Shown here one piece after another: positions 1-64,000 of a DNA stretch of 64,000 nt. The position numbers and the translations under genes were made by a program. The stretch spans positions 4,171-68,170 of the forward strand of contig DATKNR010000030.1 of NCBI GenBank assembly GCA_035541255.1. The letters run 5' to 3'. How positions within the stretch are numbered: position 1 is the stretch's first letter; each line of letters begins with the position of its first letter. Source of the stretch: Patescibacteria group bacterium (GTDB lineage Bacteria; Acidobacteriota; Terriglobia; Acidiferrales; UBA7541). The notes below the pieces were generated by a model. The model was not told where the DNA came from. It made no database searches and saw only the letters and a program-made list of their open reading frames with translations.

Positions 1-2
1 TG

Positions 3-182
3 CCGTTTGGGGCGCCCGCCGCCCTCACTGTGGCCGTGGGCCTCGTGTGGCAGACGCAGATTTATGCCGGCGGACTGATCTCCGGACTGATCGGTCTTGC
101 CGCCCGGCGGATTTCCGGCCGCGTTCCGCGGCAGGAAGACGGAGTGGCTGCGGCACGATTGAAATCGGAGGGACAGCTGTAG
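3..182 (+). CDS. 3' fragment of an unidentified membrane-protein gene (truncated by window edge)
   Basis: Frame 3 is open from the window edge to TAG at 180-182. The translation ...PFGAPAALTVAVGLVWQTQIYAGGLISGLIGLAARR... looks like a terminal TM helix plus a basic tail. No family recognised. Confidence 0.3.
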   Translation, partial: PFGAPAALTVAVGLVWQTQIYAGGLISGLIGLAARRISGRVPRQEDGVAAARLKSEGQL

Positions 183-207
183 GACCTGTCCGGCCGGACA
201 GAAGGCT

Positions 208-954
208 TTACTTGAGAGCAACGGCGAACAGCTCAGCCAGCTTTTGAAATGCACGTTCCGCCTGAGGTTCGTTGTAGGCGCGGCTATCGGGAACAGTCCA
301 GCCGTGCAAAGCGCCCGCGTAGGTCTCACTAACGAAGCAGCCGCCCCAGGAACGGAGCTCAACCTCGAGTTTCGCAATGGCTTCGGCGGGCATGGTGCGA
401 TCCGCGTCGGCGTGCGCGAAGTAGAGTCGCGCCTTCACTCGCGGCAGCACCGAGTGCGGACTGGCGGGCGCGTCCGTGGCCAGCCCGCCACCGTGAAACG
501 ACGCGGCTGCGGCAATCCGATCCGGGCGGGCCGCGGCCGCGCGGAGCGCCATACTGCCGGTGAAGCAGTAGCCCACCACCCCCATGCCTCCGGGCCGCAC
601 GATGGACTGTCCGGCGAGGAAATCCACGTAGGCGGACGCATCGTCTTCCATGGCACCGGGCGTGAGCGGGGCCGCGAGTTCGCGGATCCGATTCATCGTC
701 TTCTCATTCCTGATGTCGGCCGGAAGATGGAAGAGCGGGGGTTTGCCCGCGCGGTAGAAAATGTTGGGCTGCAGGACGCAATATCCTGAGGCCGCGAGCC
801 GAGCAGCCATGCTGCTGGCCGCGGAACGAATTCCGAAGATGTCCGTAAGATGAAGGACGCCAGGCCAGGGCCCCGCACCCACGGGCGAGAAGAGCAGGCC
901 GCCCGCGACGCCCTCCGCGGCGGGAATTTCCACGGATTGTTCATTCACCTGCAT
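208..954 (-). CDS. dienelactone hydrolase family protein
   Basis: ORF 208..990. The internal ATG at 954 is preceded by GGAGG (tccgtccGGAGGcccggcATG). DLH-like motifs: GVLHLTDIFG, nucleophile elbow GYCFTGS, HADADRTMP near the C-terminus. Confidence 0.85.
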   Translation of the reverse strand: MQVNEQSVEIPAAEGVAGGLLFSPVGAGPWPGVLHLTDIFGIRSAASSMAARLAASGYCVLQPNIFYRAGKPPLFHLPADIRNEKTMNRIRELAAPLTPGAMEDDASAYVDFLAGQSIVRPGGMGVVGYCFTGSMALRAAAARPDRIAAAASFHGGGLATDAPASPHSVLPRVKARLYFAHADADRTMPAEAIAKLEVELRSWGGCFVSETYAGALHGWTVPDSRAYNEPQAERAFQKLAELFAVALK

Positions 955-1037
955 GCCGGGCCTCCGGACGGAGAATCCACCCTGCGGCATTCAGCCACGG
1001 GGATTTCCCCTGGTGCGGAAGATTCGGCGCGCGCCGT

Positions 1038-2393
1038 TCAGGTTGCGTTTTTCTTCCTGTAGTCCGCCAGAACGCTGGTGAAGCGGTCGAGGTCCGCGGG
1101 GCTGTTGTAGATGTGCGTGCTGATGCGGAGGCGGGAGGGAGAGGTGCCGCGGCAGCGCATCTTTTGCTCCGTATAAGCCCACTTCTCGAACTTCATGCGG
1201 TCGAAGCCGGGGAAATCCACGGAGCAGATGCCCGCGGTGAACTCTTCTCCAGGGGCAGACTGGAGCACTGCGCCGGGCATCGCGCCCACGGAGGCCTTGA
1301 CGCGGGCGTGCAACTGCCGGATTCGGCGTTCAATGCGCTCCGGTCCAATCGTCTGCCAGAACTGAATGGCGCCCATCAGGCCGGCGAGAATGCACACGCT
1401 GGTGCTGCCGAACTGCATGAGCCGCGCAGCGTGGTTTTTGTAATCATCCCATCCACCGGTGACGACGGTGCCCCACAACTGGTCGCTCGCCCCTTCACGG
1501 ATGTAGAGGATGCCGATGCCCTTGGGCGACAGCAGCCATTTGTGGGGCGTGGTGATGTAGAAGTCACATCCGATGTCGTGCAGGCGGATGGGAAGCTGGC
1601 CGATCACGTGGGCGCCGTCGATGAACGACAAAATGTAATTCTGGCGCGCCCAGGCGCAGAGCTCGCGAACGGGGAGCACGGTGCCCGTCATCGTGGTGAT
1701 GTGGCTGGCCATCACCACGCGCGTCCGCGGAGTGCGGGCGGCTTCAAACAGATCCAGGATCTGCTGTTTTGTGGCGGGCGGCTTTGGGAGCGTCACTTCA
1801 CGCACGACGACCCCGTACCGTTTCTGTTTCAGCAGCCAGGGGCTCTTCCCGCTGCCGTGCTCTTCATCCGTGTAGATCACCTCGTCGCCCGGCTTCAGGT
1901 CCAGACCGTTGGCGATGTAGTTGAGCCCTTCGGTGGCGTTGCGCACGAGCGCGATCTCATCCATTTTCGCGCCGACAAAATCCGCGACCGGCTTGCGGTA
2001 CTCATCCCACGGTCCATAGCCCCAGAGCGGGTACTGCTCCGGGTCGTCGGACGATTCCATCTGTTCTTCCTTCAGGATGCTCTCGAAGTAGGCGCGAAGC
2101 ACGGGCAGGGGGCACGAGCCATTGGTTCCGTTATTGAGGTAGATAAAACCGGGACGGAAGGTCCACTGCTTTTGCAGATCCGCCCAATAGGCTTCCGGAT
2201 CGCGGGCGAAGAGGGAATCGGCAGGCATGGCGGGCTGAGGCCGGCACAGAAACTGTTCAATGAGACCCTCCGGCTGCACATCGGCATTGGAGGCAGGAGA
2301 GCGGCGCGTTGGCGCGTTGATTCCGCTCCAACCGAGCGGCGGCACGACCGCAGCAGCTCCCAGAAATCCCAGCAATTCGCGACGATTCATCAT
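1038..2393 (-). CDS. class V aminotransferase / cysteine desulfurase-like PLP enzyme with Tat-type signal
   Basis: ORF 1038..2453. Start moved to the MMNRRELLGFLGAAAV twin-arginine signal at 2393, with a GGGGGGA SD upstream. PLP-lysine context TTPHKWLLSPKGIGILY and the overall class V fold-type pattern. Confidence 0.85.
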   Translation of the reverse strand: MMNRRELLGFLGAAAVVPPLGWSGINAPTRRSPASNADVQPEGLIEQFLCRPQPAMPADSLFARDPEAYWADLQKQWTFRPGFIYLNNGTNGSCPLPVLRAYFESILKEEQMESSDDPEQYPLWGYGPWDEYRKPVADFVGAKMDEIALVRNATEGLNYIANGLDLKPGDEVIYTDEEHGSGKSPWLLKQKRYGVVVREVTLPKPPATKQQILDLFEAARTPRTRVVMASHITTMTGTVLPVRELCAWARQNYILSFIDGAHVIGQLPIRLHDIGCDFYITTPHKWLLSPKGIGILYIREGASDQLWGTVVTGGWDDYKNHAARLMQFGSTSVCILAGLMGAIQFWQTIGPERIERRIRQLHARVKASVGAMPGAVLQSAPGEEFTAGICSVDFPGFDRMKFEKWAYTEQKMRCRGTSPSRLRISTHIYNSPADLDRFTSVLADYRKKNAT

Positions 2394-2494
2394 GGAATCC
2401 CCCCGGCGAACAGCCGCGAGGGCGCGGGGCGGCGCTCGTCCGCGGCGGAGCATAACAGAACTTCGGCGCTGCGTCAGTGCCGGCGAAAGGAATT

Positions 2495-3199
2495 TCAGGA
2501 TGCGGCGGCGCGTCGCTGGCGATGGAAGGATTCCAGCTCAGTGTTGGCGCGCACGATGGTTTCGAGTTTGGCGATTACGCGTTCGAGCTGCGCGCCAGGG
2601 ATCGAGAAATACATCTCATCATCGCGCAGGCCGGTGTAGACGCGGTTGCCGATGCAGCCGGCACTGGCCGCAGCCTGTCCATGGTCCGCAGTGACGGGGA
2701 TGAACGCGCACGTGGGACGTCCCATCACTCCTTCATGAACCGGAGCGCCGGCTGCCGCCGCGGCTTCCGCGAGCAACATGATGGCGCGCGCGTTGCCGCG
2801 AACCAGCACCGCGTCCGGCGGGAAGGTGGCCGCATCGAGCGGGGCGTATGACGCAATCTTCATAGGCTTGCGCCGCTGGGGAATCTGCGGAATCTCCTCC
2901 ATCCGGATGTATTCGAGCTGCACCATGGTGCCGACCATCCCTTCGAGCTCCTTCTGTTTCTCGGGCGGCATAGGGACGTTGTGCGTGTGGGAACCCACCG
3001 GACAACCCCAATGGTCCTGAGCCTCCGTATAGAACGACCGGCCCTCGGCCGCGAGCTTCCAGTAGCTGCATCCGGAGGCGGCGGACTTATCAATGCGCGT
3101 GAGGCCAGCCGGCGGCGCATCCGAAAAGGCGACTGCCACGGGACGGCTCTCGAGGTGCAGAAGCGCGGCCAGGCGCGAAGAAGACGCAGGGGCATTCAT
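2495..3199 (-). CDS. DUF169-like protein
   Basis: ORF 2495..3283. ATG at 3199 is preceded by AAGGAG. Cys/His-containing pattern (SGCSYWK, HWGCPVGSHTHN, RPTCAFIP, SAGCIGNRVYTG) as remembered for DUF169/COG2043. The family label is less certain than the coding call. Confidence 0.65.
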   Translation of the reverse strand: MNAPASSSRLAALLHLESRPVAVAFSDAPPAGLTRIDKSAASGCSYWKLAAEGRSFYTEAQDHWGCPVGSHTHNVPMPPEKQKELEGMVGTMVQLEYIRMEEIPQIPQRRKPMKIASYAPLDAATFPPDAVLVRGNARAIMLLAEAAAAAGAPVHEGVMGRPTCAFIPVTADHGQAAASAGCIGNRVYTGLRDDEMYFSIPGAQLERVIAKLETIVRANTELESFHRQRRAAAS

Positions 3200-3370
3200 A
3201 AAATTCTCCTTACTCGCGCCGCCCGCAGGGGGTGGGTTCGCATCCCGCAGCAGCGCGAGGCACGCCGGAGTATAGCGGAACATGGCCCGGACCGCGAAAT
3301 TCCACGGTGCTGCTATGATTCAGCTTTTCCGCAGGCAGAAAGCGCGGGGCAGCCGCGCGCAGGAGGGACT

Positions 3371-3883
3371 GTGAAGAGAAGCCGCCTCAGGAAGCATCCG
3401 TCAGCATCGATTCGTTTTCTTCTGGAAGCGCTCGACCAGGCCTACGATCAGCAGGCTTGGCACGGCACCAACTTGCGAGGCAGCTTGCGCGGACTGACGT
3501 GGGCTGAAGCGCTTTGGCGCCCCGCGCCGGGGCGGCACAACATGTGGGAAGAGGTGTTGCACGCAGCTTATTGGAAATACTCCGTCCGCCAGCGACTGAC
3601 GGGCGGAAAGCGGGGAACGTTTCCATTGAAAGGGAGCAACTGGTTTCCTTCTCCCGCATCGCCCGCCGGAACAGCTGAGTGGAATCAGGCATTGCGGTTG
3701 CTCAAAGAATCCCACCATTCGCTGCGGCAGGCGGTTTCGGAGTTTCCGGTGGCGCAGATCGAACGGCGCTTGCCTGGCTCGAAGTGGTCAGCGTTTGACC
3801 TCATTGTGGGTGCAGCCTTTCACGATATCTATCACGCCGGTCAGATCCAGCTTCTCAAGCGGCTCCAGAAAAACTCGACGTGA
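3371..3883 (+). CDS. DinB/DinB_2 family metal-dependent protein
   Basis: Only the 3' part of ORF 2981..3883 looks real. GTG at 3371 follows an AGGAGGG SD. His triad pattern (WHGTNL, LHAAYWKY, FHDIYHAGQIQLL) is typical of DinB_2. Confidence 0.75.
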   Translation: MKRSRLRKHPSASIRFLLEALDQAYDQQAWHGTNLRGSLRGLTWAEALWRPAPGRHNMWEEVLHAAYWKYSVRQRLTGGKRGTFPLKGSNWFPSPASPAGTAEWNQALRLLKESHHSLRQAVSEFPVAQIERRLPGSKWSAFDLIVGAAFHDIYHAGQIQLLKRLQKNST

Positions 3884-4324
3884 GCGCCCGCGCTGCGTTT
3901 TCGTGGGACCTCCGGATTTCACCCGTTGCAGGAATCCGATCCGGGTGCAGCGTCATGGCAGTTCCGCGACGCGCCTCATCCCGTCTAAATTTCATCTAAA
4001 CCGCCGGAGTACGGCCTATGCCCAAGGCCACGCCACCTAGAAGGAGCAGTGCGAGGAATTTTTCCTGCAAGAAAAGGAAGATCCCGCTTCCGGGGCCTGC
4101 GAGGCGGGGCTTGCACCTCACGAATTCTGGTAGGTATCTACAAAAAAACGAATATGGAAGTGCAACCGTAGATGTTTCCATCTCAACCATACCGCATAAG
4201 ATTTCGTCACTTTGAGTGAACGCGCGCAGCGGTTCTTGCGTCTAAGTGTTTAGAGAAGTTTTTCCCGGCATCGCCGTCTTCGTCCCCAGGGCGCGCAGAT
4301 TGCACATGTGGAGGGGTGGTTCCT

Positions 4325-6346
4325 ATGGACGGATTTGCCGGCAATGCCCCCGCTCATCTCGAAGACCCAGATCAGTCCGCGAGCGCAGAGGACGACCAAG
4401 ACGCCGAGCGGAAAATCCCGAATTCGGGCCGCGTCCGCTTTGGGGCGTTTGAAGCGAACCTGCGTACCCGGAAGCTATACCGCGGAAATGAAGTTGTCCG
4501 ACTGCAGGAAAAGCCCTTCCAGGTGCTGACCGCTCTGCTCGAAAGGGCGGGCTCCGTGGTGACACGCGAGGAGATCCGCGCCCGCGTGTGGCCGGATGAC
4601 GATTATCTAGATTTCGATGGCAACCTGAATACGGCGCTCAACAAACTCCGGCGCGCTCTGGGCGATCTGCGCGAGCAGCCCGCTTTTATCCGCACGATTC
4701 CGCGCACGGGATATCTCTTCATCGCGCCCGTCGCGGTACTGCCTGAAGAAGTCGCCGCGGAGAGTTCCGTTGAACTCTCCGAGCCCACCGCTCCCATTCC
4801 GCCGCCGGAGAAGACCATGGAGACTTCGGCGGTCGCCGAGGCGCGGCACAGCGCGGTCCGCTGGACTTATTTGGCGCTCGGCGTTTTGCTGTGCGGGCTG
4901 GGGGCCCTGACGCTACGTTTTCTGTGGCCCTATTCATCATGGGCATCGCGTCCGGTTACGGGAAGGGCGGTGCTGCTCGTGCTGCCGATAGAGAGTCCCG
5001 GAGGAGATTCCTCCAGCGCCGATTTTGCCGATGGGCTTTCCGACGCGTTGATTACGCGAATGTCCGGCGTCAATTCCAAGGACCTGGGAGTGATTGCGCG
5101 GACCACGGCGGCGCAATACCGCAACGCGCACAAGACGGCTGAACAAATCGGGCGCGAGCTGCACGTGGATTATCTGCTGGAGGGCACGGTCCGGCGGGAC
5201 GCGCAGCGCGAGCGCGTGTTTCTGTGGCTGGTGCGCACGAGCGATCAGGCTCCCGTCTGGGCGGAGACGTATGACCGGGGCGCGCAGGGAGCACTCTCCG
5301 CGGAGGATGAGATCTCCGCGCACGTTGCCGAGATCCTGGGAGCGAAATTCTTCGGCGGCACGGCCGGGGCCGCATTGCAGCCCGCGGGTTTGAATCCGGA
5401 AGCGCGTGAGGATTACCTGAGAGGCCGCTACTTCTGGAATCGACTGGCCGCTTCCGACCTGGAGAAAGCGCTGAGCCTCTACCAATCCGCGATCCGAAAA
5501 GAGCCGGCCTATGCCGAAGCTTACGTGGGAGTTGCGGAGACGTATGCGATGCTGGCGGATCAGACGGTGCGCGTCCCGGAACAGATGTTCCGCGCGGCGC
5601 GCGAAGCGGCGCAGACAGCGCTGGAACACGATCCCGCACTCTCCGAGGCGCATGCCGTGCTTGGGGCGGTGGCCTGGCAATACGATCACGATTGGGCCCG
5701 TGCCGATGCCGAGTTCGCCCGGGCGATCCATCTTTCGCCTTCCGACGCCACCGCGCGTCAATGGCACGGCGACTACCTGGCGGCGCTGGGACGCTTCGCG
5801 GAGGCGAACCGCGAGATGGAGGCGGCGCACCAACTGGACCCGCTCTCCCGGGTGATCACCACGGATCAGGGCTACACGTACTATCTGGCGCGCGACTATT
5901 CCCGTGCGGTCACCGCGTTCCGCGCAGCGCTCGAGCTGGACCCCAGCTTTTATGGCGCGCACATTTACCTGGCCTGGACCCGCATGCAGCAGGGGAATGG
6001 GAAGGAAGCCGCCGAGGAATGGTCCAGCCTGATGGATCTCCGGCACTCCCCATCCGAGCTTTCCGATTCCTTCCGGCGGGCGGCGGCGAAAGGCGATACG
6101 AAAGCCATGAACCGCTGGATCCTGGAGCGACAGCTGAAGCGGCGGGAGACCGGGTACAGCTCCGCGTGGCGCATCGCCACCGGCTACGCGGCGCTGGGAG
6201 AGAAGGACAAAGCGTTTGAGTGGATGGAGAAGGCGATCGAAGAGCACGATCCGGAAATTGCCCGGCTTCGCGTGGATCCCATGATGGATCCGCTGCGAAG
6301 CGATCCACGCTTCCAGGATTTTCTGGCGCGGCTGAACCTGCGCTGA
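4325..6346 (+). CDS. membrane-anchored winged-helix (OmpR/CadC-type) transcriptional regulator with periplasmic sensor module and TPR repeats
   Basis: ATG at 4325 lies 8 nt after GGAGGGG. N-terminal trans_reg_C pattern (VRLQEKPFQVLTALLERAGSVVTREEI...IRTIPRTGYLF). One TM (WTYLALGVLLCGLGALTL). LPIE..DGLSDALI module followed by repeated TPR-like A/Y/L helices. Confidence 0.8.
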   Translation: MDGFAGNAPAHLEDPDQSASAEDDQDAERKIPNSGRVRFGAFEANLRTRKLYRGNEVVRLQEKPFQVLTALLERAGSVVTREEIRARVWPDDDYLDFDGNLNTALNKLRRALGDLREQPAFIRTIPRTGYLFIAPVAVLPEEVAAESSVELSEPTAPIPPPEKTMETSAVAEARHSAVRWTYLALGVLLCGLGALTLRFLWPYSSWASRPVTGRAVLLVLPIESPGGDSSSADFADGLSDALITRMSGVNSKDLGVIARTTAAQYRNAHKTAEQIGRELHVDYLLEGTVRRDAQRERVFLWLVRTSDQAPVWAETYDRGAQGALSAEDEISAHVAEILGAKFFGGTAGAALQPAGLNPEAREDYLRGRYFWNRLAASDLEKALSLYQSAIRKEPAYAEAYVGVAETYAMLADQTVRVPEQMFRAAREAAQTALEHDPALSEAHAVLGAVAWQYDHDWARADAEFARAIHLSPSDATARQWHGDYLAALGRFAEANREMEAAHQLDPLSRVITTDQGYTYYLARDYSRAVTAFRAALELDPSFYGAHIYLAWTRMQQGNGKEAAEEWSSLMDLRHSPSELSDSFRRAAAKGDTKAMNRWILERQLKRRETGYSSAWRIATGYAALGEKDKAFEWMEKAIEEHDPEIARLRVDPMMDPLRSDPRFQDFLARLNLR

Positions 6347-6415
6347 TCATCCGCAGAACTGCGGCCCGTGCTATGCTCGCGGCTCGCCTCGAACGTTGCG
6401 AGGCGGCGAGGGGGA

Positions 6416-8272
6416 ATGGTCCGCCGCGCACTCCTGGCCAGCCTGATTCTCGCGGCTGCGCCGTTCCTGTTGCTGCCTTCGTTCGCTCCCGTCGGGAGCG
6501 CTGGTCCCTCCGGCCGCTTGGAAAAGCGCGATGTGATGATCCCGATGCGCGACGGGGTGAAGCTGCACACCGAGATTTATTCTCCGCGTGGGACGCACGA
6601 GCCGCTGCCTATTCTCCTGGTGCGCACACCGTACGGGACAGGCGACGACGTGTTCGGCAATTCCCGGCAACTCGGCACGTATTCCGAAATTCTTGCCGAC
6701 GGTTACCTCTTCGTGATTCAGGACATACGCGGCCGGTTCGGTTCCGAAGGGGAATTCGTGATGCTCCGGCCGCCGCGCGACAGGAGCGACGCGAAGGCCA
6801 TCGACGAGAGCACGGATGCGTACGACACGGTGGACTGGCTGGTGAAACACGTATGGGGCAACAACGGGCGCGTGGGAATCACCGGAATTTCCTACCCCGG
6901 CTGGCTGGCGGAGATGGCTGCCCTCGATCCCCATCCGGCGGTGCGCGCCGTGTCCGAACAGGCATCGATCGCCGACATGTTTCTGGGAGACGACTTCCAC
7001 CACAACGGGGCGTTCCGGCTGAGCTACGGATTCGAGTACAGCGCCATGCTGGAAACCACGAAGCGAAATTACGATTTTTCCTTCGACCAGGACGACACGT
7101 ACTACTGGTATCTGACGCTCGGCCCGCTCTCCAATGCCAATGCGAAATATTTTCACGGGAAGCTTCCCACCTGGAACAATTTCATTGCGCATCCGAATTA
7201 CGACGAATTCTGGAAAAAGCAGTCGCTGCTCAGCTACGTGGGCGAGCCGAAAGTTCCCAATCTGAACGTAGCCGGGTGGTGGGACCAGGAGGATTTCTAC
7301 GGGCCGATGGAGATTTACCAGCTGCAGGAAAAATACGATCCTCACCACTGGAATTTTCTGATCGCCGGCCCATGGAATCACGGCGGCTGGGCGCACGGCG
7401 ACGGCGCCACGCTTGGCCCCGTGGAGTTCGGAAGCGATACGGCGCGTGACTTCCGGCGAGAGATTCAAGCTCCCTGGTTCGGCTACTGGCTGAAAGGGAA
7501 AGGTTCGCTGCCATTTGCCGAAGTGCGCGCGTTCCAGACCGGGTCGAACCGGTGGATTTCCTACGACGCGTGGCCGCCGGGCGATTCCGTTGCACGCGAC
7601 GTGTATTTTCGCGAGGACGGAGGTCTCTCCTTTGAGCCGCCGGCCGGCACCGGCGAGGATGGATTCGATTCCTATGTGTCTGACCCGGCGGATCCAGTGC
7701 CGTATCGCCGCCGTCCGATACTTCCCACGTATCAGGGTCCGGGCTGGACCACCTGGCAACTGGAGGATCAGCGCTTCGTGGAACATCGGCCCGACGTGCG
7801 GACCTGGAAATCGGCGCCGTTGGCGGAGGATCTGGCCATTGCCGGCGATATTGTGGCCTGCCTCTATGCCTCCACCACGGGAACCGACAGTGACTGGATT
7901 GTGAAGCTGATCGACGCCTACCCGTCCGACAATGCTCCCGACCACGAGATGGACGGCTACGAATTGATGATTGCCGACGAGGTGCTCCGCGGGCGGTTCC
8001 GCAACAGCTTGGAGAAGCCAGAGCCGGTGACGCCTGGAGAAATCGCGGAATACCGGATCGACCTGCACACCCACGATCACGTGTTTCTTCGTAGTCACCG
8101 GCTGATGGTGCAGGTGCAGAGCACGTGGTTTCCGCTGATCGACAGAAACCCGCAGAAATACGTTGCCAATATTTTTCTGGCCGGCACGGGCGATTATCAG
8201 CGCGCCACACAGCGCGTCTACCGCAACCGGCGGTATGCTTCTCACATCGAACTGCCGGTTGCACCGCGCTGA
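6416..8272 (+). CDS. CocE/NonD family hydrolase (S15 X-Pro dipeptidyl-peptidase-like), secreted
   Basis: ATG at 6416 (MVRRALLASLILAAAPFLL signal) after a GAGGGGG SD. MIPMRDGVKLHTEIY, Ser elbow GISYPGW, and a C-terminal jelly-roll domain with the typical RGRFR pattern. Confidence 0.85.
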   Translation: MVRRALLASLILAAAPFLLLPSFAPVGSAGPSGRLEKRDVMIPMRDGVKLHTEIYSPRGTHEPLPILLVRTPYGTGDDVFGNSRQLGTYSEILADGYLFVIQDIRGRFGSEGEFVMLRPPRDRSDAKAIDESTDAYDTVDWLVKHVWGNNGRVGITGISYPGWLAEMAALDPHPAVRAVSEQASIADMFLGDDFHHNGAFRLSYGFEYSAMLETTKRNYDFSFDQDDTYYWYLTLGPLSNANAKYFHGKLPTWNNFIAHPNYDEFWKKQSLLSYVGEPKVPNLNVAGWWDQEDFYGPMEIYQLQEKYDPHHWNFLIAGPWNHGGWAHGDGATLGPVEFGSDTARDFRREIQAPWFGYWLKGKGSLPFAEVRAFQTGSNRWISYDAWPPGDSVARDVYFREDGGLSFEPPAGTGEDGFDSYVSDPADPVPYRRRPILPTYQGPGWTTWQLEDQRFVEHRPDVRTWKSAPLAEDLAIAGDIVACLYASTTGTDSDWIVKLIDAYPSDNAPDHEMDGYELMIADEVLRGRFRNSLEKPEPVTPGEIAEYRIDLHTHDHVFLRSHRLMVQVQSTWFPLIDRNPQKYVANIFLAGTGDYQRATQRVYRNRRYASHIELPVAPR

Positions 8273-8311
8273 TCCACACATGCGGCATGGCCCGCACGGA
8301 GGAAGAGCGAA

Positions 8312-8665
8312 ATGAAATACGCACGCTGGAAGGACGTGGAACTCGAGCACCTGAATCCACAGATCGACCGGCAAATGGTGGTCGGGGATCAGATCATGGT
8401 GGCGCGCGTGCTACTGGCCAAAGGGGCTCATGTGCCGATGCACAGCCATCAAAACGAGCAGGTGACGTACATACTGGAAGGCGCGCTTAAGTTCGCCATC
8501 GACGGAAAGGAGATCACGGTCCGGGCGGGCGAGGTTCTGTGCATTCCATCGAACATGCCGCACGAGGCCTGGGCCGTGGAGGATACGGTGGATCTGGACG
8601 TGTTCACGCCGCCGAGGGCCGATTGGCTTTCAAAGAACGACGCGTATCTTCGCGGCGGGAAGTAG
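8312..8665 (+). CDS. cupin domain protein
   Basis: GGAGGAAG SD. Cupin_2 motifs HSHQNEQVTYILEG and PSNMPHEA. Confidence 0.8.
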   Translation: MKYARWKDVELEHLNPQIDRQMVVGDQIMVARVLLAKGAHVPMHSHQNEQVTYILEGALKFAIDGKEITVRAGEVLCIPSNMPHEAWAVEDTVDLDVFTPPRADWLSKNDAYLRGGK

Positions 8666-8743
8666 GAGGTAGCGGCAGGCCTGGAGCAGGCAACGCAGAG
8701 CCGCCCGCGGCGTCTAAAGGGTAATAAACCCGAGAGGAAGACC

Positions 8744-9262
8744 ATGGAAAAACACACGGAAAACGCATCGAAACCAAGCCATAGCGCGGCCACGGAGAAG
8801 GCTATGTTCGGCGCCGGATGCTTTTGGGGCGTGGAATCGGCGTTTCGCGCCGTCCCGGGCGTGACGCAGACCAGCGTGGGCTACTCCGGCGGAAATTTTG
8901 CGAACCCCACGTACCAGGATGTGTGCTCGCACCGCACGGGTCACGCCGAGGTGGTGCTTGTGGAGTTCGATCCCGCGAAGGTGAACTACGATCAATTGCT
9001 CAACGCCTTCTGGGAATCTCATGACCCGACACAGATGAATCGCCAGGGACCGGACGTCGGCACGCAGTACCGCTCCGCAATTTTCTATTTCACCCCGCAG
9101 CAAGAGGCCGCAGCACGCGCTTCGAAGCAGCGCCTGGAAGCCAGCGGAAAACTCCGCCGCCCCATCGCCACGGAGATTACGCCCGCCGGGGAGTTCTGGC
9201 GCGCAGAGGAATATCACCAGCAGTACTTCGAAAAGCGCGGAATCGCGAGCTGCCACATCTGA
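8744..9262 (+). CDS. msrA: peptide-methionine (S)-S-oxide reductase
   Basis: Catalytic GCFWGVE motif and conserved YSGG..NPTY..VC...GHAEVV block. Confidence 0.95.
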
Positions 9263-9350
9263 GTGGCAGGCCAGCCACTTGGAGGTACTCCAGCGCTGCG
9301 AGGCCGAAACGCTCGACGCAGGCGCGTGTTACATTGTGTAGAGCTTCGGC

Positions 9351-10715
9351 ATGAGTCCGGCATCCATTTTTGCTGAGCAACCGCGGCCTTTCCGCTGGCT
9401 CGACCTGCTGCTGCTGTTGTTCCTGGCCGGACTGGCCATCGCGGACCCCGTAAACGAACCGCATAAACAAATCATCCTGCTGGCCATCGCACTCTCCCAG
9501 TGGGTGGAGGGACGGCTGGTAGCGTGGCAGCCAATGCGCGGCCCCGCATACAGCGTGCTCATTAAGATTCTTCTTTCCACACTGCTTCTGGACCACACCA
9601 GCGCTCTCGGCATCAATAGCAGCTACTACCCGATTTATTATCTGCCGGTGGTGACTGCGGCCGTTTACTTCGGCCCGCTGGGCACACTGCTTTGGACCAC
9701 GCTGGCTTCGGCGGCGTATTGCTCGTACCTCTATCCCGCGCTTCAGGAGTACGAGCTGACCCGCAGCGGAATTACGGAGCTCGCCCTGCGCATCCTGTTT
9801 TTCTACATCCTGGGGTTGCTGGTCAACCGCTTCGCGGTGGACCGGCGCCGACAGACCGAGCAGTACCGCAGGTTGGCCACGGAACTTGCCGAGACGAATC
9901 TGCAACTTGAGCAGGCGCAGGCCGACGCGCGACGTTCGGAACGGCTGGCCGCTCTTGGCCAGCTTTCCGCCGGGCTGGCTCACGAAATCCGCAATCCACT
10001 TGGCATCATCAAGGGCTCGGCGGAGATGCTCTCGCGCAAACTATCTTCCAGCGATCCGCTGACCGGAGAGCTGGCCGGATACATCTCAGGCGAGGTGAAC
10101 CGGCTGAACGGCCTTGTGGCGCGATTCCTGGATTTTGCGCGACCTCTGCGGCTTGAACGCCGCGCGGTGGACGTCGCGCCCATTATCGAACGCGCCCTCA
10201 AGTCGGCTCGCGAACAGTATCCCGCCGCACCCGTGCGCATCGAACGGGACTTTCCGCCGGCCGGGCTGCAATTGCCGCTGGACGAGGCCATGGCCGAGCA
10301 AGTATTTCTGAATCTGGCGGTGAATGCGATCGAAGCGATGGGAGAAGCCGGCGGCACACTACGCGTTGCGATGCATCCCGTCGCATGCGAAGGCAAAGCA
10401 TACGGCGAGATTGAATTTCGCGACACCGGACCGGGAGTCCCGGAAGGCATGCGCGAGCAAGTCTTCAACCCCTTTGTGACCACGAAGAGGACCGGTATCG
10501 GACTGGGACTTTCGATTGTCTCGAAAATTGTGGATGAGCATGGTGGCACGATCCATCTGGAGACCTCGCCCCAGGGCGGCGCCTGCTTCCGTATGCGATT
10601 TCCGGTGGAGACCCTGGCCGCAAAGGAACCGGAAGTCAGCGAGACAACGCGCAAGGACGGACATCCCCACCAGGGCGGGCAGGCCGAAAGCGAAGCGGCC
10701 AGGACGGCAGGATGA
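9351..10715 (+). CDS. membrane sensor histidine kinase (NtrB/AtoS-like)
   Basis: N-terminal multi-TM region, H-box LSAGLAHEIRNPL, N/G boxes (NLAVNAIEAM, DTGPGVP, GIGLGLSIV). ATGA overlap with the downstream response regulator. Confidence 0.9.
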   Translation: MSPASIFAEQPRPFRWLDLLLLLFLAGLAIADPVNEPHKQIILLAIALSQWVEGRLVAWQPMRGPAYSVLIKILLSTLLLDHTSALGINSSYYPIYYLPVVTAAVYFGPLGTLLWTTLASAAYCSYLYPALQEYELTRSGITELALRILFFYILGLLVNRFAVDRRRQTEQYRRLATELAETNLQLEQAQADARRSERLAALGQLSAGLAHEIRNPLGIIKGSAEMLSRKLSSSDPLTGELAGYISGEVNRLNGLVARFLDFARPLRLERRAVDVAPIIERALKSAREQYPAAPVRIERDFPPAGLQLPLDEAMAEQVFLNLAVNAIEAMGEAGGTLRVAMHPVACEGKAYGEIEFRDTGPGVPEGMREQVFNPFVTTKRTGIGLGLSIVSKIVDEHGGTIHLETSPQGGACFRMRFPVETLAAKEPEVSETTRKDGHPHQGGQAESEAARTAG

Positions 10716-12085
10716 AAACCACTCTCCTGATCGTGGAAGACGAAGCGCCGATGCGCCGCCTGCTGGAACTGAGCCTGGGCGAAGAAGGCTACAACACGCA
10801 GTCGGTGGAAACAGCCGAAGCCGGCTTGAAGCTCCTCCAGGCGGGCAACGTGGACCTGGTTCTCACCGACCTGAAGTTGCCGGGCATGAGCGGCCTCGAA
10901 TTGCTCGAAGCCGGCCGCCACCTCCGCGCCGACCTGCCGTTCATCGTAATGACCGCGTACGGAACTGTGGAAAGCGCGGTGGAAGCCATGAAGGCCGGCG
11001 CCAACGATTATGTGCTCAAGCCCTTTTCACTCGACGAAATCAAACTTGTCGTGCGACGCACGCTGGACGTGCGCCGGCTGCGGGAGGAAAACCGCGACCT
11101 CCGCGAGGCGCTGGGCAAGCGGTACGATCTCCCCGGAATCGTGGCGCAAAGTCCGAAAATGCAGGAAGCGCTCGGAATGGTGGAGCGAGTGGCGCAAACG
11201 AATTCCACGGTGCTGATCTGCGGCGAGAGCGGGGTGGGCAAGGACCTGATTGCGCGCGCCATTCACCAGCGCTCCCGCCGCTCGCGCGGCCCTTTCCTGA
11301 AAATCAATTCGACCGCCATTCCCGAAAACCTGCTCGAGAGCGAGCTGTTTGGCTACGAGAAGGGCGCGTTTACCGGGGCGGCCTCAAGCAAGCCGGGAAA
11401 ATTCGAACTTGCGGACGGAGGCACGCTGTTCCTTGATGAGATTGGGGACGTTCCTCCGCCGGTTCAGGTGAAATTGCTGCGCGTGCTGCAGGAGCGCGAA
11501 TTCGAACGCCTGGGCGGCACGCGAACGGTGAAGGTGGATGTGCGGCTTGTCGCCGCCACCAACCGCGATCTTCGCGCGGCGCTCGAAGAGGGCACCTTTC
11601 GAGAAGATCTGTACTACCGCCTGAACGTGGTGCCCATCAACCTTCCTCCCCTGCGCGAGCACAAGGAGGACATCCCCGCGCTTGCCGCTCTCTTCCTTCG
11701 CAAGTGCTGCGAGTCATCCGGCAAGAAAATTGACGGCATCAGCCCCACGGCGATGGAACGGCTGACGCAATTCCACTGGCCGGGCAACGTGCGCGAACTG
11801 GAAAACGTAATCGAACGCGCGGTGGCCCTCTCGCAAGGAAACGTGCTGGAGCCGGCGGACATCCTTCTTGATGAGCCCGCGCAAAAACCGGCCGCCGGCG
11901 CCTCCGATGCGCCTTTTCTACCGGAGGGATTGACCCTGGAACAGTGGGAAGACGAGATGATTCGAGAGGCGATGCGCCGCGCCAATGGAAACAAGAGCCA
12001 GGCCGCACGATTGCTCGGCCTTTCCCGCAATGCTCTACGCTACCGCCTCTCCAAGCTCGGCTTCGCCGTAGAAGCAGAAGAATAG
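10712..12085 (+). CDS. sigma-54-dependent response regulator (NtrC family)
   Basis: Canonical receiver ([30 protein letters not shown]). AAA+ with Walker A GESGVGKD and GAFTGA. C-terminal Fis-type HTH ([21 protein letters not shown]). Confidence 0.95.
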
Positions 12086-12128
12086 GCGCGAGTTCTCGAG
12101 AAGAGCCGGACCTCGGCCGGGAATCCAC

Positions 12129-12172
12129 GGAGCACAGCGGCGGGCGCGATAGCCGGCCCGCCCCTGTGCTCC
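12129..12172. terminator. GC-rich hairpin between convergent genes (possible bidirectional terminator)
   Basis: ggagcacagcggcgggc...gcccgcccctgtgctcc inverted repeat between the stops at 12085 (+) and 12183 (-). No clear U-tract. Confidence 0.4.
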
Positions 12173-12182
12173 ACGGGATGGA

Positions 12183-15100
12183 TTACTTCTTCTCTTCTTC
12201 AGCGGGGGCGATCGGTGGAATGTGCGCCTTGTCGATCTCCGCGTTGAGCGCCGCCAGGTCTTTTTCCTTGATCTCCCGCCAGGCCGCCAGCTGGACGTTC
12301 AAGCGGTCGAGCAAAGTCTTGTACACGACCTCGCTCTGTGCTGTCGGGGCGGTATCCGCGCTCTCCACGGTTTCGCGAACGGCCATGAGCTGATCGGCCG
12401 TCTGGATCGGATAGTTCAGCGGGTCTTCGTTGCTCTTCGATTTCGGCTGGATAATCTTTTCTTCCACGCCGCTCATCTTCTTTTCCAGGGCTTTGGCCGC
12501 ATCCACGATGGACTTGTGGTTTTCGTCGGAGCCCAGCCGCTTTTCGAGCGCGGTGAGCTGGGCGCGGACGCTGCGGATCTGGTTCACGGCTTCGTGGCCC
12601 TCGCTCACGCTTGCCGCAATCTTACTGGCGAGTTCGAACTGCTTTTCGAAGTCGGCCTGAGAAGTGCTCACCCGCGGGTCTTTGCGGAGTTCCACGGGGG
12701 CGGAATACGTCTTTCCCGCCACGGTGAGCTTGACCTGATACGTCCCCGGTGCGACCGTCGCGCCCACCGGGCGCCCGCCCCAGGAGACAGCGCCGGGCAC
12801 TCTGGCCGGCGGTTCGGTCCGCAGGTCCCATACGAAGCGGTTCACGCCTTTTTCGGTGGCCAGTGTGTCGCCGGCGCCGCCCAACTGCGGGAACTCCTGC
12901 TCCTCTTCGGCGGCGTGCTCCTTCTTGCTGGAGAATTTGCGGACCAGTTTTCCCTGCGCGTTGTAAAACTCCAGAGTGACGGCGTCTTTCGGCTTGTCCT
13001 TCAGGGAGTAGAAGACCACCACACCGGAGGGCGGATTGAAGCCCACGGGCACGCCGGTAACGATAAAGAATCCGGGACCCGGGAGGCGGTACGCCGTGGA
13101 CGGCTGGAACAGATGCGCTTCCTCCTCCTGCGTGGCAGCGGTCATCTGGCGGAGCGGCGAAATGTCGTCGAGCGACCAGAAGGACCGGCCGTGGGTGGCG
13201 ACGATGAGCGCGTCGTCTTTGATCACCAGATCATGAATCGGTGTCTCCGGCAGGTTCAGCCGCAGGGATTGCCAGTGTGCGCCATCATCGAACGAGACGT
13301 AGGCTCCCGTTTCAGTCCCCGCAAACAGCAGACCCGCGCGCTTGGGGTCTTCCCGGACGGCGTGGACATAGGCCGTGTCTGGAATTCCGTTGGTCAGCTT
13401 GGTCCATGTCTTGCCGAAATCGGAGGTCTTGAAGATATAGGGACGAAAGTCGTCAAGTCTGTGCCGGTCGATGGCGACGTATGCCGTACCGGCCGAGCGC
13501 GGTGAGGGTTCAATCAGGCTCACTGTGCTCCAGTCGCCGAAGTCCTTCGAGGTGACGTTGGTCCAGTGCTGCCCGCCATCGCGTGTCAGGTGCACGAGCC
13601 CGTCGTCCGAGCCGGCCCAGATTACGCCTTTCTCCACAGGAGATTCCGCGATCGTAAACACCGTGTCGTAGTACTCCACGCTGGTGTTGTCCTGCGTGAG
13701 GGGACCGCCGGAGGACTGTTGTTTGGATTTGTCGTTCCTCGTCAGGTCGGGACTGATCTGGGTCCAGCTCATTCCCCCGTCGGTGGTTTTGAAGACAGCC
13801 TCTCCTCCGAAATACAGTGCGCCAGGATCATTGGCCGACATCATGATCGGCGCAGTCCACTGGAAACGATGCACCAAGTCCGCCGCGCCGGCGCCCATGG
13901 GATTCAGCGGCCAGGGGGAGATATCCTGCTCCTGGCTGTTCTTCTGATTGTAGCGGGTGATCAGGCCATCGTAAGAACCGGCGTACACGATATTCGAATC
14001 CTGCGGGTCCGGAACCACATAGCCGGATTCCCCCCCGCCGACGGCGTGCCAGGATGGCCGGTCAATGACTCCGGAGTCGGAGCGCGAGGCGATGCCGATG
14101 GTGGAGTTGTCCTGCTGCGCGCCGTAGATGTGATAGGGAAAGTCATTGTCCACGGCGACGTGATAAAACTGGGCAGTGGGCTGGTTGAGCTGCGTGGACC
14201 AGGACTTCCCACCGTCGGAAGAGATCGTAGCTCCCCCGTCGTTTCCGTTGATCATCCGCTTCGGATTGGTCGGATCGATCCACAGCCCGTGATTATCGCC
14301 GTGAGGGGCGCGCACAAAGCTGAATGACTTGCCACCGTCGACCGACCGGTAGATCGCCGTATTCAGGACGTACAGAGTGTCCGCGTTCGCCGGATCGGCA
14401 AAGATGTGATGGAAATACCAGGCCCGCTGCGTGTAGCGGTGATCACCATTCACCAGATGCCAGCTCTCGCCTGCATCATCGCTCCGGTAAATCCCGCCTT
14501 TCTGCGCTTCGATGATCGCGTAGACCCGGTTGCTGTCCGCGCCCGACACGGAGACGCCGATTCTTCCGAGAACTCCTTCGGGCAATCCGTGGCCTTCGAG
14601 GTGTTTCCAGGTGTCTCCGCCGTCGGCGGAGCGATACAGCCCGCTGCCGGGGCCACCACTGGTCATCCCCCAAGGGGTGCGATTTGCCTCCCAGAGCGCC
14701 GCGAACAGGATGTGCGAGTTGTGGGGATCAAAATCGAGATCGATGGCTCCCGTCTTATTGTCCTTGTAAAGGATCCGCTGCCAAGTCTTGCCGCCGTCCG
14801 CGCTGCGGTAGACGCCCCGCATTTCGTTTGTGCCGTAAGCGTGGCCGAACGCCGCAACGTAGACCAGATTCGGATCGGTCGGGCTGACCAGGATTTTCGC
14901 GATGTGCCGCGAATCTTCCAGCCCGATGTGAGCCCACGTCTTTCCCCCGTCCACGCTGCGGTACATTCCGTCGCCAAAAGAAATGTTGCCGCGGACGCAC
15001 GACTCGCCCGTGCCGACGTAAATCACGTTGGGGTCGGACGGCGCCACGGCTATGGCGCCAATCGACATGATGCCGGTCTTGTCCGTCAGCGGAGTCCAGG

Positions 15101-15350
15101 TTAATCCGCTATTCGTGGTCTTCCACACGCCGCCGGCAACGGCGCCGAAATAGTAAGTGCTGGGGTCGCCCACAACCCCGGTGACAGCGAGGACGCGCCC
15201 GCCACGAAACGGTCCGATCTGCCGCCATTCGATTCCTTTCATCGCCTGCTCATCGATGGTCTGTGCAGAGGCGCGTAGACCGTATGCCATCCATCCAACT
15301 GCCAGCATCATTGCGAGAATCAAAGCTTTGCGAGTAGCCCCGTGAGCCAT
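12183..15350 (-). CDS. secreted BNR/Asp-box repeat protein (sortilin/VPS10- or GH74-like double beta-propeller)
   Basis: GGAGG SD and signal peptide. About ten S/T-x-D-x-G-x-T/S-W Asp-boxes (SVDGGKTW, SADGGKTW, SADGGDTW, SSDGGKSW, TTDGGMSW, TRDGGQHW, TSDFGKTW ...). Confidence 0.85.
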   Translation of the reverse strand: MAHGATRKALILAMMLAVGWMAYGLRASAQTIDEQAMKGIEWRQIGPFRGGRVLAVTGVVGDPSTYYFGAVAGGVWKTTNSGLTWTPLTDKTGIMSIGAIAVAPSDPNVIYVGTGESCVRGNISFGDGMYRSVDGGKTWAHIGLEDSRHIAKILVSPTDPNLVYVAAFGHAYGTNEMRGVYRSADGGKTWQRILYKDNKTGAIDLDFDPHNSHILFAALWEANRTPWGMTSGGPGSGLYRSADGGDTWKHLEGHGLPEGVLGRIGVSVSGADSNRVYAIIEAQKGGIYRSDDAGESWHLVNGDHRYTQRAWYFHHIFADPANADTLYVLNTAIYRSVDGGKSFSFVRAPHGDNHGLWIDPTNPKRMINGNDGGATISSDGGKSWSTQLNQPTAQFYHVAVDNDFPYHIYGAQQDNSTIGIASRSDSGVIDRPSWHAVGGGESGYVVPDPQDSNIVYAGSYDGLITRYNQKNSQEQDISPWPLNPMGAGAADLVHRFQWTAPIMMSANDPGALYFGGEAVFKTTDGGMSWTQISPDLTRNDKSKQQSSGGPLTQDNTSVEYYDTVFTIAESPVEKGVIWAGSDDGLVHLTRDGGQHWTNVTSKDFGDWSTVSLIEPSPRSAGTAYVAIDRHRLDDFRPYIFKTSDFGKTWTKLTNGIPDTAYVHAVREDPKRAGLLFAGTETGAYVSFDDGAHWQSLRLNLPETPIHDLVIKDDALIVATHGRSFWSLDDISPLRQMTAATQEEEAHLFQPSTAYRLPGPGFFIVTGVPVGFNPPSGVVVFYSLKDKPKDAVTLEFYNAQGKLVRKFSSKKEHAAEEEQEFPQLGGAGDTLATEKGVNRFVWDLRTEPPARVPGAVSWGGRPVGATVAPGTYQVKLTVAGKTYSAPVELRKDPRVSTSQADFEKQFELASKIAASVSEGHEAVNQIRSVRAQLTALEKRLGSDENHKSIVDAAKALEKKMSGVEEKIIQPKSKSNEDPLNYPIQTADQLMAVRETVESADTAPTAQSEVVYKTLLDRLNVQLAAWREIKEKDLAALNAEIDKAHIPPIAPAEEEKK

Positions 15351-15559
15351 AAGTTCCTCCCCCGTTGAAAATGCGGGCTGATTCTACTGCAGGAGCTAGT
15401 AGTTGTCGCATGCGAAGCGAAAATTCAGATTCTAATAGCCGGTTGATTTCAACCACTTCCGGCCCAAATGCACCGGAAAATGAGGATTTCGATCTCAGAT
15501 GGCGCCTCGGGATGTGCGCAACAGATTGAAATATAAGGCCTTAATGCATACGCCCGCGG

Positions 15560-17893
15560 GTGTATTTGGCCAGGGGCGTGCATCCATTCCAAATGGACAT
15601 GCGAAAACTGGACGGTCAATCCGGAAGGACCGCGCGGAGAGAACAGGCACTCATTCTTTCTCTCGCGCTACTCGCTTCGTTGCTATTGGTTGCGCCCTCC
15701 ACGCGAGCGCAATACCCGGATCAGCAAACCCAAGGCGATATCCAGGCGGGCCCGCAGGCTGCTGGTCAGACGCAGTCACAAGCCCAAGCCACAGGAGTTG
15801 CGCGCGTAAGTCTGGTGGAGGGGGCGGTTTCCACGCAGCGCGGAGATACAGGGGACTGGAATGCCGCCACAGTCAACACGCCGATCGTTCCGGGCGACCG
15901 CATTTCGACGGGTGACCGCTCGCGAGCCGAAGTTCAACTGGACTATGGGAACATCATTCGCCTCGATGGAAACGCCGTAATCCGTGTCACCCAGCTGGAC
16001 GAACAGCACATTCAGATCGAAATCGCACAGGGGCTGGTGAGCTATACCTCGCTCCCCAGTTCATCTGCCGACGTCGAGCTGGATACGCCGAACCTGGCGG
16101 TGCATCCACAGCGAGATGGCGTGTACCGAGTTCAGGTAAACACCGACGGTGAAACTCTGGTCACCGTGCGCCGCGGCCAGGCAGAGGCGGGAACCGCGGA
16201 AGGAAGCACCACGATTCATGCGGGTGAGCAGATTACGGTCCGTGGCGAGGCGAACGACGCCCAGTACCGGACCTCAGCCGCGCCGGTGCGGGATTCGTTC
16301 GACCAGTGGAGCGAGGATCGTGATCGGCTGCTCCAGAACGCGCAGAATTCGGAGCCCCTGAATCCCTACTACACCGGAGGTGCGGACCTTAATAATTCCG
16401 GAACCTGGCAGAATGTGCCCGACTACGGCGCGGTCTGGTCGCCTAACAATGTCCCACAGGATTGGGCTCCGTATCGGAACGGTTCCTGGGTTTGGGAGCC
16501 CTACTGGGGTTGGACGTGGGTCTCCTACGAGCCCTGGGGCTGGGCCCCGTATCACTACGGCCGCTGGTTCCTGTGGAATAGCTCGTGGGTGTGGTGGCCC
16601 GGCCCTGTTTATCGTTACTATCGCCCGCTCTGGGCCCCTGCGTATGTGTCGTTTTTCGGATTCGGCTCGGGTGTAGGTTTCGGTTCATACGGCTGGATTC
16701 CGCTGGGCCCTGCGGATGGCTGCTATCCCTGGTGGGGTGGCTTCGGCGTGTCCTTCAGTTTCTACCACTATGGTGACTACAACCATTACCACGGGAGAGG
16801 GGGCTACATCGCGCCGCTGGCCGGGCCGCTGCACGGCCGCGTTCCCTACTCGAATGTGAACGGCTTGGAATCGAACGCGCGCCTTCGCGCCGGGATTACC
16901 AGCGTACCGAACTCGCGGTTTGGAAACGGCCGGGTGGTACCCGAACGGCGTACCTTTACTGGTGCTGAAATCCGTAATGCCCGCTTTGCCCACGGTGGAT
17001 TGCCGGTGGTTCCAGGACGCAACAGTCTGAGCGCTACGGATCGCCCGGCCCGCCCCGGCTCGGTGCCGGGACGCAACCTCGATGCGCAGCGGTTCATGAT
17101 GCATAACCGGCCAACGCAAACGCGGCATTCCTTTGCCAGCGAATCGGCCCGAATCCAGGAGCAAGTCCGGCGCCAGGGGTCTTCCCTCGGAAATTCGCCC
17201 GGCCGCGAAGCGCCGCGCGGGAATCTCCGCACGGCCGAACCCACAGGTTCGTCCTTTATCCGTCAGGAGTCCGGAGCGGCGGGCCGCACGCAGCAATATC
17301 CGTCGGGGGCAAACAACCAATTCCGCTCGTTCGCGGGCAGCCGCTCCGCATACGGAGGAGCGACAAATGCCTTCGCTGCTCCCGAAGGCGAGCGCTCGTC
17401 CGTGCAATCGCATCCTTCGCCAGCGCAGCAGCCTCGCGGAAACGCATCTGAGAACGGCGGATGGCGTCATTTCTCTGCGCAAACCGGGCAGCCTGGATTC
17501 ACCGGCAGCCGTGGGTCTCCTTACAGCTCGCAGTCGTTCCGGCCGACCCAGCGCAACCAAGGCCGGCCTCCGCTCGAGTTGCACAAGTCCATCGTGCAGG
17601 AGCGGGCGCCTGCTTACAGTACGCCGCGCGGGTCACCCTCTTACGTGCCTCCCCGTTCTTTTGGCTCCGAGACTCGCCAACAGCAGCCTGCCTATCGCGC
17701 GCCCGAGCCGCCTCGCGGGTATTCGCAAGCCCCGCGCTCCGCGGAGCCTAACGGACCTCACGGTGAGTACGGTGGCGGCGGACACCGTGGCGGCGGTAAC
17801 GGCGGAGGATCACGCGGCGGCGGTTCCCATGGAGGAGGCTCTCACGGTGGCGGGTCCCATCCCTCCGGCGGACATCACTCCGGCCGGCCGTAG
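15560..17893 (+). CDS. FecR-domain protein with Trp/Tyr-rich central region and Gly/His-rich tail
   Basis: Signal/TM (ALILSLALLASLLLVAP). FecR-like beta-sandwich segment (GAVSTQRGDTGDWNAATVNTPIVPGDRISTGDRSRAEVQLDYGNIIRL). W-rich block (WVWEPYWGWTWVSYEPWGWAPYHYGRWFLW). Low-complexity C-terminus ending (GGGSH)x3. Start uncertain (GTG 15560 or ATG 15593/15599). Confidence 0.75.
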   Translation: MYLARGVHPFQMDMRKLDGQSGRTARREQALILSLALLASLLLVAPSTRAQYPDQQTQGDIQAGPQAAGQTQSQAQATGVARVSLVEGAVSTQRGDTGDWNAATVNTPIVPGDRISTGDRSRAEVQLDYGNIIRLDGNAVIRVTQLDEQHIQIEIAQGLVSYTSLPSSSADVELDTPNLAVHPQRDGVYRVQVNTDGETLVTVRRGQAEAGTAEGSTTIHAGEQITVRGEANDAQYRTSAAPVRDSFDQWSEDRDRLLQNAQNSEPLNPYYTGGADLNNSGTWQNVPDYGAVWSPNNVPQDWAPYRNGSWVWEPYWGWTWVSYEPWGWAPYHYGRWFLWNSSWVWWPGPVYRYYRPLWAPAYVSFFGFGSGVGFGSYGWIPLGPADGCYPWWGGFGVSFSFYHYGDYNHYHGRGGYIAPLAGPLHGRVPYSNVNGLESNARLRAGITSVPNSRFGNGRVVPERRTFTGAEIRNARFAHGGLPVVPGRNSLSATDRPARPGSVPGRNLDAQRFMMHNRPTQTRHSFASESARIQEQVRRQGSSLGNSPGREAPRGNLRTAEPTGSSFIRQESGAAGRTQQYPSGANNQFRSFAGSRSAYGGATNAFAAPEGERSSVQSHPSPAQQPRGNASENGGWRHFSAQTGQPGFTGSRGSPYSSQSFRPTQRNQGRPPLELHKSIVQERAPAYSTPRGSPSYVPPRSFGSETRQQQPAYRAPEPPRGYSQAPRSAEPNGPHGEYGGGGHRGGGNGGGSRGGGSHGGGSHGGGSHPSGGHHSGRP

Positions 17894-17988
17894 ATTCGTG
17901 CCTTAATTGCCGGGGACATGCCGACGCACTGGGGAAAATATCTGAGGATAAAGCCGAACTGCTGTGACGGATGTATGCGGAGCGCTTT

Positions 17989-18345
17989 CTAGTTGAAGGC
18001 GCCTTCTTTTTCGGCGGGAATTACGCGGACGTTCTGGACCCGAGTGGTAAGAACGCGGTTTCCGAATTCGAGGAACAGCCCGCGCGCCACAAGGACGTCA
18101 TGTTTGATGGCGCTGCCGCCCCAAGTGCAACCATTGATGGTCACACGGCAGGGGGAAACGCCGCGCCGGTCAAACCATCCGCCCCAGACCCAGTATTGGC
18201 CGTCGCCCAGGGCCCAGATGGTGTACCTGGAATTGCGGGTGGTGACCACGACCCGGTCGCCGCAACGCAGGTCAGCTTTCCGCACCTCATCCAGGGAGCG
18301 GGCGTGGTCTGCCAAGGCTTCCAGCGAGTAGGCTACGACTGACAC
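17989..18345 (-). CDS. hypothetical protein (118 aa)
   Basis: GTG start 5 nt after GGAGG. Codon usage resembles the neighbours. No family recognised. Confidence 0.6.
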   Translation of the reverse strand: MSVVAYSLEALADHARSLDEVRKADLRCGDRVVVTTRNSRYTIWALGDGQYWVWGGWFDRRGVSPCRVTINGCTWGGSAIKHDVLVARGLFLEFGNRVLTTRVQNVRVIPAEKEGAFN

Positions 18346-18448
18346 CTGTCCTCCACCCCCCTCGGCTCATCTTGCCCTGTTGCTACCTGCGTGTCAACGA
18401 GGTGCCGGACCCCAGTAGTGGAAATCCAACCGGGCACGAGTTTCGGAA

Positions 18449-18525
18449 TGGTAGGCCCGTGGGGACTCGAACCCCAGACCTCTACCGTGTCAAGGTAGCG
18501 CTCTAACCAACTGAGCTACGGGCCT
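18449..18525 (-). tRNA. tRNA-Val (anticodon GAC), CCA encoded
   Basis: The reverse complement folds as a cloverleaf: acceptor AGGCCCG/CGGGCCT, anticodon stem CTACC/GGTAG with loop TTGACAC, T-arm GGGGTTCGAGTCCCC. Confidence 0.95.
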
Positions 18526-18814
18526 GCACAACTTGCTTCATCCTAGCACAGGTCCCCCGGACGCTGCCCCGAGTCCCGGGCGCTCGAAATGCGACCAGGC
18601 AGACGCTTGTTGAGCTGTGTGTTTTGACAGTATTGGTGCAGCGGTCCTCGGCGATACGTTCTTGCCCTAAGGTAGAGCGGCTGCGCCCTGCGAGAGTCTC
18701 TTGATCTGATACGCTGTGTCGGCTCCTCCTTGATCCGGCTGGCTTTGTGTGCGGTGGTCCAACTGCTCGTCAAACTCCGCCGCGCAGACGGCCTCGCGAA
18801 GGCATCGTGACACC

Positions 18815-20008
18815 ATGGAAGACGTGATCCTGGTTCTGAACGCCGGTTCCTCAAGCATCAAGTTCTCGATGTTCGCCGAACACGCGGATCGGCTGGAGCT
18901 CAAGCTGCGCGGTCAGATCGAGGGAATTTACTCCGCTCCCCGGTTCGTGGCCAAGGACGGGGAGGGGCTCGAAATAGGAGCGCACGAATGGCGGGAAGGC
19001 ACTCATCTCGGCCACGAAGGCGCCATCAGCTATCTCACGGAATTTCTTCGCGGGTTCCGCGGAGAAAATCGTCTGGTTGCTGTGGGCCACCGTGTGGTGC
19101 ACGGTGGAGTGGAATTCTCGCAGCCGACACTGGTCACTCCGGATGTGTACCGCAAACTTGAGAAACTGATTCCGCTGGCACCGCTGCACCAGCCGCACAA
19201 CCTGCAGCCGATCCGAATCGTCGCCGAGCGCACACCGCAGTTGCCACAGGTAGCGTGCTTCGACACCGCGTTCCATCGCACCCAGGCGGAAGTGGCGCAG
19301 GCGTTTGCGCTGCCGCCCGAGATTACCGAGCGAGGCGTGCGGCGCTACGGATTCCATGGCCTATCCTACGAATACATTGCCGGTGTGCTGCCGAAGTTCG
19401 AGCCCAAAGCGGCGGCCGGCCGCGTGGTGGTGGCTCATCTTGGCAACGGCGCCAGCATGTGCGCCGTTCGCGCGGGCAAGAGCGTGGCCAGCACCATGGG
19501 GTTTACGGCGCTGGACGGCCTGCCGATGGGCACGCGCTGCGGTGCGCTGGATCCCGGTGTGATGCTCTATCTGATGGATGAAATGAAGATGGACGCGCGC
19601 ACGATCGAAAAGCTGATTTACAACCAGTCCGGGCTTCTTGGCGTGTCGGGAGTTTCCAGCGACATGCGCGCGCTGCTCGAGAGCACGGATGCGCGCGCGC
19701 GCATGGCCGTCGATCTCTTCCTCTACCGCATCGGGCGCGAACTGGGTTCGCTCGCGGCCGCGCTCGGCGGACTCGATGCGCTCGTGTTTACGGCAGGAAT
19801 CGGCGAGCATTCCGCGGTGGTTCGCGAACGCGTGTGCCGGGATGCGGGCTGGCTAGGAATACAGCTCGATCCGCCAGCGAATCATGCGGGCGGGCCGCGC
19901 ATCAGCGTGGAGTCGAGCCCCGTCTCGGTCTGGACAATTCCCACGAATGAAGAACTTATGATCGCCCGCCACGCCCGGCGTCTTATCGGCGCCGCTGGCG
20001 ATTCCTAG
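18815..20008 (+). CDS. ackA: acetate kinase
   Basis: N-terminus MEDVILVLNAGSSSIKF at ATG 18815 (inside ORF 18749..20008). Also HRVVHGG and TAGIGEHS motifs. Confidence 0.95.
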   Translation: MEDVILVLNAGSSSIKFSMFAEHADRLELKLRGQIEGIYSAPRFVAKDGEGLEIGAHEWREGTHLGHEGAISYLTEFLRGFRGENRLVAVGHRVVHGGVEFSQPTLVTPDVYRKLEKLIPLAPLHQPHNLQPIRIVAERTPQLPQVACFDTAFHRTQAEVAQAFALPPEITERGVRRYGFHGLSYEYIAGVLPKFEPKAAAGRVVVAHLGNGASMCAVRAGKSVASTMGFTALDGLPMGTRCGALDPGVMLYLMDEMKMDARTIEKLIYNQSGLLGVSGVSSDMRALLESTDARARMAVDLFLYRIGRELGSLAAALGGLDALVFTAGIGEHSAVVRERVCRDAGWLGIQLDPPANHAGGPRISVESSPVSVWTIPTNEELMIARHARRLIGAAGDS

Positions 20009-20073
20009 CGCCTCCACCTTACGGATTGCAACCGGCGCGACAATTTGCTCCGGCTCTCCGTCTGTCCGTTCCG

Positions 20074-22206
20074 TTAATGCGCGGGGCCGGCGAGATGCCG
20101 GTCGAAGAAATCCGCCGCGGCATGATAAGCCCGAAGCCAGCTGATGTGCCGCAGGAAGCCGTGGATCTCGTCCGGGAGAATCAGTTCCTCGGCCTCCACC
20201 CCCTGTTTTCTGAGCGCCTCCATCATCAACACACTCTCGTGGAACGGGACATTGCGATCGTCGTCGCCCTGAATCAGCAGAACAGGCGACCGCCACGTCT
20301 TCATCGACGAAATCGGGGAGGATTCGACCGCCAGCCGCGCCGCTTCCGGATTCGCGTCCGGATCGTAGGCGGGCACAAAGTGGTGAATCACGTTGTTCCA
20401 GTTGTGCACCCCGTGCAGGTCGACGCCTGCGGCAAACAAATCTGACGCGCGCGCCAGCCCCATCGCCGTCAGATATCCTCCATAGGAGCCGCCCCACAGT
20501 CCGATGCGCTTTCCGTCCACGTCCGGCCGGCTGCGCAGGTAGAGGCCCGCTCCCATCACGTCGTTGAATTCGCTCGCCCCGGTCGCTCCGTAATTCAGCG
20601 CCTCGCGGAATTCCATCCCGTAGCCGATCCCGCTGCGGTAGTTCACCGACAGGACGATGTAGCCGCGGCTGGCCAGATACTGGTTCATGGCATAGGCGTT
20701 GTTGTAGTAGTCCATGTAATGCCAGCCGAGCAGCATCTGCCGCCGGGAACCGCCGTGGAAGAAGATCAACGCCGGCCGGCCTTCGCCCGGCTTCAATCCC
20801 GCGGGCAGAAAAAGCTGGCCGTGAATTGCCATTCCATCCGAGGCTGAAAAAATCACCTGCTGGGGCTCCACAAGCAGGGCCGCCGGAAAGTCGGCGGGAA
20901 TCGTTTGCGGCGCCAAATCGCGCGCCTCGCTGTCCGGCGGGATTACCGCGGCCCGCGCCGGCCGGCGAGCGTCGGAGTGAAGCATCACAATGGTTTTTCC
21001 GTCACTCGCGACTGCCGGATTCCACTCCAAGCCCGTTCCGCTCGTCACTGCCGACGGGCTCCCGCCATCCGCGCTCACGCGCCACAGATGGCGACGGTCT
21101 ATGTCGCCCTGGTTGGACGAGTACACAATCTCGCGTCCGCCAGGCGCGGTGGTGACATATTCCACCTCGAATTCTCCAGGGGTGAGGAGTCTGGCATCGC
21201 CGCCATTCACCGACACGGAGTACAGATGCGTCCACCCGTCGCGCTCCCAGGGAAACACGATGCGATCTCCCGCGCACCACATCAGCTCGTTTTCCGTCAC
21301 CGCTCCCCGGAAAACGCTTCCGCGCCCTTCCGCCGCACGCCAGATCTGCGTGCCGCGGCCGGTCGTCGCGTCGGCCACCCGGATGGACCACGGCTGGCCC
21401 TCGCGCTTCGGTCCAAACACGAACGCAACCGTCGAGGCGGGAATCCGCAGGAATGCGATCCTCTTTCCATCCGGCGACCAGACAGGTTCCGAGTCACGGT
21501 CCACGCTCGGGTCCAGGTAGGTGATTGATTTGTCCGAGAAGGCGTATACGGCGATGAAATTGTGGTCGCCGCGCGTGCTCACAAACGCCAGCCGGGATCC
21601 ATCCGGGGACCACCGTAGCGTGTCCGCTTTGCCTTTCATGTGGATCAATTGCTCGGGCTTCTGGGTTCCATCGAGCGTCGCGGTCCACACCTGACCTTCT
21701 TTCAAGTAGGCCACCACGTTTCCACGCGGGGAAATCTCACCGGCCGTGCCCTCCGCCACCTTTTTCGGCTCCGCTGTGCCAGAGGCGGGAATCATCCAAA
21801 TGGCGTGCTCCGGCCCCGCGGGATTGCTTGAGGGATTGGGATCCGAGCCCCTGGTTTCCAGGTCGGCACCGCGCGTGTAAATCAGGAAGTTTGCATCTGG
21901 ACTCCACCGCACTTCGCCGATGTCCACCCCATCGTCCTCTTTGTACGGCGTGGCCTGGTGCGCCACGTAGCCTCCCGTGGCCGATGCGCCGGCTGCGGGT
22001 TCCGCGATCCAGATGTTGCGCACTCCGCTGGCGTTCTGCAGCCAGGCTACGCGATTCGCGGCCGGAGCGGCTACCACCTCGGAAGGGAACGGTGCGCTCA
22101 TCACCTGCTCGAGCGTAAAGGGCCCTTTGGACTGCGCGGCGACTAGAACGGCAATAGAACAGCAGGCGAGCAGCACCGGCGAGACGTACCTGCGAGGAAG
22201 ATTCAC
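20074..22206 (-). CDS. S9 family serine peptidase with N-terminal beta-propeller
   Basis: GTG start after GGAGG, with a signal peptide. WSPDG propeller repeats. Catalytic GGSYGGYL, QGDDDRNV and DEIHGF. Confidence 0.9.
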   Translation of the reverse strand: MNLPRRYVSPVLLACCSIAVLVAAQSKGPFTLEQVMSAPFPSEVVAAPAANRVAWLQNASGVRNIWIAEPAAGASATGGYVAHQATPYKEDDGVDIGEVRWSPDANFLIYTRGADLETRGSDPNPSSNPAGPEHAIWMIPASGTAEPKKVAEGTAGEISPRGNVVAYLKEGQVWTATLDGTQKPEQLIHMKGKADTLRWSPDGSRLAFVSTRGDHNFIAVYAFSDKSITYLDPSVDRDSEPVWSPDGKRIAFLRIPASTVAFVFGPKREGQPWSIRVADATTGRGTQIWRAAEGRGSVFRGAVTENELMWCAGDRIVFPWERDGWTHLYSVSVNGGDARLLTPGEFEVEYVTTAPGGREIVYSSNQGDIDRRHLWRVSADGGSPSAVTSGTGLEWNPAVASDGKTIVMLHSDARRPARAAVIPPDSEARDLAPQTIPADFPAALLVEPQQVIFSASDGMAIHGQLFLPAGLKPGEGRPALIFFHGGSRRQMLLGWHYMDYYNNAYAMNQYLASRGYIVLSVNYRSGIGYGMEFREALNYGATGASEFNDVMGAGLYLRSRPDVDGKRIGLWGGSYGGYLTAMGLARASDLFAAGVDLHGVHNWNNVIHHFVPAYDPDANPEAARLAVESSPISSMKTWRSPVLLIQGDDDRNVPFHESVLMMEALRKQGVEAEELILPDEIHGFLRHISWLRAYHAAADFFDRHLAGPAH

Positions 22207-22343
22207 GGCGAGTTCCTCCGATAATGAGAATTGGCGCGACCCGCGGCGCGGGACGCGGACGAATCATACGCCCATCCGAAGCAGGACGAAACCGACGGGG
22301 AGGGAGGAAGGTGGGCGCTGCGGCGACAGCGCCAATTTATTTC

Positions 22344-22395
22344 TTGACATCACTTTCGTATGTTTATACATTCGATTGCATAAAATAGAGTTCGT
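22344..22395 (+). promoter_or_regulatory. putative arg operon promoter with one ARG-box-like operator
   Basis: An unusually AT-rich stretch. TTGACA (22344-22349), 17-nt spacer, TACATT (22367-22372). The 18-mer TATGTTTATACATTCGAT (22359-22376) resembles the wNTGAATwwwwATTCANw ARG box and overlaps the -10. Confidence 0.4.
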
Positions 22396-22839
22396 GTGAA
22401 CAAGCAGAAGACACTCCGGCAAGGACAGATCCTCAAACTGGTGGCGCGTGAGTCCATCGACAACCAGGACCGCTTGTGCCGGCGGCTGCGAGAAGAGGGC
22501 ATGCGCGTCACGCAGGCAACCGTTTCCCGCGATGTTCACGAGCTGAAGCTGGTGAAGACGGATCGAGGTTATCAGCCCCTGGGTGTCGAGGCCGTATCCG
22601 CGGCTCCTTCGCTTCCGCGTATGGCCCGCGAAGCGATCCGTGATTTGCGCCCGGCGCAGAATCTGCTGGTCATTAAGACGCCGCCCGGAGGAGCGCAGTC
22701 GCTTGGCGCCGCTCTCGATGCCGAAGGCTGGCCCGAAGTGGTGGGCACGGTCGCCGGCGACGATACCATCCTGGTGATCAGCCCCTCCACCCGCCAGCGG
22801 CTTGCAGTCCAAAAGCGCCTGCAGGACATGCTGCAATGA
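22396..22839 (+). CDS. argR: arginine repressor
   Basis: GTG start. N-terminal wHTH (RQGQILKLV...QATVSRDVHELKL) and C-terminal GT(V/I)AGDDT(I/L)LV oligomerisation/arginine-binding motif. Confidence 0.9.
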   Translation: MNKQKTLRQGQILKLVARESIDNQDRLCRRLREEGMRVTQATVSRDVHELKLVKTDRGYQPLGVEAVSAAPSLPRMAREAIRDLRPAQNLLVIKTPPGGAQSLGAALDAEGWPEVVGTVAGDDTILVISPSTRQRLAVQKRLQDMLQ

Positions 22840-23867
22840 ACACCTCGGTCCAGACGGCCGTAGTGGGAGCCACCGGTTACGCCGGCTACGAGCTTGCCCG
22901 CCTGCTCCTGCGCCATCCTCGGGTGGGGGAGACGGTCTTTTATTTGCGGGAACCGAACGGGGCCCGTTGCCTGACGGAAATTTTTCCGGCTCTGCGCGGC
23001 TGGGGCGAGGCCCCCGTGCGGCAGTTTTCGGCCGAAGCTGTGGCCGCGCAAGGCGCTCAGGTGGCCTTCCTGGCTACACCTCATGAAGCTTCCATAGAAA
23101 CCGTGCCGGAACTGCTCCAGTCCGGCCTTCGTGTGGTCGATCTCAGCGGCGCGTTCCGCTTCCATTCCGGGGATACGCTGGCTGAGTGGTATCGGCTGGA
23201 GCCGCCCGAGCCGGCGCTGCTGCGCCGCGCTGTTTACGGCCTTCCCGAACTCTACGGCGCGCAGGTGATGGATGCGGACCTGGTGGCGAATCCCGGCTGC
23301 TATCCGACGGCGGTCATACTAGGGCTGCGCCCGCTGCTGGACGCGGGCCTCATCGCGCGCGGCCGGGGCATCGTGTGCGATTGCAAATCCGGCACGTCCG
23401 GCGCAGGCAAGGAGCCCCGCCGCGACACCCATTTCTGCGAAGTGAACGAAAATTTCCGCGCCTACAAGCTATTTTCCCACCAGCACACACCCGAAGTCCT
23501 TGAGCATCTGCGGCTGGGGCCCGGAGACATGATGTTCTCCACGCACCTGCTCCCGCTGAGCCGCGGCATTTTGGCCACTCTCTACGCCTGGCTGGACGCG
23601 CCCGCCACCGCCGAGGATATCGAAGCGCTCTACCGCGCCTGCTATGCGGACCGCAAACTGGTGCGCGTGTCGCCGGCGGGAAAGCTGCCGGAGCTGCATC
23701 ACGTGGTGAATACAAATTTTTGCGACATCGGATTCGCCCTGGATTCATCGGGGCAGCGGTTGATGGTGGTTTCGTGCCTGGACAATCTGGGCAAAGGCGC
23801 CGCCGGCCAGGCGGTGCAGAACTTCAATCTGATGGTTGGAACCGAGGAGGCGGAAGGACTGCTATGA
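22836..23867 (+). CDS. argC: N-acetyl-gamma-glutamyl-phosphate reductase
   Basis: ATGA overlap with argR. GATGYAG NAD motif and active-site NPGCYPT. Confidence 0.95.
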   Translation: MNTSVQTAVVGATGYAGYELARLLLRHPRVGETVFYLREPNGARCLTEIFPALRGWGEAPVRQFSAEAVAAQGAQVAFLATPHEASIETVPELLQSGLRVVDLSGAFRFHSGDTLAEWYRLEPPEPALLRRAVYGLPELYGAQVMDADLVANPGCYPTAVILGLRPLLDAGLIARGRGIVCDCKSGTSGAGKEPRRDTHFCEVNENFRAYKLFSHQHTPEVLEHLRLGPGDMMFSTHLLPLSRGILATLYAWLDAPATAEDIEALYRACYADRKLVRVSPAGKLPELHHVVNTNFCDIGFALDSSGQRLMVVSCLDNLGKGAAGQAVQNFNLMVGTEEAEGLL

Positions 23868-24700
23868 GAATGGTCGTAAAACTTGCGGGTGCGCTGCTGG
23901 AGGACGAAGCAACGGTCCGATCGCTCGCCGGGCAGATTGCCGAGCTCGCCGCGCGGCACGAGATCCTGGTGATCCACGGCGGCGGGCGCATCTTTACCGC
24001 CACGCTGGCGAAGATGGGCGTCGAGAGCCGCTTCCTCTCCGGACTGCGCATCACGGACCAAGAAACTCGCGACGCCGCAGTAATGGTCTTCGCCGGCCTG
24101 CTTGGGAAACGCCTGTCGGCGGCCATTTCCGCCGCGGGCCGACCGGCCGTGGGCATCTGCGCAGCCGATGCGCTGTGCTTTCAGGCCGAGCCCATGACGC
24201 TCGACGGCGCCTCGGCCGATCTCGGCTATGTTGGATACATCACGGCCGTGAACGCGGGCTTTCTCGAATCGCTCTGGCGCGTGGGCATCGTTCCTGTGGC
24301 GGCCTCGCTCGGAGCCGGCACCGATGGCGAACTCTTCAACGTGAACGCGGACCATATGGCCGCCGCCTGCGCCGAATTTCTCGGAGCGGAGCGCCTCATT
24401 TACCTTACGGACGTCGCGGGAGTTCTGGAGGGCCAGGCCGTGCTGCCACACGTCCACGTGGACGACGTGGAGGAAATGATCCGAACGCACCGCGTAACCG
24501 GCGGCATGATTCTGAAACTCGAGGCCTGCCGCCGCGCCCTGGAGGGCGGTGTATCGGAAATTTGCGTCGTGGGTGGCTCCGGGCAGGGAACGCTGCTCGC
24601 TGCTGCAGACGGCGCTGCCTGCGGCACGCGGATTCTTCTCGGAGCATCAGAATCGCCCGAACCGGCAGCCGTTCGCTTCGCCGCGGGAGGCCTGGCATGA
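23864..24700 (+). CDS. argB: acetylglutamate kinase
   Basis: ATGA overlap with argC at 23864. MVVKLAGALL..., LVIHGGG, GLRITD, NVNAD motifs. The ORF-track 5' extension (23720) is rejected. Confidence 0.95.
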   Translation: MRMVVKLAGALLEDEATVRSLAGQIAELAARHEILVIHGGGRIFTATLAKMGVESRFLSGLRITDQETRDAAVMVFAGLLGKRLSAAISAAGRPAVGICAADALCFQAEPMTLDGASADLGYVGYITAVNAGFLESLWRVGIVPVAASLGAGTDGELFNVNADHMAAACAEFLGAERLIYLTDVAGVLEGQAVLPHVHVDDVEEMIRTHRVTGGMILKLEACRRALEGGVSEICVVGGSGQGTLLAAADGAACGTRILLGASESPEPAAVRFAAGGLA

Positions 24701-26076
24701 AGCGGGCCGCCTCGCGCACCGCGAGTTCGCCGGTCACCGGAGTCTCCGCTGCACTACGCGCCGAGGCCCGGCACCTGATGAACACCTACAAGCGTCCGCC
24801 GGTGGTGTTTACCCGCGGGAAGGGCTGCTATCTGTACGATTCCGCCGGCCGCCGCTACCTCGATTTTCTGGGCGGCATTGCGGTGAATGCGCTGGGGCAC
24901 GCCCACCCCCGCGTGGTAGCTGCAATTCGCCGCGAGGCGGGACGCGCCATCCACATCTCCAACCTTTATCACAACCCCTATCAGGGCCCGCTGGCCGCGA
25001 AATTGGCCAAATGGTCCGGGCTCGACCGCGTGTTTTTCACGAACAGCGGCACCGAAGCCATTGAAGGGGCATTGAAGCTCGCGCGCCTCCATGCGAGGAA
25101 GGCCGCGGGAACAGCCGCGCATCCTCCCCACAAATTCCTGGCCCTCGAAAATTCATTTCATGGCCGCACGTTCGGCGCGCTCGGTATCACGTTCCCGGCC
25201 AAATATCGCGAGCCCTTCGCCCCGCTCGTTCCGGGCGTGGAATTCGTCCGCCGCAATGACGTGGACGACCTGGCGGCGAAATTTGACGGCTCGGTCTGCG
25301 CCGTCGTGTTGGAGACGGTGCAGGGTGAGGGCGGAATCTACCCGGTAAGCGAAACGTTTTATAAACTCGCGCGCCAGCTGGCCACGCGTCACGGCGCCGC
25401 GCTGATTGCCGATGAAATCCAGTGCGGCCTCGGACGTACCGGCCGGCCGTTTGCGTATCAGAAATTCGCCGCAGCGCCCGAAATGCTTCCCGACATCGTC
25501 ACCGTCGCGAAACCGATTGCCGCGGGGCTGCCGCTGGGCGCATTTCTGGCCCGAGAGGAGTTTGCCCAGGCGTTCAGTCCGGGTGCTCACGGCACCACGT
25601 TTGGCGGCGGGCCGCTCATCTGCGCGGTCGCTCTCGAAGTGCTCTCCATTATCGAGGAGGAAAAGTTGATGGAGAACGCGCGGGAGCGCGGCGAAGAACT
25701 CTGCGTTGGCCTTGCAGAAATCGCACTGCGCTATGACGGCATCCGCGAAATCCGCGGGGAGGGCCTGATGATCGGGGTGGAGCTTGCGCACGATGGCGCA
25801 CCCGCCGTGGAAGCCGCGCTCGCCGAGCGCTTGCTGATCAACTGCACTCACGACCGCACCCTTCGACTGCTTCCCGCGCTCAACATCACGCCGCGCCACG
25901 TGGCGGAATTCCTGGGCAAGATGGAACGCGCGCTCGTCCAATCGCGCCCGAAACCGCAGCTCCGGATCCCCGCCGGGGCGGTGACGGCCATGCAGAGTGC
26001 CTCCGTTCTTCCGCCGGTCGCAGCCCGGCACGGCGGAAATGTTTTCGCAGCCGCGGCGCACGCGGAGAAAGGTTGA
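24697..26076 (+). CDS. argD: acetylornithine aminotransferase
   Basis: ATGA overlap with argB at 24697. Class III aminotransferase motifs (FTNSGTEA, DEIQCGLGRTG, VAKPIAAGLP with PLP-Lys). The long ORF 23836..26076 is an out-of-context 5' extension. Confidence 0.95.
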   Translation: MKRAASRTASSPVTGVSAALRAEARHLMNTYKRPPVVFTRGKGCYLYDSAGRRYLDFLGGIAVNALGHAHPRVVAAIRREAGRAIHISNLYHNPYQGPLAAKLAKWSGLDRVFFTNSGTEAIEGALKLARLHARKAAGTAAHPPHKFLALENSFHGRTFGALGITFPAKYREPFAPLVPGVEFVRRNDVDDLAAKFDGSVCAVVLETVQGEGGIYPVSETFYKLARQLATRHGAALIADEIQCGLGRTGRPFAYQKFAAAPEMLPDIVTVAKPIAAGLPLGAFLAREEFAQAFSPGAHGTTFGGGPLICAVALEVLSIIEEEKLMENARERGEELCVGLAEIALRYDGIREIRGEGLMIGVELAHDGAPAVEAALAERLLINCTHDRTLRLLPALNITPRHVAEFLGKMERALVQSRPKPQLRIPAGAVTAMQSASVLPPVAARHGGNVFAAAAHAEKG

Positions 26077-26080
26077 TTCC

Positions 26081-27022
26081 ATGGCCGTCGCTTCTATTGC
26101 CACCGCTTCGCCGCGCGATCTGGTGACCGGCGCGGAGTTCACTGCCGCGCAGCTCCACTCCGTGTTGCAGCTCGCGGCAGAGGTGAAGGCACACCCGGAA
26201 CGCTTTCGCGGCGCGCTGAGCCGCCGCTTCCTCGCGTTGCTGTTCGAGAAGCCATCGCTGCGAACGCGGGTGTCGTTTGAAATCGGAATGCAGAGTCTGG
26301 GCGGCGGCTCCGTGTTTCTCGATTACAGCGCGGCGCGCATGAGCGAACGCGAAACGGTGAAAGATCTGGCGCGCAATCTGGAACGCTGGGTGGACGTGAT
26401 CGCTGCCCGCACCTATCTGCAGAGCACGATTGAAGAGCTGGCGGACAACGCAAAGATTCCCGTCATCAACGGGCTGAGCGACCGCTACCATCCCTGCCAG
26501 ATCCTGGCGGATTTTCAGACGCTCGAGGAGCGCTTCGGAAACCTGCGCGGATTCAAACTGGCGTTTGTGGGCGACGGCAACAACGTTTGCCATTCGCTGT
26601 TGCTGGCCGGCGCCCGGCTCGGCGTGAACCTGAAGATCGCCACTCCGCCGAATTACAAGCCCGATCCCGCCATCGTGGCCGATGCCCGGCTGGCCGCAAA
26701 GGAGACGAAAGCGCGGATCGAACTGCTCGCCGAGCCCACCGAGGCAGTTTCCGGAGCGCAGGCGGTCTATACGGACGTGTGGGCCAGCATGGGACAGGAG
26801 CAGGAAGCCGCCGAGCGGGAAAAAGTATTCAGCCGCTATCAGGTGAACGATGAACTGATGGCCCACGCGCTGCCCGACGCCGTCTTCATGCACTGCCTGC
26901 CCGCGCACCGCGGGCAGGAAGTCACCGAGGCGGTGCTCGAATCGCCGCGCTCCATCGTGTACGACCAGGCGGAAAACCGCATGCACGCGCAGAAAGCGCT
27001 GCTGCTCACGCTGCTGGCCTGA
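26081..27022 (+). CDS. argF: ornithine carbamoyltransferase
   Basis: ATG at 26081, 4 nt after the argD stop. SLRTRVSFE, HPCQILAD and HCLPAHRGQE motifs. Confidence 0.95.
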   Translation: MAVASIATASPRDLVTGAEFTAAQLHSVLQLAAEVKAHPERFRGALSRRFLALLFEKPSLRTRVSFEIGMQSLGGGSVFLDYSAARMSERETVKDLARNLERWVDVIAARTYLQSTIEELADNAKIPVINGLSDRYHPCQILADFQTLEERFGNLRGFKLAFVGDGNNVCHSLLLAGARLGVNLKIATPPNYKPDPAIVADARLAAKETKARIELLAEPTEAVSGAQAVYTDVWASMGQEQEAAEREKVFSRYQVNDELMAHALPDAVFMHCLPAHRGQEVTEAVLESPRSIVYDQAENRMHAQKALLLTLLA

Positions 27023-27052
27023 GCCGCCGGCGCCAATTTCGAGGAGAGCGAA

Positions 27053-28294
27053 TTGACGAAAACTTCAGGAAACCAGAAACCGTCCGTGCGGAAAGTGGCG
27101 CTGGCCTATTCCGGCGGACTCGACACATCCATCATCATTCCATGGCTGAAGGAGAATTACGGCTGCGAAGTGGTGGCCATGATTGGCGACGTAGGGCAGC
27201 AGGAAGATGTGGAAGCCGCGCGGAAGAAAGCGCTGGCTACGGGCGCCTCCGCCGCGTTTATCGAAGATCTGCGCGAAGAGTTCGTGACGCAGTATATCTG
27301 GCCCACGCTGCGCGCCGGTGCCGTCTACGAACACAGCTATCTGCTGGGCACATCGATGGCGCGTCCGGTGCTGGCCAAGCGCCAGGTGGAGGTCGCGCGC
27401 CGCACAGGCGCAGACGCCGTGTCCCACGGCTGCACCGGCAAAGGCAACGACCAGGTGCGCTTCGAACTCACGTTCAAGGCCCTGGCGCCGGACCTGAAAA
27501 TCATTGCGCCCTGGCGGGAATGGAACATCCAGTCGCGCGAGGACGCACTCGACTACGCGCGCACCCACGGCGTGCCCGTCGAGCAGTCGCTGAAAAATAT
27601 TTACAGCCGCGACCGTAACCTCTGGCACCTGAGCCACGAAGGCGGCGTGCTGGAAGATCCCGCCAACGAACCAGAGGAAGCGATGTGGCAGTGGATCACG
27701 GCGCCGGCGCGCGCGCCGGAAACCCCCGCCCAGGTGGAAATCGGGTTCGAGGAAGGCACGCCGGTCTCGATCGATGGCCGACGCGTGAGCGGAGTCGAGT
27801 TGATCGATCATCTCAACGCGCTGGCCGCAGCGCATGGTGTGGGCCGGGCGGACATCGTGGAAAACCGGCTGGTCGGCATGAAGTCGCGCGGAGCCTATGA
27901 GACGCCTGGCGGCACGCTGCTGGTACACGCGCACCGCGAACTGGAAGCTCTGTGCCTGGATCGCGAGACCGCGCATTTCTCTTCGCTGCTCGCCCAGCGC
28001 TACGCCGAGATGGTGTACTACGGCCTGTGGTTCACCGAATTGCGCGAATCGCTCGACGCGTTTTTCCGCCGCGCCCAGCAGCGCGTGACCGGCAGCGTCC
28101 GCCTGAAGCTGCATAAAGGGAACCTGACCGTCATCTCGAGGCACTCTCCGCTCTCGCTGTACCAGAAAGACCTGGCGAGCTTCACGATGGGACGCTATAA
28201 CCCGCAATTCGCCGAAGGGTTCATCAACCTTTTCGCGCTGCCCGTGACCATGCCCGCGCCCGCGGCGAAGAGCGCCTCCGGGGAGAAGAAGTGA
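27053..28294 (+). CDS. argG: argininosuccinate synthase
   Basis: TTG start. [10 protein letters not shown]-loop, [14 protein letters not shown], and the SRD.NLWH block. Confidence 0.95.
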
Positions 28295-29694
28295 CACCAC
28301 CCACCGGCAAGATGTGGGGCGGCCGCTTCGACGAGCCCCCCGATCGCGAGTTCTACGCTTTCCAACGCTCGTTGGGCTTCGACGCCGCACTCCTGCCTCA
28401 GGAGATTGCCGCCAGCCGCGCATGGGCCTCCGCGCTTGCCGGCGCCGGAATCCTGACCGCCACGGAGGCGGAAACGATCCGCAGCGCGCTGGAAGACATC
28501 AGCCGCGCAGCGCGGCAGGACGCCGCCGCTGTGACCGCTTCCGATGCCGAGGACGTCCACAGTTATGTGGAATCCGCGCTCATCGCGCGAGTCGGGGATC
28601 TGGGAGCGAAATTGCACACCGGCCGGAGCCGCAATGAGCAAGTGGCCACCGACCTGCGCCTCTATCTGCGCGCGGCAGCCCGCGACGCGCGCTCCGCGCT
28701 TGCCGCTCTGCTCGGCTCGCTTGTCGGCCTGGCACGACGGCACGAGCGCGCCGTTATGCCCGGCATGACGCACATGCAGCCCGCGCAGCCGATTTTGTTC
28801 TCACACTTCTTGCTCGCGCATGCGGAAGCTTACTTCCGGGATGTCGATCGCGTTGCGGACGCGGCGCATCAGGCCGATGCCTGCGTTCTGGGCTCCGGGG
28901 CACTCTCGGGCTCAGCATTTTCCATCGATCGCGCCGCCATCGCCCGGGAACTGGGCTTCGGCCGGATCACGGGCAACAGCCTGGACGCAGTAGGCGACCG
29001 CGATTTCGCCGTCGCCTATCTGTTCGCGCTCTCGCTCATTGCCGCCCATCTTTCAAGGCTGGCGGAGGATTTCATCCTGTTTTCTTCCGCGGCGTTCGGG
29101 TGGATTGAGCTTCCCGACGCGTATTCCACCGGCAGCAGCCTGATGCCGCAGAAGAAAAATCCGGATTGCTGGGAACTGATTCGCGGGAAGACGGGACGAA
29201 TCTACTCCGCGTTATATGGCCTGCTCACAGCGCTCAAAGGCTTGCCTTCCAGCTACAACCGCGATCTTCAGGAAGACAAGGAGCCGCTGTTCGCCGCGCA
29301 TCACGAGACGCTGGCCATGCTGCGCATTGCCGCGGGCGCAGTGGCCGCCACGCGTATCCGTGAAGACCGCATGCGCGCGGCTGCCGGGCCGGAACTGCTG
29401 GCCACCGAGGCCGCCGACTACCTGGTTCACAAGGGCGTGCCCTTCCGGAAAGCGCACGAAATCGCCGGTCAGGTGGTGCGAGAGGCGGAACGCGCCGGCG
29501 TGCCGTGGACGGAACTGCCGCTCGAAACCATGCGCCGATTCTCGCCGCTGTTCACCGGTGACTTGCACGCCTGCATCACGCTCGACGCCGCCATCGCGCG
29601 CCGCGATGTGCCCGGTGGCACGGCTCCGGCACGCGTATGCCAGGCCATCCTCGATGCCGAAGCGCGGATTGCACGGCTGGAGGCAGCGGCATGA
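28291..29694 (+). CDS. argH: argininosuccinate lyase
   Basis: GTGA overlap with argG. MWGGRF N-terminus, [12 protein letters not shown] signature and TGRSRNEQV. Confidence 0.95.
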
Positions 29695-30224
29695 GAATCC
29701 ATCGCGCACGCCCTGGGGATGCTCCGTCCATCGCCGCGCTGATCGCGGAGTACGCCGGGCAGGGATTGCTTCTGCCGCGCTCGCCGGAACAGATTCAGGC
29801 CACTATCGGAGATTTTCTGGTGGCCCGCGACGGCACGCGAATGGTGGGTGCCGTGGCTCTCGAATATTACGGCGCGCGGCACAATGGCCTGGCCGAGATT
29901 CGCTCACTGGCGGTCGCCCCGGAGGCGCGGAGCGCAGGCCTCGGTGGCCGTCTGCTGGAAGCCGCGGTCAAACAGGCGCGCGGCGAAGGGGTGGCGCGAG
30001 TCTTCGCCGTTACCCGCTTCACGAAATTCTTTGAACGCCACGGATTTGCGCGTGTGCCCGCCGGCATGCCCGCGGAAAAGGTCGCACGTGATTGCGCCGC
30101 ATGCCCGAAAGCTGCCGGCTGCACGCTCGAGGCTCTCTCGCGCGATCTGACTCCGTCATACGCAGCGCAACCGCTTCCCATATTTTCACCGGCCCGCCTC
30201 CGCCGCCAGGCCGTGCCTGCCTAG
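29691..30224 (+). CDS. GNAT acetyltransferase, probable short-type N-acetylglutamate synthase
   Basis: ATGA overlap with argH at 29691. GNAT acetyl-CoA motif (IRSLAVAPEARSAGLGGRLL). The position directly after argH matches the known ArgH-linked or ArgH-fused short NAGS arrangement. Confidence 0.7.
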   Translation: MRIHRARPGDAPSIAALIAEYAGQGLLLPRSPEQIQATIGDFLVARDGTRMVGAVALEYYGARHNGLAEIRSLAVAPEARSAGLGGRLLEAAVKQARGEGVARVFAVTRFTKFFERHGFARVPAGMPAEKVARDCAACPKAAGCTLEALSRDLTPSYAAQPLPIFSPARLRRQAVPA

Positions 30225-30228
30225 TCGC

Positions 30229-31446
30229 ATGGAACCCGCACACCCGCTGCCTCGTGGCTTCCGGTTTGGCGGCACTTCCTGCGGATTGAAGCGCAGTGGC
30301 GCGCCCGACCTCTCGCTCGTCGTCGCCGATAGTCCCGCGACCGTCGCCGCCGCTTTCACCTCCAACCGAGTGCAGGCAGCGCCCGTGGTGGTGTCGGCAG
30401 AACACGTCCGCCGCAGTGGTGGACGCATGCGCGCCATCGTGTTGAATTCCGGAAACGCAAACTGCTGCACCGGCGCAGCGGGGCTCGCGGCGGCGCGGCG
30501 AATGGCTCAGGCTGTCGCGGCCCGGATCGGCTGTCGCCGGGAGCAGGTTTTCGTGTGTTCCACCGGAGTAATTGGCGTGCCGCTGCGCGTGGAGAAAATC
30601 GTCGGGGCAATCCCCGCATTCGAGCCCGCCCTGGGCTCCGGACCGGCGGAGTTCGCAGCTTTTTCGCGCGGCATGCTCACCACGGATACACGGCCGAAGA
30701 CGGCGGCCGCCACTCTGCGAATCGGCGGAAGCACGGTGCGCATCGCGGGATGCACGAAGGGCGCCGGCATGATTGCCCCGCAATTCCACCGGCCCCACGC
30801 CACCATGCTCGCCGTGATTCTGACGGATGTCGCCATCACTCCCGCGCTCGCCCGGCGGGCGCTGGCTGCGGTCATCGCGCCCACGTTCAACTCCATCACA
30901 GTGGACGGCGACACTTCCACGAACGACACTGTCGCGCTTTTCGCCTCCGGGGCCGGCGGGGGGCGCATCACCGGCGCGCGCAGCGCCGAATTTCTCCGCT
31001 TCGCTGCCGCTCTCGAAGGCGTGTGCCGTTCGCTGGCGCTCCAGATTGTGGCGGATGGCGAGGGGGCACACCACGTGATCGAGATTGACGTTCGCGGCGC
31101 GCCGGACGATCGCGGCGCGGCCGCGGTGGCGCGAACGATTGCGCACTCCCCGCTGGTAAAAACAGCTTTGGCCGGAGCGGATCCCAACTGGGGTCGCATC
31201 CTGGCTGCGGCTGGGCGCGCCGGAGTTGTGTTCCGTCCCGAGCGCGCGGCCATCTCGCTGGCGGGCATTCCCGTATTCCGCCGCGGCCGCCCGCTTCCAT
31301 TCGACGAGAAGACCGTGCACGAGAGAATGCTCCAGCACGAATACACGATGCGTGTGGAATTGGGCGGGGGGCGCGGCCGTGCGCGCGTGTGGACCTGCGA
31401 ACTCTCAGAGGGCTACGTACGCATCAATGCGGACTACCGGACGTGA
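30229..31446 (+). CDS. argJ: bifunctional ornithine acetyltransferase / N-acetylglutamate synthase
   Basis: KGAGMIAP...ATML self-cleavage region, NSGNANC, VDGDTSTND and a C-terminal NADYRT motif. Confidence 0.95.
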   Translation: MEPAHPLPRGFRFGGTSCGLKRSGAPDLSLVVADSPATVAAAFTSNRVQAAPVVVSAEHVRRSGGRMRAIVLNSGNANCCTGAAGLAAARRMAQAVAARIGCRREQVFVCSTGVIGVPLRVEKIVGAIPAFEPALGSGPAEFAAFSRGMLTTDTRPKTAAATLRIGGSTVRIAGCTKGAGMIAPQFHRPHATMLAVILTDVAITPALARRALAAVIAPTFNSITVDGDTSTNDTVALFASGAGGGRITGARSAEFLRFAAALEGVCRSLALQIVADGEGAHHVIEIDVRGAPDDRGAAAVARTIAHSPLVKTALAGADPNWGRILAAAGRAGVVFRPERAAISLAGIPVFRRGRPLPFDEKTVHERMLQHEYTMRVELGGGRGRARVWTCELSEGYVRINADYRT

Positions 31447-31456
31447 TGCAGCCGGG

Positions 31457-33079
31457 CTACCACTTCCAATCCTTGAATTGCTCACGCAGCCTCGACTTCA
31501 TGAATTTTCCCACGGACGTGCGAGGAATGGCGTCCGCGAACTCTATGGCGTCCGGAAGCTGCCATTTCGCGAATTTTGTGGCCAGCAGCTCGGTCAACTC
31601 ACGGCGCAAATCCTCGTCACCCAGGGTCGCAGTTTCCTTCTTCACCACGACGGCCAGTGGACGCTCCTGCCACTTGGGGTGCGGCAATCCGATGACCGCG
31701 GCCTCCTTCACTGCCGGATGGGCCATCAGCGCGTTTTCCAGAGCCACGGAACTGATCCATTCGCCTCCGGACTTGATCACGTCTTTCGTCCGGTCAGCGA
31801 TGCGCACGTAGCCTTCGGGATCGATCGTGGCTACGTCGCCCGTGCGGAACCATCCGTCCGCAGTCCAGCGGTCCGCCGCTTCCGGCATGTTGTAATAACT
31901 TTCAGCCACGAACGGCCCGCGCACTTGGAGCTCACCGGACGTTTTTCCATCCCACGGCGCTTCTCCTTCCAGCGACATCACCCGCGCGTCCACCAGCGGA
32001 AAGGGGATGCCCGCCAGTGCGCGAAGCCGCAGCTTCTCGGCCTCGGGCAGACCGGCCAGAGTGCTTTTCACGTACGCCGTTGTCCCCGCAGGGGTCATTT
32101 CCGTCATGCCCCACGAACAGCGCACGTTCATTCCGAGTGTGTTGCAGCGTTCCAGCAGGGCTTCCGGAGTGGCCGCACCGCCGGATGTTCCGCGGAAGCC
32201 CGCCGGAAGTCTCCACCTGCCGGGATGCGCTTCGAGTTGTTCGGCAATGCCCATCCACACGGTGGGCACGCCAGCCGCGTAGGACGTCCGCTCGCCGTCG
32301 ATCAAATCGAGCAGGCTCGCTCCATCCAGATACGGCCCGGGGAGCACCACCTTCGTCCCCAGCATCGTGGCGGCCTGGGGCAATCCCCAACAGTTGGCGT
32401 GGAACATGGGCACGACCACCAGGGCGCAGTCCGCCTGGCTAAGCCCGAAGCCTTCCTCGAGCGCCACGGCAAGTGAATGCAGCACAAGCGCGCGGTGCGA
32501 GTAGGCCACGCCTTTCGGATGGCCCGTGGTGCCGCTGGTGTAGCACATGGCCGCAGCTTCATTTTCGTCCACGTCGGGGTAGCGGAAATCGGGGGCGGGC
32601 TCGATGAGCAAGTCTTCATAGTTGTTCCATCCCGGCGGGACAGGACTTCCGGAGGTGGGCACCACCCATACGCGCTCCATGGGACATTGTGGCCGGAATT
32701 TCTCGTAGCTCGGCACGAGTACGTCGTCAATGATCAGGAAGCGGTCGCCGGCATGTCTTGCGATCTGCGTGAGCTCGTCGCCGGAAAGACGCAGGTTCAG
32801 CGTGTGCACTACGCCGCCGGCGGCAGGCACGCCGAAATAGGCCTCCAAATGTTCCCGGTGATTCCAGCACAGCGTGGCGACGCGGTCGCCGCGCTTCAGG
32901 CCCGCGCGCAGCAGCCCGGCGGCGAGTGAGCGCGATCGGTGGTAGAGGTTGCCGTAAGTCGAACGCTGCAGCGAGCGGTCGGGCCGTCGCGATATGATTT
33001 CTACTTTCTGAAAATATTTTCCCGCACGCTCCAGGATGGAGAAGAGCGTGAGCGGATACGACATCATGGTTCCGCGCAT
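31457..33079 (-). CDS. AMP-dependent acyl-CoA synthetase/ligase
   Basis: AMP-binding signature YTSGTTGHPKGV. Also GWFRTGD and SGGEWISS motifs and the terminal PRTSVGK. Confidence 0.9.
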   Translation of the reverse strand: MRGTMMSYPLTLFSILERAGKYFQKVEIISRRPDRSLQRSTYGNLYHRSRSLAAGLLRAGLKRGDRVATLCWNHREHLEAYFGVPAAGGVVHTLNLRLSGDELTQIARHAGDRFLIIDDVLVPSYEKFRPQCPMERVWVVPTSGSPVPPGWNNYEDLLIEPAPDFRYPDVDENEAAAMCYTSGTTGHPKGVAYSHRALVLHSLAVALEEGFGLSQADCALVVVPMFHANCWGLPQAATMLGTKVVLPGPYLDGASLLDLIDGERTSYAAGVPTVWMGIAEQLEAHPGRWRLPAGFRGTSGGAATPEALLERCNTLGMNVRCSWGMTEMTPAGTTAYVKSTLAGLPEAEKLRLRALAGIPFPLVDARVMSLEGEAPWDGKTSGELQVRGPFVAESYYNMPEAADRWTADGWFRTGDVATIDPEGYVRIADRTKDVIKSGGEWISSVALENALMAHPAVKEAAVIGLPHPKWQERPLAVVVKKETATLGDEDLRRELTELLATKFAKWQLPDAIEFADAIPRTSVGKFMKSRLREQFKDWKW

Positions 33080-33242
33080 GGGTTGCCCGCCTCACGAGGC
33101 GCGTACTTCGGCCCCGGAGCGTGGAGATACTAGCATTACCCGCAATGCGCGCGGCCAAGTCTGACCAGAGAGATGCTCCGCCCGTCGCATGCGAGGCCAT
33201 CATCGGAAATAACTTTCCGGTGTACACTCGCGGTTGTAGCGG

Positions 33243-33743
33243 ATGGCTCGTACCAGCTGGGGAGGCTATATGGGAAGCTTTCCATGGGGACCACATGGGC
33301 CGCAGAGCGGACCGAACCAGGTAACGCCTAACCCAACGCCCGCGTATGTTCCACCGCCGCCCATGGAAAGCCCGGGTTCTTTTGGTGTGCCGGCCCCCGC
33401 TTCGTACGGCGGCGGCGGAGGCGGAGTCGTCGGCTATCAGGGGACGTACACCCCTGGTCCGAAGCACTACTGGCTCGCTCTTCCCCTGACTTTTTTCCTG
33501 GGCCCACTGGGATTGTTTTATGCGTCGAAGAAGGGCGCTCTTCTCCTTCTGGTTTTGTTCTTCGCCGGGCCCTATTTGCTGGCCTCCTACGGCCCATCAT
33601 TAGGAATCTTCCCGCGCCATCCTCAGTTCGCTCTGCAGCGCGCCATGATCAACCAGATGTGGTCCCTGTGCGTTGTTCTCTCCATGATCTGGTCGGTGGT
33701 TGCCGTGCGTCTCCATAACAAGGCTCTAAAGGCCCGCAATTAG
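33243..33743 (+). CDS. hypothetical membrane protein with Pro/Gly-rich N-terminus
   Basis: 166-aa ORF. Pro/Gly-rich first 75 aa, then three predicted TM helices. No family recognised, and the start is uncertain. Confidence 0.5.
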   Translation: MARTSWGGYMGSFPWGPHGPQSGPNQVTPNPTPAYVPPPPMESPGSFGVPAPASYGGGGGGVVGYQGTYTPGPKHYWLALPLTFFLGPLGLFYASKKGALLLLVLFFAGPYLLASYGPSLGIFPRHPQFALQRAMINQMWSLCVVLSMIWSVVAVRLHNKALKARN

Positions 33744-33817
33744 ATTGTCGTCCGTGAGATTGGAAAAGCCGACAGCCAAAGGTAGAGAGGGCTCGGGTCA
33801 GGGGAGGAATTCATCGC

Positions 33818-33836
33818 GTGGGCAATTATTCCCCCC
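33818..33836. promoter_or_regulatory. locus palindrome copy a (GTGGGCAATTATTCCCCCC)
   Basis: Imperfect copy of the GGGGGAAT-N-ATTCCCCC motif, about 190 bp upstream of the GAF-HlyD start. A partial GGGGAGGAATTC lies 7 nt upstream of it. Confidence 0.4.
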
Positions 33837-33920
33837 GCTCGCACGAGTTTTGGAGGTGAGGCCTACAGCGGACGAGACAGCAACACGGCCACTGCCGAAA
33901 AGTGCCCGTGCCGCCTTTTC

Positions 33921-33950
33921 TTGACACCGCCAGAGGCCATTTGCTAGCCT
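33921..33950 (+). promoter_or_regulatory. candidate promoter of the GAF-HlyD/HlyD/M50 operon
   Basis: TTGACA (33921-26), 18-nt spacer, TAGCCT (33945-50). It overlaps a weak GG-N10-GC element (aGGCCAtttgctAGCc, 33935-48). The sigma factor cannot be decided from sequence. Confidence 0.3.
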
Positions 33951-34020
33951 CCCCGCAGAATTTCCGGCGAGTGGTGCTTTCCACAGGGGAGTATACCCGG
34001 GTGGCGACAATGGAGGCTGG

Positions 34021-36441
34021 ATGGAACGGCTCGAGGCTCTTTATGAGCTGGCGACTTCGTATCATTCGTGCCGGGATACGGAAGGCCTCCTGAAAGCATT
34101 TGCGCGCGATCTGCGCGCTCGTCTGGGGCCCCAGGCTGTCCTTCTCTGGCTGAAGGATGGCGGCGAAGAATCCCTGCGCTGCCGTGAAAAGTCGTTCGCG
34201 GCCGGTGAGCGAATCGAACCACGGCAGGAGGGCGAAGCCGATGGCTTGCTGACCGAGGTCCTCGTCTCGCGCGGATCCCGGCGGCTGGGGGCGGCCGAAA
34301 AAAAGGCCCGGCTCCTTTCTCACCTCGATCCCGCCTATCGCGAACGCGTCCAGACAGCGCTGTACGTCTCCATTCCCGGCGCCTCGGGGCCTGCGGGGGT
34401 CGCGGAACTGCTGAACAAAGCCGGCGGCGAGTTCACCACCGAAGACGGCGCGTATCTCGAAGAAGCCGCACGCATGACCGGGCGTGCCCTGGACGCGATT
34501 CGCGCAGCCGAGACGGAGCGCAACGCGCAGTTCGAAACGCTGGAACGGCTCACCGCGCTTTACGATATCGCGCGCATATTCAACTCCACGCTTGAGCGGG
34601 AAGACCTGTGCCCCATCGTGACCAGCAAGATCCGCGACATCCTGGGAGCGCAGGCGTGCAACCTATGGCTTGTGGGCTCTGACGGCGAGTCGCTAGAGTT
34701 TGCCCATCAGGATGGGGAAGACCCCACCACGGACGAGAACACCGAAGTCACGATGGGCGAGGGGTTGGTCGGGGCAGTGGCTCGCGATGGGAAAGGTCTC
34801 CTGGCAGCCGACGCGTCCGTGGAGGCGCTGCTCGATTCCCGGCGCTCCGCGGTGGAGGGATTTACGATCACTTCCGCCATGGCCGCCCCGCTGCTCAAGG
34901 ACGATCGCGTGCTCGGCGTGGTCGAAGTGATCAACAAACTCGACGAGACTCAGTTCGACGATGACGACCTGTTTTTCCTCAACAGCGTGGGGGAGCAGGC
35001 CGGACTCGCCGTCCACAATGCCAACCTGCTGCAGGCCGAGCGCAAAGTGCACGAATTGGGAGCGCTGCTGACGCTGAGCAAGGAAATCACTTCCACGCTG
35101 GATCTCGACCACATTCTCACCACCCTGGTCCATCAGGCGGCGGAAGTGCTTCCCTTCGAACGCTGCACGATCGGCCTTTACGACGGCGCGAAGTTTTATC
35201 TTGCGGCGGTATCCGGTGAGCCGGAAGTGCCGGACACGCCGGAGATGAAGCGCCTTCGCGAGGTTCTGGAATGGGCCGGAGAGGACTACGAAGCGGTATC
35301 CGCGGACTGCGAGGATGGGACCTGGACGAGCGCGCCCGAAAAGCCGGATCCGCGCCTGATTCCTTACCTGACCGAGCGACAGATGAACGGTTTCTACGCA
35401 CGGTCGCTCCGCGACGACCAGGGCACGCTGGGCGTGATCGCGCTGGAGAGTCCTGAAGCGGAGTTTCTGTCCGAAAGCCAGCTCGAAACTCTTGAAATTC
35501 TGGCCAGCCAGGTGACCGTGGCGATTCGAAACGCGCGGTTGTACCAGAACGTCCCGCTGATTCGCGTCTGGCAGCCCGTGGTGGAAACGCGGCAGAAGTT
35601 GCGGTCGGTGGCTGTAGGGCGGCGTATCGAGCTGTTTACCCGGGCGATCGTGGTCGCTGTTCTCCTGGTGGCCGTGCCTTGGCCAATGCGGGTGGACGGG
35701 ACAGCGCACGTCATCCCGGCGCAGCGGAGAGTAATCACTGCGGAGTCGGACGGCATCATCCGGCAGGTCTTCGTCCACGAAGGCGAACGCGTGGAGGCCG
35801 GGGCTCCGCTTGCCCAGCTCGATACTGGTGAAATCAATGTCCGGCTGGAGACCGCGCGGGCGCAACTTGCCCTGGCGCGCCACGATCTTGCCGAGGCTCA
35901 GTATCGGCGGGACATGGAAGGCGCCGGCAGGGCTCGCCTGCGCATGGACATGGCCCAGGCCGCTGTGGATCTGGAGAGTGATCGGCTGGCTCGCGCCCGC
36001 CTCGTCGCGCCCATGGAAGGCCTGGTGGTGACCCCAAAAGTCGAGGAAAAAGTGGGCCGGCTCATTACGCGTGGCGAAACCTTCTGCGAATTGGTCGAGC
36101 CAAACCGCATGGCGGCTGACGTTTTGTTTCCGGAGACTGACGAATCGATGGTCCGGCCCGGCGCTTCCGTTGCCCTGAAGGTCAATGCCCTGCCCTCCGT
36201 CACCTTCCATGGCAAAGTGGAGTGGCTGGGCACGCAGACGGTCGCTTCCGAGGGCGACCAATATTTCCAGGCGCGTGCCGTGTTCGAGAACGCCATGGGT
36301 TTGCGCGACGACATGGTCGGTCAGGCCAAAGTGGGCGTGCGCGGCGGATGGTTCCAGAGCGGCTGGTATCCCGTGGGGTATGTTCTGTTGCGGCCGCCGG
36401 CCCGTTGGCTGTGGCGGAAAGTGTGGACTTGGCTTCCGTGA
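34021..36441 (+). CDS. triple-GAF domain / TM / HlyD-family (membrane-fusion) protein
   Basis: GGAGG SD. Three repeated GAF-like units. Each opens with an LExL..L..I....L helix: LEALYELATSY..., LTALYDIARIFNSTLERE..., LGALLTLSKEITSTLDLD.... One TM (AIVVAVLLVAVPW). Then an MFP lipoyl/coiled-coil/beta-barrel pattern (ITAESDGIIRQVFVHEGERVEAGAPLAQLD ... LVAPMEGLVV). Confidence 0.85.
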   Translation: MERLEALYELATSYHSCRDTEGLLKAFARDLRARLGPQAVLLWLKDGGEESLRCREKSFAAGERIEPRQEGEADGLLTEVLVSRGSRRLGAAEKKARLLSHLDPAYRERVQTALYVSIPGASGPAGVAELLNKAGGEFTTEDGAYLEEAARMTGRALDAIRAAETERNAQFETLERLTALYDIARIFNSTLEREDLCPIVTSKIRDILGAQACNLWLVGSDGESLEFAHQDGEDPTTDENTEVTMGEGLVGAVARDGKGLLAADASVEALLDSRRSAVEGFTITSAMAAPLLKDDRVLGVVEVINKLDETQFDDDDLFFLNSVGEQAGLAVHNANLLQAERKVHELGALLTLSKEITSTLDLDHILTTLVHQAAEVLPFERCTIGLYDGAKFYLAAVSGEPEVPDTPEMKRLREVLEWAGEDYEAVSADCEDGTWTSAPEKPDPRLIPYLTERQMNGFYARSLRDDQGTLGVIALESPEAEFLSESQLETLEILASQVTVAIRNARLYQNVPLIRVWQPVVETRQKLRSVAVGRRIELFTRAIVVAVLLVAVPWPMRVDGTAHVIPAQRRVITAESDGIIRQVFVHEGERVEAGAPLAQLDTGEINVRLETARAQLALARHDLAEAQYRRDMEGAGRARLRMDMAQAAVDLESDRLARARLVAPMEGLVVTPKVEEKVGRLITRGETFCELVEPNRMAADVLFPETDESMVRPGASVALKVNALPSVTFHGKVEWLGTQTVASEGDQYFQARAVFENAMGLRDDMVGQAKVGVRGGWFQSGWYPVGYVLLRPPARWLWRKVWTWLP

Positions 36442-36491
36442 GAGGCAAAGCAGGTGTTGCGTATCTGCGGAACTGGAACGGAGAGACGAGA

Positions 36492-37403
36492 ATGAAATCC
36501 TGGGCACTCTGCCTGTCGGCCGCGCTGCTGGCCGCCATGGCCGCGGGATGCAGCAGCGAGCCCGCACCCGAACGGGCCGCAGCGGCCTCCTCGCGCACGC
36601 CCTCTTCTCATCCGGCGGCTGCGACGGCTTCCGCAGCTTCCGCGCGGGAGATCCCAGCAGTGCTGATGGTGGAGCATGAGGTGGACGTGGTGGCGGAAGG
36701 CGACGGTGAGGTCATCGGGCTAAACGCCGATGAGGGATCGGAAGTGACTGCCGGCGGACTTCTCGCGCGGCTGGATTCACGGCAGGTGCAGGCGCAGCTC
36801 GAGCAAGCGCAGGCCGACCTGAAGATTTCCGAGTACAACGTGAAATACAACGAAGCCGAACTCCACGCCAACGAGTCCCGTCTAAGACGCGCCCAGCTCA
36901 TGTTTAACGAAGGACTCGGCAGCAAGGCCGACCTGGACACCGCCGAATTTCAAGCCAAGGGTTCCGCGTACGACCTGGAAAGCTGGAAGGCAACCGTTGA
37001 GAAGCGCCACGCAGAGGTGAAAGGCCTCGAACTTCAACTTCAAAAAACCCGCATCCTTGCGCCCTTTGCCGGCGTGATCTCGCGGCGATACGTTCGCGAG
37101 GGCGACGTGGTCACCAAGGGAACCAAATGTTTCCGCCTCAGCCAACTGAGCCCGCTGCTCGTGGAATTTCAGGTGCCGGAAACCGATGCCCACAAGCCGG
37201 CTGTGGCACAGCCCGTGAAAGGGACTTTGCTGAGCGATCCAAACCGCTGGTTTGACGCGCGAATCACACGCGTCAGCCCAGTTGTGGATGCGGCTAGCGG
37301 AAGTTACGAGGTCAGGGCCACGCTTCTGGCGCCATCGCCGGAGCTAAAGCCTGGGATGGCCGTTCGGATCGTCTGGCCCGCGCCCTCCACGCCTCACCCC
37401 TGA
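36492..37403 (+). CDS. lipoprotein HlyD/RND-type periplasmic adaptor (membrane-fusion protein)
   Basis: ATG at 36492 after GGAGAG. Lipobox LAAMAAGC. MFP pattern (VVAEGDGEVIGLNADEGSEVTAGGLLARLD, coiled-coil hairpin, ILAPFAGVISRRYVREGDVV). The ORF-track 5' extension (36222) is rejected. Confidence 0.85.
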   Translation: MKSWALCLSAALLAAMAAGCSSEPAPERAAAASSRTPSSHPAAATASAASAREIPAVLMVEHEVDVVAEGDGEVIGLNADEGSEVTAGGLLARLDSRQVQAQLEQAQADLKISEYNVKYNEAELHANESRLRRAQLMFNEGLGSKADLDTAEFQAKGSAYDLESWKATVEKRHAEVKGLELQLQKTRILAPFAGVISRRYVREGDVVTKGTKCFRLSQLSPLLVEFQVPETDAHKPAVAQPVKGTLLSDPNRWFDARITRVSPVVDAASGSYEVRATLLAPSPELKPGMAVRIVWPAPSTPHP

Positions 37404-37406
37404 GCC

Positions 37407-39578
37407 ATGCGGCTCGGTCCCACTTCGCTGCGGGCCCAGGGTGCCGTGGCCCGTGCCCTGCGGCGTCCCAAGCTGCGGGAGGACCTCCAAATCAGTGAGC
37501 AAGTGGTCCGCGGCGAGACCAGCTTTGTCATCAAGGTTCCTCACCTGTTCAAATACGCGCGCTATGGACCGCTGGAATTCAGCGTATTGAAGCAGGCGGA
37601 TGGCACGCGAACCCTCGCGGAAATTGCCGCCGGCGTCAACGCGGAGGCCGGGGAAGAAGCGATCGGCGAAGCTGACGTCGGCGACTTCCTCGAATCCACC
37701 GATCCCGACCTGTGGGAGGAGGGAGCGGGGAAAAAGAATCTTGCCATCCTGGAAAAGATCCGCGAGGAACGACGCGAGCGCGTAAACACGGCAAGCGTTT
37801 TGTACATCCACTTTTCCGCGTGGAATCCCGACCGCACTCTCGAACGGATTCTGCCCTACCTCCGCTGGCTCTTCACCCCGTGGTTCGTCGCGTTCTCGGT
37901 GCTCCTGTACACCGTCATGGCAGTGATCCTGGCAAACAACTGGACGCGCGTGCAGAGCGACACGGTGGCGTTCTACACCTTCACGAATAAGACCCTCTAT
38001 GACATCTGGGAATTCTGGGCGATTTTGTTCGTGGTGATCGCCGTCCATGAGTTCGGCCACGGACTTACCTGCAAGTATTTTGGCGGTGAGGTGCCGCGGA
38101 TGGGCTTCATGCTCATCTATTTCGGGCCGGCCTTTTTCACCGACACGACGGACATGCACGTATTCGATAAGTCGTCGAAGCGGCTATGGGTCATTTTCGC
38201 CGGGCTGTGGATCGAAATGGTCATCTGCGCATTTGCCACGATTGCTTGGGCGCTTGCGCCTCCCGGCTCTTCCTTCAGCGACCTGTGTTACAAGACGGTC
38301 CTGCTCACCGGCGTCTCCGGGCTCATCTTCAACCTGAATCCGCTGATGAAGTACGACGGTTACTACGCGCTCATGCAGTTTCTCGAGATCGACAACATGC
38401 GCGAGGACGCTTTCGATTACCTGAAATTGTGGATGCGGCGCTACGTGCTGAGGCAGGACGTCGAGCTGCCTCAGGTGGGCAAGCGCCGGCGGCGGATCTT
38501 TCTCATTTATGCTTCGCTTGCCGTCCTGTATGGCGCATTCGTGCTGATTCTGGTCGCGGGGTGGCTCAGGAATTTCTTGGTGAATCGCCTCGGCGTGGGC
38601 TGGGGTTATTTAATCACGGCCGTGGCGTTGTACTTCATGACGCGCAAGAGTTTGTTGCCGGCACTTGCCACGGTGCGTAACCGCCTGCCCGTTTGGAAGG
38701 AGCATCTTATGGCCTGGAAAATGTCGAGAACGCAGCAGGTGGGAGTCGCCGCCGCTTTCCTTCTGATTCTGGTCACACCGATTTCTCGCACCACCACCAG
38801 CGAATTCCTGCTCGAGCCAGGCGTGCGAGCCGAGGCCCGTGCGCAGATGTCCGGATGGGTCGACCAGGTGCTCATCCGCTCCGGCGATTCCGTAAACCAG
38901 GGGCAGGTACTGGCCGTGTTGCGCAACCCCGAACTCGATGCCCATCTCCGCGAGCTCTCCGCGCAGCGTTCTCTCGCCGAGAATTCGCTTCTGGCGTCCC
39001 GCCAGCGGCGGGATAACAACGCCGCCGACGTCGCGTTCCGTGAATTCCAGCGTCTGGACGCGGCGGTGCACGAGGCCCGTGTGCAACAGGGTCACCTCTT
39101 GTTGCTGGCGCCGCACACGGGCGTTGTGACCACGCTCGGTGTGGAACAGACCGTAGGCGAATTCCTGCCGCAGGGCGGACTGTTTGCCGTCATCGCAGAC
39201 CGCAGTGTGATGCGCGCGCGCATCCTGGTGCGCGACTGGGAACTTCAGTATGTCACCGACGCCGCGTCCAACTCTCCGTCCGGTATGGAAGCCCTGCTCA
39301 ATGTGCGTTCCTATCCTTATCGCAGCTTTGAGGGCCGGGTGACGCGAATCCTGCCCGCGGCGGCGACGGACGAGCCCGTCACTCTTCCCAAAAGCCCGGA
39401 GAGGGCGGGTCAGCGCCTCAGCAACTACTTTGCTGTGGAGATGGAATTCCAGAATTCCGGGGGCGAATTGCGGGAAGGTATGACGGGCACTGCCAAAATC
39501 TATGGTGCACATCGGCGGCCACTGATCTGGCAGTGGACGCGGGGATCCTGGCGCTGGCTTCGTTCTGTTCTCTGGTAG
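37407..39578 (+). CDS. PqqD-like N-domain / M50 (site-2-protease-type) intramembrane zinc metalloprotease / HlyD-like C-domain fusion
   Basis: Starts 3 nt after the upstream stop. HEFGH zinc motif in a TM helix (FVVIAVHEFGHGLTCKYFGGEV). Second S2P motif FNLNPLMKYDGYY. Multiple TMs. C-terminal MFP-like lipoyl/coiled-coil/barrel (GWVDQVLIRSGDSVNQGQVLAVL ... LLAPHTGVVTT). Confidence 0.85.
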   Translation: MRLGPTSLRAQGAVARALRRPKLREDLQISEQVVRGETSFVIKVPHLFKYARYGPLEFSVLKQADGTRTLAEIAAGVNAEAGEEAIGEADVGDFLESTDPDLWEEGAGKKNLAILEKIREERRERVNTASVLYIHFSAWNPDRTLERILPYLRWLFTPWFVAFSVLLYTVMAVILANNWTRVQSDTVAFYTFTNKTLYDIWEFWAILFVVIAVHEFGHGLTCKYFGGEVPRMGFMLIYFGPAFFTDTTDMHVFDKSSKRLWVIFAGLWIEMVICAFATIAWALAPPGSSFSDLCYKTVLLTGVSGLIFNLNPLMKYDGYYALMQFLEIDNMREDAFDYLKLWMRRYVLRQDVELPQVGKRRRRIFLIYASLAVLYGAFVLILVAGWLRNFLVNRLGVGWGYLITAVALYFMTRKSLLPALATVRNRLPVWKEHLMAWKMSRTQQVGVAAAFLLILVTPISRTTTSEFLLEPGVRAEARAQMSGWVDQVLIRSGDSVNQGQVLAVLRNPELDAHLRELSAQRSLAENSLLASRQRRDNNAADVAFREFQRLDAAVHEARVQQGHLLLLAPHTGVVTTLGVEQTVGEFLPQGGLFAVIADRSVMRARILVRDWELQYVTDAASNSPSGMEALLNVRSYPYRSFEGRVTRILPAAATDEPVTLPKSPERAGQRLSNYFAVEMEFQNSGGELREGMTGTAKIYGAHRRPLIWQWTRGSWRWLRSVLW

Positions 39579-39623
39579 TCGGAAGCGCTCTTTCCGCAGT
39601 CGAGGAGATCGCGCGAAACGTTC

Positions 39624-39660
39624 CAAAAAGTAGAGGCCATCCCAGCGTCGGGATGGCCTC
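39624..39660 (-). terminator. intrinsic terminator of peptide gene P1
   Basis: Minus-strand hairpin GAGGCCATCCC-gacgct-GGGATGGCCTC followed by TACTTTTT. It lies 22 nt after the P1 stop. Confidence 0.7.
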
Positions 39661-39682
39661 CAAGGAAAATGCAAGGGGGCAG

Positions 39683-39751
39683 TTACTTCTTTGCGGAGAG
39701 AGTCTTGGTGCCGGAAAGCTTCTTGCCTCTCTTCAAGCTCTTCTTTGCCAT
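39683..39751 (-). CDS. Lys-rich mini-protein P1 (22 aa): MAKKSLKRGKKLSGTKTLSAKK
   Basis: Hand-translated. ATG 6 nt after GGAGGA. Paralogous to P2 and P3 at protein and DNA level. It has its own sigma-54-type promoter and terminator. The in-frame 78-aa track ORF 39683..39919 is the unsupported long form. Confidence 0.7.
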   Translation of the reverse strand: MAKKSLKRGKKLSGTKTLSAKK

Positions 39752-39808
39752 CTCCCATCCTCCGGGGCACCCGCCTTTCTTCCTGGCTTGCGCCCATCCG
39801 CTGTGTGT

Positions 39809-39826
39809 GAGCATTCTTAGTACCGA
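39809..39826 (-). promoter_or_regulatory. sigma-54-type promoter of P1 (tCGGTACtaagaaTGCTc)
   Basis: GG-N10-GC spacing with a TGC(T) -12 element. The GC lies 60 nt upstream of the P1 ATG. The -24 is weaker than in P2-P4 (CGG rather than TGG). Confidence 0.55.
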
Positions 39827-39952
39827 ATCCGCTGCAATGCAAGTGGCAGTATCCCGTGGGATCGGCTCGGGGCCGGAATCGGAAGTCGCGCTGCCCAAGC
39901 GTCCGGCTTGGAGATCCATTCATTGGCAGTCAGCTCGTGCACTGCGAATCTG

Positions 39953-39995
39953 AAAAACGAGGAGGCCGCCACCGGGGGGAGGTGGCGGCCTTTTG
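39953..39995. terminator. strong GC hairpin flanked by A/T tracts (terminator of the P4 transcript, possibly bidirectional)
   Basis: aaaaacgagga-GGCCGCCACC-gggggga-GGTGGCGGCC-ttttggggg. On the minus strand it is followed by tcctcgttttt. Confidence 0.55.
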
Positions 39996-40165
39996 GGGGT
40001 TACGGGCGGAGTAAAACTCAAAATCTTCGAATGTGATGACGGTCTGTCTCGCTCTGTTCTCCCAGGTCTTCCTTCTCATTCGTAAGCAGATTCAACTTCC
40101 AGCCATCGAAACCTTTTCCGCCTTGCGATCTCTCCAGACTGCGTCAATCAGGACTCAACGACTTA

Positions 40166-40183
40166 GTGCATTTTGCGAGCCAA
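40166..40183 (-). promoter_or_regulatory. fourth sigma-54-type promoter (tTGGCTCgcaaaaTGCAc) without a MAKK ORF
   Basis: Same GG-N10-GC/TGCA architecture as the P2 and P3 promoters. Downstream, at the equivalent distance (62 nt), there is only ATG GCT GGA AGT TGA. Confidence 0.5.
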
Positions 40184-40383
40184 ACGCAGAAGCGTGCTGA
40201 GTCCCCTCCCACACCCGGAAACAAAGCATTTATGGCCTGCTTCCGTCCGCACACCGGGGGAAAAACTCCGCCCGAGGGAGAAATCACCCCCTTCCGGAAA
40301 ATGCACTTGGGAGAACAAGAGCGCCATCACAATGCAGCGGAGGCGTGGCGTGGGACGCGGGGAGAAATTCCGGTTGTCGTGCA

Positions 40384-40419
40384 GGCAAAACAAAAGGGCC
40401 ATCCCGGATGGGATGGCCC
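40384..40419 (-). terminator. intrinsic terminator of peptide gene P2
   Basis: Minus-strand hairpin GGGCCATCCC-atcc-GGGATGGCCC followed by TTTTGTTTTG. It lies 27 nt after the P2 stop. Confidence 0.7.
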
Positions 40420-40446
40420 CGAAAGCGTTCAATTCAAGCTGTTCAG

Positions 40447-40533
40447 TTACCGAAGTCCCCGCATGTTATTTACGGCAGACAGGGTCTTCGAAGGCGCCAG
40501 CTTCTTGCCCTTCTTCAATTCTTTCTTCGCCAT
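40447..40533 (-). CDS. Lys-rich mini-protein P2 (28 aa): MAKKELKKGKKLAPSKTLSAVNNMRGLR
   Basis: Hand-translated. ATG 5 nt after GGGAGGA. The first 39 nt are nearly identical to P3. It has its own sigma-54-type promoter and terminator. Confidence 0.7.
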   Translation of the reverse strand: MAKKELKKGKKLAPSKTLSAVNNMRGLR

Positions 40534-40584
40534 GTGAATCCTCCCGGTGGATTTGGATATCGTTTACCTGCTTCACTGAAGTAG

Positions 40585-40602
40585 TAGCATTCCTGGGGCC
40601 AA
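40585..40602 (-). promoter_or_regulatory. sigma-54-type promoter of P2 (tTGGCCCcaggaaTGCTa)
   Basis: TGGC at -24 and TGCT at -12 with exact GG-N10-GC spacing. The GC lies 54 nt upstream of the ATG. The 5' UTR shares the block ATCCAAATCCA..GGAGGATTC with P3. Confidence 0.65.
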
Positions 40603-40714
40603 AGTTTGGGAAGATTTATGTCAATCTGGTTGTTCAATATAAACGGGTTAGCTTCGACGCTGGACGACCGCTGATTCGGGTTTGGCGTGCTTCGGGGCAT
40701 TCCTTGGCCCTTGA

Positions 40715-40732
40715 GGGGGAATAATTTCCACC
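40715..40732. promoter_or_regulatory. locus palindrome copy b (GGGGGAATAATTTCCACC), putative enhancer/UAS for P2
   Basis: Its centre lies about 123 bp upstream of the -24 GG of the P2 promoter. That is a typical bEBP enhancer distance. Confidence 0.5.
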
Positions 40733-40877
40733 GCTTTGGCCTGCTGACTGGCATGGTATCGAATCTCGTTGGCGAGCAAACGCGCCAGGACCGGAAGATG
40801 GCGCGAACAGGGAAGAGGGGAACCGCCTGAACGTTGCTGACAGATCAGGGAAGGGGATTGCCCATCTGTGCCGGAAA

Positions 40878-40913
40878 CGCAAAAGAAAAGGGCCACCCGG
40901 GTGTGGGTGGCCC
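40878..40913 (-). terminator. intrinsic terminator of peptide gene P3
   Basis: Minus-strand hairpin GGGCCACCC-acaccc-GGGTGGCCC followed by TTTTCTTTTG. It lies 20 nt after the P3 stop. Confidence 0.7.
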
Positions 40914-40933
40914 TTTGACCTCAGAAACTTGGA

Positions 40934-41008
40934 CTAGTAGGTGCCGCGTCCACCGAGGCTCTTCGTGCCGGCCAGCTTCTTGCCCTTCTTCAACGCTTTC
41001 TTCGCCAT
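40934..41008 (-). CDS. Lys-rich mini-protein P3 (24 aa): MAKKALKKGKKLAGTKSLGGRGTY
   Basis: Hand-translated. ATG 6 nt after GGAGGA. Paralogous to P1 and P2. It has its own sigma-54-type promoter and terminator. Confidence 0.7.
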   Translation of the reverse strand: MAKKALKKGKKLAGTKSLGGRGTY

Positions 41009-41059
41009 TTCGAATCCTCCAACTGGATTTGATAGGCCCCTGAGGGCTGAATGAGAGTC

Positions 41060-41077
41060 TTGCACTTCTCTTACCAA
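41060..41077 (-). promoter_or_regulatory. sigma-54-type promoter of P3 (tTGGTAAgagaagTGCAa)
   Basis: GG-N10-GC with a TGCA -12 element. The GC lies 54 nt upstream of the ATG, the same distance as in P2. Confidence 0.65.
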
Positions 41078-41187
41078 ATCCCGCGGCATTTTTTCCACAG
41101 CCGCCTGAAGCAAACAATGGGCTTAGAGGCGACGAAGTTGGGCACGCGGCCAAGAAAAAGTGGAAAAGGGGAGAAAGCAGGTCGTCA

Positions 41188-41204
41188 GGGGGAATTATTC
41201 CCCC
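41188..41204. promoter_or_regulatory. locus palindrome copy c (GGGGGAATTATTCCCCC, perfect 8-1-8), putative enhancer/UAS for P3
   Basis: Perfect inverted repeat. Its centre lies about 121 bp upstream of the -24 GG of the P3 promoter, matching the copy b/P2 geometry. Confidence 0.55.
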
Positions 41205-41366
41205 ATGGATGCCACCAGGAGAGGCTCTCATAGGCGATTCGCTCCCGGGGCTTCGTCCGCCTAATTTGGGAAATCGCAGAAGGCGGCCCCGAGTTGGTGG
41301 TTTTGCGGTGGCAAAAGGTGCCTGTACTTGGGGGGACGAGCCGAATTACCACAGGAGCTTCGGAGA

Positions 41367-42755
41367 CTATAATTGGTGCTTCCGGCAGAGATATTTCATC
41401 CGGTCTTTGTTCACACCCAGCAGTCTTGCCGCCTGGATTTTCACACCGGAGGCCTGTGCCAGCGCGGTCTCCACCCACTTTTTTTCGTAGGTTTCGAGCT
41501 CGGCTTCTAAGTCGAATCCGGAAGGTGGCAGGCGGAAACGGCCCCGCGCATCCCGGGTGGCGGCCTGCACGATGTCCCGGGGCAGATCACTCAGTTCTAT
41601 CCTGTCCCCATCCGTCATCAGCACGATGCGCTGCACCGCATTCTCCAGCTCGCGGACATTTCCAGGCCAGCGGTAGTTTTGCAGCGCCTGCATGGCTTCT
41701 TCGCTCACGGTCTTGGGTTCCGAGTGATTTGCCACGCAATACACGCGCACAAAATGGTTCACCAGCAGCGGAATATCCGACTCGCGCTCCCGCAGCGGCG
41801 GCAGAAACACGGGGACCACGTGAATCCGGAAGTACAAGTCTTCCCGGAACCGTTTTTCCTCGACTGCCGCTTCCAAATCCTCGTTCGTCGCTGTGAGCAG
41901 CCGAAAGTCCACTGCCAGCGGCCGTTTGCCGCCCAGATGAATCACCGCGTGGTCCTCCAGCACGCGCAGCAGCTTGCTCTGCAATGCCGGGGTCAGCGTA
42001 CCAATTTCGTCCAGGAACAGAGTTCCCCGGTGCGCCAACTCGATGCGTCCTTCCTTGCTTTCCGTGGCGCCGGTAAATGCCCCCTTCTCGTACCCGAAAA
42101 GCTCCGCCTCCATCAGGGTTTCCGGCAGTGCAGCGCAATTCACGCTGATAAAGGGACGTGCGCGCCGCTCGCTTAGGTCGTGGATGGCGTGCGCCACCAG
42201 CTCTTTTCCCGTTCCGCTCTCTCCGCGGATGCACACCGTGGTTGTTTTGGGAGCCACACGGCGGACCAGGTCGAAGATTGGCCGCATGGCGTCGCTCGCG
42301 CCAATCAGGTTTCCCAGCGATTCCTTCCGCTGGATCTGCTCCCGCAGGATGCGGTTCTCCCGTTCCACCCGCTGCTTTTCCACGGCCCGGTCCAGAAAGG
42401 GACGGAAAACGTCAGGGTCAATGGGGTGTGCGAAAAAATCGTACGCGCCCGATTCCATCGCGCGGACAGCCGTGGCTTTGCGCGGGTCGCGGCTCAGGAT
42501 TACGACCATCGTGTCCATCTCGCGGGAGCGCAGCCGTTCGACGAGCGCCTCGAACCGGCGGAAGCTCGCGGCCCCGGGTTCCAGGTTGTACAGGATCAAA
42601 TCGGGCCGCGCTTCATCGATCAACGGCCATTCCGATTCTTCCTCGGTGGACTGGTAGATCTCATAATCCGGGAGAAGCCGGCTCACCACCGGCTGCAGAC
42701 CGCTCACGTCGTTCGTCATGATGACGACGTGGCAGCGGCTTGGGTTGGGGGACAT
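41367..42755 (-). CDS. sigma-54 enhancer-binding protein with degenerate receiver domain
   Basis: AAA+ core ([27 protein letters not shown]) and C-terminal HTH (SGVKIQAARLLGVNKDRMKYL). The N-terminal REC-like fold has Asn in place of the phospho-Asp (PDLILYNLEP). ATG at 42755 was chosen because the track TTG start (42842) coincides with the -35 hexamer. Confidence 0.9.
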   Translation of the reverse strand: MSPNPSRCHVVIMTNDVSGLQPVVSRLLPDYEIYQSTEEESEWPLIDEARPDLILYNLEPGAASFRRFEALVERLRSREMDTMVVILSRDPRKATAVRAMESGAYDFFAHPIDPDVFRPFLDRAVEKQRVERENRILREQIQRKESLGNLIGASDAMRPIFDLVRRVAPKTTTVCIRGESGTGKELVAHAIHDLSERRARPFISVNCAALPETLMEAELFGYEKGAFTGATESKEGRIELAHRGTLFLDEIGTLTPALQSKLLRVLEDHAVIHLGGKRPLAVDFRLLTATNEDLEAAVEEKRFREDLYFRIHVVPVFLPPLRERESDIPLLVNHFVRVYCVANHSEPKTVSEEAMQALQNYRWPGNVRELENAVQRIVLMTDGDRIELSDLPRDIVQAATRDARGRFRLPPSGFDLEAELETYEKKWVETALAQASGVKIQAARLLGVNKDRMKYLCRKHQL

Positions 42756-42813
42756 ATGGGACTCGAGGTGCGTTGCCGGCCGCTCACAGGGCAGGCTCGC
42801 GCAGGCAGGCGCG

Positions 42814-42842
42814 ATTCTAGGAAGCGCCGCCCGGGTTGTCAA
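42814..42842 (-). promoter_or_regulatory. sigma-70-type promoter of the EBP gene
   Basis: On the minus strand: TTGACA (42842-42837), 17-nt spacer, TAGAAT (42819-42814). The -10 lies about 59 nt upstream of ATG 42755. Confidence 0.5.
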
Positions 42843-42871
42843 ATGAGATTGTCAGGCGAGCTACGCCCTGT

Positions 42872-42888
42872 GGTGGAATAATTTCCCC
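42872..42888. promoter_or_regulatory. locus palindrome copy d (GGTGGAATAATTTCCCC) just upstream of the EBP promoter
   Basis: Same GGAATAATTTCC core as copy b. It lies 30 bp upstream of the -35 hexamer, so autoregulation is plausible. Confidence 0.45.
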
Positions 42889-43016
42889 GTGGGGCAGCCA
42901 GCACCCTAAGCGGAACGATTCAGGCGGGCGGGGCCATTCGGGACAGCAGGAGGCCGCCAGGCACTCCTTGCCTCCCGTAGTCAGTGTGCGCATTCCCGCG
43001 TCTACTGCGCGACCGG

Positions 43017-43415
43017 CTATTTTTTCTTCTCGAAATTCAGTGAGGCGGAGTTGATGCAGTACCTTTGGCCGGTGGGCTTTGGACCGTCGTCGAACACATG
43101 ACCCAGATGAGCGTCGCAGCGGTTGCACTTCACCTCCAGCCGCCTCATCCCGTAGCTATTGTCCGCTTCGGTGGCCACTCCCTCTTCATCTACCGGCGCG
43201 TAAAAGCTGGGCCACCCCGTCCCGGAGTCGAATTTTGTGTCTGAGCTGAACAGCGGGGCCCCACAGCACACGCAGCGGTAGACACCATTCTCGTGGTGGT
43301 CCCAATACTTTCCCGTGAACGCGGGTTCCGTTGCCGAGCATCGCGCGACGGCATATTGCGTCGGGTCCAGCTGCTGCTTCCATTCTTTGTCTGTTCTCTC
43401 CACCTTTTCGGCCAT
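43017..43415 (-). CDS. msrB: peptide-methionine (R)-S-oxide reductase
   Basis: Zn-binding CxxC pairs ([21 protein letters not shown]), GWPSF, and the catalytic region RxEVxC. Confidence 0.95.
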
Positions 43416-43555
43416 TGGCGGTCACCTCTTTCGGATTCGCACATTTTATCAGATGCGGGAATGCGTCCCTGGTTTCCAGTCTGCGGCCCAGCCTGCGGAG
43501 ACGGGCTTAGTGCTAAGATTTCAGCCGCGCTGGCACCCTGCTCAGGAGAACCTCA

Positions 43556-44233
43556 ATGACGGACCATCAAACTCCCGCGCCGTCAGATCTGTTGCGGCTG
43601 CTGTTGAAGTCGCATCCCTGGCATGGCGTTCCCATCGGTGCGGATTTTCCTCGGATCGTGACCGTCTACGTGGAGATTGTGCCTACGGACACGGTGAAGT
43701 ATGAGCTGGATAAGGCCTCCGGTTACCTGCGCGTGGACCGCCCGCAGAAATTTTCCAATGTTTGTCCCGCGCTTTACGGTCTCATTCCCCAGACCTATTG
43801 TGGAGACCGCATCGGTGCGATTTGCTCGCAACGCACTGGACGCCATGACGTGAAGGGCGACGGCGATCCGCTGGACATATGCGTGCTCTCGGAGCGAAAT
43901 TTCTCTCACGGCGACATTCTCCTGCAGGCCGTCCCCATCGGAGGGCTGCGGATGATTGACGGCAATCAAGCCGACGACAAGATCATCGCCGTGCTCAAGG
44001 GCGATGCCGCCTACGGCGGCTGGAAAGACCTCAGCGAGTGCGCGGACACGCTCGTGCAGCGCTTGCGGCACTACTTTCTTACCTACAAAGACTCGCCGGA
44101 CGCCTCACCCCGCGCCACCGAAATCACGCACATCTATGACGCGCCGGAAGCGCTCGAAATCATCCGCGCAAGCCACGAGGACTACATTGCGCGGTTCGGC
44201 GATCTGCCGGATCAGCTCGCCCGCTGTCTCTAA
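43556..44233 (+). CDS. ppa: inorganic pyrophosphatase (family I, long form)
   Basis: AGGAG SD. Motifs YELDK..G.L.VDR, GDGDPLDICVL and DDKIIAV. Confidence 0.9.
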   Translation: MTDHQTPAPSDLLRLLLKSHPWHGVPIGADFPRIVTVYVEIVPTDTVKYELDKASGYLRVDRPQKFSNVCPALYGLIPQTYCGDRIGAICSQRTGRHDVKGDGDPLDICVLSERNFSHGDILLQAVPIGGLRMIDGNQADDKIIAVLKGDAAYGGWKDLSECADTLVQRLRHYFLTYKDSPDASPRATEITHIYDAPEALEIIRASHEDYIARFGDLPDQLARCL

Positions 44234-44260
44234 TTTTCCGCCGCGCACGGATTCATCCAG

Positions 44261-45805
44261 CTACTGCGCGGACCGGGCGAGCCGAGCCCGCTCTTGAGGA
44301 TCTCCGCGCAGGGGCCGGCCAGGGTGCGCGGAACGCTGGAATCCAGCCGGGCTTTTTACCACGGTGCCGTTCACCAGGACCCACTCCACTCCCGCCGCGG
44401 GGATTTCGGGATGTTCCACTGTCGCACGGTCGGCAACCGTTGCCGGATTGAAGATGACGATGTCCGCGTCGGCTCCCACGCTCAGCCGGCCTTTGCGCCG
44501 GAATTGCGCCGAACTCTGCTCGAGCCTCCGGGCGGGAAGAAGCGTCATTTTGGAGAGTGCGTCCATGAGCGTCAGAATTGTCTTCTCCCGCACGTACACG
44601 GCAAGCGTCCTGGTAAACGTGCCGGAAGCGCGAGGGTGGTTGTTGTGGCTCGGCCCAAGAATTCCATCGCTGCCGATCATGATCCACGGTGTTTGCATTG
44701 CGCGGGTCACATCCGCCTCCGGAATGGCGAAAGCGGCGGCAATCCGATGCTCGTGGCGGTAGCGAGCAAACGTTTCCGCAGTCAGCCGCTCCGCGCTCCC
44801 CGCGATCTGCAGATCGCTGAACGTGATACGAAACCGGCGCTGCCACCCGGGAGCAAACCGTTCCGAATCGAGATAGGTGGCCCAGTAGGTGTAGGGATAA
44901 GCATCCGCGGTGATGTCCAGACCGCTGCCGCGCGCCGCCTCCAGCATGGCCACCGATTGCGGCATGGAAAACGTTCCGCCGGTCGAGGTGATGTGCTCGA
45001 TTTCGGCCGAGGCCCCAGTCTCGCGGCAGTCGTCGATGATTTCCTGCAGCGCATCCAGGTTGGTACCGGGCCCATCCATCGTGGAATAGCGCGCGTGGAA
45101 GAACACTGGAACGTGATAACGGTGTGCCAGCCGCATCAAAGGCAGAATTTCCTCGCGGCGGATGCCGGGAACGTACTCCAGCGAAAATGAAACGGCTAGC
45201 GCGCCTTCCCGCAGCGCGCGGTCACCCCGCTCAGTCAGTGCTTGAATCTGCGGGTCCGTCGCGGGAGCCGTCAGTGGAATTTGCAGTTCATTCCGGGCCA
45301 CCGAATAGAAAAATGATGCGCCATAGTTTACCGGAGGGCGATGCGCCCCGTAGTAACCGTACCAGGCCGGTGGCTCTGTCGTTCCGCCGTGCAGAGTCAG
45401 ATTCGTCGTCACTCCATCGGCGATTTTGTTCCACACTCCCGCCGGGTTCGGGTCGTACGACACCATGTCGATAAAGCCGGGCGCAACCACGTTGCCCACG
45501 GCGTCGATTTCTCGCCGGCCCCGTAGCGTTTCTCGCGTCACCGCGGCAATCCGCCCGTCGCGGATTCCGACATTCATTCCTGCCTGATCGAGCCGCGTTT
45601 CCGGATCCATCACGCGCCCGTTGCGAATCACCAGATCGTATGTTGCGGCTTCGCGGTCAGGCGTGTTCGCGGCTTGCTGCGAGGTTGCCGAGGAGCGGGC
45701 GCCTGCCGCGAGCTGCGCCACGGCCATCAGGACAAGGAGCTCCACTGGCAAAGCTGAAGTTTGCAGGCCTGCCACTCCTCGGGCGTATGTCGAGCGGGAC
45801 ACCAC
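44261..45805 (-). CDS. D-aminoacylase-like amidohydrolase family protein, secreted
   Basis: Composite-domain pattern (DLVIRNGRVMDP...VGIRDGRIAAV...VVAPGFID, C-terminal GADADIVIFNP...VLVNGTVV). Start set to GTG 45805 to avoid overlap with the upstream gene and to give the signal ...LMAVAQLAAGA. The start is uncertain (the track gives 45886). Confidence 0.75.
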   Translation of the reverse strand: MVSRSTYARGVAGLQTSALPVELLVLMAVAQLAAGARSSATSQQAANTPDREAATYDLVIRNGRVMDPETRLDQAGMNVGIRDGRIAAVTRETLRGRREIDAVGNVVAPGFIDMVSYDPNPAGVWNKIADGVTTNLTLHGGTTEPPAWYGYYGAHRPPVNYGASFFYSVARNELQIPLTAPATDPQIQALTERGDRALREGALAVSFSLEYVPGIRREEILPLMRLAHRYHVPVFFHARYSTMDGPGTNLDALQEIIDDCRETGASAEIEHITSTGGTFSMPQSVAMLEAARGSGLDITADAYPYTYWATYLDSERFAPGWQRRFRITFSDLQIAGSAERLTAETFARYRHEHRIAAAFAIPEADVTRAMQTPWIMIGSDGILGPSHNNHPRASGTFTRTLAVYVREKTILTLMDALSKMTLLPARRLEQSSAQFRRKGRLSVGADADIVIFNPATVADRATVEHPEIPAAGVEWVLVNGTVVKSPAGFQRSAHPGRPLRGDPQERARLARSAQ

Positions 45806-45839
45806 GAGTGATCGTAAATTGCCGCCCTGCCTGGGGAAA

Positions 45840-47513
45840 CTACTTATTTGCGTAGCGTATGCGCCAAATGGAACCCGAGGCGTCATCCGTCACGAGCAGG
45901 GAGCCGTCCTGAGCCACCGTAATTCCGACCGGCCGGCCCCAGACGGAGCCGTCCGGCAGCACGAAGCCGGTTACAAACTCCTCGTATTCGCCCGTGGCGT
46001 GGCCCGTTTGGTGCAACGGGATGCGGATCACTTCGTAGCCTGTCCGAACCGACCTGTTCCATGAGCCGTGCTCCGAAGCGAAGATGTCGCCCCGGTATTC
46101 GGCGGGGAACTGTTTTCCCTCGTAGAAAGTGAATTCCAGCGACGCGTTGTGCGGCTGCAGCAGCACATCAGGCACGATGACCTTGGCTTTCAGCTCGGGG
46201 TGTTTCCCGCGGAGACGCGGGTCCGGATGGTTTCCGATGTAATACCACGGCCAACCGTAAAATCCGCCCGGAACGACGTGAGTGATGTAATCCGGCACTA
46301 GGTCGTCACCCAGTCCGTCTCGTTCGTTTACCGAGCACCAGAGCTCGCCTGTCTTCCGATCGAACGCGACTCCGCTCCCCGCGTTGCGCAGGCCGTATGC
46401 GTATACGCGTTTTCCCGTTCCGTCGGGGTTGAATTCCAGAATGTCGGCCCGGTCGTGTTCGCGCGGCGTCGTGTCCGGATCGTCCACGTTCGAGGCCGAG
46501 CCAATCGATACGAGCATTTTTCTTCCGTCTGGAGTGAACGCGATGTCGCGCGTCCAGTGATTTCCGCCGCCGGGCAAGCTGGCGATTCGCTCCGCCGCTC
46601 CTCGTGCTTTCATGTCCCCGCTCCGGTAGGGAAAGCGGAGAATCACGTCCGTCGTGCCAATATAGACGTACTGCGGGTCCGGCCCGGGCGGATAGAAACT
46701 GATCCCGTAGGGCAAATGCATCCCGGTTGCGAAGGTTTCCACTCGTTCAGGTTTCCCCGCCGGGGTGAAACCGCGAAAAACTTTTATGTCGCCGGGTTCG
46801 CTCTCGGCTACAAACACATCGCCATTCGGCGCCGTGCGCGCGAGCCGGGGGTTATCGAGGCCGGTGACGTAGAGTTCCACGACGAATCCACTGGGCGCCT
46901 CGGGCCAGGCGTTTTCCGGGCGTTCGACAACATGCGGACCATTGCCGGCCGAGTGTGTGGCGTAGGGCTCTGGAAGGTCAGCCACTGCGATTTTTCGGAT
47001 GGTTCCGGGATGCTCGTAGCGAAAATCCGTGAACGGAGCGCGAGGTGCCGGCCAGGCGCGCATGGCCGCTTCCATTGCGGGGTTCGACGCTCTTGCGGGC
47101 GGCGCTGGAGGCGCGGCGGCCGGCAAGGTTTTGAGGAACGTGACAATGCGCCAGCGATCCTCCCGTGAAAGGCTGGGCCATCCGGGCATTCCATTTCTCG
47201 CGTCGCCGTGCGTGATGTACCAGAAGACTTCTCCTTCCGGCACGGCCTGCGTTGGTCCCCGGCGCAGGTCAGGCACATTTCCGGAGCCTTCGGCGCGTAT
47301 CCCGTGACACGGAGCACAATTTTTCTCAAACAGTTCGCCGCCCGCCTTTACGGTTGCTTCGTTCCTGGGCGTCGGGTTTTTCCAATTGGCAGTTGCAGCG
47401 GGAGCGTTGTGGAACTTTTGGTTCTGAGCTGTCGCGGACAGCGCGAGCAACGCCGCCAAACCGGCAAGCGCAGCGGCAATTTGTCGCAATACCTTTTCAG
47501 TTCTCGTCTGCAC
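45840..47513 (-). CDS. cytochrome c domain fused to PQQ-dependent sugar (sorbosone/glucose) dehydrogenase-like beta-propeller
   Basis: Signal peptide and heme motif CAPCHG. C-terminal part with the soluble PQQ dehydrogenase pattern (YAYGLRNAGSGVAFD, GGFYGWPW, SEHGSWNRS). Confidence 0.85.
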   Translation of the reverse strand: MQTRTEKVLRQIAAALAGLAALLALSATAQNQKFHNAPAATANWKNPTPRNEATVKAGGELFEKNCAPCHGIRAEGSGNVPDLRRGPTQAVPEGEVFWYITHGDARNGMPGWPSLSREDRWRIVTFLKTLPAAAPPAPPARASNPAMEAAMRAWPAPRAPFTDFRYEHPGTIRKIAVADLPEPYATHSAGNGPHVVERPENAWPEAPSGFVVELYVTGLDNPRLARTAPNGDVFVAESEPGDIKVFRGFTPAGKPERVETFATGMHLPYGISFYPPGPDPQYVYIGTTDVILRFPYRSGDMKARGAAERIASLPGGGNHWTRDIAFTPDGRKMLVSIGSASNVDDPDTTPREHDRADILEFNPDGTGKRVYAYGLRNAGSGVAFDRKTGELWCSVNERDGLGDDLVPDYITHVVPGGFYGWPWYYIGNHPDPRLRGKHPELKAKVIVPDVLLQPHNASLEFTFYEGKQFPAEYRGDIFASEHGSWNRSVRTGYEVIRIPLHQTGHATGEYEEFVTGFVLPDGSVWGRPVGITVAQDGSLLVTDDASGSIWRIRYANK

Positions 47514-47601
47514 GGTCCTCCATCTTACGCCCTCCCGCCTTCGATAAGACGTTCCTCTGCGAGCCAGGCGGAGTGCGCCAGTTTCGGTATACGATGTTAG
47601 G

Positions 47602-47677
<76 letters not shown>

Positions 47678-47827
47678 ACGTTTTATTTCTAAGAAACTGC
47701 CGTTTCATCCCGTTTGCAAAAAGACCTGCGGACAGGTGATCTGTTGCTCCCAGTTATAAATCTAACTGACTTGTCATCATCGGCTGCCTATTCGCAAATC
47801 TCGTAACTCTCTTCTGGCGTCTTGGCT

Positions 47828-48688
47828 CTACTCCGCGGCTTTGAGCGGCTCCCACTGCCAGCCTTCATCTTTCGCGATTACGTAGCCCAACCCGGGATAC
47901 GGGAAATGGTACGAGTGGACCAGGGCTGCTTCCCTTGCAGCTTTCCGGAGGAGCCGCCGTCTCGAGCGGACGACCTCGATCGGCTGAAGGTCAAATGCGA
48001 TCAAGGTCTCGGGATACTCAAGATGCAGCGGATGACATACCGCGTCGCCCAAGTACACCAACTGTTCGGCGCCGGAGGAGATGCTGAGCGCGATATGCCC
48101 GGGCGTGTGCCCCGGAGCCGAGATTGCCGATATGCCTGGAAGGATTTCCGTCTCTTGCTCCAGAAGCTCCACCTGCCCCTGGATGCCCAGGAGATTCTTT
48201 TGAGCGAATGGGACAAGGACTTCCTGGAAATAATCACCCCCCTGTGCCTCCGCTCGGCTCCCGGGCGACAGCCAGAAATCCCATTCCTCTTTCGAGATGA
48301 CGTACCGTGCCTTAGGAAAGGCAGGCTTGCCGCGATCATCTAAGTTGGCCCCGACATGATCGGGATGAGCATGCGAGATTATGACCGTCCCGATATCCCG
48401 AGGCTCAATTCCTTCCGCGCGAAGCCGGGAGAGCAGCCGGCCACCGGAGGGAGCGCCTGCGCCCATTCCCGTATCCACCAGTACTCGTTCGTTGCCCGCA
48501 TCGATGCACAGGGGAATATACGGGACGGCGATCTCTTCGGCTGACTCGCCGCGCCCGCACAGCATGCTTTCGTACTTCTCTTTCTGCACATTTGTGAAAA
48601 ATGCTCCGGCGGGGTAGCGGGAGATGCCGTCCAGCAACGCGAGACACTGGAACTTCCCCAGGGCAAAGCGAAACGCATCGGATTTCAT
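47828..48688 (-). CDS. MBL-fold metallo-hydrolase
   Basis: ATG at 48688 after AGGAAGGA, which removes the overlap with the kinase gene. HxHxDH motif ISHAHPDHVG and a later APGHTPGH. Confidence 0.85.
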   Translation of the reverse strand: MKSDAFRFALGKFQCLALLDGISRYPAGAFFTNVQKEKYESMLCGRGESAEEIAVPYIPLCIDAGNERVLVDTGMGAGAPSGGRLLSRLRAEGIEPRDIGTVIISHAHPDHVGANLDDRGKPAFPKARYVISKEEWDFWLSPGSRAEAQGGDYFQEVLVPFAQKNLLGIQGQVELLEQETEILPGISAISAPGHTPGHIALSISSGAEQLVYLGDAVCHPLHLEYPETLIAFDLQPIEVVRSRRRLLRKAAREAALVHSYHFPYPGLGYVIAKDEGWQWEPLKAAE

Positions 48689-48743
48689 CGCGCGTCCTTC
48701 CTGGCGTTTGGTGGTTTCACCGCTTTGCTCCGGCCGCACAGGG

Positions 48744-51095
48744 TCAATTCGATTCGCCGCCAACCTCTGCCAAGCCCATGCGCCGGACCAATGCCCGAAA
48801 TCGCACATCCGTGCGTAAGGCGTCGAACCTCGAATCCACTTTCAGGAACATCAAGCGGGAACATCGCTCCTTGAAGGCCTGCTCCAGGCAGACGATTGCG
48901 CGATCCATTTCGCCCAGGCCCAGGTGAATTGCGGCGACCAGTGTTTGCGGGACGTAGCTTCGTGTGGCCGCTTCTGCCAATTCACCCAGTATCCTTCGCC
49001 CCTCCTCTTTCTTACCCCACGAAGCGAAGGCTGCGCCCAGAGTGGCGAGCGCCAGGGTGCTGGTGGGAGAAATACGTCTCGCTTCTTCAATCTCGGCGAC
49101 GGCTTCTGCAAAGGCTCCTTTTTGCTGGTAGGCCATCCCCATATTGAGGTGCGCCGGGTAGAAGTTCGAATCCATCTGTAGGGCCTTGCGGCACTGCTCG
49201 ATGGCTTCCTCGCTCTGGCGTGCGTAATGGAAGCTCATCCCCAGCATGACGGTAGCAGTCAGCGAAAGGGGGTCCAGTTCGAGCGCGTGCCGCGCCGCTG
49301 TGGCAGCCTCCGCAAATCGCTCGCACACGATCAGTTGCTCGGCACGATTCTGCCAGGCTCTCGGGCTGTTCGGACTCATCTCGATCGCCGCCTGAATCTC
49401 CCTGCTGGCGCCCGGCGAGTCCCAGTCAAATGTAAGCTTGACTCCCGCCATTACCGCCCGCGCTTCGGAAAGTGCGGGATCGATCGCCAGCGCCTTCCCT
49501 GCCGCTGCCTTCGCCTTCGGAAAGGCCTCGCGGGGAGCGAGATAACAATAATATCCGAGCGGCGTGTAGCAATCTCCGAGTGCCGCGTAGGCGAGGGCGT
49601 AACTAGGATCTTTTTCGATGGCTTGCCGGATGTGGTTAAGGCCCATATTCAGGCCTTCCTCCGTCCGCTTATAGCTGTAGTACCGGCCCTTCAGGTAGAG
49701 CTGATAGGCTTCCACGTTTTGCGTGGGGCGCTTGGCCAGCAGGTTTTCGGTTTTCGGGCTCAGCTTCAATCGCAGGTTTTCGGAGATTTCCCTGGCGAGA
49801 TCCTCCTCCATCGCTAGGATGTCGCTGAGCTTTTTCTTGTATTTGCCACCCCATATCTGCCAGCCTTTCTGCACATCCATCAGTTCTGCGCCGATCACCA
49901 GCGATTCGCCACGCTGCATTACCCTGCCGGTGAGCACGGCGCCCACGCCGAGCGCCCGGCCGATCTCCTGCGCCTCTTCGGCGCGGCCCTTGTAGCGGAA
50001 TACCGTGCTCCGCGCCATCACCCGAAGCTCCGATACTTGCGAAAGACTGAGAATCAGGCTGTCCGTAAGCCCGTCGCTGAGGTATTCCAATTGTCCATCT
50101 GCGCTCGCATTTGCAAAAGGGAGTACCGCGAGCGAACCGATCGCTTCGCCCAGTTCCGAAGGCTGCACGCTTGTGCTGGCGGCTGCCGGTGTTCGTCCGG
50201 AATCTAGTTCGCGCCTCAGCCGCATCAAGTCCGCACGCATCTCCGCGGCAACTTGGTAGCGCATCGCGCGGTCCTTCTCCAGCGCCTTAGTGACAATCCG
50301 GTCCAATTCAGCCGAGAGCGCGGGATTCACTCTGGCCGGGGGCGTGGGGACTCTATGCAGGATAGCCTCAAAGATTACCGCCGACGTCCTGCCCGAAAAG
50401 GCGCGTTGGCCGGTACACATCTCATAAAGGGTCGCACCAAACGAAAACAGGTCGGTGCGCGCATCGAGGTCTTCGCCCAGTGCCTGTTCGGGAGACATGT
50501 ACACTAATGTTCCCACCGCCTCTCCCGGACGCGTGAGGTCTGCCCCCACTTCGTGAGACGGTGGTAGCGCCAAGGCATCGAGCGTTTCCGAATTCAACCG
50601 GGGCTCGGCGACCAGTTTGGCCAGCCCGAAGTCCAGGACCTTGACCTGCTTTCGTGCCGTGACGAAAATATTTTGCGGCTTGATGTCCCGGTGCACGATC
50701 CCACTTGTATGGGCCACGTCGAGAGCATCCGCGATCTGGATGGCTAGGTCGAACAGCTCATCGGTTTTTAGAGGCTTGCCACCGATCAAGCTGTTCAGCG
50801 GGCTTCCATCCAGGAATTCCATGGCGATGAACGGTTGACCCTTATATTCATCGATGTCATAGACTACGCAGATGTTCGGATGACTTAGGGCGGAAGCGGC
50901 TCGCGCCTCGCGCCGAAACCGCTCCAGCGCGCGGTGATCCTTGGCGCGTTCGGGCGCCAGAAACTTCAGTGCCACATTGCGCACAAGCCGGACGTCCTCC
51001 GCGCGATAAACCACACCCATGCCGCCGGCACCCAGCTTTTCTACGATGCGGTAGTGCGATACCGTTTGGCCAGTCAGGGTAAGAGTTTCCGCCAC
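48744..51095 (-). CDS. Ser/Thr protein kinase with periplasmic sensor module and TPR repeats
   Basis: Hanks kinase motifs ([31 protein letters not shown]). Central [13 protein letters not shown] module and C-terminal TPR helices. Confidence 0.9.
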
Positions 51096-51351
51096 GTTCT
51101 CGTCATCTTAGGTAGCGGCCCGAATCAAGTCAATCAAGGAAGACCGCTCATCAGCATTCCGGGAGAGTCGAGTTTCCGGCGAGTGGTTGGCAACTCCGAC
51201 GTAGTCGCTCTTCCGGAGTCAAATTTCGAATCCAAGCCAACCCAATAATCGGGGAACAACTTGGGAACAAGCGGGCCCAAATCCGGGCCAATACCAGCGA
51301 CCATGACGAAGGTAAAGACAAGACGAGCCAACAGGATGACCAGATTTTGTC

Positions 51352-51400
51352 CGGACTTATAATCCGTTGGTCCTAGGTTCGAATCCTAGCGGGCCCACCA
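51352..51400 (+). repeat. direct repeat, right copy (partial tRNA 3' half; attR-like)
   Basis: cggactTataatccgttggtcctaggttcgaatcctagcgggcccacca. There is no 5' tRNA half upstream, so it is not a functional tRNA. Confidence 0.9.
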
Positions 51401-51694
51401 GGGATTTTTGCCCGAGGAGTTTACCGAGAGCTGTTGGCGCTAGTGTTGGAAGATGCCTCGGACTACTCTCTCGGGCGCGAGCCATCGGCAGAATCCAGTT
51501 TCTCCCAGCGACTCGCGACCGGCTTCCGTGGACGCTCACCGCACGGAAGGGAAATACTCACCCCCCCCCACATCTGCCCGATTTGGCTGCTCAACGCCTG
51601 CCCTATCGACCCATCGCCAACTGTCAACTGTGACAGTGGGAATCTCCGCCACGGCAGGCCAGGCTCTTGTCTGCGAATCTCGGAGGGAGAACGT

Positions 51695-52276
51695 ATGGCG
51701 ACTGCGAGCCCGGCTCATGGTTTGCAAGGGCCACTTCAGGTGGCGCAGAAGATCACCGGGTGGTTTATCGTCGTTTCCGTGCTGTTCATTGTTATCGGTG
51801 TCTTTGCCATTGTTGAGCCCGCTGTCGCCGGGCTCGGTGTCACGTTGCTGGTTGGATGGCTGCTCATTTTTGGCGCGGTGGGCCATTTTCTTGCAGCCTT
51901 CAAAGGCGGTGGAGCGCTCCAGGTCTCCTTCCAGATACTCATTGCTGTAGTCTACGTTTTCGGGGGCGTCTACTGCATCACTCACCCGCTCCTGGCCATT
52001 GGAACGCTCACCCTTTTGCTTGCGGCCGTGATTTTGGCCGCAGGCGTGATCGAAATCATTTCCTATTTCCGGCTGAAGGGCCACGTCGCGTCTGGGTGGA
52101 TGCTTCTGAATGGAATCGTCGCTCTCCTTCTGGGCGGGATGATATGGCTCCACTGGCCATCGAGCACTGTCTGGGCCATCGGCACACTCGTTGGTGTTCG
52201 GCTGCTCATGACCGGAATGACGCGGCTGATGTTCGGTATTGCCGCGCGAAAGCTCTTAAGAAGGGCTGAGGGATAG
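51695..52276 (+). CDS. HdeD/DUF308-like membrane protein
   Basis: ATG at 51695 after GGAGGGAGA. Six hydrophobic helices with the repeated G-x-x-x-I/L-x-G pattern seen in DUF308. Confidence 0.7.
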   Translation: MATASPAHGLQGPLQVAQKITGWFIVVSVLFIVIGVFAIVEPAVAGLGVTLLVGWLLIFGAVGHFLAAFKGGGALQVSFQILIAVVYVFGGVYCITHPLLAIGTLTLLLAAVILAAGVIEIISYFRLKGHVASGWMLLNGIVALLLGGMIWLHWPSSTVWAIGTLVGVRLLMTGMTRLMFGIAARKLLRRAEG

Positions 52277-52493
52277 AGAGTACGAACGAAAGGGATACGA
52301 CACGATAAACCATTTCATGGACGCCGTCCCCATGGGCGCGCCCGAGCCGGTTGAGCCGCGCAGTTCCTGGAAACAAACCGGTGGGTGTACCATAGCTTTG
52401 CCCATGCCCGGCAAGTCGGACTGGAGGTTTTGATTCTTCATCTCATGGCCTTAGTGGGGGCCTGGTGGCCCTCGAAATTCCAAGGAGGAAGCA

Positions 52494-53177
52494 ATGAACA
52501 GGAAATTGTTGGTGATCGCGGCATGCCTGGCGATGGCCTCGCCCATGTTTGCCCAGAACAAGGAAGACGAGCGTCTGGAGAAATCGGCCACGGTTCTTCA
52601 GGAGATTCTCAGCTCGGACAAGGGGCTTTCCAAGCACATCCTGGATGAGTCCAGGTGCGTGCTGATTTTCCCGAGCGTCAAGAAAGTAGCCGTTGGCTTC
52701 GGCCAGAGCTACGGGCGCGGTGCGCTCATCTGCCGCAAGGGCGAAAAGATGGATGGGGCGTGGGGCTCTCCCGCCATGTACGCACTGGATCAAAGCGGCC
52801 TCGGCATTCAGCTCGGCTCCACGGCGACGGACTTCGTTCTCGTGGTGATGAGAGAGAACGGCGTGGAACAGATCCTGAATGGTAAGACAAAGCTCGGTGG
52901 AAACGCTGCCGCCGCAGCGGGCCCCAGCGGCGCCCAGGCGGAAGGTTATAACGCCGCGGAAATGACCGCGGACGTGCTGACCTACTCTCGCACCAAGGGA
53001 GCGTTTGCCGGTGTGTCCTTGAATGGCGCGTCCATGGACTCGGACAACGACGCCAACAAGCGCGTGTACGGCAAGACCATCGACGCCAAGACGATCATCT
53101 CCAGCAACCCGACCCCTCCGGCCGCCGCCAAGTCGCTGCAGGGTTTGCTCGACAAGACCTCGCCGCATCGGAAGTAG
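52494..53177 (+). CDS. secreted SYLF (Ysc84/DUF500) lipid-binding domain protein
   Basis: AAGGAGGAAG SD and signal peptide. Pattern CVLIFPSVKKVAVGFGQSYGRG ... FAGVSLNGASM is typical of SYLF domains. Confidence 0.8.
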   Translation: MNRKLLVIAACLAMASPMFAQNKEDERLEKSATVLQEILSSDKGLSKHILDESRCVLIFPSVKKVAVGFGQSYGRGALICRKGEKMDGAWGSPAMYALDQSGLGIQLGSTATDFVLVVMRENGVEQILNGKTKLGGNAAAAAGPSGAQAEGYNAAEMTADVLTYSRTKGAFAGVSLNGASMDSDNDANKRVYGKTIDAKTIISSNPTPPAAAKSLQGLLDKTSPHRK

Positions 53178-53280
53178 CAGCAGGAAACGCGGGGCATCCA
53201 CCGGTCCGGGTCCCGAATTTGGATAGTTCGGGCCCGGACCAATTCTTGCGGGTTAGCTGCGATGCGGGTGAGACTCTAGT

Positions 53281-54672
53281 TTAGCTGTGCCCGCCCACGA
53301 GTTCGCGGACGATTGACCCTACAAAATTCTTCGCATCGCCGAACAGCATCAGCGTCTTGTCCATGTAATAGAGCGGATTGTCGATTCCTGCGAATCCCGG
53401 ACTCATGCTCCGCTTGATCACCATCACCGTGTGCGCCTTGTCCACGTTCAGGATGGGCATGCCGTAAATGGGGCTCGACGCGTCCGTGCGCGCCGCCGGA
53501 TTGGTCACGTCGTTGGCACCGATGATCAGAGCCACGTCCGTCTGCGGCATGTCCGAATTGATTTCGTCCATCTCCACCAGTCGCTCGTAGGGGATGTCCG
53601 CTTCCGCCAGCAGCACGTTCATGTGGCCCGGCATTCGCCCCGCCACGGGGTGGATTCCGAATTTCACGTCGATACCTTTTTTCGTCAGCACGTCGAAGAG
53701 TTCGCGCACTTTGTGCTGCGCCTGCGCCACCGCCATCCCGTATCCCGGCACGATCACCACCGTGCTCGCCGCCGCCAGAATGTCCGCCGCTTCCTCCGGC
53801 GACGCGCTCCGCACCGTCCGCTCTTCCGTCACGGCCGCCGCGCCCGCCTGCACCTGACCGAACGCGCCGAACATCACATTCGTGAACGACCGGTTCATCG
53901 CCTTGCACATGATGACGGAGAGGATGAAGCCCGACGATCCGTCCAGGGCGCCCGCTACCACCAGCACTTTGCTGTTCAGCACAAAGCCCAGCAGTGCTGC
54001 GGAGAATCCGGCGTAGGAGTTCAGCAGCGAAATCACGGTGGGCATGTCTGCCCCGCCGATCGGCGTCACCAGCAGCACGCCGAACACCAGCGCCACCACG
54101 ACCATGATTGGAAACAGCGCCGTATTTGCCGGGTTCACCACCAGCGCGATCGCCAGCAGCAGCGCTGCGCTCAGCACCGAAAGGCTCACGAAGTTCTGCC
54201 CGCGGTACACAATCGGCCGCTGTGGCAGGATCTCCTGCAATTTCCCGGCGGCGATCAGGCTGCCCGTAAACGTCAGCGAGCCGATGATTACTTCCAATCC
54301 GATTTCGCCCATCCCGAACCGCGTCACGTGCGGAACGCCCACGTAGTATTCCGCGATTCCGATCATCGCCGCGGAAAGCGCGCCGAACGCGTGGCTGAGC
54401 GCCGTTCGCTGCGGCACGGCCGTCATGTGCACCATGCCGAGCGGCACGCCCACCGCCGCCCCGATAATCAGCGTGATGATCACCCACTTGTAGGACACCA
54501 GCTCGGGATTGCACAGCGTGGCGCCCACTGCCAGCGCCGCCGCGATCTCTCCGGCCAGTACGCCGCGGCGCGCCGAGGCGGGCGAGCTGAGCCACTTGAT
54601 CGCGAGGATGAAAAGGACTGTGGCAGCGATGTAGGCGAAATCGAGATACTGTTGTATGGCTTCCGGAGTCAT
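53281..54672 (-). CDS. pntB: NAD(P) transhydrogenase subunit beta
   Basis: Multi-TM N-half. C-terminal NADP(H) domain motifs (VPGYGMAVAQAQH, HPVAGRMPGHMNVLLAEA, GANDVTNPAA). ATGA overlap with the upstream subunit. Confidence 0.95.
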   Translation of the reverse strand: MTPEAIQQYLDFAYIAATVLFILAIKWLSSPASARRGVLAGEIAAALAVGATLCNPELVSYKWVIITLIIGAAVGVPLGMVHMTAVPQRTALSHAFGALSAAMIGIAEYYVGVPHVTRFGMGEIGLEVIIGSLTFTGSLIAAGKLQEILPQRPIVYRGQNFVSLSVLSAALLLAIALVVNPANTALFPIMVVVALVFGVLLVTPIGGADMPTVISLLNSYAGFSAALLGFVLNSKVLVVAGALDGSSGFILSVIMCKAMNRSFTNVMFGAFGQVQAGAAAVTEERTVRSASPEEAADILAAASTVVIVPGYGMAVAQAQHKVRELFDVLTKKGIDVKFGIHPVAGRMPGHMNVLLAEADIPYERLVEMDEINSDMPQTDVALIIGANDVTNPAARTDASSPIYGMPILNVDKAHTVMVIKRSMSPGFAGIDNPLYYMDKTLMLFGDAKNFVGSIVRELVGGHS

Positions 54673-54965
54673 GGCTTCTGCTGCTTCCCCGTCTTGAACA
54701 TACGCAGCATGCGGTCCGTGATCACGAATCCGCCCACCATGTTGCTGAACGATGCCGCCACGGCGATCGCGCCGAGTACGGTGGCCAGGGGCGTTTCCTG
54801 CCGGCCGGCGATGATGATCGCCGCCACCACCACAATCGCGTCCAGCGCGTTCGTCAACGACATCAGCGGGGTGTGCAGCAGCGGAGACACGCGCTTAATC
54901 AGCTCGAAGCCCACAAATCCCGCGAGGATGAACACGTACAAGTTCGACAGAAAATCGGCAGGCAC
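54669..54965 (-). CDS. pntA: NAD(P) transhydrogenase subunit alpha part 2 (membrane)
   Basis: 98-aa protein with three TM helices, located between pntAA and pntB. Conserved LHTPLMS..NA motif. Confidence 0.9.
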   Translation of the reverse strand: MPADFLSNLYVFILAGFVGFELIKRVSPLLHTPLMSLTNALDAIVVVAAIIIAGRQETPLATVLGAIAVAASFSNMVGGFVITDRMLRMFKTGKQQKP

Positions 54966-54977
54966 TTGCTCCCCCCT

Positions 54978-56150
54978 TTATTTCGCCGGCGACAATGCCG
55001 GCAATTTGAAAAATTCCCGCACCCTGTTGTGCACGATCTCGCCGTCGCGTGTCACCATCGTTTCCCGGGTGATTTCGTCTTCGAGATTCAGCTGCACTTT
55101 GCCTTCTTTCACCAGGTGAGTGAGGAACGCGCCGATGTTGCGCGCGTAGAGCTGGCTGGCGTGATACGGCACCGTGCTCGCCAGGTTGAACCACCCCACG
55201 ATGGTCACTCCGTTCACCACAATCTTCTCGCCCGGCTGCGTCAGCTCGCAGTTCCCCCCGCGTTCCGCCGCCAGGTCCACGATCACCGAACCCGGTGCCA
55301 TTTTCTCCACCATTTCCTTGGTCACCAGCACCGGAGACTTTCTTCCCGGAACCACTGCGGCCGTGATCACCACTTCGCTATCCGCCACCGCGCGTCCCAG
55401 CAGTTCGCGCTGCTTCTGGTAGAAGGTTTCGTCCTGCGCTCGCGCGTACCCCCGGGCGTCTTCCGCGTCCTTAGCCTCGATGGGCAGTTCCACAAATCGT
55501 CCGCCGAGGCTTTCCACCTGTTCCTTCGCGGCCGGCCGAACGTCGTAGGCGGAGGTCACTGCGCCCAGCCGTCGTGCCGTAGCGATGGCTTGCAGTCCCG
55601 CCACGCCGGCTCCGATCACCAGCACCCGCGCCGGCGTTATCGTCCCCGCCGCGGTCGTCAACATCGGCAGCATCCTCGGCAGCAGATCCGCCGAGATCAG
55701 CACCGCCTTGTACCCGCACAACGTGGCCATGGACGAAAGCGCATCCATGCTCTGCGCCCGCGTTGTCCGCGGCATCAGCTCAATCGAAAACGAGGTGACT
55801 CCCGCCCGCGCGATGTCCTGGACCGTGGTCACGTCCCCCAGCGGCCGCAAAAAGCCGATGAGCACCTGCCCCTTGCGATATAGCGGCACGTCCGCTTTTC
55901 CCGTGCGGTCATTTGAGCCGTAGCAGAGCACCTGCGCGATTATGTCCGCGCTCCCGAACACGGCGGCCCGGTTCGGCACCAGTTTGGCGCCCTTGGCCGC
56001 ATAATCCGCGTCAGGGAATCCCGATTCTGCGCCTGCTCCCGCTTCGATCACCAGCTCCAGTCCGGCCTTTGTCAAAGTCGGAATCACTGCCGGGACCATG
56101 GCTACCCGGCGTTCTCCTGGAAAACTTTCCTTCGGCACTCCGACGATCAT
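54978..56150 (-). CDS. pntA: NAD(P) transhydrogenase subunit alpha part 1 (NAD(H)-binding)
   Basis: ATG at 56150 (MIVGVPKESFPGERRVA) after AGGAAG. Rossmann motif VIGAGVAGLQA. Confidence 0.9.
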   Translation of the reverse strand: MIVGVPKESFPGERRVAMVPAVIPTLTKAGLELVIEAGAGAESGFPDADYAAKGAKLVPNRAAVFGSADIIAQVLCYGSNDRTGKADVPLYRKGQVLIGFLRPLGDVTTVQDIARAGVTSFSIELMPRTTRAQSMDALSSMATLCGYKAVLISADLLPRMLPMLTTAAGTITPARVLVIGAGVAGLQAIATARRLGAVTSAYDVRPAAKEQVESLGGRFVELPIEAKDAEDARGYARAQDETFYQKQRELLGRAVADSEVVITAAVVPGRKSPVLVTKEMVEKMAPGSVIVDLAAERGGNCELTQPGEKIVVNGVTIVGWFNLASTVPYHASQLYARNIGAFLTHLVKEGKVQLNLEDEITRETMVTRDGEIVHNRVREFFKLPALSPAK

Positions 56151-56515
56151 GGATCCCGCTTCCTGTTCCCTCCGGCTCACCGCAAGCCTTCGCACCGGCC
56201 TGCGCCGTCGTGGGAAGAAAACACCTCATTGCAAATCACTCAAAAAAGCGGGCACATTCTACCCTCAACCTTCGATTTTTTCAGCGTCAAAGCTCACACA
56301 CTATAGTGGCGGTGCGCACGGATTCTGGTTCGCGGAACTTGATGGAGGTGCCGCGACGAGTGATTTCAGGAAGGACGGCCCGGTGGACCGCACCAGCTCC
56401 GCCAGTCTTGTTTGACTTGCATGTCCTTGCGGCCTAACATGGCCGCCGCCGCTGAAGCGGCGGTTGTGCGCGTTGCTCCGCGAACGCGGGAATCCGTTTT
56501 GGCCTGCAGGGTGGG

Positions 56516-56875
56516 ATGGTTTCCGGAATGACGACGATTCGAATCGCAACGCGGAAGATTGACTCCGTAACCATCCTCGATTTGGAAGGCCGCCTCATCC
56601 TTGGATCTGCCACTGATTCGCTCGGCAGCGCCATTCAGGACGCGATTGCGAAGGGCGCCCGCAAAATTCTGCTGAATTTGAAGAACGTGACCCAGGTGGA
56701 TACTACAGGCATCAGCACGATCGTGCGCGGTTTCGTCAGTCTGGAGCGTTCCGGCGGGAAACTGGCGGTTTGCAATCTTGCCGAGCGTGTCCGCATGGTG
56801 CTCGACCTCACCCGCCTGCTCAACGTAATTCCCAACTTTCCCGACGAAGCCGCGGGCCTCGACCGCCTGCGCTAA
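56516..56875 (+). CDS. STAS-domain anti-sigma-factor antagonist
   Basis: SpoIIAA-like pattern (ILDLEGRL, LLNLKNVTQVDTTGIS, KLAVCNL...VLDLTRL). The start could be ATG 56528. Confidence 0.85.
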   Translation: MVSGMTTIRIATRKIDSVTILDLEGRLILGSATDSLGSAIQDAIAKGARKILLNLKNVTQVDTTGISTIVRGFVSLERSGGKLAVCNLAERVRMVLDLTRLLNVIPNFPDEAAGLDRLR

Positions 56876-56887
56876 CCTCCGCCCGCT

Positions 56888-57880
56888 CTAACCTGCGGTC
56901 AGTTCCGAGAATTTGTTCAGGTCTATATTTCCGCCGCTCACCACCGCCACTACTTTTCCGCTTCCGCATTTCCCGCTGAGCGCCGCGGCCACCGCGCATG
57001 CTCCCGCGCCTTCCGCGATCACGTGGGTGCGTTCCGCCACAATCCGCATCGCCCCGCGAATTTCGTCCAGAGTCGTCACTACTGATCCCGCCAGCAGGTG
57101 ATGCGCCAGGGCCCACATCCGCGGGAACACACTTTTCCCTCCGCTGCCGTCCACGAAGCTCGGCTTCCAGTTCGGGAACGTCTCCGCCGATCCTTTGGAG
57201 AATGAATAAGCCAGCGGCCACGCAGTTTCAGGCTCCGCTCCGTACACTTTCACTCCCGGCTTTCGCGTCTCCATTGCCGCCGCGATTCCGCAGGTCAGCC
57301 CGCCTCCCCCGAACGCCGCAACAACCGCATCCACATCAGGCAGGTCTTCCAGGATCTCCAGCCCGCACGAGGCATTGCCGGCGATGAACTCATCGTCCTC
57401 GAACGGATGCACCATCGTTCCCGTCATCGCCGGATGGCGCCTCTCGCCCAGTGCCTTCCAGCATTCGTCGAATGGCGCCTTCACGATTTCCGCCCCCAGC
57501 CGCCGGATGGCGTCCAATTTGGTAGCTGGAGCCGTGTCCATCACCAGCACGCTCGCCCGCACTCCCGCCTTCTTCGCCGCCAATGCAACTCCCTGCGCCG
57601 CATTTCCCGCACTCACTGTCCACACGCCCAGCGCACGCTGCTCCGGCGGCAGCAGCCGCACCTGGTTGTACGCCCCGCGAATTTTGAACGAGCCGATCGG
57701 CTGCAGGCTTTCCAGCTTCAAGTAAATCTCCGCAGGTGCGTCCGCGTAATTCAGCCGCACCAGCGGCGTCCGCACCGCCGCCTCGTACACATGCAGCCGG
57801 GCGTCCTCGATCATCTCCTGCGGAATCGTTCGCCGCTCGGACCTCTCCAGGCTTGATGCCATTGTTATGGTGCTCATCAA
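56888..57880 (-). CDS. PLP-dependent threonine/serine dehydratase family enzyme
   Basis: PLP-Lys motif QPIGSFKIRGA, GNAAQGVA, and glycine-rich GGGGLTCG. Confidence 0.85.
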   Translation of the reverse strand: MMSTITMASSLERSERRTIPQEMIEDARLHVYEAAVRTPLVRLNYADAPAEIYLKLESLQPIGSFKIRGAYNQVRLLPPEQRALGVWTVSAGNAAQGVALAAKKAGVRASVLVMDTAPATKLDAIRRLGAEIVKAPFDECWKALGERRHPAMTGTMVHPFEDDEFIAGNASCGLEILEDLPDVDAVVAAFGGGGLTCGIAAAMETRKPGVKVYGAEPETAWPLAYSFSKGSAETFPNWKPSFVDGSGGKSVFPRMWALAHHLLAGSVVTTLDEIRGAMRIVAERTHVIAEGAGACAVAAALSGKCGSGKVVAVVSGGNIDLNKFSELTAG

Positions 57881-57902
57881 AATCCGTGTGAACTCGGCGG
57901 TG

Positions 57903-58706
57903 CTAGTTTTGGTCCCCAGACGCGTCGATTTCCGTTTGGGCCCGCCCCATCCCGCGCGGCTCGGGAATCGAAGAGTCCGGCAGACTGTGAATGCTCAGCC
58001 GGGAATTTATCAGTGTGTCGGCGCGGTCCCACACCTGATCGTCGACCTCGATCGCGCAGTGTGGTTTTGTAAACCAGCGGTTGTACCAGGGATATCCCGG
58101 ACATGCTCCGGGTTTGTATTCGAGCCGGATGTTGCCCAGAATTTGCGTGCGTTGTGGGTCGGCCGCCCTGATTTCCTTCCGGCCATGCAGCCATCCATCG
58201 CTTTGGTAGAAGTTGATGGCCTGCTTTACGTTCGGCGGGATAACCGAGTCTTCCTCTCCCCGCTTGTGCACGCTGTCCACCTGAATCGTCAGAAGGATGG
58301 GAATGCCATCCTTCCCCAACTCCTTTGCCAGGTGTACGGTTTCCGAACCTCCCCAGCTATGACCGAAGAGCACGATTCGCGCGCTTTGCTTTTCCAAATC
58401 CGAAAGGCTTCCGTCATGGTCTGAGTCCAGCCGGCGTTCGATTTCCGTTCGCGCCTCCCGCCAGTGATGGTTTTCGAACACAGCTACGAAGGCGCCCACC
58501 GGTAGTTCGCGCCGGATGCGATCCGCAAACTGCACCACTCCATGCACCCGGTCATCTTGATGCACGAATCCGCCGACAATCCCGATCACCATTGCCTTCG
58601 GCATCTCCTTCCCGGCTCGGGACTCCACCGGGACGTGCTGGGTGGCCCCCGCGCAGAGCGCGAGTGCCAGCAAGCCAGCGAAGATCGTGCACGCTGCAGT
58701 CCTCAT
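57903..58706 (-). CDS. secreted alpha/beta-hydrolase-like protein
   Basis: Signal peptide (FAGLLALALCAGA) and lipase-type elbow GHSWGG. No finer family recognised. Confidence 0.6.
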   Translation of the reverse strand: MRTAACTIFAGLLALALCAGATQHVPVESRAGKEMPKAMVIGIVGGFVHQDDRVHGVVQFADRIRRELPVGAFVAVFENHHWREARTEIERRLDSDHDGSLSDLEKQSARIVLFGHSWGGSETVHLAKELGKDGIPILLTIQVDSVHKRGEEDSVIPPNVKQAINFYQSDGWLHGRKEIRAADPQRTQILGNIRLEYKPGACPGYPWYNRWFTKPHCAIEVDDQVWDRADTLINSRLSIHSLPDSSIPEPRGMGRAQTEIDASGDQN

Positions 58707-58884
58707 CCGCTCACTCGCAGATCCCGCTCATGGTATGGGGAAGCCCACACCGAGTCAATTTCCGAATCGTCGGACCAGCGGGCAATTTGATGTCCCACGA
58801 ATCGCCCCGCCGGTTGAGCGAGCGCTGCGGCGTGTGCAAAGATTCGAGTGCCCGATTGTCTCCCAGAGCATCGAAAGGAATGCC

Positions 58885-59616
58885 ATGGCCCGGTCTCTGG
58901 ACTCCAACTCGCCACCGAGAGTGGTTTTGGTCGCGGGCGGCACGGGCGGCCTCGGCCGAGCGGTGTGTCTGGCGTTTCTCGAGCAAAACGCGCGTGTGAT
59001 TGCCACCTACCGCAGAGAAGACGAATTCCGCACCCTGAAATCCGCAGCCGGCGCCCGCGCCTCTTCTCTCGAAGGCTCCTCCCTTGACGTCACGGACGAA
59101 ACTGCCGTTACCGCTCTCATCGATTCGGTCGTTTCCACTCGTGGCCGCCTGGATGTGCTCGTCAACGCTGTCGGCGGCTATGCCGGCGGCAGCAAACTAT
59201 GGGAGCTTGATACGAAGGTCTTCGATCAAATGCTCTCGCTAAACCTCCGTTCAGGCTACGCGCTGGCGCGCGCCGCGGTCCGCGTTATGTTGAAGCAGGG
59301 TAGCGGCGCCATCGTCAATGTCGCAGCCAAGGCTGCCTTCGATCATGGCGCCGGCGCAGCCGCCTACGCTGCTTCGAAGGCCGCAGCCGTCGCGCTCATG
59401 GATTCGCTCGCCGCAGACCTCAAGGGAACGGGCATCCGCGTCAATTCCGTCCTGCCCAGCATTATCGACACGGAAGCAAATCGCCGCGCCATGCCCCATG
59501 CCGACTTTTCCAGATGGCCGAAGCCCGAAGATATCGCCCGTGTCATCCTGTATCTTTCGAGCGACGCCGCCTCGGTCGTTCACGGCGCCGCCGTCCCGGT
59601 CTACGGCGAAAGCTGA
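58885..59616 (+). CDS. SDR family oxidoreductase
   Basis: ATG at 58885 after GAAAGGAA. TGGxGGLG cofactor motif (VAGGTGGLGRA), NAVG, and catalytic YAASKAA. Confidence 0.9.
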   Translation: MARSLDSNSPPRVVLVAGGTGGLGRAVCLAFLEQNARVIATYRREDEFRTLKSAAGARASSLEGSSLDVTDETAVTALIDSVVSTRGRLDVLVNAVGGYAGGSKLWELDTKVFDQMLSLNLRSGYALARAAVRVMLKQGSGAIVNVAAKAAFDHGAGAAAYAASKAAAVALMDSLAADLKGTGIRVNSVLPSIIDTEANRRAMPHADFSRWPKPEDIARVILYLSSDAASVVHGAAVPVYGES

Positions 59617-59673
59617 CTGCCGGCGGAGAGTCTTGCAGGGCTTTGAATTTCGAGTTTCGCTCTTGGAGGTTCC

Positions 59674-60576
59674 ATGTCCATCCGTCCCGTTAAGCGCATC
59701 ATCAAATCGAAGCCTACGCTGGAGGGCGCCGGAGTTCATCTCCGCCGCGCCTTCGGTTTCGGCAACACCAAAGAGTTCGATCCGTTCCTCCTCCTCGATG
59801 ATTTCCGCAACGACGTGCCCGAGGACTATCTCGCCGGTTTTCCCTGGCACCCCCATCGCGGCATCGAAACGATCACCTACGTCCTTGCCGGCACCGTCGA
59901 GCACGGCGACAGCATCGGCAATCGCGGCACCATCGCCGCTGGCGACGTGCAGTGGATGACGGCCGGCAGCGGCATCATTCACCAGGAAATGCCCAAGGGG
60001 GACGCCGCCGGCCGTATGCACGGCTTTCAGCTCTGGGCCAATTTGCCCTCCGCGCTCAAAATGACTAAGCCGCGTTACCAGGAAGTGAAAGCCGCCGAAA
60101 TTCCCGTGATTACGGACGACGACGGCACTCACGTCCGCATCGTCTGCGGAAAATTCTGGGGCAAATCCGGTCCTGTGGAAGGCGTCGCCGCCGATCCGCT
60201 CTATCTGGACGTTTCGGTCGCTCCTGGCCGACGCAAAACTCTGCCCATTGAAACCACGCGCCATGCCTTCGCCTACGTCTTTTCCGGCGCCGGAAAATTC
60301 TGCAACTCTTCCGAGCCGCTTGCCGTTCCCACCGAGCCCGTTGGCTGGCTCGACACCGCTCCGCCCTCGGACGTGGAGAACCGCTCGCTCGTCCTCTTCG
60401 ATTCCGGCGATGAACTCACCGTGCAGGCCGGCGACGATGGGATTCGATTTCTGCTTTGCTCCGGCAAGCCGCTCGAAGAACCGGTCGCCTGGTACGGCCC
60501 CATCGTCATGAACACTCAGGAAGAACTCCGCCAGGCCTTCACCGAACTCGACCGCGGCACCTTTCTGAAGAAGTAG
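59674..60576 (+). CDS. pirin family protein
   Basis: Pirin N-domain metal motif (FPWHPHRGIETITYV, GDVQWMTAGSGIIHQE) and a C-terminal cupin. Confidence 0.9.
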   Translation: MSIRPVKRIIKSKPTLEGAGVHLRRAFGFGNTKEFDPFLLLDDFRNDVPEDYLAGFPWHPHRGIETITYVLAGTVEHGDSIGNRGTIAAGDVQWMTAGSGIIHQEMPKGDAAGRMHGFQLWANLPSALKMTKPRYQEVKAAEIPVITDDDGTHVRIVCGKFWGKSGPVEGVAADPLYLDVSVAPGRRKTLPIETTRHAFAYVFSGAGKFCNSSEPLAVPTEPVGWLDTAPPSDVENRSLVLFDSGDELTVQAGDDGIRFLLCSGKPLEEPVAWYGPIVMNTQEELRQAFTELDRGTFLKK

Positions 60577-60796
60577 CACAGGCATTTCTGCCTCTAAGCC
60601 TCTCAGCAGCGCGAAACGTGCGATCCGCTCAGATTCGTGCCATCGCTCAACTCCATCCGCGCAAACGAATCCACGGCTGCACTCCATCCCGCTTTGTCCT
60701 CGCAGGCCAATTGCGGCTATACTACGGTTGATTCGGGGACAACGCCCTACGACGGAGATGAATTCTGCGGGTGTCCCTGAATGGAAAGTTGGGGGA

Positions 60797-63487
60797 ATGG
60801 GCACGATCACGAATCACGTCACCAATGGCCGCCACGCGGCCGAGCAGGATCCGGAGCTTCGCGAGTGGGTCGAATCTTTCGAAGCCCTGGTGGAAGAAAG
60901 CGGGCCCGAACGAGCCGCCCAGATTCTCGACCAGCTCCGCGCTCACGCCGAGCGCACGGGCATCCCGCTCCACTTCTCCGCCAACACACCCTACGTCAAC
61001 ACGATTCCCTACGACCGTCAGCCGCCTTTTCCCGGCGATCAGGAAATCGAGCGGCGCATCAAGAGCATTATCCGCTGGAACGCTCTGGCCATGGTCGTGC
61101 GCGCAAACCGCGTAGAGCACAACATTGGCGGCCACATCTCCACCTACGCTTCCCAGGCCACGCTTTTTGAAGTCGGCTTCAATCATTTCTTCCGCGCGCG
61201 CAATCAGGACTCTGAAGGCGACCACGTTTTCTTCCAGGGACACGCCGCGCCGGGTATTTATGCCCGCGCGTTTCTCGAGGGGCGCCTCACCGTTCATCAG
61301 CTCGAAAATTTCCGCCGCGAGCTCAAGCCGGAAGGCGGGCTTTCCTCCTATCCGCATCCCTGGCTCATGCCCGAATTCTGGCAATTTCCCACGGTTTCGA
61401 TGGGCCTCAGCCCCATCATGGCCATTTACCAGGCCCGCTTTAACCGTTACCTCGAAGATCGCGGCCTCAAGCCCCGCACCGATTCGAAGGTCTGGGCCTT
61501 CCTCGGCGATGGCGAAACGGACGAGCCCGAAGCTCTCGGCGCCATCACTCTCGCCAGCCGCGAGCAGCTCGACAACCTCATCTTCGTCGTCAACTGTAAC
61601 CTCCAGCGGCTCGACGGCCCTGTCCGCGGCAACGGAAAAATCATCGCAGAGCTGGAAGCCATCTTCCGCGGCGCCGGATGGAACGTCATCAAGGTCATCT
61701 GGGGCAGCGACTGGGATTCCTTGCTCGAGCACGACGTGGAAGGCGTGCTCGTCAAGCGCATGGGAGAAGTTGTCGACGGCGAGTCGCAGAAATACGTAGT
61801 GGAGCCCGGTTCTTACACCCGTCAGCATTTCTTCGGCGCCGATCCCCGCCTGCTCAAGCTCGTCGAGCACCTCTCCGACGAACAGATACGCCGCCTCCGC
61901 CTCGGCGGCCATGATCCGCGCAAAATGCACGCCGCTTACAAGGCCGCCGTCGAACATCGCGACTCACCTACCGTCGTTCTCGCCCGCACCATCAAAGGCT
62001 ACGGCCTCGGCGAAGCCGGCGAAGGACGCAACATTACCCATCAGCAGAAGAAATTGAACGAAGACGAGCTGCGTGAATTCCGCTCCCGCTTCGGCATTCC
62101 CATCCGCGATGAAGACGTCGCCGAAGCACCCTTCTACCGCCCGCCGGAAAACAGCCCGGAAATGCAGTACCTCCGCGCACGTCGCCAGGAGCTCGGCGGC
62201 TTCGTGCCTCAGCGCGCCGTCCTCGCGCCGCCCATCAAGGCCAATCTCGGCGAGCTCTTCAAGGAATTCGAGGCCGGCAGCGACAATCGCGAAGTCTCCA
62301 CCACCATGGCGTTTGTCGGCATGCTCCGCAAGCTCATGCGCGACCCGGAAATCGGCAAGCTCGTCGTGCCCATCGTTCCGGACGAGGCCCGCACCTTCGG
62401 CATGGAGTCGCTCTTCCGCCAGGTCGGCATCTATGCCCATGGCGGCCAGAAGTACGAGCCCGTAGACGTTCACACGCTGCTCTATTACAAGGAAGCTGTC
62501 GAAGGCCAGATTCTCGAGGAGGGCATCACCGAAGCGGGCTCCATCAGCTCGTTTACCGCCGCGGGCACCGCCTATGCCACGCACGGCATCAATACGATTC
62601 CGTTCTTCATCTTCTATTCCATGTTCGGCCTCCAGCGCATCGGCGACCTCGTGTGGGCCGCCGCGGACATGAGCGCTCGCGGCTTCCTGCTCGGCGGCAC
62701 TTCCGGGCGAACCACTCTCGCCGGCGAGGGACTCCAGCACCAGGACGGCAACAGCCACATCCTCGCGCTTCCCGTCCCCAATTTGCGCGCCTACGATCCC
62801 GCCTTCGCCTACGAGATCGCCGCCATCCTCCAGGACGGTATCCATCGCATGTACCGCGATGGCGAGCGCATTTTCTACTACATCACTGTCATGAACGAGC
62901 CGTACACCATGCCGCCAATGCCCGCCGGCTCACGCGAAGGAATCCTCCGCGGCATCTACAAGGTCTCGCCGGCCACCAGCAAGAAATCCAAGCTGCGCGC
63001 GCAGGTGCTGGGCAGTGGCGCCATCCTCACGGAAGCGCTCAAGGCCCAAGAGCTTCTCTCCGGCCAGTTCGGAGTTGCCGTCGACGTTTGGAGCGTCACC
63101 AGTTACAAGGAGCTCTACCGCGACGCCATGGACGCAGACCGCGAAAATCTCCTGCATCCAGGCGCAAAGCCTCGTGTGCCCTACGTTACTTCGGCACTGG
63201 CCGGCGCTCCAGGTCCTATCATCGCCGCCAGCGATTATCTGAAGGCCCTGCCGTTGATGGTTTCCAAGTGGATGCCGCGCCAGCCCGTCGTGCTTGGCAC
63301 GGACGGTTTTGGCCGCAGCGACACGCGCGCCGCCCTCCGCCATCACTTTGAAGTGGATGCCCCCGCCATTGCGCTCGCGGTTCTCGTCGAACTCCATCGC
63401 GAGGGCCAGGTGGATGCCGCTACGGTTCAGCGCGCCTTCAAGGAACTGGAAATCGATCCATCGCGGCCCAATCCCGTTACTGCCTGA
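60797..63487 (+). CDS. aceE: pyruvate dehydrogenase E1 component (homodimeric type)
   Basis: ATG at 60797 (MGTITNH...DPELREWVESF). Motifs GGHISTYASQATL, GDGETDEPE (ThDP/Mg), and NCNLQRLDGPVRGN. Confidence 0.95.
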   Translation: MGTITNHVTNGRHAAEQDPELREWVESFEALVEESGPERAAQILDQLRAHAERTGIPLHFSANTPYVNTIPYDRQPPFPGDQEIERRIKSIIRWNALAMVVRANRVEHNIGGHISTYASQATLFEVGFNHFFRARNQDSEGDHVFFQGHAAPGIYARAFLEGRLTVHQLENFRRELKPEGGLSSYPHPWLMPEFWQFPTVSMGLSPIMAIYQARFNRYLEDRGLKPRTDSKVWAFLGDGETDEPEALGAITLASREQLDNLIFVVNCNLQRLDGPVRGNGKIIAELEAIFRGAGWNVIKVIWGSDWDSLLEHDVEGVLVKRMGEVVDGESQKYVVEPGSYTRQHFFGADPRLLKLVEHLSDEQIRRLRLGGHDPRKMHAAYKAAVEHRDSPTVVLARTIKGYGLGEAGEGRNITHQQKKLNEDELREFRSRFGIPIRDEDVAEAPFYRPPENSPEMQYLRARRQELGGFVPQRAVLAPPIKANLGELFKEFEAGSDNREVSTTMAFVGMLRKLMRDPEIGKLVVPIVPDEARTFGMESLFRQVGIYAHGGQKYEPVDVHTLLYYKEAVEGQILEEGITEAGSISSFTAAGTAYATHGINTIPFFIFYSMFGLQRIGDLVWAAADMSARGFLLGGTSGRTTLAGEGLQHQDGNSHILALPVPNLRAYDPAFAYEIAAILQDGIHRMYRDGERIFYYITVMNEPYTMPPMPAGSREGILRGIYKVSPATSKKSKLRAQVLGSGAILTEALKAQELLSGQFGVAVDVWSVTSYKELYRDAMDADRENLLHPGAKPRVPYVTSALAGAPGPIIAASDYLKALPLMVSKWMPRQPVVLGTDGFGRSDTRAALRHHFEVDAPAIALAVLVELHREGQVDAATVQRAFKELEIDPSRPNPVTA

Positions 63488-63551
63488 GTGGCGTGGGCAT
63501 TCAAGCCCGCGTGATTTTCCCAGGCAGCCTCCAATTCCAAGCCGCGCCGGG

Positions 63552-64000
63552 CTAACGCGTCGCCAGCTCGCCGAGCGCTTCCAGCAGCCGGTCTACCTCT
63601 TCCGCCGTGTTGTAATGCACCAGTCCGATGCGCAGCAGGCCCCCGTCGCCTTCCACTCCCAGCCGCTCCGTCAGATTCACTGCGTAGTAGTTCCCGTCCC
63701 ATGTGAAGATTCCGCGATCGCCGAGATACGAAGCGATTTTCGGCGGCTTCGCCCGGTCCATGCGGATGCCCACCGTCGGTACCCGCCAGTCGAACCGGGC
63801 CGGATCCCGGATACCGTAGAACGTCAGCCCGGGGATTTCCACGAGGCCAGCAATCAGTTTCCGCATCAGCGCGCTCTCGTACTCACGGATCACGCGATAC
63901 GCCGCCAGAATCGCTTCCCGCCGGGCCGCTCCCGGCCCATCCGCAAGGTTCGGCAACGCGTGGCGCCCCACTCCCGCGATGTAGTTCACCGCCGCGGCTA
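63552..64000 (-). CDS. class V aminotransferase / cysteine desulfurase-like protein, C-terminal part (truncated by window edge)
   Basis: C-terminal small-domain pattern (RIGLVHYNTAEEVDRLLEAL). The reading frame stays open to the window end, so the track start at 63989 is only the first in-window start codon. Confidence 0.8.
   Translation of the reverse strand, partial: AAAVNYIAGVGRHALPNLADGPGAARREAILAAYRVIREYESALMRKLIAGLVEIPGLTFYGIRDPARFDWRVPTVGIRMDRAKPPKIASYLGDRGIFTWDGNYYAVNLTERLGVEGDGGLLRIGLVHYNTAEEVDRLLEALGELATR

Follow-up and report, generated by a model that had tools for sequence, protein, structure and literature searches.

A palindrome of the form GGGGGAAT-N-ATTCCCCC, found in four copies (a to d) in a single locus of the 64 kb stretch of DNA analysed here (the window), most probably serves as the upstream activator sequence (UAS), or enhancer, of a locus-specific sigma-54 regulon; judging from the sequence, we put the probability of this reading at about four in five. 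A preliminary description of this DNA had predicted that the adjacent activator (EBP) acts via the palindrome on the sigma-54 promoters of peptide genes. The analysis lends support to that prediction, because of the position of the sites in 110 of 120 cassettes, their density, the synteny of the EBP gene and the covariation of half-site and recognition helix. Copies b and c in particular are strongly supported as predicted enhancers of two peptide promoters, P2 and P3. The palindromes, peptide cassettes and EBP gene are arranged as follows.

33818-33836: copy a of the palindrome, GTGGGCAATTATTCCCCCC, 14/16 matches, 94 bp upstream of the operon's conserved TTGACA
39631-39662, 39963-39991, 40395-40420 and 40887-40916, minus strand: four intrinsic terminators, one per cassette
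39683-39751, minus strand: fourth peptide gene, MAKKSLKRGKKLSGTKTLSAKK
39810-39825, minus strand: fourth promoter, CGGTACTAAGAATGCT (L001 orthologue, TGGCGTTAAGAATGCT)
40167-40182, minus strand: P1 sigma-54 promoter, TGGCTCGCAAAATGCA; in this genome its peptide ORF has decayed
40256-40272, minus strand: degenerate site of P1, GGCGGAGTTTTTCCCCC, centre -82
40275-40291, minus strand: degenerate site of P1, GGGGGTGATTTCTCCCT, centre -101
40447-40533, minus strand: peptide gene, MAKKELKKGKKLAPSKTLSAVNNMRGLR
40586-40601, minus strand: P2 sigma-54 promoter, TGGCCCCAGGAATGCT
40694-40712, minus strand: weak second site of P2, GGGCCAAGGAATGCCCC, centre about -101, read from the sequence
40715-40732: copy b, GGGGGAATAATTTCCACC, predicted distal UAS of P2, centre -122
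40934-41008, minus strand: peptide gene, MAKKALKKGKKLAGTKSLGGRGTY
41061-41076, minus strand: P3 sigma-54 promoter, TGGTAAGAGAAGTGCA
41160-41180, minus strand: degenerate second site of P3, CTTTCTCCCCTTTTCCAC, about -100
41188-41204: copy c, GGGGGAATTATTCCCCC, a perfect 8-1-8 palindrome, predicted distal UAS of P3
41367-42755, minus strand: EBP gene, 462 aa, with a pseudo-receiver, an AAA+ sigma-54 interaction domain with GAFTGA and a Fis-type HTH
42814-42842, minus strand: sigma-70-type promoter of the EBP gene, TTGACA-17-TAGAAT, conserved in L001 and L002
42872-42888: copy d, GGTGGAATAATTTCCCC, upstream of the sigma-70 promoter of the EBP gene

Re-reading of the sequence places the four copies where the preliminary description had put them and confirms that copy c is a perfect palindrome. 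The pattern search with mismatches that it had called for was run on the 64 kb and shows the motif to be enriched at this locus. With no mismatch allowed, GGNGGAATNATTNCC matches copies a to d only; with up to two mismatches it has 19 matches against 5.35 expected, a number reached in none of 100 shuffles. Likewise, four 17-mers match GGGGGAATNATTCCCCC in at least 14 of 16 positions, all of them within the locus, where 200 first-order Markov simulations give an expectation of 0.04. A fifth site (13/16, 40256-40272) also lies inside the locus, and the scan of the 64 kb window found no copy of 13/16 or better outside it. The same confinement is seen in the relatives, a set of 80 related Acidobacteriota loci of about 18 kb each (labelled L001 and so on), in which the sites keep to the peptide intergenic region. 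This is not the behaviour of a REP-like dispersed repeat, and it is very improbable that the motif is such a repeat, or an RNA hairpin or terminator, and not a protein-binding enhancer. Although the perfect inverted repeat has the potential to fold into a 7-bp stem and a 3-nt loop, and no separate terminator was detected behind the EBP gene, whose stop codon is 163 nt upstream of copy c, none of the copies is followed by a T-run, the terminator scan does not call the palindromes, and each peptide gene has behind it a distinct G+C-rich hairpin as its real terminator. In addition, the motif of the distant clade, TGTTGAAATTTTCAACA, is AT-rich and makes a poor hairpin, yet its distance to the promoter is fixed within about 2 bp.

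The enhancer reading depends on genuine sigma-54 promoters at the proper distance. P1, P2 and P3 all show a -24 GG and a -12 GC with GG-N10-GC spacing, and promoters of this kind are confined to the minus strand; a Shine-Dalgarno sequence, an ATG and a Lys-rich ORF (24-28 aa behind P2 and P3) come at +67 to +78 from each, and a terminator after that. A general scan of the whole window for the sigma-54 consensus, allowing three mismatches, gave 101 matches against 110 expected, that is, no enrichment; the real promoters are told apart only by their context, namely the strand, the ORF behind them and the UAS. In the relatives, the peptide intergenic regions hold 158 GG-N10-GC sites on the minus strand versus 0-2 per locus on the plus strand, and the family consensus reads TGGC-N7-TTGCA. 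The centre of copy b (40723) lies 123-124 bp from the -24 GG of P2 (40600/40599) and that of copy c (41196) lies 121-122 bp from the GG of P3 (41075/41074; centre -120 when counted from the T of the P3 TGG), which agrees with the distances of about 123 and 121 bp claimed earlier. Both promoters have a second, poorer site closer in, and the right half of that of P3, TTTTCTCCCC, recurs in L081, L083, L001, L002 and L004.

The further claim that P1 and the fourth promoter have no clear copy is only half right, because P1 has degenerate sites, both of which align with clearer orthologous sites in three relatives (L081, L001 and L002). For the fourth promoter it stands: no palindrome was found upstream of it, either in the window or in any relative, so that not every cassette fits the simple scheme. 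Another degenerate string quoted in the preliminary description, GGGGAGAAATTCC, is at about 40359-40371, roughly -180 from P1.

The arrangement is conserved. The operon (GAF-HlyD / HlyD / M50-HlyD), followed by the convergent EBP gene, is present in 74 of the 80 related loci, with one to five cassettes, each a sigma-54 promoter and a peptide gene, in between. A palindrome (at most 2 mismatches in 12 positions) is centred between -130 and -95 in the 110 cassettes mentioned above, drawn from more than 70 genomes, while the control windows hold 0 and 1; the consensus patterns used for counting motif positions were derived from the same loci, but the positional peaks and the control windows are independent of that choice. 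The centres form two sharp peaks, at -123 and -104, as expected of tandem upstream sites. A DRN-type helix (GVDRNRLNY) is present in the EBPs of 106 cassettes; of these cassettes, 77 possess the distal site, 46 the proximal one and 28 both. Site density reaches 1.5 per kb in the peptide intergenic region, compared to 0.04-0.14 per kb elsewhere in the loci, a 10- to 40-fold difference.

The sequence of the half-site changes together with the recognition helix of the EBP, which in the window reads GVNKDRMKYLCRK. EBPs with the helix GVN(K/R)D(R/K)MKY (the window, L001, L002 and L005-L008) pair with half-sites of the form xGGGGAAw, found in 13 of the 16 half-sites scored in this group (L005 was read by eye), whereas those with GVDRNRLNY (51 loci) have xGTTGAAw half-sites, and the GGG form in 0 of 216. 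Thus, GVNKDRMKY goes with GGGGAA and GVDRNRLNY with GTTGAA. When the EBPs are aligned to Fis and NtrC, the residues that differ fall at what we take to be the start of the recognition helix. Because this covariation goes back to essentially a single evolutionary switch, between two clades, the loci are not independent observations. If true, the switch between NKD..K/GGGGAA and DRN..N/GTTGAA would amount to a readable recognition code for the Fis-type HTH of EBPs. These data also bear on the idea that the palindrome is the operator of a different, unlinked factor, for example a global regulator, with the EBP binding elsewhere or acting from solution. Many HTH families recognise palindromes with an AT core and G/C flanks, and DNA binding is dispensable for some EBPs, for instance PspF variants and FlgR. 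Nevertheless, the idea is unlikely to hold: no DNA-binding protein other than the EBP is conserved in synteny, the EBP retains an HTH at its C-terminus, with a recognition helix that varies together with the half-site, the sites stand in tandem at the exact enhancer distance, and a clade-specific motif is found upstream of the EBP gene in seven genomes (the window and six relatives).

We infer the following sequence of events for binding, looping and activation through the enhancer. EBP dimers would bind the 17-bp palindrome via their Fis-type HTH, at a main site centred some 120 bp before the -24 element and at a weaker one about 20 bp closer. Once bound, the dimers would assemble into an active AAA+ ring, contact the sigma-54 RNA polymerase by looping and open the promoters of the peptide genes, which are monocistronic and encode Lys-rich products of 22-28 aa. 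Processing and export of the peptides presumably fall to M50-HlyD, HlyD and GAF-HlyD, encoded next to them. For NtrC-type HTH domains, the usual arrangement is described as cooperative sites in tandem, about 100 bp upstream of the sigma-54 site (PMC11407668).

The EBP has the features of a cognate activator, with a full Sigma54_activat domain (E = 7e-67) that includes GAFTGA, a Pfam HTH_8 score of 20.4 bits, just under the gathering score of 22, and NifA, NtrC1, ZraR and LuxO as its closest solved relatives. Its receiver is abnormal: the Response_reg score (22.3 bits) is below the cut-off of 30.2, and the equivalent of D54 is N57 in the window; in 70 homologues it is G in 36, A in 27, D in 4 and N in 3. 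The conserved receiver Lys is replaced by H in the window and in 3 homologues and by Q in 20, whereas 47 homologues retain K. Since the phospho-acceptor Asp is missing, the protein does not qualify as a phosphorylation-controlled NtrC-type response regulator, and its activation probably does not proceed by phosphotransfer. No histidine kinase gene was found among the annotated genes flanking the locus.

The layout resembles that of NtrC (NRI) at glnAp2, where tandem dyad-symmetric 17-bp sites lie about 100-140 bp upstream of a sigma-54 -24/-12 promoter. NtrC dimers bind through a Fis-type C-terminal HTH, nucleating the AAA+ ring, and the activator gene is regulated through its own sites. The differences are that the NtrC site is TGCACC-N5-GGTGCA, while here it is the palindrome described above or GTTGAA-N3-TTCAAC; that the phospho-acceptor is replaced here, by G or A in 63 of 70 homologues; that the targets are tiny peptide genes and not nitrogen-assimilation genes; and that the EBP scores 365 against the ntrC NCBIfam model, below the cut-off of 558.6. 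The best-scoring NCBIfam model is TIGR02915 (PrsR, the PEP-CTERM-box response regulator), but the EBP is not a PrsR equivalog, because its 404.5 bits fall below the cut-off of 502.6; PEP-CTERM context is also lacking. The LuxO-Qrr system of Vibrio is similar in that one NtrC-type EBP serves several short monocistronic paralogous sigma-54 genes, each with a palindrome and a terminator. However, the Qrr products are non-coding sRNAs, whereas the genes described here are Lys-rich peptide ORFs with a Shine-Dalgarno sequence and ATG at a fixed distance, and LuxO is controlled by phosphorylation. The LuxO consensus is TTGCA-N3-TGCAA.

Copy d raises the question of autoregulation, which the preliminary description had held possible. 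Its proximal edge (42872) is, as claimed, 30 bp from the 5' end of the TTGACA-17-TAGAAT promoter (42842-42814), which puts it at about -73 from the inferred transcription start of the EBP gene. EBP autoregulation through copy d is plausible, owing to this position and to the fact that copy d forms a conserved island in five close genomes (the window, L001, L002, L081 and L083). Two distant genomes, L046 and L077, carry GTTGAAAATGTCAAC, their own motif type, upstream of their EBP gene. The EBP probably binds copy d, which would provide feedback, of either sign, on its own expression. PspF, whose UAS sites also lie in its own sigma-70 promoter region, is autoregulated in an analogous manner, except that copy d is upstream of the promoter and does not overlap it. 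Against this, how an EBP would act at about -73 of a sigma-70 promoter is not obvious. Reading the sequence revealed no sigma-54 promoter 120 bp from copy d.

The regulon probably ends there: its limits would be the peptide genes and, probably, the EBP gene, with the export operon outside. The features involved, besides copy a, are these.

33921-33950, plus strand: conserved sigma-70-like block TTGACA-N18-(TGC)TAGCCT, upstream of the operon
34021-39578, plus strand: operon, consisting of GAF-GAF-HlyD (34021-36441), HlyD (about 36492-37403) and an M50 metalloprotease-HlyD fusion (37407-39578)

The earlier proposal that the EBP controls the GAF-HlyD operon through copy a found no support, because the site is absent from every relative: it is missing from L001-L004, whose operon upstream regions were aligned with the window, and from L081, inspected separately, the closest relative having this region (M50-HlyD 86% identical). 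The -35/-10 block aligns between the window and L001-L004, and the palindrome region does not. Family-wide, site density in the operon upstream regions is at background, with no enrichment. The promoter scan did not call the 33921-33950 block because its -10 matches at only 3 of 6 positions. Near copy a, AGGCCATTTGCTAGCC was considered as a sigma-54 promoter: it shows GG-N10-GC in the window, yet agrees with the consensus at just 6 of 12 positions; the spacing is lost in L001-L004 and the GC in L081, and it was rejected in favour of the sigma-70-type block, leaving the operon with no sigma-54 promoter. On these grounds, the odds lean slightly towards a picture in which copies b, c and d are functional and copy a is a chance or decaying site without regulatory role, the operon lying outside the regulon. 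What speaks for a real site is that, under a Markov model of the intergenic DNA of the locus, the 277-nt operon leader would contain a 14/16 match by chance with a probability of about 4e-4, so that the recent gain of a real binding site is likelier than pure chance. Copy a is thus unlikely to be due to chance and would be a lineage-specific extra site of uncertain function.

The peptides share a conserved Lys-rich N-terminus, MAKKxLKKxKKL..TKPL, followed by a hypervariable C-terminus of 4-20 residues. None of eight peptides matched NCBIfam, six of them not even at E = 10. With several short precursor genes, whose products are conserved towards the N-terminus and hypervariable at the C-terminus, beside an intramembrane HExxH metalloprotease and HlyD-type adaptors, the locus recalls the RiPP and bacteriocin loci with M50-type leader proteases (the daptide HExxH protease, YydH/LiaK). 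Unlike those, the protease here is fused to an HlyD module and is under both equivalog cut-offs (179.8 versus 300; 57.4 versus 225), and no modification enzyme or ABC transporter is found in the conserved core of the locus. Regulation by sigma-54 and an EBP is not described for RiPP/M50-protease loci. A full-text search (Acidobacteria, sigma-54, HlyD, M50, GAF, RiPP, EBP) found no published description of this peptide system, which looks undescribed, the UAS arrangement itself being classical.

More tentatively, the palindromes may be the cis-regulatory code of an undescribed Acidobacteriota peptide system with a phosphorylation-independent EBP and M50-HlyD/HlyD/GAF-GAF-HlyD export. A pseudo-receiver EBP and sigma-54 would drive arrays of one to five monocistronic genes, and the M50-protease-HlyD, the second HlyD and the GAF-GAF-HlyD sensor would mature and export the peptides as signals or bacteriocins. 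If the peptides turn out to act as secreted signals or toxins, the UAS/EBP pair would offer a handle for inducing them in a heterologous host. Together, the exact sites, their spacing, the tandem layout and the predicted helix/half-site pairing give an enhancer model that can be tested, for an EBP family not yet characterised, from a soil phylum that has received little study. The promoter plus UAS is also a reliable signature for genes of 20-40 aa peptides, which gene callers mostly miss, and the system is widespread in Acidobacteriota, with at least 560 genome hits.

The palindrome found around the peptide cassettes is a new motif of a classical regulatory-element kind. Its four copies lie in the window exactly where the preliminary description had placed them:

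33818-33836, copy a, upstream of the operon, GTGGGCAATTATTCCCCCC
40715-40732, copy b, GGGGGAATAATTTCCACC
41188-41204, copy c, a perfect 8-1-8 palindrome, GGGGGAATTATTCCCCC
42872-42888, copy d, upstream of the activator gene, GGTGGAATAATTTCCCC

Searched without mismatches over the 64-kb window, the pattern GGNGGAATNATTNCC matches these four copies only. Four sites agree with GGGGGAATNATTCCCCC at 14 or more of 16 positions, against 0.04 expected from a first-order Markov model of the window, and the fifth-ranked site (13/16, at 40256-40272) is also inside the locus. The clustering is real and far from chance. A dispersed, REP-like repeat is excluded within the data available: there are no further copies in the 64 kb, nor in the flanks of the 80 related Acidobacteriota loci compared below (L001 to L080).

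The genes and cassettes concerned are the following:

34021-36441, plus strand, operon gene 1, GAF-GAF-HlyD protein
about 36492-37403, plus strand, operon gene 2, HlyD-type adaptor
37407-39578, plus strand, operon gene 3, M50 HExxH intramembrane metalloprotease fused to a HlyD module
39825-39810, minus strand, promoter of the fourth cassette, whose ORF (39683-39751) encodes the Lys-rich peptide MAKKSLKRGKKLSGTKTLSAKK
40182-40167, minus strand, promoter of the P1 cassette, whose ORF is decayed in the window genome
40601-40586, minus strand, promoter of the P2 cassette, ORF MAKKELKKGKKLAPSKTLSAVNNMRGLR
41076-41061, minus strand, promoter of the P3 cassette, ORF MAKKALKKGKKLAGTKSLGGRGTY
41367-42755, minus strand, gene for the sigma-54 enhancer-binding protein (EBP), 462 residues, convergent with the operon

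The four short cassettes between the operon and the EBP gene are monocistronic and all on the minus strand. In each, a -24/-12 promoter is followed after 68-74 nt by a Shine-Dalgarno sequence and ATG, then by a small ORF with an intrinsic terminator behind it. In the EBP, the sigma-54 interaction domain is complete and contains GAFTGA, and a Fis-type helix-turn-helix (HTH) is present. The protease part of the M50-HlyD protein shows a below-cut-off similarity to RiPP leader proteases of the daptide and YydH/LiaK types. The conserved operon encodes three periplasmic adaptor modules of the HlyD type, one joined to a pair of cytoplasmic GAF domains and another to the M50 protease; the annotated genes of the locus include neither an outer-membrane factor nor a pump of the ABC, RND or MFS class. 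A sigma-70-like sequence at 41346-41373 on the plus strand (TTACCA-16-TATAAT, 10/12 matches), directed antisense into the 3'-terminal part of the EBP gene, may be due to chance.

The centres of copies b and c stand 123 and 121 bp upstream of the GG of P2 and P3, as first measured (122 and 120 bp from the T of TGG), and their role as enhancers of these two promoters is strongly supported. In the window's clade, a degenerate second site follows about 20 bp downstream of the strong palindrome at about -120; its right half, TTTTCTCCCC, is common to the close relatives L081 and L083 and to L001, L002, L004 and L005. It is standard for NtrC-type DNA-binding domains to bind cooperatively at tandem sites some 100 bp upstream of the sigma-54 site (PMC11407668). 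The palindrome and sigma-54 promoter share their working architecture with the NtrC/glnAp2 enhancer, and the LuxO-Qrr system is similar in that one EBP serves several small paralogous sigma-54 genes.

Relatives of the M50-HlyD protein number more than 460 and, where the source names the organism, all belong to Acidobacteriota. A genome scan yielded 560 relatives, of which the best 80 loci were analysed, together with three loci for two closer relatives. The three-gene operon is kept in all loci that extend far enough and the convergent EBP gene in 74 of the 80, most of the others stopping at a contig edge before it. Between the M50-HlyD and EBP genes, each locus has one to five sigma-54 promoters, invariably on the minus strand (158 sites; the plus strand has 0-2 per locus), and 120 of the 158 are followed by a Lys-rich ORF at +55 to +95. 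The encoded peptides are conserved at the N-terminus (MAKKTLKKSKKIEATKPL...), and their short C-terminus varies greatly.

A search for inverted repeats upstream of these promoters, in which no motif was assumed beforehand, recovered the window's palindrome in several of its closest relatives and, in most other loci, a different palindrome of the same 8-1-8 shape, TGTTGAAATTTTCAACA or CGTTGAATTATTCAACG. When both types were counted with up to two mismatches in 12 positions, a site centred between -130 and -95 was present in 110 of the 120 cassettes, the centres clustering tightly around -123 (±2) and -104 (±1); control windows of equal width held none (-250 to -215) and one (-60 to -25). The peptide intergenic region has 1.5 sites per kb, coding and flanking DNA 0.04-0.14. 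Of the 106 GTTGAA-type cassettes, the distal site occurs in 77, the proximal one in 46 and both in 28. That the palindromes might be terminators or hairpins does not fit, since no T-run follows them, separate terminators are present, and the motif of the distant clade is AT-rich and a weak hairpin, its position still being fixed to about 2 bp. In L083 (3329-7789), aldo-keto reductase and JmjC/cupin genes are inserted between two peptide cassettes, each of which retains its own palindrome and promoter, showing that the cassettes are self-contained modules.

The only DNA-binding protein conserved in synteny is the EBP, and its recognition helix occurs in two forms that pair with two half-site types. 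The helix GVN(K/R)D(R/K)MKYLCRK (window, L001, L002 and L005 to L008) goes with xGGGGAAw in 13 of the 16 half-sites scored, those of L005 being read by eye instead; the helix GVDRNRLNYLCRK, in 51 loci, goes with xGTTGAAw, the GGG form occurring in 0 of 216. Alignment with Fis and NtrC puts the four differing residues at the beginning of the recognition helix, and in Fis the equivalent positions contact bases. This covariation is correlative and amounts to essentially one evolutionary switch, yet it is what would be expected if the EBP reads the palindrome. Binding by a different transcription factor is disfavoured, both the synteny of the EBP and the covariation of its HTH with the half-site counting against it. 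The proposal that the palindrome is the EBP's enhancer at the peptide promoters is well supported at the sequence level by position, conservation and covariation.

The EBP scores under the NCBIfam cut-offs for NtrC, PrsR and LuxO. Its receiver (residues 10-120) lacks the phospho-acceptor Asp and is a pseudo-receiver. The residue in that place is N57 in the window protein, and G or A in 63 of 70 homologues; the window protein has T-N-D as its acidic pocket. Where the conserved Lys is expected, the window protein has H, and the homologues have K in 47 cases, Q in 20 and H in 3. No kinase gene, histidine kinase included, is found among the annotated genes flanking the locus. These features together place the EBP outside the NtrC and LuxO families. 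As a speculation, the GAF-GAF-HlyD protein is a candidate sensor of its activating signal.

P1 had been said to lack a clear copy, a degenerate string at about 40276-40291 having been noted. That string (40275-40291 as counted here, centre -101) and a second degenerate site at 40256-40272 (centre -82) align with clearer orthologous sites in L081, L001 and L002, so that P1 does have a predicted enhancer, about 20 bp nearer the promoter. The P1 cassette (39990-40182, minus strand) retains promoter, degenerate activator sequence and terminator around a broken ORF (MAGS*), its orthologues encoding MSKTGTALKKGKKLEPAKSL... (L081) and MAKAGTVLKKGKKLAAAKTL... (L001); in all probability it is a paralogue in decay. 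Just before its terminator, a block TTTGAGTTTTACTCCGCCCGTAACCCCCAAAAGGCCGCC (about 39985-40022, minus strand), with counterparts in L081, L001, L002 and L004, varies less among relatives than does the upstream coding region of the peptide; it could represent a degenerate half-site or an element of the 3' UTR. The fourth promoter, as already noticed, has no palindrome upstream, either in the window or in any relative, and its -24 element is atypical (CGGTAC in the window, TGGCGT in L001). This cassette, adjoining the M50-HlyD gene, is conserved in the same palindrome-less state in L081, L001, L002 and L004, and the P1 enhancer, at a distance of about 450 bp, might serve to activate it.

Copy d does lie 30 bp upstream of the -35 of the EBP promoter, a near-consensus TTGACA-17-TAGAAT. 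It forms a conserved island (coding strand, GGGGAAATTATTCCACC) amid diverged sequence in the window, L001, L002, L081 and L083, and in the distant L046 and L077 a site of these genomes' own motif type, GTTGAAAATGTCAAC, stands some 80-100 bp ahead of the EBP gene. The suggested autoregulation is plausible, as a prediction for some lineages and not as a universal trait; it could be of either sign, given that the site is near -73 relative to a sigma-70-type promoter.

Control of the operon by the EBP through copy a, which had also been envisaged, is unsupported. Between copy a and the operon there is a TTGACA-N18-TAGCCT block, 94 bp downstream of the copy. The chance of a site of at least 14/16 in the 277-nt leader is about 4e-4, which makes copy a improbable as a chance match. 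It is absent from L081, the closest relative having the operon upstream region, and from L001 to L004; operon leaders family-wide show only background site density, and what is conserved upstream of the operon is a sigma-70-like block, a sigma-54 promoter being absent. Our best guess is that copy a is a recent, lineage-specific site. Directly upstream of it, an ORF of 166 residues (33243-33743, plus strand) has a counterpart of 165 residues in L081, no Pfam or NCBIfam match, and no tblastn match at E <= 1e-10 in L001 to L080.

No description of a system combining such peptides, an M50-HlyD protein and an EBP was found in the full-text literature searched, and NCBIfam holds no model for the cassette peptides. 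The system, widespread in Acidobacteriota, is apparently undescribed, absence from the literature not being proof of novelty, and the palindrome offers a precise, testable handle on it. Many distant family peptides repeat a (V/T)KPL(M/I) motif, and longer peptides with internal tandem repeats occur in L006 and L007/L008 (e.g. ...GALTRPGALTRPGALTRPGVIN, ...RGAGVLQRGAGVLQRGAGVLQRG, ...KHVLNLKHVLNLKK); such internal repeats suggest that a precursor may give rise to several cleavage products.

Follow-up and report, generated by a model that had tools for sequence, protein, structure and literature searches.

An RRE-type winged helix fused to a site-2 protease and a MacA-like adaptor, encoded beside Lys-rich mini-peptides in an acidobacterium

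RRE domains enable peptide-maturation enzymes to locate their substrates. In daptide biosynthesis, the leader peptidase MpaP carries an RRE fused N-terminally to an intramembrane site-2 protease (S2P) (Ren 2023, bioRxiv 10.1101/2023.03.08.531785, PMC10028931), so fusions of an RRE to an S2P have been published before. Daptide loci are further marked by MpaB (DUF-RRE), an oxidoreductase, an aminotransferase and a methyltransferase, and by precursors with an ELExMEAP motif and a C-terminal Thr (Ren 2023, PMC10028931). A second relevant system is the module of GAF-HlyD, Peptidase_M50-HlyD and HlyD proteins described by Kamneva, Poudel and Ward in 2015 (PMC4452313), for which a type-I-secretion-like machine of unknown role was proposed. 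That paper contains no occurrence of PqqD or RRE and does not mention a peptide cargo. When we searched the literature for RRE or PqqD in connection with M50, HlyD or Acidobacteria, only the daptide paper was found.

Here we analyzed a 64,000-nucleotide stretch of acidobacterial DNA (the window), in which an open reading frame at 37407-39578 on the forward strand encodes a 723-amino acid protein. This protein is a triple fusion of an RRE, a site-2 (M50) protease and a MacA-like periplasmic adaptor (Table 1). All three HlyD-bearing proteins of the 2015 module, including the M50-HlyD fusion and GAF-HlyD, are encoded together at this locus, and the stop of the lipoprotein HlyD adaptor gene lies 3 nt ahead of the start of the fusion gene.

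Table 1 Features of the RRE-M50-HlyD locus, in window coordinates
Feature	Position	Strand	Basis and conservation
3xGAF-TM-HlyD protein, first gene of the conserved module	34021..36441	+	Pfam; in 76/80 related loci
Lipoprotein HlyD/MFP adaptor, lipobox AAGC	36492..37403	+	In 79/80 related loci
RRE/PqqD-like winged-helix domain, residues 22-100	37470..37706	+	AF2, Foldseek, family profile vs PDB, Pfam PqqD
Acidic α2-α3 loop and helix α3, residues 83-104, net charge -9; proposed docking surface for cationic leader	37653..37718	+	
Basic linker helix, residues 105-138, ahead of first TM	37719..37820	+	AF2 secondary structure; conservation in clade profile A1
Short conserved strand within linker helix, residues 133-136			Full-length AF2 model
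Site-2-protease (M50) membrane core, about 7 hydrophobic segments	37860..38795	+	Pfam, NCBIfam, motifs, hydropathy, AF2
HEFGH, residues 214-218	38046-38060	+	Motif in M50 core
β-hairpin after HEFGH helix of M50 core, residues 231-246			AF2
NLNPLMKYDG, residues 309-318	38331-38360	+	Motif in M50 core
C-terminal periplasmic membrane-fusion (HlyD/MacA-like) module; α-hairpin 508-562	38796..39578	+	
MAKK peptide 3: MAKKSLKRGKKLSGTKTLSAKK	39683..39751	-	
MAKK peptide 2: MAKKELKKGKKLAPSKTLSAVNNMRGLR	40447..40533	-	
MAKK peptide 1: MAKKALKKGKKLAGTKSLGGRGTY	40934..41008	-	Purifying selection on N-block
Sigma-54 enhancer-binding protein (EBP), upstream of peptide genes	41367..42842	-	ORF; kept in 72/80 loci

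A first-pass annotation had proposed that residues 21-110 of this protein, encoded by 37467-37737, form a PqqD/RRE-like peptide-recognition domain, and had quoted residues 23-97 as its sequence. We utilized AlphaFold2 (AF2) to predict the structure of residues 1-150. The model, with pLDDT values of 83-89 across residues 21-100, revealed a three-stranded antiparallel sheet (β1 28-34, β2 37-44, β3 49-53) followed by three helices (α1 55-63, α2 70-81, α3 88-97), and the full-length model reproduced these elements. The top Foldseek matches of the domain in the PDB were Rv2067c, PqqD (5sxy), TbiB1 with its leader (5v1u, 5v1v) and TfuB1 with its leader (6jx3), with TglHI and CteB placed lower. Probabilities in the top group were 0.95-1.0 with modest E values (4e-3 to 0.1), and target-normalised TM scores for PqqD, TbiB1 and TfuB1 were 0.50-0.62. 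PqqD (3g2b, 5sxy) and the lasso-peptide leader-binding proteins TbiB1 (5v1u) and TfuB1 (6jx3) have the β3-α3 winged-helix fold and the signature 'DGxxT..eI...V..fl..L' in common with the window domain.

Sequence profiles gave different results for the window protein itself and for its family. Its match to TIGR03859 (residues 60-97 against profile positions 36-73) was sub-threshold, with E values of 0.006-0.04 and 13.7-16.4 bits against a cut-off of 46, and neither the full protein nor residues 1-148 matched Pfam PqqD (PF05402) at E≤1. A narrow clade profile (A1) searched against PDB sequences reached PqqD only at a non-significant E value of 1.2. The likeness was recovered instead by family-level analysis and a broader profile (A2): PF05402 was matched by 18 of 55 distant family N-domains (best E 9.7e-8), and the top PDB sequences for A2 were 3g2b PqqD (E 0.0014), 6jx3 TfuB1, 5sxy PqqD, 5ff5 PaaA and 5v1u TbiB1. 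Among the seven PDB sequences that this profile matched best, six were PqqD/RRE proteins and one was the methyltransferase 8hkr.

We considered whether the domain is instead a generic winged helix, DNA-binding or other, that resembles PqqD only superficially or by chance. Besides the sub-threshold HMM score, the best Foldseek match was the winged-helix part of a methyltransferase (8hkr), and four family members matched Pfam PKMT_2nd. Nevertheless, the family-profile and Pfam PqqD matches point to PqqD/RRE proteins, and a three-strand sheet ahead of the helices is an RRE hallmark. DNA binding was rejected because the domain carries a net charge of -7. We regard a generic winged helix as highly improbable; the resemblance of residues ~22-100 is well beyond chance, and the domain is confirmed as a genuine winged helix of the PqqD/RRE type, joined to an M50 protease. 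Unlike the stand-alone RREs of PqqD and lasso-peptide systems, it is covalently tethered to a membrane protease, and it differs from them in a strongly acidic helix α3 region and a presumed polycationic ligand.

The remainder of the protein comprises the protease and the adaptor. Both S2P motifs, HExxH and the later-helix NxxPxxxxDG, are intact, and HExxH is present in all 54 distant full-length relatives, and the protease is apparently active. Pfam PF02163 scored 25.3 bits, just below its cut-off of 27.2. The C-terminal module matched Pfam HlyD_D23 (44 bits, cut-off 30) and the PDB profile of MacA (E 2.5e-16), and the full-length model matched MacA, MexA and AcrA in Foldseek (E 1e-14, target-normalised TM 0.5-0.73). 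These three analyses agree on the membrane-fusion-protein (MFP) layout of barrel-sandwich, α-hairpin and β-barrel. Because MFP adaptors dominated the full-length Foldseek search, it gave no independent structural confirmation of the S2P fold. The odd number of hydrophobic segments is compatible with a cytoplasmic RRE and a periplasmic MFP.

The closest named family is that of the daptide protease. NCBIfam daptide_HExxH (NF041824), an RRE-S2P fusion, matched residues 36-411 with an E value of 8.4e-53 and 179.8 bits, under its 300-bit equivalog cut-off. As in MpaP, the RRE lies N-terminal to the S2P and the gene adjoins several short precursor genes in which the leader is conserved and the core varies. 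In contrast to MpaP, the 723-amino acid protein adds a C-terminal HlyD/MacA adaptor, and its conserved cassette lacks MpaB/C/D/M-type enzymes and ABC transporters. The window peptides, which end in Y, R and K, have neither the ELExMEAP motif nor the invariant C-terminal Thr, and the host here is a Gram-negative acidobacterium. We did not classify the locus as a daptide system, since it lacks the enzymes and motifs that define one; the NF041824 cut-off was also not reached.

Two further systems offer partial parallels. The epipeptide protease YydH/LiaK (NCBIfam NF058609) is a membrane protease of the M50 type whose dedicated task is to mature a small ribosomal peptide, and its profile matched residues 163-332 (E 1.7e-15, 57 bits, far under the 225-bit cut-off). 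That family, however, has no RRE and no MFP fusion, and works with a radical-SAM epimerase that is absent here. PCATs, which join a C39 protease, an ABC exporter and an HlyD adaptor, embody the same concept of leader recognition, cleavage and export via an MFP in one membrane assembly. They differ in using a cysteine C39 protease rather than a zinc S2P, in having the ABC domains and ATPase that are missing here, and in recognizing the leader through the protease domain itself rather than through an RRE.

Next to the fusion gene lie three short genes for MAKK peptides, which the first-pass annotation had named as the only obvious nearby candidates. Their N-block (residues 1-18, MAKKxLKKxKKxxxTKxL) is polycationic and conserved, with synonymous variation at invariant codons, and is followed by hypervariable tails of 4-13 residues overall. 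No family in Pfam or NCBIfam covers either these peptides or the ELEERIAP-type peptides of distant relatives. Of 80 related acidobacterial loci, about 68 encode Lys-rich peptides convergently and directly downstream of the protease gene, and in a class sample MAKK matches occurred in 5 of 50 genomes with the RRE domain vs none of 101 without it. This partnership supports the earlier suggestion. In the same 80 loci the cassette of GAF-HlyD, HlyD, RRE-M50-HlyD and EBP is conserved while the flanks are not, and it contains no conserved pump, ATPase or modifying enzyme. The EBP domains Response_reg and Sigma54_activat are assigned from Pfam matches of the equivalent gene at a distant locus (L081).

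The 2015 module has a secondary SecA_DEAD protein as its defining member, and none is present in the cassette here. The 92%-complete genome contains a single SecA_DEAD match, a 981-amino acid frame on another contig that resembles housekeeping SecA, and no secondary SecA. An RRE on an export-adaptor-fused membrane protease turns this operon of unknown role into a testable hypothesis in which the protease reads a leader and the mini-peptides are the cargo. Cargo in the form of giant proteins was rejected for this genome because a loose, genome-wide regular-expression search for ELExRIAP or N-terminal LEPRxLL-type tags gave nothing convincing.

We consider it fairly probable that the cytoplasmic RRE guides the M50-HlyD protease to the MAKK peptides for cleavage and export. 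The RRE would be tethered by the basic helix to a site-2 metalloprotease core of seven TMs that leads on into the periplasmic MacA-like adaptor. MAKK peptides made in the cytoplasm would be captured through their N-block by an unusually acidic groove of strand β3 and helix α3, which would place the block/tail junction at the HEFGH/NPxxxxDG active site. The peptide would then be cleaved there, and one product may exit through an assembly with GAF-HlyD and the lipoprotein adaptor. Several observations stand against MAKK peptides as substrates: the tails are extremely short here (4-10 amino acids), two more MAKK genes lie on another contig, unlinked to the cassette, and under the filters used the peptide was not found in about 12 of the 80 loci. 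The absence of a conserved pump, ATPase or modifying enzyme from the cassette, and of a secondary SecA from the genome, weighs against the proposed mechanism too. Leader motifs in solved RRE-leader complexes are hydrophobic and strand-forming, unlike the poly-lysine MAKK leader.

Alternatively, the RRE may bind MAKK peptides as regulators that switch the protease or adaptor on or off, with another protein as the true substrate, for example GAF-HlyD cleaved in a regulated-intramembrane-proteolysis loop with the sigma-54 activator. GAF-HlyD combines a single TM with a large sensor part in the cytoplasm and is co-encoded in 76 of the 80 loci, the regulators adjoining the module vary by lineage (EBP, Crp-like, BTAD), and the cassette has no exporter or ATPase. 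On the other hand, a conserved block with a hypervariable tail, together with the multi-core repeats of relatives, is the typical layout of processed precursors, and the nearest named families are peptide-maturation proteases. We consider such a regulatory role unlikely.

We then compared the module across lineages. All six distant relatives examined retain it but have a different leader family, acidic ("…ELEERIAP") instead of Lys-rich, with tails that are short and variable or arranged as multi-core repeats. The net charge of the RRE is -7 here (clade mean -8) vs +6/+7 for the leaders; in lineages whose leaders are acidic, it ranges from +1 to +5. This difference is located in the α2-α3 loop and helix α3, whose charge averages -7.4 in the clade vs -2.6 ± 2.6 in distant relatives. 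In solved RREs this helix lines the leader groove, and strong acidity of it is confined to the clade with cationic peptides. Computationally, RRE charge changes with leader charge in a complementary manner (Spearman rho -0.75, p = 0.054, n = 7 lineages, phylogeny not corrected for). This inversion of the groove, tracking the switch from acidic to polycationic leaders, offers a simple mutational test of recognition.

A broader interpretation is more tentative, and we hold it to be possible but doubtful. The cassette may be a self-contained, leader-guided machine with no pump or ATPase, in which the S2P core not only cleaves the peptide but also gates its passage, the charge-inverted RRE groove reads the polycationic leader, and three HlyD adaptors release unmodified tails of 4-13 amino acids from a Gram-negative cell. 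Such tails could represent a new type of secreted ribosomal peptide in soil Acidobacteriota, perhaps serving as signals. The cassette would then also belong, as one branch, to a broad RRE-M50-HlyD family in which the leader type (Lys-rich or ELEERIAP) co-varies with RRE electrostatics. If this model holds, hard-to-culture soil Acidobacteriota would harbor a large unexplored pool of short secreted peptides and an export route without a recognisable motor.

Degenerate RRE-like domains are known in some other enzymes, and the domain studied here might similarly have retained its fold but lost peptide binding. It would then serve as a structural or docking module, for instance to GAF domains or the activator, with the MAKK peptides acting alone as cytoplasmic polycations. 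The β3 residues Y50 and R52 are conserved under every leader class, which suggests a structural role for them, and the two MAKK genes unlinked to the cassette fit this alternative as well. We nonetheless find the loss of binding quite unlikely, and favor leader recognition by the RRE: helix α3 charge tracks that of the adjoining peptides, the domain is highly conserved, with a mean column identity of 71% within the clade, and, in distant lineages as well, the linkage between peptide genes and module is tight and specific.

The first-pass annotation had assigned a PqqD/RRE-like domain to the N-terminus of the 723-aa RRE-M50-HlyD protein, and the peptide that it quoted corresponds to residues 23-97. 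The start codon is sound, since the N-terminus MR(F/L)GPTSL is kept in hundreds of homologues; the preceding HlyD lipoprotein gene stops 3 nt before it. HMM evidence from the window protein on its own was weak: a Pfam scan returned no PqqD match, and NCBIfam TIGR03859 (PqqD) aligned with residues 60-97 in the correct register at E 0.006-0.04, far under its cut-off. An AlphaFold2 model of residues 1-150, built with 39 homologues, predicted three strands (28-34, 37-44, 49-53) followed by three helices (55-63, 70-81, 88-97), with pLDDT 83-89 over residues 21-100, and the full-length model gave the same order. The predicted three-strand, three-helix topology of residues 21-100 is that of RiPP recognition elements.

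We compared this model with the PDB using Foldseek. The top group (probability 0.95-1.0) comprised the methyltransferase winged helix 8hkr, PqqD (5sxy), and TbiB1 (5v1u/5v1v) and TfuB1 (6jx3) with their leaders; TglHI, CteB and SuiB ranked lower. E-values ranged from 4e-3 to 0.1, modest figures that the small size of the domain (80 residues) would lead one to expect. The target-normalised TM was 0.14-0.15 for 8hkr against 0.50-0.62 for PqqD, TbiB1 and TfuB1. We regard it as highly improbable that the domain is a generic winged helix or resembles PqqD by chance. A full-library search with residues 1-150 yielded 249 cluster representatives; among the best 150, which we examined, 54 were full-length proteins (570-820 aa), all with HExxH and with the RRE at or close to the N-terminus. 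Pfam PqqD individually matched 18 of 55 aligned N-domains of relatives (best E 9.7e-8), and the best PDB sequences for a profile of these 55 were PqqD 3g2b (E 0.0014), TfuB1 6jx3 and PqqD 5sxy, then PaaA 5ff5, 8hkr, TbiB1 5v1u and PqqCD 5vrd. Predicted structure, fold search and family-level sequence together settle the RRE/PqqD identity and confirm the annotation. The RRE domain of this family is patchily distributed (50/151 genomes of the class, 12/20 of the window's own family). Two copies occur in several genomes, and the frames of ~800-900 aa that hold some of the matches suggest further architectures.

The catalytic motifs of the protease core are whole (HEFGH 214-218, NLNPLMKYDG 309-318). 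NCBIfam daptide_HExxH matched residues 36-411 (E 8e-53, 180 bits, under the 300-bit cut-off), and the epipeptide protease family YydH/LiaK matched residues 163-332. Hydropathy and the model gave about seven membrane helices, a predicted topology consistent with the RRE lying in the cytoplasm and the C-terminus in the periplasm. A MacA/MexA-type membrane-fusion module that includes an alpha-hairpin makes up residues ~464-723. In the full-length model, a short conserved strand before TM1 and a beta-hairpin could form a substrate-binding sheet as in other site-2 proteases.

Three short genes lie just downstream of the protease gene on the minus strand, encoding the Lys-rich MAKK peptides MAKKALKKGKKLAGTKSLGGRGTY, MAKKELKKGKKLAPSKTLSAVNNMRGLR and MAKKSLKRGKKLSGTKTLSAKK. 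Across 80 related loci from Acidobacteriota genomes, a strict pattern detected one to four MAKK-type peptides in 39, nearly all convergent and directly downstream of the protease gene, and a loosened filter found Lys-rich peptides in about 68. The cassette itself was well kept (RRE-M50-HlyD 80/80, lipoprotein HlyD 79/80, GAF-HlyD 76/80, sigma-54 activator 72/80); its flanks were not conserved, and it held no conserved pump, ATPase or modifying enzyme. At the invariant positions of the 18-residue N-block, the codons differ synonymously (e.g. four for Ala, five for Leu), which argues for translation under purifying selection, and the tails (4-13 residues) are hypervariable. In a sample of 151 class genomes, the MAKK profile matched five, all among the 50 holding the RRE and none among the 101 without it, with the peptide 2-4 kb from the RRE gene in three; as the genomes are related and the profile is narrow, this co-occurrence is supportive, not statistical proof. 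The peptides could instead be regulators, with GAF-HlyD as the real substrate, which we consider unlikely. Leu/Ile recurs every six residues across the whole N-block (positions 6, 12, 18). Tandem repeats form the tail of the Lys-rich peptide in some Acidiferrales loci (ASLQR six times; GAGVLQR, GALTRP and VKPLMN three times each; LKGVTA repeats).

We also compared charges between RRE and leader. The window RRE (residues 22-100) carries -7 (mean -8, range -11 to -4 among close acidobacterial relatives) and the MAKK leaders +6/+7; in lineages with acidic leaders, RRE charge is +1 to +5. Over seven lineages, RRE charge and leader charge vary inversely (Spearman rho -0.75, p = 0.054, without phylogenetic correction). 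Residues 83-104, which comprise helix a3 and the loop that joins it to a2, hold the surplus negative charge (window -9, relatives' mean -7.4, against -2.6 +/- 2.6 in 52 distant representatives). Helices a1 and a2 and the three strands are alike in charge in both groups. In solved RRE-leader complexes (TbiB1, TfuB1), the leader sits between b3 and a3.

The GAF-HlyD/HlyD/RRE-M50-HlyD module was kept in all six distant loci (Blastocatellia, Gemmatimonadota-like and other lineages), beside varying regulators (EBP plus kinase, Crp-like or BTAD). These loci carry another peptide family, ...V(R/K)I(E/K)LT(E/P)EQ...ATGKD...ELE(E/Q)RIAP, with short variable tails such as RTML, RTVVPS or GKGFSAVDM. Its 46-55-aa members adjoin modules with Crp-like or BTAD regulators, belong to no Pfam or NCBIfam family, and weakly match the ammosamide/lymphostin leader model (E 0.027); their ELEERIAP motif is reminiscent of ELExMEAP in daptide leaders. 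In the multi-core precursors a shared LTEEQ...ATGKD leader precedes as many as eight tandem units (EETARANPLAIGA in eight copies, or ESRKAPTGLGAGQDN in several), suggesting repeated cleavage at the (R/K)x(A/N)P motif. Conservation of the RRE while the adjoining leader family changes matches what leader recognition predicts. Alternatively, the RRE might have lost peptide binding and serve for structure or docking, which we think a little less likely still than regulatory peptides.

Features of the RRE-M50-HlyD protein and of associated peptides
Feature	Locus	Position	Strand	Remarks
RRE stretch	window	37467-37737	+	residues 21-110 of the 37407-39578 ORF
Short conserved strand (LYIHF region)	window	37803-37814		residues 133-136, directly before TM1; full-length model
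Beta-hairpin after HEFGH helix	window	38097-38144		residues 231-246; full-length model
Tandem-repeat-tail peptides	L006; L007; L008; L032; L072	3208-3369; 6317-6499; 6536-6694; 10279-10386; 10821-10982	-	
46-55-aa peptides	L082; L083; L085; L086	9854-11060; 4188-4528; 8951-9118; 2598-2956	+	acidic leader ending ELE(E/Q)RIAP; 4-11-aa variable tails
Multi-core precursors	L081; L084	9552-9977; 8519-9129	-	distant module relatives
MAKK-type genes apart from cassette	L088 (own genome, contig C49)	~6052-6171; 6932-7027	+	MAKKALKKGKKLSGAKTLKAHKMLKANKLLRGGGFR; MAKKLKKGKKIASTMTLSLAAYFTSKGQKQG

The computational analyses show the fold, architecture, catalytic motifs, peptide partnership and charge pattern. 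We favour, with some confidence, a model in which the cytoplasmic RRE would capture the peptide by its cationic N-block, cleavage by the site-2 protease core would follow near the block/tail junction, and one fragment would exit via the adaptor assembly. Binding, cleavage, the identity of the product, export and its energy source are what we infer here, and the first-pass interpretation that the RRE-protease binds the leader of MAKK peptides is supported but unproven.

The published daptide protein MpaP is an intramembrane site-2 protease that carries an RRE as an N-terminal fusion (Ren et al. 2023, PMC10028931). Daptide membership of the window protein was rejected: the score is under the cut-off, no MpaB/C/D/M enzymes are present, and the peptides lack both the C-terminal Thr and ELExMEAP. 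Kamneva et al. 2015 (PMC4452313) described the GAF-HlyD/M50-HlyD/HlyD module, with a secondary SecA_DEAD protein as its defining member, as a type-I-secretion-like machine of unknown role, and mentioned neither PqqD nor any cargo. The window's own genome (92%-complete) has a single SecA_DEAD match (contig C84, 1352-2533), so the acidobacterial module differs from this PVC-type module in having no secondary SecA. Our literature searches found no RRE-M50-HlyD fusion with Lys-rich peptides described, and this combination is a variant of the known systems. The two unlinked MAKK-type genes on contig C49 flank a SET-domain-like ORF; a GGGGTAnTAAnTCCC-like palindrome stands before both genes, and before the first also a GG-N10-GC spacing read as sigma-54-like, in each case as upstream of the window's cassettes.

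Follow-up and report, generated by a model that had tools for sequence, protein, structure and literature searches.

A predicted sigma-54-controlled family of lysine-rich peptide genes beside an RRE-M50-HlyD fusion protein in Terriglobia

A stretch of 64,000 nucleotides of acidobacterial DNA (the window) carries conserved mini-genes for short, lysine-rich peptides next to an operon that encodes a protease fused to an export adaptor. Few bacterial groups are as abundant in soil as Acidobacteriota, and to our knowledge their peptide signalling and peptide natural products are almost unexplored. On balance, and with modest confidence, we interpret this locus as a self-contained peptide production module of Terriglobia, in which a cationic leader would be bound by a RiPP recognition element (RRE) and cut by an M50 protease, and the tail would be exported. 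In this reading, the genes and their conservation of the translation type, the layout of promoters and enhancers, the gene order and the domains of the protease are observed, and the binding of the leader by the RRE, the position of the cleavage, the export and the function of the tails are inferred. The finding defines a large unannotated peptide family together with its dedicated regulator and DNA site; gene callers mostly skip these mini-genes or call spurious opposite-strand ORFs instead.

The mini-ORFs P1 (MAKKSLKRGKKLSGTKTLSAKK, 39683..39751), P2 (MAKKELKKGKKLAPSKTLSAVNNMRGLR, 40447..40533) and P3 (MAKKALKKGKKLAGTKSLGGRGTY, 40934..41008) lie on the minus strand, with the coordinates and translations given in an earlier note on this DNA. 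P2 and P3 are identical at 36 of their first 39 coding nucleotides and have a 5'UTR block in common, as had been reported, and the proposal that these are paralogous coding genes is backed by the family alignment and by the codon-position pattern. P3 (HMM score 37.1) belongs to a Gly-rich tail class with orthologues in the loci L007, L008, L059 and L074, P2 to a VxN[LM]R tail class with orthologues in L007, L008 and L059, and P1 to an almost leader-only class, whose tail is 2-4 residues only and whose genes always adjoin the 3' end of the M50-HlyD gene. A large family of 142 non-redundant members, all from Terriglobia (Acidobacteriota), was assembled, in line with the profile (HMM) search suggested earlier as a check; 48 members came from fetched loci and 116 more from the protein database, the latter being 24-106 aa long and all unnamed. 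The reading frame, the loss of which in relatives would have refuted the proposal, is kept in more than 140 members, and third codon positions take most substitutions in the family cassettes: entropy at positions 1, 2 and 3 is 0.48, 0.41 and 1.02 over 25 colinear N-blocks, and 0.20, 0.07 and 0.72 at codons for residues with at least 90% conservation. Judging from sequence conservation alone, we regard P1, P2 and P3 as genuine conserved mini-genes.

The N-terminal block of the family is near-invariant (consensus MAKKxLKKGKKLxGxKTL): K(-5), K(-2), L(0), K(+4) and L(+6) are conserved at 99-100% in the family alignment, and a 13-residue block is invariant position by position, with Leu every 6 residues. 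Conservation is only loose behind K-T-L (G/S/R, then G/A/T), and the tails are variable, falling into many discrete classes and often consisting of tandem 6-7-residue repeats. With a mean net charge of +8.8, 25% Lys and almost no Cys, the peptides might also be understood in another way, which we consider improbable without dismissing it: the cationic N-block itself would carry the activity, acting after secretion on membranes or as an antimicrobial, the M50-HlyD protein would serve for export or self-protection instead of leader removal, and the tails would merely tune activity. Several paralogues per locus and copies adjoining mobile-element genes, both seen here, are common for bacteriocins, and for EpeP-type M50 proteases a double role as peptidase and exporter has been suggested. 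However, position-by-position invariance is typical of a recognition sequence and not of amphipathic antimicrobial peptides, Leu every 6 residues gives no amphipathic alpha-helix, and the RRE on the protease, described below, predicts leader-type recognition.

The earlier note had allowed that the peptides might turn out to belong to a known family, and none was found: they have no match in NCBIfam and Pfam at E<=10 or in PADLOC, and are called 'hypothetical protein' in every source. Nothing relevant was found in the literature on the KKGKKL motif and on combinations of M50, HlyD and precursor; the TMcin peptides described in a preprint contain a transmembrane helix and offer an analogy only. 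Many pattern-scan matches in AT-rich genomes of the genome collection arose by chance and were dropped because they are not ORF starts. That scan works in fixed 8-kb blocks, and apparent 'orphans' near block edges are unreliable; true orphan cassettes are present in unrelated neighbourhoods, some of them distant from any M50 gene.

Each cassette is predicted to possess its own -24/-12 promoter, Shine-Dalgarno sequence (SD), ORF and intrinsic terminator. The GG-N10-GC boxes described earlier are all present on the minus strand upstream of P1 (CGGTACTAAGAATGCT, 39810..39825), P2 (TGGCCCCAGGAATGCT, 40586..40601) and P3 (TGGTAAGAGAAGTGCA, 41061..41076), but the P1 box begins with C, not T. The GGAGGA SD is found 5-6 nt before the ATG of all three, as had been noted, and a strong SD occurs in 41 of 44 family cassettes. 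Strong hairpins with stems of 11-14 bp and a T-tract, likewise noted before, follow on the same strand behind P1 (39631..39662, 14-bp stem), P2 (40395..40420, strong hairpin) and P3 (40887..40916, 12-bp stem). The impression that the region is richer in AT was borne out (GC 0.52-0.56, against 0.60-0.66 in the flanks), and the transcript length of 100-150 nt was not, ~170-190 nt being predicted instead.

Over the whole window the loose sigma-54 pattern is not enriched (29 found, 23 expected); because this count is not significant alone, we drew the evidence from positional conservation across homologues. TGG[CT]-N8-TGC[AT] lies 49-70 nt upstream of the ATG in 37 of 44 homologous cassettes, while ~10 of 44 (maximum 19) would be expected by chance to hold such a box anywhere in 115 nt. 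Farther upstream, a GGGGAATnATTCCCC dyad occurs in 20 of 40 cassettes, at -124..-131 or -106..-113 from the box (0.3 expected by chance). P3 has a perfect copy (GGGGAATTATTCCCC, 41189..41203, 14/14, ~127 nt upstream of the -24 box) and P2 a copy of 12/14 (40716..40730, ~129 nt upstream of the box); no recognisable dyad was found in the upstream region of P1 (best 8/14). The 64-kb window contains four dyads of at least 12/14, all within this locus. A gene for a sigma-54 enhancer-binding protein (EBP; REC-AAA+-HTH_8, 462 aa, 41367..42755, minus strand) lies upstream of the cassettes on the same strand, and is present in 36 of the 38 related loci with enough flank. The best profile match of the EBP is PEP_resp_reg (405 bits, cutoff 503), and it is no equivalog of a named regulator. 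GG/GC doublets at a fixed position, upstream dyads and an adjacent EBP, the criteria for a sigma-54 promoter, are met, and the earlier proposal of sigma-54 control by the adjacent activator is supported by box position, dyads and EBP synteny, transcription itself being inferred. The leader HMM together with the -24/-12 box provides a search rule for finding cassettes genome-wide.

The EBP gene itself has a control region (42814..42887, minus strand) with a dyad at 42873-42887 (12/14; found in 3 of 6 loci) and a sigma-70-like promoter, TTGACA-N17-TAGAAT, conserved in 6 of 6. The control region of the M50 operon (33820..33950, plus strand) likewise combines a dyad (GGGCAATTATTCCCC, 33820-33834, 13/14) with a sigma-70-like promoter, TTGACA-N18-TAGCCT (~33921-33950), conserved in 5 of 6 loci. 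That dyad was found in the window only and is absent from five relatives at the same threshold, so we do not claim the M50 operon as a member of the regulon.

The count of three cassettes was confirmed for these three but is incomplete, a fourth (unit 4, 39963..40182, minus strand) lying between P1 and P2. It retains an intact box (TGGCTCGCAAAATGCA, 40167-40182) and an intact terminator (39991-39963), but its ORF is destroyed (ATG GCT GGA AGT TGA) and its SD is displaced. From the alignment with intact orthologues (L007 10640-10735, L008 11046-11135 and L041 238-327; L041 and L059 are adjoining halves of one locus), unit 4 is the relic of a MSKTG/MAKTG-type paralogue. The same alignment ruled out a distinct acidic peptide with a TTG start (MNLLTNEKEDLGEQSETDRHHIRRF) and, unit 4 being a decayed copy, an sRNA. 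That unit 4 retains promoter and terminator without an ORF, and that the units in general are short, monocistronic and terminator-ended, would suit the idea that all cassettes are sigma-54-dependent small RNAs with incidental ORFs; we give it hardly any credence, as substitutions fall in third positions, more than 140 members preserve the frame, the SD is strong in 41 of 44, and the cassettes have only weak terminator-like matches in Rfam, none at gathering score.

The neighbouring operon on the plus strand begins with a gene for a GAF-GAF-HlyD/MFP protein (34021..36441, 806 aa), followed by a second HlyD/MFP adaptor (36492..37403, 303 aa as called in L001) and a fusion protein of 723 aa (37407..39578), in which a strongly acidic RRE on the cytoplasmic side appears to be followed by an S2P/M50 protease and, at the C-terminus, by a periplasmic adaptor of the MacA/MexA type. 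The M50 motifs HEFGH (214-218) and NLNPLMKYDG (309-318) are located in membrane helices, which meets the criterion for a Peptidase M50/site-2 protease; HExxH and NxxPxxxxDG are invariant in 33 homologues, and Pfam PF02163 matches 33 of 33 at E<0.05, the score of the window protein (25.3) being just under gathering (27.2). The C-terminal half matched MacA, MexA and AcrA in Foldseek (E 1e-14 to 1e-12) and MacA, EmrA and HlyD chains in profile searches, and meets the HlyD/MFP fold criterion (lipoyl, alpha-hairpin, beta-barrel).

Because the full-length fold search was swamped by the adaptor domain, the N-domain was modelled separately. The model (pLDDT ~80) has strands at 28-34, 37-44 and 49-53 and helices at 55-63, 70-81 and 88-97, and the known folds that it matches best are those of PqqD, of TbiB1 in complex with a leader, of a second lasso B1 protein and of the CteB RRE (probability 0.99-1.0; E ~0.03, marginal); the PqqD/RRE family PF05402 matches 13 of 33 homologues. 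In this model the fold criterion is met, and we take the N-domain, at residues ~20-105, to be an RRE (PqqD-like winged helix), its binding of a leader being inferred. Hydropathy places it on the cytoplasmic side, and its net charge of -8.7 (range -11 to -6) is complementary to the +8.8 of the peptides. The best NCBIfam match of the fusion is the daptide intramembrane metalloprotease NF041824 (179.8 bits, cutoff 300; profile positions 14-364 of 379), and by sequence its closest known relative would be the RRE-fused leader peptidase of daptide clusters. The earlier note had missed the RRE domain, as well as the upstream activator dyads and the split between conserved leader and variable tail.

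The suspected functional link between the peptides and the M50/HlyD neighbour is supported by the co-occurrence check proposed with it. Synteny of the module was found in 5 of 5 graded homologue loci; among 60 metagenome M50-HlyD loci, the HMM detects peptides in 39, and a further 15 encode divergent ones at the corresponding place (~54/60), and the peptides are on the strand opposite to the M50-HlyD gene in ~54 of the 60. Apart from the peptides and their EBP, the conserved module consists of the three MFP genes alone, to which some loci add a gene for a SET-domain protein (lysine methyltransferase fold; beside the peptides in 7 loci). In one such locus, L009, the neighbouring peptide is of a 7x KTLGG type. 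No ABC, RND or MFS pump and no outer-membrane factor was found in the module of the loci read, nor among the 25 of 53 Pfam families that were listed for the remaining window, and no MpaB/C/D/M-type or radical-SAM gene in the conserved module of the loci read. The statement that lanthipeptide, radical-SAM and YcaO enzymes are absent holds for the module and for the 25 of 53 window Pfam families listed, but was not shown for the whole window.

Such synteny bears on the possibility, to which we assign a rather small chance, that the peptides are small intracellular basic proteins, made under stress through sigma-54 and targeting nucleic acid, ribosomes or membrane, with only the regulator shared with the operon. 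A composition like that of histone tails, the true orphan cassettes in unrelated neighbourhoods, the sigma-70-type promoter of the M50 operon and the SET-domain gene in 7 loci would all fit. It is hard to reconcile, however, with the ~90% of M50-HlyD loci that keep peptides in the slot down to 45% protease identity, with a leader sequence that drifts in parallel with the protease, with the acidic RRE, or with hypervariable, repeat-expanded tails, which are difficult to explain for a structural binder.

Processing by the M50 protease, one of the candidate roles in the earlier note, remains the best supported in view of the N-terminal RRE and the homology to daptide peptidases, but we do not exclude the intracellular cationic binder. 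In the module as we propose it, the sigma-70-driven operon would supply three periplasmic-adaptor (HlyD/MFP) proteins, one of them with two cytoplasmic GAF sensor domains. The response-regulator-type activator, phosphorylated by an unidentified kinase, would bind the dyads ~108 and 127 nt upstream of the -24/-12 promoters and fire each monocistronic cassette, yielding a ~180-nt transcript that has a strong SD and an ORF of 20-60 codons and ends in a terminator. The peptides would be precursors, with the near-invariant polycationic N-block (net charge ~+9; e.g., MAKKALKKGKKLAGTKTL) as a leader to which the acidic RRE would bind on the inner side of the membrane. Cleavage at the M50 site is placed near the K-T-L boundary, a guess in view of the loose conservation after it, and the variable tail, which is often built from tandem units of 6-7 residues, would be the cargo that exits via the adaptor conduit. 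Because energy is needed to push peptides across an inside-negative membrane and there is no pump, only the less charged tail is proposed to leave. Our leading guess is that the tails act as signals, because of the response-regulator control and the repeated short units.

Several observations stand against this precursor reading. The module lacks a pump and an outer-membrane factor, some cassettes are remote from any M50 gene, the E-values of the RRE fold are marginal (~0.03), and the M50 Pfam score is just under gathering. The 2-4-residue tails of the P1 type make little sense as cargo, and some or all peptides, especially this type, could instead be regulators or decoys that fill the RRE or act as a gate on the protease-adaptor complex. 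Peptides of the P1 type consist of little more than the leader, are always encoded beside the M50-HlyD 3' end and, having no upstream dyad, would be controlled differently; we think this quite unlikely, as it would leave unexplained why the other tails are so diverse and so often expanded by repeats, and no precedent was found.

Daptide clusters provide the nearest comparison to the proposed module: an RRE-S2P fusion is encoded with ~2.3 short precursor ORFs, from whose products the protease removes a common, conserved N-terminal leader. MpaP/DapP has the same RRE-then-S2P/M50 order and is homologous over nearly the full length, at a score below the family cutoff, and several short, similar ORFs with a conserved N-terminal block and a variable remainder occur per locus in both systems. 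In contrast to daptides, the present fusion adds a C-terminal HlyD/MFP domain, with two further MFP genes beside it; the leader is polycationic (MAKKxLKKGKKL) instead of ELExMEAP; the MpaB/C/D/M enzymes are all missing from the module; the precursors are individually sigma-54-driven; and the host belongs to Acidobacteriota, not to Actinomycetota or Bacillota. Neither the daptide leader motif nor the invariant C-terminal Thr is present in the 142 peptides, which have a Lys-rich leader and varied C-termini. The RRE-site-2-protease principle, so far known from Gram-positive daptides, is extended to the diderm envelope through fusion with an export adaptor, a new protease architecture. Epipeptides (YydF/EpeX with YydH/EpeP) likewise have a membrane M50 protease encoded beside a small peptide, and the JGI label of the protease family carries a YydH-type name, 'putative peptide zinc metalloprotease'. 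However, the YydH/LiaK-family criterion was not met (NF058609, a weak 57 bits against a cutoff of 225), the module has neither a radical-SAM epimerase nor an ABC transporter, and the peptides are unrelated. The system is neither daptide nor epipeptide.

In class II microcin/colicin V export, the leader-cleaving exporter CvaB works with the HlyD-type adaptor CvaA and TolC. From general knowledge, with no tested homology, the likeness is one of working logic: the peptides are unmodified and carry an N-terminal leader that can be cut off, the protease for this leader is physically coupled to an envelope-spanning route, and the HlyD-family adaptors have an alpha-hairpin; here, however, an S2P/M50 protease with an RRE takes the place of a C39 domain on an ABC transporter, and the module has no ATPase and no double-glycine leader.

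With no modifying enzyme found in the conserved module or among the 25 of 53 window Pfam families listed, these peptides are not RiPPs in the strict sense here. It is a tentative and rather doubtful suggestion that they represent an undescribed class of ribosomal peptide system, in which an RRE-protease-adaptor fusion with two further adaptors and no ATP-driven pump would recognise a polycationic leader and release short tails, often encoded as tandem hexa-/heptapeptide repeats, as extracellular signals, under a dispersed plug-in sigma-54 regulon and with SET-domain lysine methylation in about half of the lineages. If the SET-domain enzyme truly methylates lysines, those versions would be a new RiPP class. 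The regulon itself resembles those of the NtrC family, with the same REC-AAA+-HTH_8 activator, GG-N10-GC promoters and paired dyads ~100-130 nt upstream; it differs in that the activator is not the equivalog of a named regulator and that the targets are dispersed mini-genes.

The three minus-strand mini-ORFs for Lys-rich 'MAKK' peptides, P1 (39683-39751), P2 (40447-40533), and P3 (40934-41008), were recovered with exactly the positions and translations given in the earlier note, and its description of their surroundings held as well: each has a GGAGGA Shine-Dalgarno (SD) sequence 5-6 nt 5' of the ATG, its own GG-N10-GC element (39810-39825, 40586-40601, and 41061-41076, respectively), and a strong hairpin plus T-tract as terminator, while the cassette region, said to be AT-rich, has a GC content of 0.52-0.56 versus 0.60-0.66 in the flanks. 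Searching all six frames of the 64 kb for the motif turned up no additional intact copy. The earlier note had missed a fourth unit on the minus strand (39963-40182), with a promoter box at 40167-40182 (TGGCTCGCAAAATGCA) and a terminator at 39991-39963, both intact; its ORF now reads ATG GCT GGA AGT TGA and its SD is displaced. Because promoter and terminator are conserved with the intact MSKTG/MAKTG-type peptide cassette that relatives carry at this position but the ORF is broken, unit 4 is, judging from the alignment, a decayed copy of such a cassette, which may still be transcribed. The public gene calls omit the real mini-genes of this region and lay over the cassettes a 101-aa plus-strand ORF without a Pfam match (40232-40537; L001 12826-13131 in the public annotation), probably a spurious call.

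Since the window as a whole shows no significant excess of a loose sigma-54 promoter pattern (29 matches, 23 expected), the proposal that the GG-N10-GC elements are sigma-54 promoters required comparative support. Homologous cassettes provide it: TGG[CT]-N8-TGC[AT] stands with its GC 49-70 nt 5' of the ATG in 37 of 44 non-redundant cassettes, versus ~10 matches (maximum 19) anywhere in 115 nt after shuffling. A GGAGG-type SD is present in 41/44, and a stable downstream hairpin in most. Half of the cassettes compared (20/40, versus 0.3 expected) match the dyad GGGGAATnATTCCCC, a putative activator site, at 11/14 or more positions 5' of the box, and as all 20 matches are confined to -124..-131 or -106..-113 relative to the box, there may be a pair of neighbouring sites separated by some two turns of the helix. 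The dyad is absent from P1-type cassettes. At a threshold of 12/14, the whole window has just four matches, 5' of P3, of P2, of the gene for the sigma-54 enhancer-binding protein (EBP), and of the M50 operon. The latter two (EBP, 42873-42887, recurring in 3/6 loci; M50 operon, 33820-33834, seen only in the window and not in relatives' loci) may indicate autoregulation; sigma-70-like promoters are conserved at the EBP gene in 6/6 loci and at the M50 operon in 5/6. The EBP has a REC-AAA+-HTH_8 architecture and no equivalog among the named regulators. Outside this locus, the window encodes another sigma-54 activator with a REC domain (Sigma54_activat, E 8.5e-74; Response_reg, E 6.5e-28).

Homologues of the M50-HlyD protein at 86, 79, 73, 61, and 51% identity all share one arrangement, in which GAF-GAF-HlyD, HlyD, and M50-HlyD genes on one strand are followed on the opposite strand by 1-6 small ORFs, clear orthologues or paralogues of P1, P2, and P3, and a 462-aa sigma-54 activator. 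When species-representative genomes were scanned with the back-translated pattern L-K-[KR]-G-K-K-L-x3-K-[TS]-L, short, SD-preceded ORFs were matched only in Terriglobia (Acidiferrales, Acidobacteriaceae, Acidipila, Sulfotelmatobacter, and Bryobacterales), and no match in other phyla lay at an ORF start. Profile searches gave 48 members in the fetched loci and 116 more (24-106 aa) in a collection of 5.8 billion proteins, the latter all named 'hypothetical protein' and without any Pfam domain. The earlier note's view that these are paralogous translated peptide genes is borne out by the reading frame: in 25 colinear N-blocks, nucleotide entropy at codon positions 1/2/3 is 0.48/0.41/1.02, and 0.20/0.07/0.72 at codons whose residue is at least 90% conserved. 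Low entropy at positions 1 and 2 with high entropy at 3 shows that selection acts on the protein and not on the RNA, and that this is a genuine family of peptides, conserved and translated; among the rival explanations, only the reading of the cassettes as sRNAs is close to excluded.

The 142 non-redundant peptides are rich in Lys (25%), Gly (14%), and Leu (12%), with a mean net charge of +8.8 and Cys in only 3/142. If the last residue of G-K-K-L is numbered 0, then L(-6), K(-5), K(-4), G(-3), K(-2), K(-1), L(0), K(+4), and L(+6) are 96-100% conserved and T(+5) 86%. Beyond +6 the sequences part ways, and many tails fall into separate classes (VxN[LM]RSI...; Gly-rich; ...DPYKNF[KR]F; ...GGDRPSE[ST]; ...LNPQPLPP; I[TV]ITKxID...), other tails being tandem 6-7-residue repeats (GG[IV]KTL x6-7, xxTLRG x4, GALTRP x3, SGVLQR x5, APGTVLR x4; members at L009 10386-10574, L115 ~6698, L119 ~9538, L142 ~5443, and L051 7506-7655) that resemble multi-copy pheromone or multi-core precursors. 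Such a layout, an invariant block followed by any of many cargo-like tails, is what one would expect if the block were a shared leader. The 3/6-residue hydrophobic rhythm of the N-block carries on into the tails (phase 0, 0.40; phase 3, 0.37; other phases, 0.13-0.21; Fisher p 2e-10), and P1-type peptides are almost tail-less; it is not excluded that the cationic N-block is itself active, nor that the peptides are intracellular binding proteins, decoys, or regulators. The DPYKNF[KR]F ending (L012 ~1630; P0151; P0173, at L097 5306-5398) may be similar to motifs at the N-termini of phage-tail-like tube proteins; no tube genes were seen adjoining L097.

In the M50-HlyD protein (723 aa), the motifs HEFGH and NLNPLMKYDG are invariant. 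Among curated families, the daptide intramembrane metalloprotease matches it best, with almost the whole profile aligned (179.8 bits, below the cutoff of 300); YydH/LiaK matches more weakly. Pfam PqqD is matched at the N-terminus of 13/33 homologues, and residues 21-100 of the AlphaFold model form a beta3-alpha3 domain whose best structural neighbours are PqqD, lasso-peptide B1 proteins in leader-bound structures, and the RiPP recognition element (RRE) of CteB (probability 0.99-1.0, TM ~0.6, marginal E-values of ~0.03). The C-terminal 260 residues match the MacA, MexA, and AcrA adaptors (E 1e-14). Hydropathy and the model predict seven membrane helices, with the N-domain inside the cell and the adaptor outside. 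Throughout the homologues the RRE domain is acidic (net charge -8.7, range -11 to -6), in charge the mirror image of the cationic peptides. According to the daptide paper, it was an RRE domain joined to the N-terminus of a site-2 protease (S2P) that led to such clusters, which average 2.3 short precursor ORFs with a common N-terminal leader motif, the protease removing the leader; M50 proteases are also listed in epipeptide and pearlin pathways in a review. We reject a daptide cluster because the daptide leader motif, the C-terminal Thr, and, in the conserved module, the modifying enzymes are all absent; nor is this an epipeptide cluster.

A functional link between the peptides and this protein, as the earlier note had suspected, gains support from co-occurrence. 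When metagenomes were scanned with the M50-HlyD alignment, >340 relatives were recovered; among the loci fetched, 60 included the full 3' end and 1.2 kb or more beyond it. Opposite-strand, HMM-detectable peptides were present in 39/60, and 15 of the remaining 21 had divergent Lys-rich mini-ORFs in the same slot with an SD and a TGG-N9-TTGCA box, ~90% in all; the EBP gene came next in 36 of the 38 loci whose flank reached 4 kb or more. The leader varies with the protease, from MAKKxLKKGKKLxGxKTL at 60% identity or more, through MAKKTLKKSKKIEATKPL and MAKAKPVKKGKKLGSVKPL at 45-50%, to ...KKLEKKAPL.

The gene set, its regulatory signals, the synteny, and the domain make-up were observed; RRE-leader binding, cleavage, and export are inferred. 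In the best-supported model the activator would fire the cassettes, the cationic leader would bind the acidic RRE on the cytoplasmic side, the M50 protease would cut near K-T-L, and the tail would leave via the adaptor assembly, a scheme that works like an RRE-dependent leader-peptidase pathway. Its weak points are the near absence of tails in P1-type peptides, the marginal RRE fold E-values, and the lack of a pump or outer-membrane factor in the conserved module of the loci read, and of a modifying enzyme in that module at the window, none of these being among the 25 Pfam families listed for the window either. What is new is the Lys-rich family, an RRE-S2P fused to a periplasmic adaptor plus two extra adaptors, and a sigma-54 organisation with one promoter per precursor and a defined enhancer dyad.

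Seven related loci have a SET-domain gene (150-175 aa, protein-lysine methyltransferase fold) between the EBP gene and the cassettes or among them (L008 13012-13476; L009 10957-11484, with a decayed copy at 11560-11906; L018 1972-2442; L039 1377-1811; L074 3619-4116; L086 7224-7691; L092 6088-6534), a possible modifying enzyme for the Lys-rich peptides; the gene is absent from the window, L007, L010, and L011. The more distant L010 (3975-4325) and L011 (4114-4449) have a divergent STAS-domain gene of anti-sigma-antagonist type 5' of the GAF-HlyD gene.

True orphan cassettes also exist in unrelated neighbourhoods, often as mini-arrays and near transposase or resolvase genes, and at least one (L072) retains both box and dyad, which fits a dispersed regulon. 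Because orphan arrays adjoin Y1 transposase, resolvase, and rve integrase genes (L097 4451-5029; the JGI 3300050821 contig with P0190), the self-contained cassettes may have been mobilised or duplicated with mobile elements. The Acidobacteriaceae MAG MFD02248.bin.1.15 has at least three separate peptide loci (L019, L041/L059, and L078), two of which have distinct EBP paralogues, 89% and 59% identical to the EBP of the window, so several parallel systems per genome are possible.
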